Shown: piece by piece, positions 1 to 11,115 of the stretch
Layout of the letters: the number at the start of each line of letters is the position of its first letter
Numbering within the stretch: the first letter of the stretch is position 1
NCBI GenBank assembly: GCA_964388035.1
Contig: CAYLZE010000143.1
Coordinates: forward strand, 1-11,115
Source: an uncultured archaeon
GTDB taxonomy: Archaea; Asgardarchaeota; Lokiarchaeia; Sigyniarchaeales; SOKP01
Length of the DNA stretch: 11,115 nt
Reading direction: 5' to 3'
Program-made: the position numbers and the translations under genes
The notes under the pieces: model-generated
Told to the model about the DNA's origin: nothing
The model's input: the letters and a program-made list of their open reading frames with translations, nothing else
Database searches by the model: none

Positions 1-365
1 CGAGCTATCTTTTCGCACGTTCTACGACAATCCAAGAAGATTAGCCCCAATTTCACATCACTCGTGGTGCTCACCGTGAGAACGGCATTCATCCCGGCAG
101 CCAAAACGAGAAGGTAACCATCCGTACCCTTCACGAGAAGCTGGTCGAAGTCGCCTTTTTTCATTTCATGCACTGCGCGTTCTGCGAGGCTCAACAGCGC
201 TGCTGTCATGGCCGCGATACGAGTTTCATCCACATCATTAGGGAGTGCGGATGCGATAGGTAACCCTTCTACAGAGACAATTGCTGCGGATATAATTTCG
301 GGAATACCTGTAGATAGATTTTTCAAAATATCTTCTAAAGTTTCAGTTTTATCGGCGCTTTCCAT
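1..365 (-). CDS. Roadblock/LC7 (MglB/LAMTOR-like) domain protein, 3' end truncated by window edge
   Basis: Manual translation from ATG at 365: MESADKTETLEDILKNLSTGIPEIISAAIVSVEGLPIASALPNDVDETRIAAMTAALLSLAERAVHEMKKGDFDQLLVKGTDGYLLVLAAGMNAVLTVSTTSDVKLGLIFLDCRRTCEKIA(R). The motifs 'AIVSxEGLPIAS', 'IAAMTAALLSL' and 'KLGLIFLD' are typical of the roadblock family. Not in the ORF track because the stop lies outside the window. Confidence 0.95.
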   Translation of the reverse strand, partial: MESADKTETLEDILKNLSTGIPEIISAAIVSVEGLPIASALPNDVDETRIAAMTAALLSLAERAVHEMKKGDFDQLLVKGTDGYLLVLAAGMNAVLTVSTTSDVKLGLIFLDCRRTCEKIA

Positions 366-417
366 AATTCATGACCGGTAGATAATTAGATTAATTTGAT
401 TGATAATGTATTAACGG

Positions 418-428
418 ATATAAATAAA
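418..428 (-). promoter_or_regulatory. Candidate archaeal TATA box for the roadblock gene
   Basis: Minus strand reads TTTATTTATAT about 55 nt upstream of the roadblock ATG. The spacer (366-544) is extremely AT-rich, so specificity is low. Confidence 0.3.
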
Positions 429-544
429 TTAATTTATTTATTTCTTTTTATTATTTATTAAGTTTACATTGTTATTTATATTAAAACTTTTTTTATAAAT
501 AAATTTTTTATAAATTTCACGATATTTGGATTCATATTATTAAA

Positions 545-2122
545 TTATTTAAAATATTTTGTTACGAGTTCTTCAGTTTTATAGAATGGGCTAATATTGC
601 CATTGAATTGCTCCAATTCTTTATTAAAATTCTTTTCAAATGCTTTTGTAAACAATTCAAGTTTTTTAAATAAGATAGGGAGGATTTTCGTGGAGATTAA
701 AGCCACGATTATCTTTTTTCCATATGCAAAGTATATGATGGTGCCTTCCTTATCAATAATCTTGAGGTTTTGGCGTTCCTTGGTAATTTCCGTGATTAAA
801 TCTATAATTCCCTTTAATCCCGAAGTGATTAAATCTTCATTAAGGGGAGGATATTGATAAGTTGGGGAGGTGCTATTAAAATTTTTAGCATAAAGGCAAG
901 TAGAATTTCGATTGATGATATAAAGATCCTTCAATGCTGCTGCCCATTCTGCTTCCTTTGAAGTCAAGATTTCCGATAAGGGCATGATCCAGACTAACAA
1001 TCCAATTAATAAAATTGAATTAATCCCATTTATCAGTTCTGGAATCCAATAGAGTTCTGGATTGATATAATAGTAAAGAGTTAATAAATATTTTAAGACA
1101 ATCCCTGAAATAAATCCTGTTAGGACGGAAATTAAAAAGATGCCCGCGATTCTCCCCCGAAACTTTAATGTATATCTTTCCGTGGAGAGATCACCTGTCA
1201 GGGTGAATAAATTTATAAGGATGATGGGCAAGGCGATTCCCAAAAAAATCTCGGAGTAAAGTCCCTTGAAGATACCAGAAAAGATGATTAAAGTGGATAA
1301 GATTAAAATTCCAAGGGTATAACTCTTTTTCCTCCCTAAGTTATCCAAGCTGATTCCAATGATCAAGAAAAACAAGAGCAAGACAAGAATGAATAATGTG
1401 GGATTAATCAATATCTTCAATTCCACGGGATATGCATTTCCCAAGACAAACCCAAGCACGAGAAAACTTCCCAAATACCCCAAAAGAGGATGAGCAAAAA
1501 TGACTTGACTAAAGGTTTTGGAGCTTGTTAATCGTTCTCTTGTTTCCTCATATTTATAAACTTTAGAAACATATAATAAGATCAAGAAAATGACAGAATT
1601 TATCACTATTATCGCAAGCAAGTTCCGATTCGTGATTAATATCAGAGGATGAGCAATACCCAAGGATAGGAAGAAAGTATATCCAATTAAGCGCCCTCGA
1701 TTAAGAATGGTGGACTCGTGAGTAAGAACGGTAAGTAAGTCAATTAAGTATAATCCAATAAAAAAGATAATGAGGGAATAACCCACCACTTTAAGAAGAA
1801 TCCCAAAATTTATCAATATTAATCCCAAAAGCGTGATAAAAGAGGAGATCAATAATAATTTAATTCTATCTTTTACCATATCTACGATTATTCCGGAAAA
1901 AATGATAGTCAGTAATATGGTAATAATGGAACTTAACCCTAACAGGGATAATATATCAGTGGGAGTGAAATTTAACCCGGTTAGGAAAAGATAATCAATA
2001 ATTAGGGTGCTAAATAAAAAGGATAACGAAAAATAAATGAATCCTCTAGGCGTGATATCCACGTCTCTTATGACTCCTCTAAAAAACAGTTTTTTTGACC
2101 ATTTTAGAAAAGGTTTCTTCAT
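545..2122 (-). CDS. MFS-fold 12-TM membrane protein fused to a C-terminal soluble longin-like domain
   Basis: 525 aa with about 12 hydrophobic segments arranged 6+6. MFS motif-A-like GIIVDMVKDR (TM2-3) and GISLDNLGRK (from aa 256, TM8-9); duplicated RGRLIG/RGRIAG motifs before TM5 and TM11. From about W393 a soluble domain (LYIINRNSTCLYAKNF...EDLITSGLKGIIDLITEIT...LKIIDKEGTIIYFAYGKKIIVALIS...LELFTKAFEKNF) shows a longin-like beta-beta-alpha-beta-beta-beta-alpha-alpha pattern. Confidence 0.8.
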   Translation of the reverse strand: MKKPFLKWSKKLFFRGVIRDVDITPRGFIYFSLSFLFSTLIIDYLFLTGLNFTPTDILSLLGLSSIITILLTIIFSGIIVDMVKDRIKLLLISSFITLLGLILINFGILLKVVGYSLIIFFIGLYLIDLLTVLTHESTILNRGRLIGYTFFLSLGIAHPLILITNRNLLAIIVINSVIFLILLYVSKVYKYEETRERLTSSKTFSQVIFAHPLLGYLGSFLVLGFVLGNAYPVELKILINPTLFILVLLLFFLIIGISLDNLGRKKSYTLGILILSTLIIFSGIFKGLYSEIFLGIALPIILINLFTLTGDLSTERYTLKFRGRIAGIFLISVLTGFISGIVLKYLLTLYYYINPELYWIPELINGINSILLIGLLVWIMPLSEILTSKEAEWAAALKDLYIINRNSTCLYAKNFNSTSPTYQYPPLNEDLITSGLKGIIDLITEITKERQNLKIIDKEGTIIYFAYGKKIIVALISTKILPILFKKLELFTKAFEKNFNKELEQFNGNISPFYKTEELVTKYFK

Positions 2123-2325
2123 AAGGATTATTCAGACCTTAATTTCGCGCGAATTATATAATAAAGTATTTGAACCAAGAAAAAACTTGTTGCTTCTTAC
2201 TAGAAGTTATTTATGGTCAATCATTTAAAAAATTTTAAGTACAATGATTTGTAAAGTAACTTAATTTATTAATCTCGTGGTAAATTTTTCGAAGAATAAT
2301 TATTGGATTGTTAATTATCGTAATA

Positions 2326-3480
2326 ATGGACATTTACATTTACATTTACACTTTAATTCTTACAATGTTTTTTCTCTCATTTGCGGTAATATTATTTTTT
2401 GTTGGGAGAAAAGGTCTAAAAACAGGCAATAGACATGGGGCCTCTTCCACTTTTGCTTGTTCTGTAATGTTCATTCTATTTGCCCTCTATAATGAATGGT
2501 TTGGTTTACTTCCTTATCCACTTAATGGATTCCTGGTCTGGTGGATAGGAGCTGTAGGAATCGTTAATATAATTTTCATTGGGATCATTAAAAGAGAGAT
2601 TAAAATAATTAAAAAGGCAGAACTTGAGAACTCTACCTCCGATAAAAAATTTACATCCAAATTACGTAATTATGTAGCATTCCTTATCAAAGGAAATCCT
2701 TATAAAGATAGTATTCCCGTTAAAATGGAAATTGTTCGAAAGTCTTTTCACGTGTTAGGTTTCTTAATTGTAATTGCTTATTATGGAGCAATAATTATTC
2801 CTCCCTTGACTCTAATATTAAATAATCTTATTATCGAGTTTATAAACAATACAGGATCGTTATATACTTTTATTTGGGGGAATTTAAATGATTATCCTTA
2901 TAAGATTGGAGATCTTCAATCCGTTGTGGGCATGACCTTATTTATTCTTATTGGAGCGTTATCACTTGCAACAATGGTTGATTCTATTCGAAACATCATG
3001 GGACCTCAATATTCAATTTTAAACGTGTTAACTCGAGCGGTCTTGAGGAAAAAAGAATTAAATGCATCTGGTCCTCAAATTCATCTTATCACGGCTGTTA
3101 CTTTCACGTATTTATTATATATTATGGGATTGGTAACTGCAGCAGTAGTTTTTACGGCACTTTCAATATCTTGCATATCTGATGCTCTGGCTGCGGTGGT
3201 AGGAAGAAGATACGGCAAACACCAGATAACATGCAGAAGAGGGGAAGTCAAATCTAAAGAGGGATTTCTTGTAGGTTCGATTAGTGCATATCTCTTAGGT
3301 CTCTTATTCATCGGTCCCATTTATGCCTTGATTGCAGCTATTATTTTTCTTTTAATTGACTATTTCCCGTCGTATATAGCCGACAACATCTTAAATCCTA
3401 TTTTAATTACCGTTGGAGTGACTCTTTTTGCTTTTTTTTCTCATATCCCCATGGGATGGAACTGGTTACTTATTTTATAA
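2326..3480 (+). CDS. CTP-dependent polyprenol/diacylglycerol kinase (Sec59/Dgk1/phytol-kinase family) with extra N-terminal TM region
   Basis: Family motifs RKSFH, LRKKE, SDALAAVVGRRYGKH, KSKEG and DNILNP in a multi-TM protein. ATG at 2326 is preferred over TTG at 2308 (same frame). Confidence 0.85.
   Translation: MDIYIYIYTLILTMFFLSFAVILFFVGRKGLKTGNRHGASSTFACSVMFILFALYNEWFGLLPYPLNGFLVWWIGAVGIVNIIFIGIIKREIKIIKKAELENSTSDKKFTSKLRNYVAFLIKGNPYKDSIPVKMEIVRKSFHVLGFLIVIAYYGAIIIPPLTLILNNLIIEFINNTGSLYTFIWGNLNDYPYKIGDLQSVVGMTLFILIGALSLATMVDSIRNIMGPQYSILNVLTRAVLRKKELNASGPQIHLITAVTFTYLLYIMGLVTAAVVFTALSISCISDALAAVVGRRYGKHQITCRRGEVKSKEGFLVGSISAYLLGLLFIGPIYALIAAIIFLLIDYFPSYIADNILNPILITVGVTLFAFFSHIPMGWNWLLIL
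2330..2350 (+). repeat. Short in-frame tandem repeat (ACATTT)x3.5 encoding DIYIYIY
   Basis: acatttacatttacatttaca at the start of the kinase CDS. Confidence 0.7.
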
Positions 3481-3500
3481 ATTTCAATTAAAATATTTAA

Positions 3501-3532
3501 ATGAGAAAAAGGGCTTTCTTTTTTAGTCTCAT
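3501..3532 (+). terminator. Hairpin/oligo-T putative terminator between the kinase and HAD genes
   Basis: ATGAGA-AAAAG gg ctt t CTTTT-ttag-TCTCAT: outer 6-bp and inner 5-bp stems with a T-rich 3' arm, 20 nt after the kinase stop. Confidence 0.35.
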
Positions 3533-3611
3533 GAACAATTTTAAGTCCATCAAAACGATAATATATAAATGTTAACTAAAATTATGCATATTTCAATTAT
3601 AGGAATAGGTC

Positions 3612-4436
3612 ATGAGAAAATTAATTGATGCACTTGCAGAGTTAAAGTTAGCAATTTTTGATTTAGATGGAGTGGTATATCGGGGTCAAAAGTTAATTAA
3701 AGATGCGGATCAAATTATTCAAGAACTAAAAGATTTGGGAATCATCATCGTTTATAATTCCAATAATTCCACGATTACTAGGGAGATGTACGTGGAACGG
3801 TTAAAAAGGTTCAATATTCCATGCACTCTGTCCGACTTTTATACTAGTGCTTCCATAACTGCAAAAGAGGTTTCAAAAATAAAGCAAAATGCAAAAATTT
3901 TCATTATTGGAGATATTGGCTTGAAAAAAGAGTTGGAATTGATGGGACATGAAGTAGTTGCAAGACCTAAAAATTACAATGAAATTGATTTCGTGATCGT
4001 GGGATTAGATGTGAAGTTTACCTATGGCAAGCTTGCGATTGCACAGCAATGCATCCTTGAGGGAAATGCGCAATTCTATGCAACTAACACCGATCCTACC
4101 TTGCCTGCGGAAAATCGGATAATGCCCGGTGCGGGAGTGATGGTAAAAGCCCTGGAGGTTTGTACCGGAAAAAGCCCCCTGAAGGTTTTTGGAAAACCTG
4201 ATCCTCATGGAATTCATCTCATCCTAAAAGACCATGGAATCCCCGCAAATAAAGCCTGTATCTTTGGAGATCGCCTCGAAACAGATATCGCAGCTGGAAA
4301 TTCAGCAGGAATTATCACAATTGCCGTGCTAACAGGAGTTACTACCAAAAAAGCTATAGAAAAATTGGATAAAGCTCGCGATAAATCATGTATTCCAGAC
4401 TTGGTTCTCAATTCACTATCAGAAATATTTATCTAG
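3612..4436 (+). CDS. HAD-superfamily subfamily IIA (NagD/AraL-like) phosphatase
   Basis: Motif I FDLDGVV, motif II SNNS, cap-domain ATNTD and PGAG, motif III GKP, motif IV GDRLETDI, and VLTGVT. Purine-rich AGGAATAGGT precedes the ATG. Confidence 0.93.
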   Translation: MRKLIDALAELKLAIFDLDGVVYRGQKLIKDADQIIQELKDLGIIIVYNSNNSTITREMYVERLKRFNIPCTLSDFYTSASITAKEVSKIKQNAKIFIIGDIGLKKELELMGHEVVARPKNYNEIDFVIVGLDVKFTYGKLAIAQQCILEGNAQFYATNTDPTLPAENRIMPGAGVMVKALEVCTGKSPLKVFGKPDPHGIHLILKDHGIPANKACIFGDRLETDIAAGNSAGIITIAVLTGVTTKKAIEKLDKARDKSCIPDLVLNSLSEIFI

Positions 4437-5151
4437 AGTTTTGAAATCATTTTTACATTTTCATTAAGTATTATATCATTTTTATAAGAAATTAACTATA
4501 AATGTCTAATTTTGATCAATAAGACATATTCAATTACGATATTGATTTAAAATATCTTAGATACTTAGTCTGTTTCCTATTAGAACAACATTAGTTGTCA
4601 TTTTTCCTAATCAATTTTCCAATTATATTAATGGCATTATAAAGTAAAAGTATTTAGAGAGCATGAAAAAGTGTATCGTTTGGCATCCCCGACAAAATTC
4701 ATAATTCACTTTTTTCTCATTACTTTTCGGAAATAGTTGAAATTTAAACAGGGTTGCATGATTCGCGATATCAAAATAATTGGAAGAATCTTAATGGTGA
4801 ACAAAATAAATTAATCAATCTTTTTAATTGTTTATAATTTCATGGATATTTAACGATGATGGAAAATTAGTCATTTTCTTGTTTTTGAGATATTCATGAC
4901 ACGCAGATAAAAGATTATTAATGATTTATTAAATGGCATGTTAAGTAATTAATACATTCCAAAAATCAGAAAAATTAATCGTTTGATAGGTCTTCCTTCA
5001 AGTAAATTAGATGAGTATTAAAAGATACTGGATCAAAAATATTTAAAAGGAATTATCATATTACAGGGCACGTCTAGTATTTTATCTTGATGATGAGGGG
5101 TGACTTTTTACGCGCATTTTAACAAAAAAAATACATGAAGTGAACGTGTAA

Positions 5152-5419
5152 GTCTCATCCTTGCTTGAAAACCTCTTTTTTATTAAAATTTAAAGAATTG
5201 CTTAATTTTTATTAAAATCTTGATTAGGACTTCTTTTTTATGAAAAAAAAAATTGAGGTAATTTAATTTCTTTTTGCACTTTTAGGGTGTAAAAAGAGTA
5301 TTAATCCGTTAATAAGATCTTCTTTTTTTAATAAAAAAGGTTTTTTGTGTGTAAAAAGATCAATTACTGTTAATAATTGTGATTTTCTACTATTTTTTTT
5401 TACACCTTTCATGTGAGAC
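5152..5419. other. 268-bp AT-rich structured element (candidate MITE or ncRNA)
   Basis: Ends GTCTCA (5152-5157) and TGAGAC (5414-5419) are inverted, and each is flanked by TAA (5149-5151, 5420-5422). Nested internal stems: 5168-5188/5326-5344, 5196-5209/5249-5263, 5269-5279/5287-5297, 5299-5314 and 5356-5386. Confidence 0.45.
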
Positions 5420-5618
5420 TAAAGATCGTTTAAGATAATTTTCCTCACGTGGATTTAACTAAAATAGCTAATTATTTAATATTTATATAAGGCATGACCT
5501 TACCTTGATATTATATCCCTTTCTTTTATTGGATCTCTAATTCAACCAAAAAGAATTGAGAGTTTCATTAAGCATATTCAATATAGAACGAAATAATATG
5601 AGAGAATGTTATCCAATG

Positions 5619-6188
5619 TTACCAATTTGAACGGCCCCATACCTTCTTTTTTTCTTGTTGAAGCAAACCCGAGGCATTCATTACCAAATGAGAAATTTCT
5701 GTAAAGATTAATTCCACGTTTTCACCCGTCTTAGAAGAACATTCAAAATAACCATCAAGATCGTGGGATTTGACTATAGATAAAGCAGAATCTTTTGTTA
5801 TGGATCTTCTTTCTTCTAAATCTAATTTTCCTCCAACCATTATGATAGGAATTCGCGTAGCGGCCCCAACGGTCCTTTTTCTCACAATTTCTAACCAATT
5901 ATTAAAATTCTTAATACTTGAGTACCTGGTGATATCATACATGAAAATGCCCGCATTAGCACCTATCATGTAGCTTGGCAATAGAAATCGAAACCGCTCC
6001 TCTCCCGCGAAGTCCCAAATTTGTAAAGATACTCTTTTATGATTTACCTCTAATTTTTTAATATGAAAATCAACTCCAATTGTCATCTGCGAGTCCTCTT
6101 TAAACAAACCGGTTAAAAAGCGATTCAGTAACGTGGTCTTGCCAACTCCACCATCACCGAAAATGACTATTTTAAACATGTAGTCCAA
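5619..6188 (-). CDS. Rab-like small GTPase (Ras superfamily, Asgard type)
   Basis: G1 GDGGVGKT, G2/RabF1 TIGVDF, RabF2 SLQIW, G3 DFAG, RabF3 RFRFL, RabF4 SYMIGA, RabF5 MYDIT, G4 GKLD, G5 CSSK. The start is uncertain (TTG 6188 or ATG 6179). Confidence 0.95.
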   Translation of the reverse strand: MDYMFKIVIFGDGGVGKTTLLNRFLTGLFKEDSQMTIGVDFHIKKLEVNHKRVSLQIWDFAGEERFRFLLPSYMIGANAGIFMYDITRYSSIKNFNNWLEIVRKRTVGAATRIPIIMVGGKLDLEERRSITKDSALSIVKSHDLDGYFECSSKTGENVELIFTEISHLVMNASGLLQQEKKKVWGRSNW

Positions 6189-6520
6189 GAAACTGGGAAT
6201 AGCTATTACCTAATTGATTATAATTTGATAAAGATATTTAATTAAAATTAATATATGTTAAAATAATAAAAATTTATGGTAAAAAATAATTTCTCGTCTG
6301 AGAAAGATATAGATATTTATCAAAAATAAATGAGAAAATAAAAATGAAAATTCAGAGAAATTAAGGTATATTTAATTCTGCTAAAAAGTAATAAAATTAA
6401 AATTCATAAAAAGTAAAAAATTAGAAAAATCATTACCTCCCAACCCATTTATCTCCTTTCGTTCATTTATTTATTACTATAAACAAGAATTTATCATGTT
6501 ATTTATAAGGACGAGATTTC

Positions 6521-7807
6521 ATGGAAGCCACGAAGGAAAATTCAACAGTAACCAAGGAATTTCCGATTAAGGATAACGATGGGAACGTGGTGCTAACCAT
6601 TAAACTCATTGAGGGCAAGACAAGGGTCTTTAATGACGATAAGCCCCTAATGCTGTGCATTACGGTCCCCGTAGAAATCCCCATGGAAAATGTAGGGGAA
6701 TTCAGCGAGATCGAGTCCATCAATGACGTTCTGGATGCATATGGATACGACGATGAGGAGGCATTTCCAAGGGGGGACTTAAAAATCACGCCCGAGCTTA
6801 ACTTTTTTGTCACGTGTTCCAATCTTCAGACCTGGGTGGAGAATGATTATGACACGCACTTGATTGATTATCGTCTGGTATTTCCGCTATTGATTAGCTT
6901 GGCGGAGAGCGGGAATGCCCATGCAGAAGTACGGTTAAAAGAGGAGATTGCCCGGAGATATCATTCGGGGTATGAGGGTGTGAGGGAATTCTTGGATGGG
7001 ACGGGAATTGCACAAATGCTAACCCCCGAAGAGCATTATGCTCCCTTGCCCCTTGAAATCCAGGTGCCGATGGTTCAAATACGGACACGAATTGGGGGTA
7101 AGGAAATCATTAAGAACGGAAAAGTCCTCAAATTAAGCACGTATAGGGATAAATATTCGGATTATTATAAGAAATGGCTCTCGCTTGAGGATATTCGCAT
7201 TATTCAGGAAGCAGTCTCGAAATTGCAAACATTAGAGGAATTAAAATTAACTCTTTGGGATGAGCAATGGGACGGAATTGCTACACTCCAAGGTGATTTT
7301 CCCCATTTACATTCACTAGAAATTTCCATTCCACATTTGGGAAATTTATTTGACGACCCCGCCCGCTTCCCTTCATTAAAGAAATTACTTGTGGGTTCTA
7401 GAGACGAGACACTTACCGAATCCATAGCAAATCTCAAGCATCTCACGGATTTAGAATTGTACGGAATAGGAGCGCTCCCCGAATCCTTCGGCAAGTTGGA
7501 GAAACTGGAGTGCTTGGAAATCACCCGATGCCCAATTGAACACCTTCCCGAATCCTTCGGCAACCTCAAGAACTTGAAGGAGCTTAGAATCACGGAATGC
7601 AAGTTACAAGAATTGCCTGAATCATTCTCCAATTTAAAAAAATTGAAATCTTTAACTATATATAAAAATCAATTAGATCGATTTCCTTTAGAAAGATTAC
7701 CTTTAAAATCATTAGAACATATAAATCTAAGTGGTAATAAAATACCCTATCTTTCAAAAGAAATTGAAAATTTTCATAAAATTAGAAGATTCTATTCAAC
7801 CATCTAA
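6521..7807 (+). CDS. Leucine-rich repeat protein with Lokiarchaeia-type N-terminal domain
   Basis: C-terminal 23-aa LRRs (LPESFGKLEKLECLEI, LPESFGNLKNLKELRI, LPESFSNLKKLKSLTI, LEHINLSGNKI). The N-terminal ITPELNFFVTCSNLQTWVENDYDT...FPLL...L...G block resembles, from memory, the N-terminal domain of an expanded Loki LRR family. Confidence 0.9.
   Translation: MEATKENSTVTKEFPIKDNDGNVVLTIKLIEGKTRVFNDDKPLMLCITVPVEIPMENVGEFSEIESINDVLDAYGYDDEEAFPRGDLKITPELNFFVTCSNLQTWVENDYDTHLIDYRLVFPLLISLAESGNAHAEVRLKEEIARRYHSGYEGVREFLDGTGIAQMLTPEEHYAPLPLEIQVPMVQIRTRIGGKEIIKNGKVLKLSTYRDKYSDYYKKWLSLEDIRIIQEAVSKLQTLEELKLTLWDEQWDGIATLQGDFPHLHSLEISIPHLGNLFDDPARFPSLKKLLVGSRDETLTESIANLKHLTDLELYGIGALPESFGKLEKLECLEITRCPIEHLPESFGNLKNLKELRITECKLQELPESFSNLKKLKSLTIYKNQLDRFPLERLPLKSLEHINLSGNKIPYLSKEIENFHKIRRFYSTI
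7478..7632 (+). repeat. Nucleotide-level 69-bp-period repeat of LRR units
   Basis: CCCGAATCCTTCGGCAA is exact at 7478-7494 and 7547-7563; a diverged third copy CCTGAATCATTCTCCAA lies at 7616-7632. Confidence 0.9.
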
Positions 7808-8313
7808 ATAAAAACTAATTCTTTATCTTTATATTTTCCTAAAACAAGTAAATCTTTCTCTATTGTGCGAAAGTCATAAATGGCTAGCTCTTGATTTAAC
7901 ATAGATGCAGCAATATAGAGACTATATTTTGATTTATACAAAGTTATAACTAAGTATTTCAAAACATCATCAATCGAAACCCAATCTTTGCGAGTAATCT
8001 CATCATGATATGCGAGAAAATTCGGAATATCCCCGGGTGCGAAAATGCCCGGCTGTGGAAAACCACATTTTCCATACCATTGGACATATCCATTATACTC
8101 CCCTCTTAACCAAATGTATAAATATCCATCGTGCTGCGCGCGATAGGCATCATCTTCCCACATTAATTTTAACTTAGATCCTCCTAAACATTTACTAACT
8201 ACTGGAAACCGATGATCCCTCAAAGTGTCCGTGCCGTAAATTCCGTATATGTTCGCAAGGAGGATAAAATTATTTTTTTTGGCGCCATTCTTACTCAACA
8301 AATACGTCTTCAT
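7804..8313 (-). CDS. Hypothetical protein (169 aa), no recognised family
   Basis: ATG-started 510-nt ORF in an AT-rich genome, filling the gap between the LRR and M20 genes. Its stop overlaps the LRR stop by 4 bp (convergent). Confidence 0.7.
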   Translation of the reverse strand: MKTYLLSKNGAKKNNFILLANIYGIYGTDTLRDHRFPVVSKCLGGSKLKLMWEDDAYRAQHDGYLYIWLRGEYNGYVQWYGKCGFPQPGIFAPGDIPNFLAYHDEITRKDWVSIDDVLKYLVITLYKSKYSLYIAASMLNQELAIYDFRTIEKDLLVLGKYKDKELVFI

Positions 8314-8430
8314 TTATACTTTTTATATATATAATTGTTATAATACTAAAATTATAAAAACTTTCACACAATTGAAGAAAAAATTAGTTAATAGTATTGA
8401 CGTGTTGATTATTAAGATAAAGCAAGATTA

Positions 8431-9837
8431 TTAATCGAATGAAGTGGAGAAAAACTTAAAAAAATAATAAAAAGCTAGTCGCATGGGAAGGAGGGAGTCT
8501 ATCTGGATAAACTCATTAGGTGCATGAGCATTTCCACCGATCCCTAATCCTCCAACGAGAAAATCTAACCCCAATTCTTTTTTTATTACGCTTAATGGAG
8601 CTGCAGCTGCACTGAAAGGCCATAGTTGGGTAGAAACCCCTACTTTTTCGAAGGATGTTATTAAGCTTCTTGTTAGAGCTGAATTTTGATCGATTCGAGA
8701 TCCTTCATATCCGACGTTCTGGGATAATGTAATTTTTACGGCATGAAGTAATGAAAACTCATTGACCATGGTGTTGATTTCCCTAAAAATTGTATTTATT
8801 GAGACTTCATTAGCAAATCTGATATCGACCACACATTCAGCCACATTTGGTATTGTATTTTGGATTCCACTTCCCATGTATCCTGATTTTAGGGTAGAAA
8901 TGTTAAAAGAAGGTTTATATAAATAATTCAAGAATAGATCTTTAAAATCATGATTAGGAATTGATTCAATCCCTATTTTGCTCAGAAAATCATTAAAATC
9001 TATTTCATTCATCAGTTTTTTAATTAATTCGGAATCTTCATCGGAAATAATGGGTTCTGCACTGAGGCAATTTATTTTAAATTTTTCTCCGTCATAAATT
9101 CTGGTAATTAGATTAATTAGAAGCATTGCAGCATTAGGGATTATTGAATTATAAGAGGAATGCAAGGTTTTATTTAATGTTTCAAGCTTTAAGGTGAAGG
9201 ATAAGATTCCTTTATATCCCAATTTCACTATTGCTTTTTTGGATAGAGATTGCTTTGCAGAGGGATAAAAGGACCCCAAGCATTTGGGAAGGGTAAATTT
9301 TTTCATTTTGATGTACTTGAGGAGCGTGGGAGAACCAATTTCTTCTTCGCCATCAAATAATAAGTAGAGAGTAATAGGAAGGGCTTCATGGACTTTTAAA
9401 ATCTTAATTATGTTCAAAAACGCGATGAGTGGGGTTTTTGAATTATATGCCCCTCGAGCAATCACGCACTTCCCTAAAGATGTTAAATCCGGTAAGGTTC
9501 TCACTTCAGCACCGAAAGGAGGGCCAATCCAATCGGAGGGTTTACTCACGGGTTGCGTGTCATACATCATGTAGATTAATAATGATTGTTTTGAATTTCC
9601 GTCAACCTTGGCGAGGATTAAAGGATTCCTTCCAGCGATAAATTCCTTGGTTTCCGAGGCAAAATCTTTTATATAATCAAGAAGAAAATTTTTTGCTTCA
9701 AGGATACCCTTTGAATTGATAGTATAACTTGGAATTCTTAAAAATGGCAATAGTTCCCACTCAATAAAGTTTTCATTAGTAAGCGAAATCTCACGTTCAA
9801 GAAAGTCTTTTAAATCCGACATTGGATTGTGATTCAT
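8431..9837 (-). CDS. M20/M25/M40 family metallo-hydrolase (ArgE/DapE/CNDP-like) with atypical metal-binding motifs
   Basis: Family layout YMMYDTQP...W...PF, ARGAYNSK, GEEEIGS, GYKG, LHSS, NTIP...DIR, NAHAPNE; 468 aa. Confidence 0.9.
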   Translation of the reverse strand: MNHNPMSDLKDFLEREISLTNENFIEWELLPFLRIPSYTINSKGILEAKNFLLDYIKDFASETKEFIAGRNPLILAKVDGNSKQSLLIYMMYDTQPVSKPSDWIGPPFGAEVRTLPDLTSLGKCVIARGAYNSKTPLIAFLNIIKILKVHEALPITLYLLFDGEEEIGSPTLLKYIKMKKFTLPKCLGSFYPSAKQSLSKKAIVKLGYKGILSFTLKLETLNKTLHSSYNSIIPNAAMLLINLITRIYDGEKFKINCLSAEPIISDEDSELIKKLMNEIDFNDFLSKIGIESIPNHDFKDLFLNYLYKPSFNISTLKSGYMGSGIQNTIPNVAECVVDIRFANEVSINTIFREINTMVNEFSLLHAVKITLSQNVGYEGSRIDQNSALTRSLITSFEKVGVSTQLWPFSAAAAPLSVIKKELGLDFLVGGLGIGGNAHAPNEFIQIDSLLPMRLAFYYFFKFFSTSFD

Positions 9838-9975
9838 CTTATTTTAAAATAACTCAAGCATGCTATAAAAAAGTTATTCCCTAATTTTTAAAAAAAAAAA
9901 TGAAAAATAAGAAAAAACTTCGAAAATTTAATCATGAAAGTAATTGATTATATTTTAGCTTCACGATGATATAAT

Positions 9976-11115
9976 TTAAGATTGGTCATCAATTTGTTTC
10001 AGATATTTAAAGCACAGCTCTAGAAATTGGTCAAGTGCTTCAGGATCGACCACTTCGGGAGTATCTAATCGCGTATGATAGTAAGGAGGTAATCCTTCCT
10101 CTAAATTTAATCCGCCAATGGAAGCACAAGGAATTTTAACTTTCGAAAAACTTGCTCCATCTGTAGCACCGAATGGCAAGGATGCGATTGTGGTTTTGGG
10201 ATTTATATCTTGTGCTATTTCATATAATGCATTACAGACTGCTGAGTCGTGTTTTGCCCCAATACCTGACTCTTTATTTAGGATGAAGATAACTTCTTTT
10301 TTTCCGATGCCATCCATGTTTACAACAATCGCCCGATTTTCTTGTAATTCAGGTAAATGCTTATTTATATATCTTTTAGAACCACGAAGTCCAGCTTCTT
10401 CTCCGGCAAAGCTTACGAGTAAAACGCGGGTATGCTTTGGAAAAAGACTTTCATCATTTTTTTTAGACGCTAGATATTTTCCGATACCCAACACCACCGC
10501 AACACCTGATAAATTATCAAACGCGCCTAATACGGGTTTATAGCTATGAAAGAATATATAAATAAGGATTATGGGAAGTAAACATAAATACACGATACCA
10601 AGGATTAAGAAGAGTAAAGGAAGCTCAATCGAGGAAAGGAAAAAAATCAATTTTAAGATTATACCAATTAATACCAAGACTACACCTAAATATCCTAGAT
10701 TAATAATGATTTGACCAAAGCGCTTTAGATAATAAAAAGTGTTAAATTCAAATGCAGAGTCGTGATGGGCGGAAAAGATGAGATCCCTTTTCACTTCCTT
10801 TGAAGGATTGATAATTCCGATGACATTTTTAGATTTTTTTTTAGAAAATAAAAAATCATACACTTCAAAATATTTCATGACTTCCAGGATGAAATAGCTT
10901 ACCGTGAATACTATCAATACAATGGCCAGGATTAAAATAGCCAAATTGACGGGAGCAGAAAACGCAAGGACTTTTAGATCATTTAATACGCTTAACCAAT
11001 ATAAAATGATCGAAACGAATACCAAAAATGCACCGTACCGAATACCTCCGAGGAAGGCGTGAGGATTACTTGTATATTCTTCTTGAGAGGTTTCATCACA
11101 GGTCTTTTTTAATTC
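9976..11115 (-). CDS. M28 family zinc peptidase with transmembrane insertions, 5' end beyond window edge
   Basis: Intact ligand motifs SAHHDS, GAFDNLSG, GEEAGLRGS, VNMDG and YYHTRLD. The frame stays open upstream of the track's TTG at 11025 to the window end (ELKKTCDETSQEEYTSNPHAFLGGIRYGAFL...), so the true start is outside the window. Confidence 0.92.
   Translation of the reverse strand, partial: ELKKTCDETSQEEYTSNPHAFLGGIRYGAFLVFVSIILYWLSVLNDLKVLAFSAPVNLAILILAIVLIVFTVSYFILEVMKYFEVYDFLFSKKKSKNVIGIINPSKEVKRDLIFSAHHDSAFEFNTFYYLKRFGQIIINLGYLGVVLVLIGIILKLIFFLSSIELPLLFLILGIVYLCLLPIILIYIFFHSYKPVLGAFDNLSGVAVVLGIGKYLASKKNDESLFPKHTRVLLVSFAGEEAGLRGSKRYINKHLPELQENRAIVVNMDGIGKKEVIFILNKESGIGAKHDSAVCNALYEIAQDINPKTTIASLPFGATDGASFSKVKIPCASIGGLNLEEGLPPYYHTRLDTPEVVDPEALDQFLELCFKYLKQIDDQS

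Follow-up and report, generated by a model that had tools for sequence, protein, structure and literature searches.

A longin domain fused to an MFS-fold membrane protein in an Asgard archaeon

Membrane identity and nutrient signalling in eukaryotes are built around longin and roadblock domains together with small GTPases. The longin domain of VAMP7 is read by AP-3 and Hrb. For eukaryogenesis, it is an open question how such domains were first attached to membranes. Among membrane proteins with cytoplasmic extensions, yeast Snf3/Rgt2 and E. coli UhpC are themselves MFS proteins, while E. coli YajR carries the YAM domain, a ferredoxin-like (not longin) fold of roughly 65 residues that is thought to be a dimerisation or gating appendage. 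By their PDB titles, the solved Asgard and eukaryotic longin/roadblock domains are dimers and GTPase platforms, and a Loki longin dimer is available as 8yqg. Pairing of longin/roadblock domains and their action as GTPase platforms have also been described in the literature (PMC10933270). The literature that we searched describes no fusion of a longin to an MFS protein or to any other membrane protein; an unnamed asCOG may exist, the asCOG supplementary tables lying outside the search.

Here we describe a gene of a Loki-type Asgard archaeon which encodes, in one piece, a 12-helix membrane protein of the MFS fold and a cytoplasmic longin domain. The window, that is the whole stretch of DNA analysed, is 11,115 nucleotides long, and its features are collected in Table 1. 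The open reading frame is free of stops over 525 aa, and its product is a highly divergent MFS-fold polytopic membrane protein with the longin domain placed after the last TM helix. The soluble C-terminal part extends from about aa 387-393 (nt 946-964) to the stop codon, giving a longin tail of 139 aa (aa 387-525). A scan of the window for Rfam families, tRNAs and small ORFs gave no match.

Table 1. Coordinates of the MFS-longin gene, its parts and the two neighbouring genes of interest within the window.
Feature	Position (nt)	Strand	Evidence
Whole gene, 525 aa + stop	545..2122	(-)	ORF list, translation, 60 full-length homologues, 58 species loci
MFS-fold membrane domain, aa 1-386, 12 TM	965..2122	(-)	AF2, Foldseek, Pfam, ESM
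Motif A of N-half, GIIVDMVKDR, loop TM2-3	1865..1894	(-)	translation, conservation
HESTILNRGR, cytoplasmic end of TM4 + loop 4-5	1691..1720	(-)	translation, conservation
Canonical motif A of C-half, GISLDNLGRK, loop TM8-9	1328..1357	(-)	translation, conservation
DLSTERYTLKFRGR, cytoplasmic end of TM10 + start of TM11	1151..1192	(-)	translation, conservation, hhalign
Juxtamembrane helix (aa 388-396, with E390, W393) + longin-fold tail (aa 397-525)	548..964	(-)	AF2, VIA-align, Pfam, profile vs PDB
Roadblock/LC7 gene, 3' end cut by contig end	3..365	(-)	Pfam Robl_LC7 E 6.6e-18
Ras/Rab-like small GTPase gene, 3.5 kb upstream	5619..6188	(-)	Pfam Ras E 2.6e-45

Homologues that cover the whole query were recovered as 60 cluster representatives (E 1e-226 to 1e-63), nearly all of them 515-547 aa long, and the fusion is present at full length in 58 species genomes. 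Hence, it is not an assembly artefact, a risk that the sequence-only reading had itself raised, and an erroneous gene fusion is ruled out by the same loci and clusters. Matches of full length are spread over the window's family, and proteins joining an MFS body to the tail are found in four further families of the phylum.

The full-length AlphaFold2 (AF2) model (51 homologues; pLDDT 82, pTM 0.71) has 12 long TM helices followed by a domain of the order beta-beta-alpha-beta-beta-beta-alpha-alpha, with a linker of low confidence at aa 387-391 (pLDDT <50). By AF2, Foldseek and hhalign, the 12 helices make up two 6-helix bundles with pseudo two-fold symmetry. When the body was searched against the PDB with Foldseek, the top 50 matches were all MFS transporters, and the probability was 1.00 for more than 40 MFS structures (target-normalised TM-score 0.6-0.69), among them VGLUT2, VMAT1/2, NorA, MelB and YajR. 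Its neighbours by ESM features are archaeal MFS_1 clusters (0.97). These results agree with what had been read from the letters, namely an MFS fold of 12 TM segments with a two-fold internal duplication. The repeat is clear in the fold and weakly detectable in sequence: an hhalign comparison of the N- and C-terminal halves yields E 4.5e-4, pairing TM2-motif A-TM3-TM4-loop with TM8-motif A'-TM9-TM10-loop. Pfam MFS_1 (PF07690) scores 25 bits on the 525-aa protein (E 1.1e-5), below its gathering threshold of 33.4, and we therefore file the protein under the MFS fold and superfamily and not, by score, under the Pfam family; MFS-tail proteins of the other families score 33.8-57.5 bits. Sequence searches returned no solved MFS relative in the PDB and no NCBIfam match.

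Across 56 orthologues, the cytoplasmic face and the tail are the most strongly conserved parts, the mean top-residue frequency being 0.71-1.0 in the cytoplasmic loops, 0.64 in the tail, 0.47-0.69 in the TM helices and 0.29-0.45 in the outside loops. MFS motif A (G-x3-D-x2-G-R-[KR]-like, in loop TM2-3 and/or TM8-9) is present, and both copies quoted by the sequence-only reading were located, at aa 77-86 and aa 256-265. In the second, G256, D260, G263, R264 and K265 are all invariant. The first is off the canon, yet it is kept within the family: G77 is found in 55/56 orthologues (0.98), D81 in 56/56 and K84 in 93%, while position 86 is R in 44 and K in 12 of the 56. The proposal that this copy is degenerate, in the sense of decaying, and so a sign of a sensor is thus rejected, and a motif so conserved provides no argument in favour of a sensor. 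In the HESTILNRGR block, H135, E136, N141, R142, G143 and R144 are invariant. Its pseudo-symmetric mate, DLSTERYTLKFRGR, with which hhalign pairs it, has D311 and R322 invariant and R316 at 0.98. TM12 and the tail are joined by a short linker in which E384, L386, K389, E390 and W393 are conserved, and the tail holds about 25 invariant positions.

Since the two motif A copies are kept, as are the paired charged blocks that follow TM4 and TM10, the body probably still switches between conformations; judged by its conserved residues, it retains the cytoplasmic gating apparatus of MFS alternating access. The central cavity, to which the sequence-only reading had pointed for conserved polar residues, has no invariant charged residue mid-membrane among the orthologues. 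Transport is therefore not assured. The body is most likely a carrier of a solute that is possibly uncharged or hydrophobic, and it could also be a sensor or just an anchor.

Modelled separately, the tail (pLDDT 80, pTM 0.76) shows the order beta-beta-alpha-beta-beta-beta-alpha-alpha-alpha. In both models, DSSP gives the longin order of strands and helices, and the C-terminal helices lie packed on the sheet. Longins provide the best structural matches, the alignments covering 117-132 residues and taking in the C-terminal helices (Z 10.5-12.6); by VIA-align, Fuzzy scores Z 12.6, Bet5 12.3, synbindin 11.7, VAMP7 11.3 and Mon1-Ccz1 about 11, and SNARE longins and the sigma/mu/zeta longins of adaptors match at Z 10-11. 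Roadblock structures reach Z 8-10 with only 92-107 residues aligned, the C-terminal helices being left out. The sole sequence signals of the tail are sub-threshold and point to platform-type longins: Pfam Sybindin (PF04099; 20.4 bits against a cut-off of 25, E 5.6e-4), Trs23 in a profile comparison with the PDB (E 0.027), and Fuz_longin_1 (PF19036) on a paralogue (24.2 against a cut-off of 26.1). With E values as high as 10 allowed, Pfam still gave no Robl_LC7 match in the tail, an iterated Roadblock profile did not pick the tail up, and the Roadblock/LC7 order alpha-beta-beta-alpha-beta-beta-beta, with the N-terminal helix on the sheet, is not seen. Thus, the helix order and the length of the structural matches rule out a Roadblock, and the C-terminal part has the longin fold, as had been proposed.

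The tail is a member of an Asgard family of juxtamembrane longin tails, carried by MFS, 5-7-TM and single-pass ectodomain proteins, in which it comes after the last or sole TM helix. About 26 ORFs in the genome carry it, at least 10 of them encoding 5-7-TM proteins; 41 of the best 146 tail representatives reach 9 or more TM, and another 46 lie at 4-8. The large tail proteins consist of a signal peptide, an ectodomain (MG2, EMC7 beta-sandwich or ribophorin II-like), one TM and then, within about 8-30 residues, the tail. Its position is always juxtamembrane and usually at the extreme C-terminus; the family-wide signature includes W393 of the juxtamembrane helix, and F524 at the penultimate position is 97% conserved. 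In other families the tail is still found at E 1e-21 to 1e-27, where the N-part profile of the window's family misses the MFS body. The statement that longin tails are common on Asgard membrane proteins, given earlier as established, is true in these genome data and was not found in the literature searched. We also note that the 6-7-TM body of one tail paralogue gave ESM atlas scores all below 0.9, with a weak HisKA_7TM lead. Elsewhere in the window's genome, one 6-7-TM tail gene is followed by a GTPase gene 73 bp on, and the gene of one soluble tail protein by a Roadblock gene 4 bp on. In the same genome, one distant member of the tail family is a longin-GTPase fusion.

In the gene context, a small GTPase gene is found within 5 kb at 9/58 orthologous loci, which is no enrichment over the about 18% expected from the density of small GTPase genes in the window's genome. 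That genome contains roughly 94 ORFs for small GTPases and 32 for Roadblock proteins. This proximity occurs only in one syntenic block, shared with a HAD phosphatase, an M20 peptidase, an Rpb7/S1-domain gene and DUF359, and in the window two + strand genes and a 1.18-kb spacer stand between the Ras-like gene and the MFS-longin gene. Within 5 kb of the clade B paralogues there is neither a GTPase nor a Roadblock gene, and GTPase fusions are absent from the best 146 tail relatives. A conserved genomic association with a GTPase or its regulators, by which a transceptor might be recognised, is not seen at these loci, and the suggestion that the body is wired to a GTPase receives no genomic support.

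The Roadblock gene lies 179 bp downstream of the MFS-longin gene, on the same strand and across an AT-rich spacer, and its product is a possible candidate partner. It adjoins the MFS-longin gene in 14 clade-A loci, on the opposite strand in 5 of the 14. The adjacency is confined to one clade and its positional orthologues, in which the gene is about 3 kb away, and is lost where synteny breaks (loci L015, L059 and L066); furthermore, an orthologue is present in 79/80 genomes of the family, making it a near-universal core gene. For these reasons, the adjacency is weak evidence of partnership. Phyletic coupling is ruled out, since the 79 genomes include some in which the query found no fusion. 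An operon of Roadblock, MFS-longin and Rab-like GTPase genes is likewise excluded by the two intervening opposite-strand genes, the 179-bp spacer and the flipping Roadblock strand.

Our preferred reading, at a probability of roughly 0.45, is a transporter-fold protein with a general longin tail for docking or pairing. The last TM helix leads through the short conserved juxtamembrane helix into the cytoplasmic longin domain, which would serve as a general protein-docking or pairing module. As other longin/roadblock domains do, the tail may, we infer, pair with a second longin or roadblock domain, contributed by another copy of the protein or by a soluble protein; at the membrane, the pair would then serve as a platform for a partner from the cytoplasm, with a small GTPase as the likeliest candidate. 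Alternatively, the protein may be a plain secondary transporter whose tail only dimerises the protomers or auto-regulates transport, with no GTPase involved, which we hold to be possible if somewhat unlikely. This would agree with the complete and conserved set of MFS gating motifs, the gene context free of a GTPase signal, the solved precedent of YajR (3wdo; MFS with a small alpha/beta C-terminal domain), the habitual dimerisation of longin/roadblock domains (e.g. Loki 8yqg) and the tandem MFS-longin paralogue pairs at 15/33 clade B loci, whose products could pair through their tails. However, the presence of the tail on single-pass ectodomain and 5-7-TM proteins suggests a common partner instead of transporter-specific gating, and across families conservation is higher in the tail than in the body, an unusual pattern if the tail were no more than a dimerisation appendage.

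That many unrelated membrane proteins of one genome carry the tail would also suit a sorting or localisation tag, read by cytoskeleton, ESCRT or adaptor-like machinery that places or removes membrane proteins; the juxtamembrane and usually C-terminal position, the conserved F524 and the structural matches to SNARE and adaptor sigma/mu/zeta longins point the same way. Nevertheless, no adaptor, ESCRT or cytoskeletal gene is conserved beside the MFS-longin gene, and cultured Loki archaea have shown no internal membrane compartments (PMC10933270). We hold such a tag to be very unlikely. A true transceptor, as the sequence-only reading envisaged, would pass the binding of solute or the inward/outward state via the linker to the tail and so alter the nucleotide state or recruitment of a specific small GTPase; it would be a functional analogue of SLC38A9 with Rag-Ragulator, and we regard it as unlikely. 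The short, conserved linker, the invariant gating motifs on the cytoplasmic face beside the tail, and the tail's occurrence on receptor-like single-pass proteins are all consistent with it; a core without invariant charged residues fits a sensor as well as a carrier of uncharged solutes, and Roadblock and Ras-like genes do lie together within 6.2 kb in the window and 9 related loci. Yet GTPase proximity is at chance and confined to one syntenic block with housekeeping genes, the genes of the window are not one operon, the clade B paralogues lack either neighbour, and the distribution of the Roadblock gene does not follow that of the fusion. Moreover, the identical type of tail on unrelated membrane bodies speaks against a solute-specific circuit, so that a generic docking tail is a more economical explanation than a substrate-specific transceptor. 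The transceptor idea is thus possible and unsupported.

The longin fold is here fused to several kinds of membrane protein in the closest archaeal relatives of eukaryotes, and the tail of about 140 aa offers a clonable entry point to the binding partners of Asgard longin domains. Should the partner prove to be a GTPase, this would be the first device known from a prokaryote that couples membrane and GTPase directly. Should it prove to be something else, Asgard longins would have a role at membrane proteins unrelated to eukaryotic trafficking, and readings of such 'eukaryotic signature' genes would be tempered. A wider and improbable proposition is that the Asgard longin tail is a common output module of transporters, 5-7-TM proteins and single-pass ectodomain receptors, through which the state of a membrane protein directly controls a small GTPase; were it true, the module would be the prokaryotic precursor of the membrane-anchored GEF/GAP platforms of eukaryotes and of SLC38A9-Rag-like transceptor signalling.

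Compared with known systems, the protein has in common with MFS_1 transporters (clan CL0015; nearest VGLUT2, 8sbe, VMAT1/2, NorA and MelB) the 12 TM helices, their division into two pseudo-symmetric halves, a motif A in each of loops 2-3 and 8-9, and the charged gating blocks that follow TM4 and TM10. It differs from them in its great divergence, in a core without an invariant charged residue and in its 139-aa longin tail. E. coli YajR, among the top Foldseek matches (an alignment of 525 columns for 3wdo), likewise has an MFS body followed by a small alpha/beta cytoplasmic domain, although its YAM domain shares no homology with the longin tail. SLC38A9/Rag-Ragulator, yeast Snf3/Rgt2 and E. coli UhpC resemble it solely in the idea of a carrier fold bearing a cytoplasmic extension that could signal; SLC38A9 is built on the APC fold instead of the MFS fold, and the signalling parts of these transceptors are not homologous to the tail. 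Roadblock/LC7 domains (MglB, LAMTOR2/3, Asgard 7yh1, 9jue and 7f8m) share the superfamily core with the tail at Z 8-10, whereas in the tail beta5 is followed by C-terminal helices, as in a longin. The same fold and the same order of strands and helices as in the tail are found, over 120-130 residues and at Z 11-12.6, in Bet5/TRAPPC1 and Trs23/TRAPPC4-synbindin of TRAPP (3cue, 2j3t, 2zmv, 7b6d), in Mon1-Ccz1 (5ldd, 9rs6) and in Fuzzy/CPLANE (7q3d). Such platform-type longins work in heterodimers; in the GEF/GAP platforms TRAPP, Mon1-Ccz1, FLCN-FNIP and GATOR1, a longin pairs with a second one and a small GTPase is bound directly. Finally, the longins of TRAPP, Mon1-Ccz1 and Fuzzy are soluble subunits of multi-protein GEFs, whereas the longin described here sits covalently on a polytopic membrane protein.

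The MFS-longin gene and both motif A sequences, as described in the sequence-only reading, were found in a single open frame (see the table). A protein search matched the product to 60 cluster representatives, nearly all of 515-547 aa, at 97-100% query coverage and 43-70% identity; those with names all come from Promethearchaeota/Lokiarchaeota MAGs. With each species represented by one genome, scanning recovered the full-length gene in 58 loci. The MFS body occurs only once in the window's genome. Given full-length homologues across these representatives and loci, an assembly artefact, a concern raised earlier, is ruled out, and we conclude that the fusion is a real, inherited architecture.

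Coordinates of the features discussed (window positions unless noted; aa, residues of the MFS-longin protein; C, contigs of the window's genome, G000; L, a related locus)
Feature	Position	Strand	Remarks
MFS-longin ORF	545-2122	-	525 aa, uninterrupted
GIIVDMVKDR (motif A)	aa 77-86		loop TM2-3
GISLDNLGRK (motif A')	aa 256-265		loop TM8-9
Roadblock/LC7 gene	3-365	-	3' end cut by contig end
CdsA-like protein	2308-3480	+	390 aa; weak CTP_transf_1 match, E 0.003
AT-rich stretch	4437-5618		1.18 kb; GC about 0.25; between convergent HAD and Ras-like genes
Leucine-rich-repeat (LRR) protein	6521-7807	+	428 aa; divergent from Ras-like GTPase
5-7-TM tail genes	C50:9831-14512		four in tandem
5-7-TM tail genes	C1:73110-74222; C149:5698-6825; C2:68051-69142
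5-7-TM tail genes, further	C101:18-1109; C6:85676-86959; C54:12486-13574
Tail gene and small-GTPase gene	C1:72483-74222	-	tail gene with 6-7 TM
Soluble tail gene and Roadblock gene	C50:23804-24952	-	tail protein of 258 aa
Longin + small-GTPase protein	C13:3049-3957	-	302 aa
Adjoining LMWPc genes	C4:64394-65419
MFS-longin, example locus	L035:4347-7140		clade B

An AlphaFold2 model of the full protein (51 homologues as input; pLDDT 82, pTM 0.71) contains 12 long TM helices, and the top Foldseek matches of the body in the PDB are solely MFS transporters (VGLUT2, VMAT1/2, NorA, MelB, YajR, OxlT and URAT1; probability 1.00, target-normalised TM-score 0.6-0.69), which bears out the MFS fold proposed for the N-terminal part. 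Protein-language-model features of aa 1-386 likewise lie nearest to archaeal MFS_1 clusters (0.97; 26/30 neighbours). Pfam MFS_1 scores 25 bits, below its 33.4-bit cut-off; no NCBIfam entry matched the protein, and its family profile found no solved transporter. Judged by its sequence, the body is very divergent. The suggested two-fold internal duplication stands in so far as the halves align, motif A pairing with motif A' and HESTILNRGR (end of TM4/loop 4-5) with DLSTERYTLKFRGR (end of TM10/start of TM11), but the sequence signal is weak (hhalign E 4.5e-4).

Conservation was computed over 56 orthologues as the mean top-residue frequency per region. It is 0.29-0.45 in the outside loops, 0.47-0.69 in the TM helices, 0.71-1.0 in the cytoplasmic loops and 0.64 in the tail, which has about 25 invariant positions. 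The cytoplasmic face holds almost all invariant residues: H135, E136, N141, R142, G143 and R144; Y189, Y191, E193 and R197; G256, D260, G263, R264 and K265 of motif A'; and D311 and R322, with R316 kept in 55/56. Since D81 of the first motif A is invariant, G77 is present in 55/56 and position 86 is R or K throughout, this motif is under selection, which contradicts its description as degenerate. No invariant charged residue was found in the membrane core among the 56 orthologues; position 43 varies between E, D and N, position 175 is mostly E (N in the query) and position 293 mostly H (F in the query). Such a core would fit a carrier of uncharged or hydrophobic solutes and a sensor equally.

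The tail (aa 387-525), modelled separately (pLDDT 80, pTM 0.76), forms a short helix followed by beta-beta-alpha-beta-beta-beta-alpha-alpha-alpha. Aligned exhaustively against the structures of 48,161 PDB representatives, it matches longins best, in each case over 117-132 residues that include the C-terminal helices: Fuzzy (7q3d, Z 12.6), Bet5 (3cue_C, 12.3), Synbindin (2zmv, 11.7), TRAPPC1 (7b6d, 11.5), VAMP7 (4afi, 11.3), Mon1-Ccz1 (9rs6 and 5ldd, 10.9-11.3) and a lokiarchaeal longin dimer (8yqg, 10.6). The longin assignment of the C-terminal part is thereby upheld. Roadblock structures reach Z 8-10.3 over merely 92-107 residues and leave out the C-terminal helices, and a Roadblock identity was rejected on these grounds; Foldseek is consistent with this choice. 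Sequence signals are sub-threshold and agree in direction (Pfam Sybindin, E 5.6e-4; family profile against Trs23, E 0.027, and TRAPPC1, E 0.09; Fuz_longin_1 on a free-standing tail paralogue, E 4e-5). In the standard MFS topology both termini are inside; hence the tail is cytoplasmic.

This tail is not confined to the MFS body. About 26 ORFs match its profile in the window's genome (5.47 Mb), and at least 10 of them encode proteins of 360-430 aa that have 5-7 TM helices and end in the tail. The membrane body of these proteins has no Pfam match; searching by ESM features yielded no more than a weak lead, HisKA_7TM, with a score <0.9. A search with the tail alone against 1.84 billion representative proteins yielded 436 relatives with E no higher than 1e-3; among the best 146, 41 have at least 9 TM helices (450-650 aa) and 46 have 4-8 (250-450 aa). 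Long members, where sampled, match MFS_1. Large, receptor-like members of 750-2640 aa (metagenomic representatives P0075, P0096, P0103, P0118, P0131, P0145, P0183 and P0202) have a signal-peptide-like N-terminal hydrophobic segment, a big ectodomain matching MG2, an EMC7 beta-sandwich or a ribophorin II-like domain, and one TM helix, with the tail beginning ~8-30 residues past it; several end in a wHTH domain (PF24409) at the extreme C-terminus. Among the features of the family signature are W393 in the juxtamembrane helix and a conserved penultimate Phe. Four further families of the phylum have MFS+tail proteins too (521-554 aa; MFS_1 32-57.5 bits). In these the tail is still detected (E 1e-21 to 1e-27), whereas the N-part profile of the window's family no longer finds the body. 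As a juxtamembrane module, then, the tail is generic and one of a large Asgard family, which agrees with the earlier statement that longin domains are common at the C-terminus of Asgard membrane proteins.

The gene tree sets clade A, which includes the window's gene, apart from the paralogous clade B. The syntenic block of clade A comprises an M20 peptidase, a Ras-like GTPase, a HAD phosphatase, a CdsA-like membrane protein, MFS-longin, Roadblock, an Rpb7/S1-domain gene and DUF359. The CdsA-like gene and MFS-longin are divergently transcribed, and the former keeps this position in ~20 related loci. Roadblock adjoins MFS-longin in 14 clade A loci (same strand in 9, opposite in 5) and is absent at three, all with broken synteny. 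Clade B (33 loci, L029-L065) has a tandem second copy in 15/33 and is always flanked on both sides by opposite-strand LMW phosphatase/ArsC-family genes (Pfam LMWPc, E 2e-27); no GTPase or Roadblock gene lies within 5 kb of MFS-longin in any of the 33. Two LMWPc genes adjoin in the window's genome, without an MFS-longin gene between them. It should also be noted that the MAG to which one contig with the typical LMWPc-MFS-longin-LMWPc arrangement belongs (L063, DATKTW010000003.1) is assigned to the actinobacterial Nanopelagicaceae; given this arrangement, the contig was probably binned wrongly. Loci that carry Thor-, Hermod- or Odinarchaeota labels (L037, L042, L056, L057 and L064) nest within the Loki-type clade B and therefore give no basis for claiming a wide distribution.

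Within the window, the LRR gene has a local GC of 0.44 against about 0.33 in its surroundings; it may be a recent insertion, since it was not found in the syntenic block of any of 58 related loci. The AT-rich stretch contains no tRNA, Rfam match or ORF >49 aa; its sequence is single-copy in the genome and unconserved in the closest relative (L009), where a gap of similar size is present.

Is the tail wired to a small GTPase, as the sequence-only reading proposed? Iterated profiles count 94 small-GTPase and 32 Roadblock ORFs in the window's genome, so that a GTPase is expected in about 18% of 11.6-kb windows; one lies within 5 kb of the fusion in 9/58 loci (16%). Gene context is thus at chance. 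Between the fusion and the window's Ras-like GTPase gene lie two genes on the opposite strand and the 1.18-kb spacer. The Roadblock gene, preceded by an AT-rich 179-bp spacer, shows unusual conservation, with orthologues at 73-79% identity across 13 genera; because these occur in 79/80 genomes of the family, including some where the query did not find the fusion, it is a core gene rather than a dedicated partner. Elsewhere in the genome, a small-GTPase gene lies 73 bp downstream of a membrane tail gene on contig C1, and a Roadblock gene 4 bp downstream of a soluble tail gene on C50. These operon-like pairs offer the best candidates for a partner of the tail, although suggestive pairs are about as many as chance gives. 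One further protein joins an N-terminal longin (tail profile, weak, E 1.4e-4) to a small-GTPase domain, an architecture already known for Asgard Rag/Arf-like proteins.

Taken together, the gene encodes a divergent protein of the MFS fold to which a cytoplasmic longin domain is covalently joined; the protein is conserved, and its cytoplasmic gating face is intact. We favour a signalling or docking role for the tail over mere transporter gating, since receptor-like proteins carry the same tail. That a solute-sensing MFS body signals through it to a GTPase, as in a transceptor, is possible but less likely, and gene context lends it no support.

None of the papers searched describes MFS-longin or membrane-protein-longin fusions; according to reviews, Lokiarchaeum has 41 longin domains, and the only fusions they mention are to GTPases. 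In the signalling or docking role that we favour, the tail would pair with a second longin or roadblock domain and/or dock a partner in the cytoplasm, for which a small GTPase is the most plausible candidate by analogy, because all characterised platforms use the fold for such pairing and docking (PMC10933270; PDB titles).
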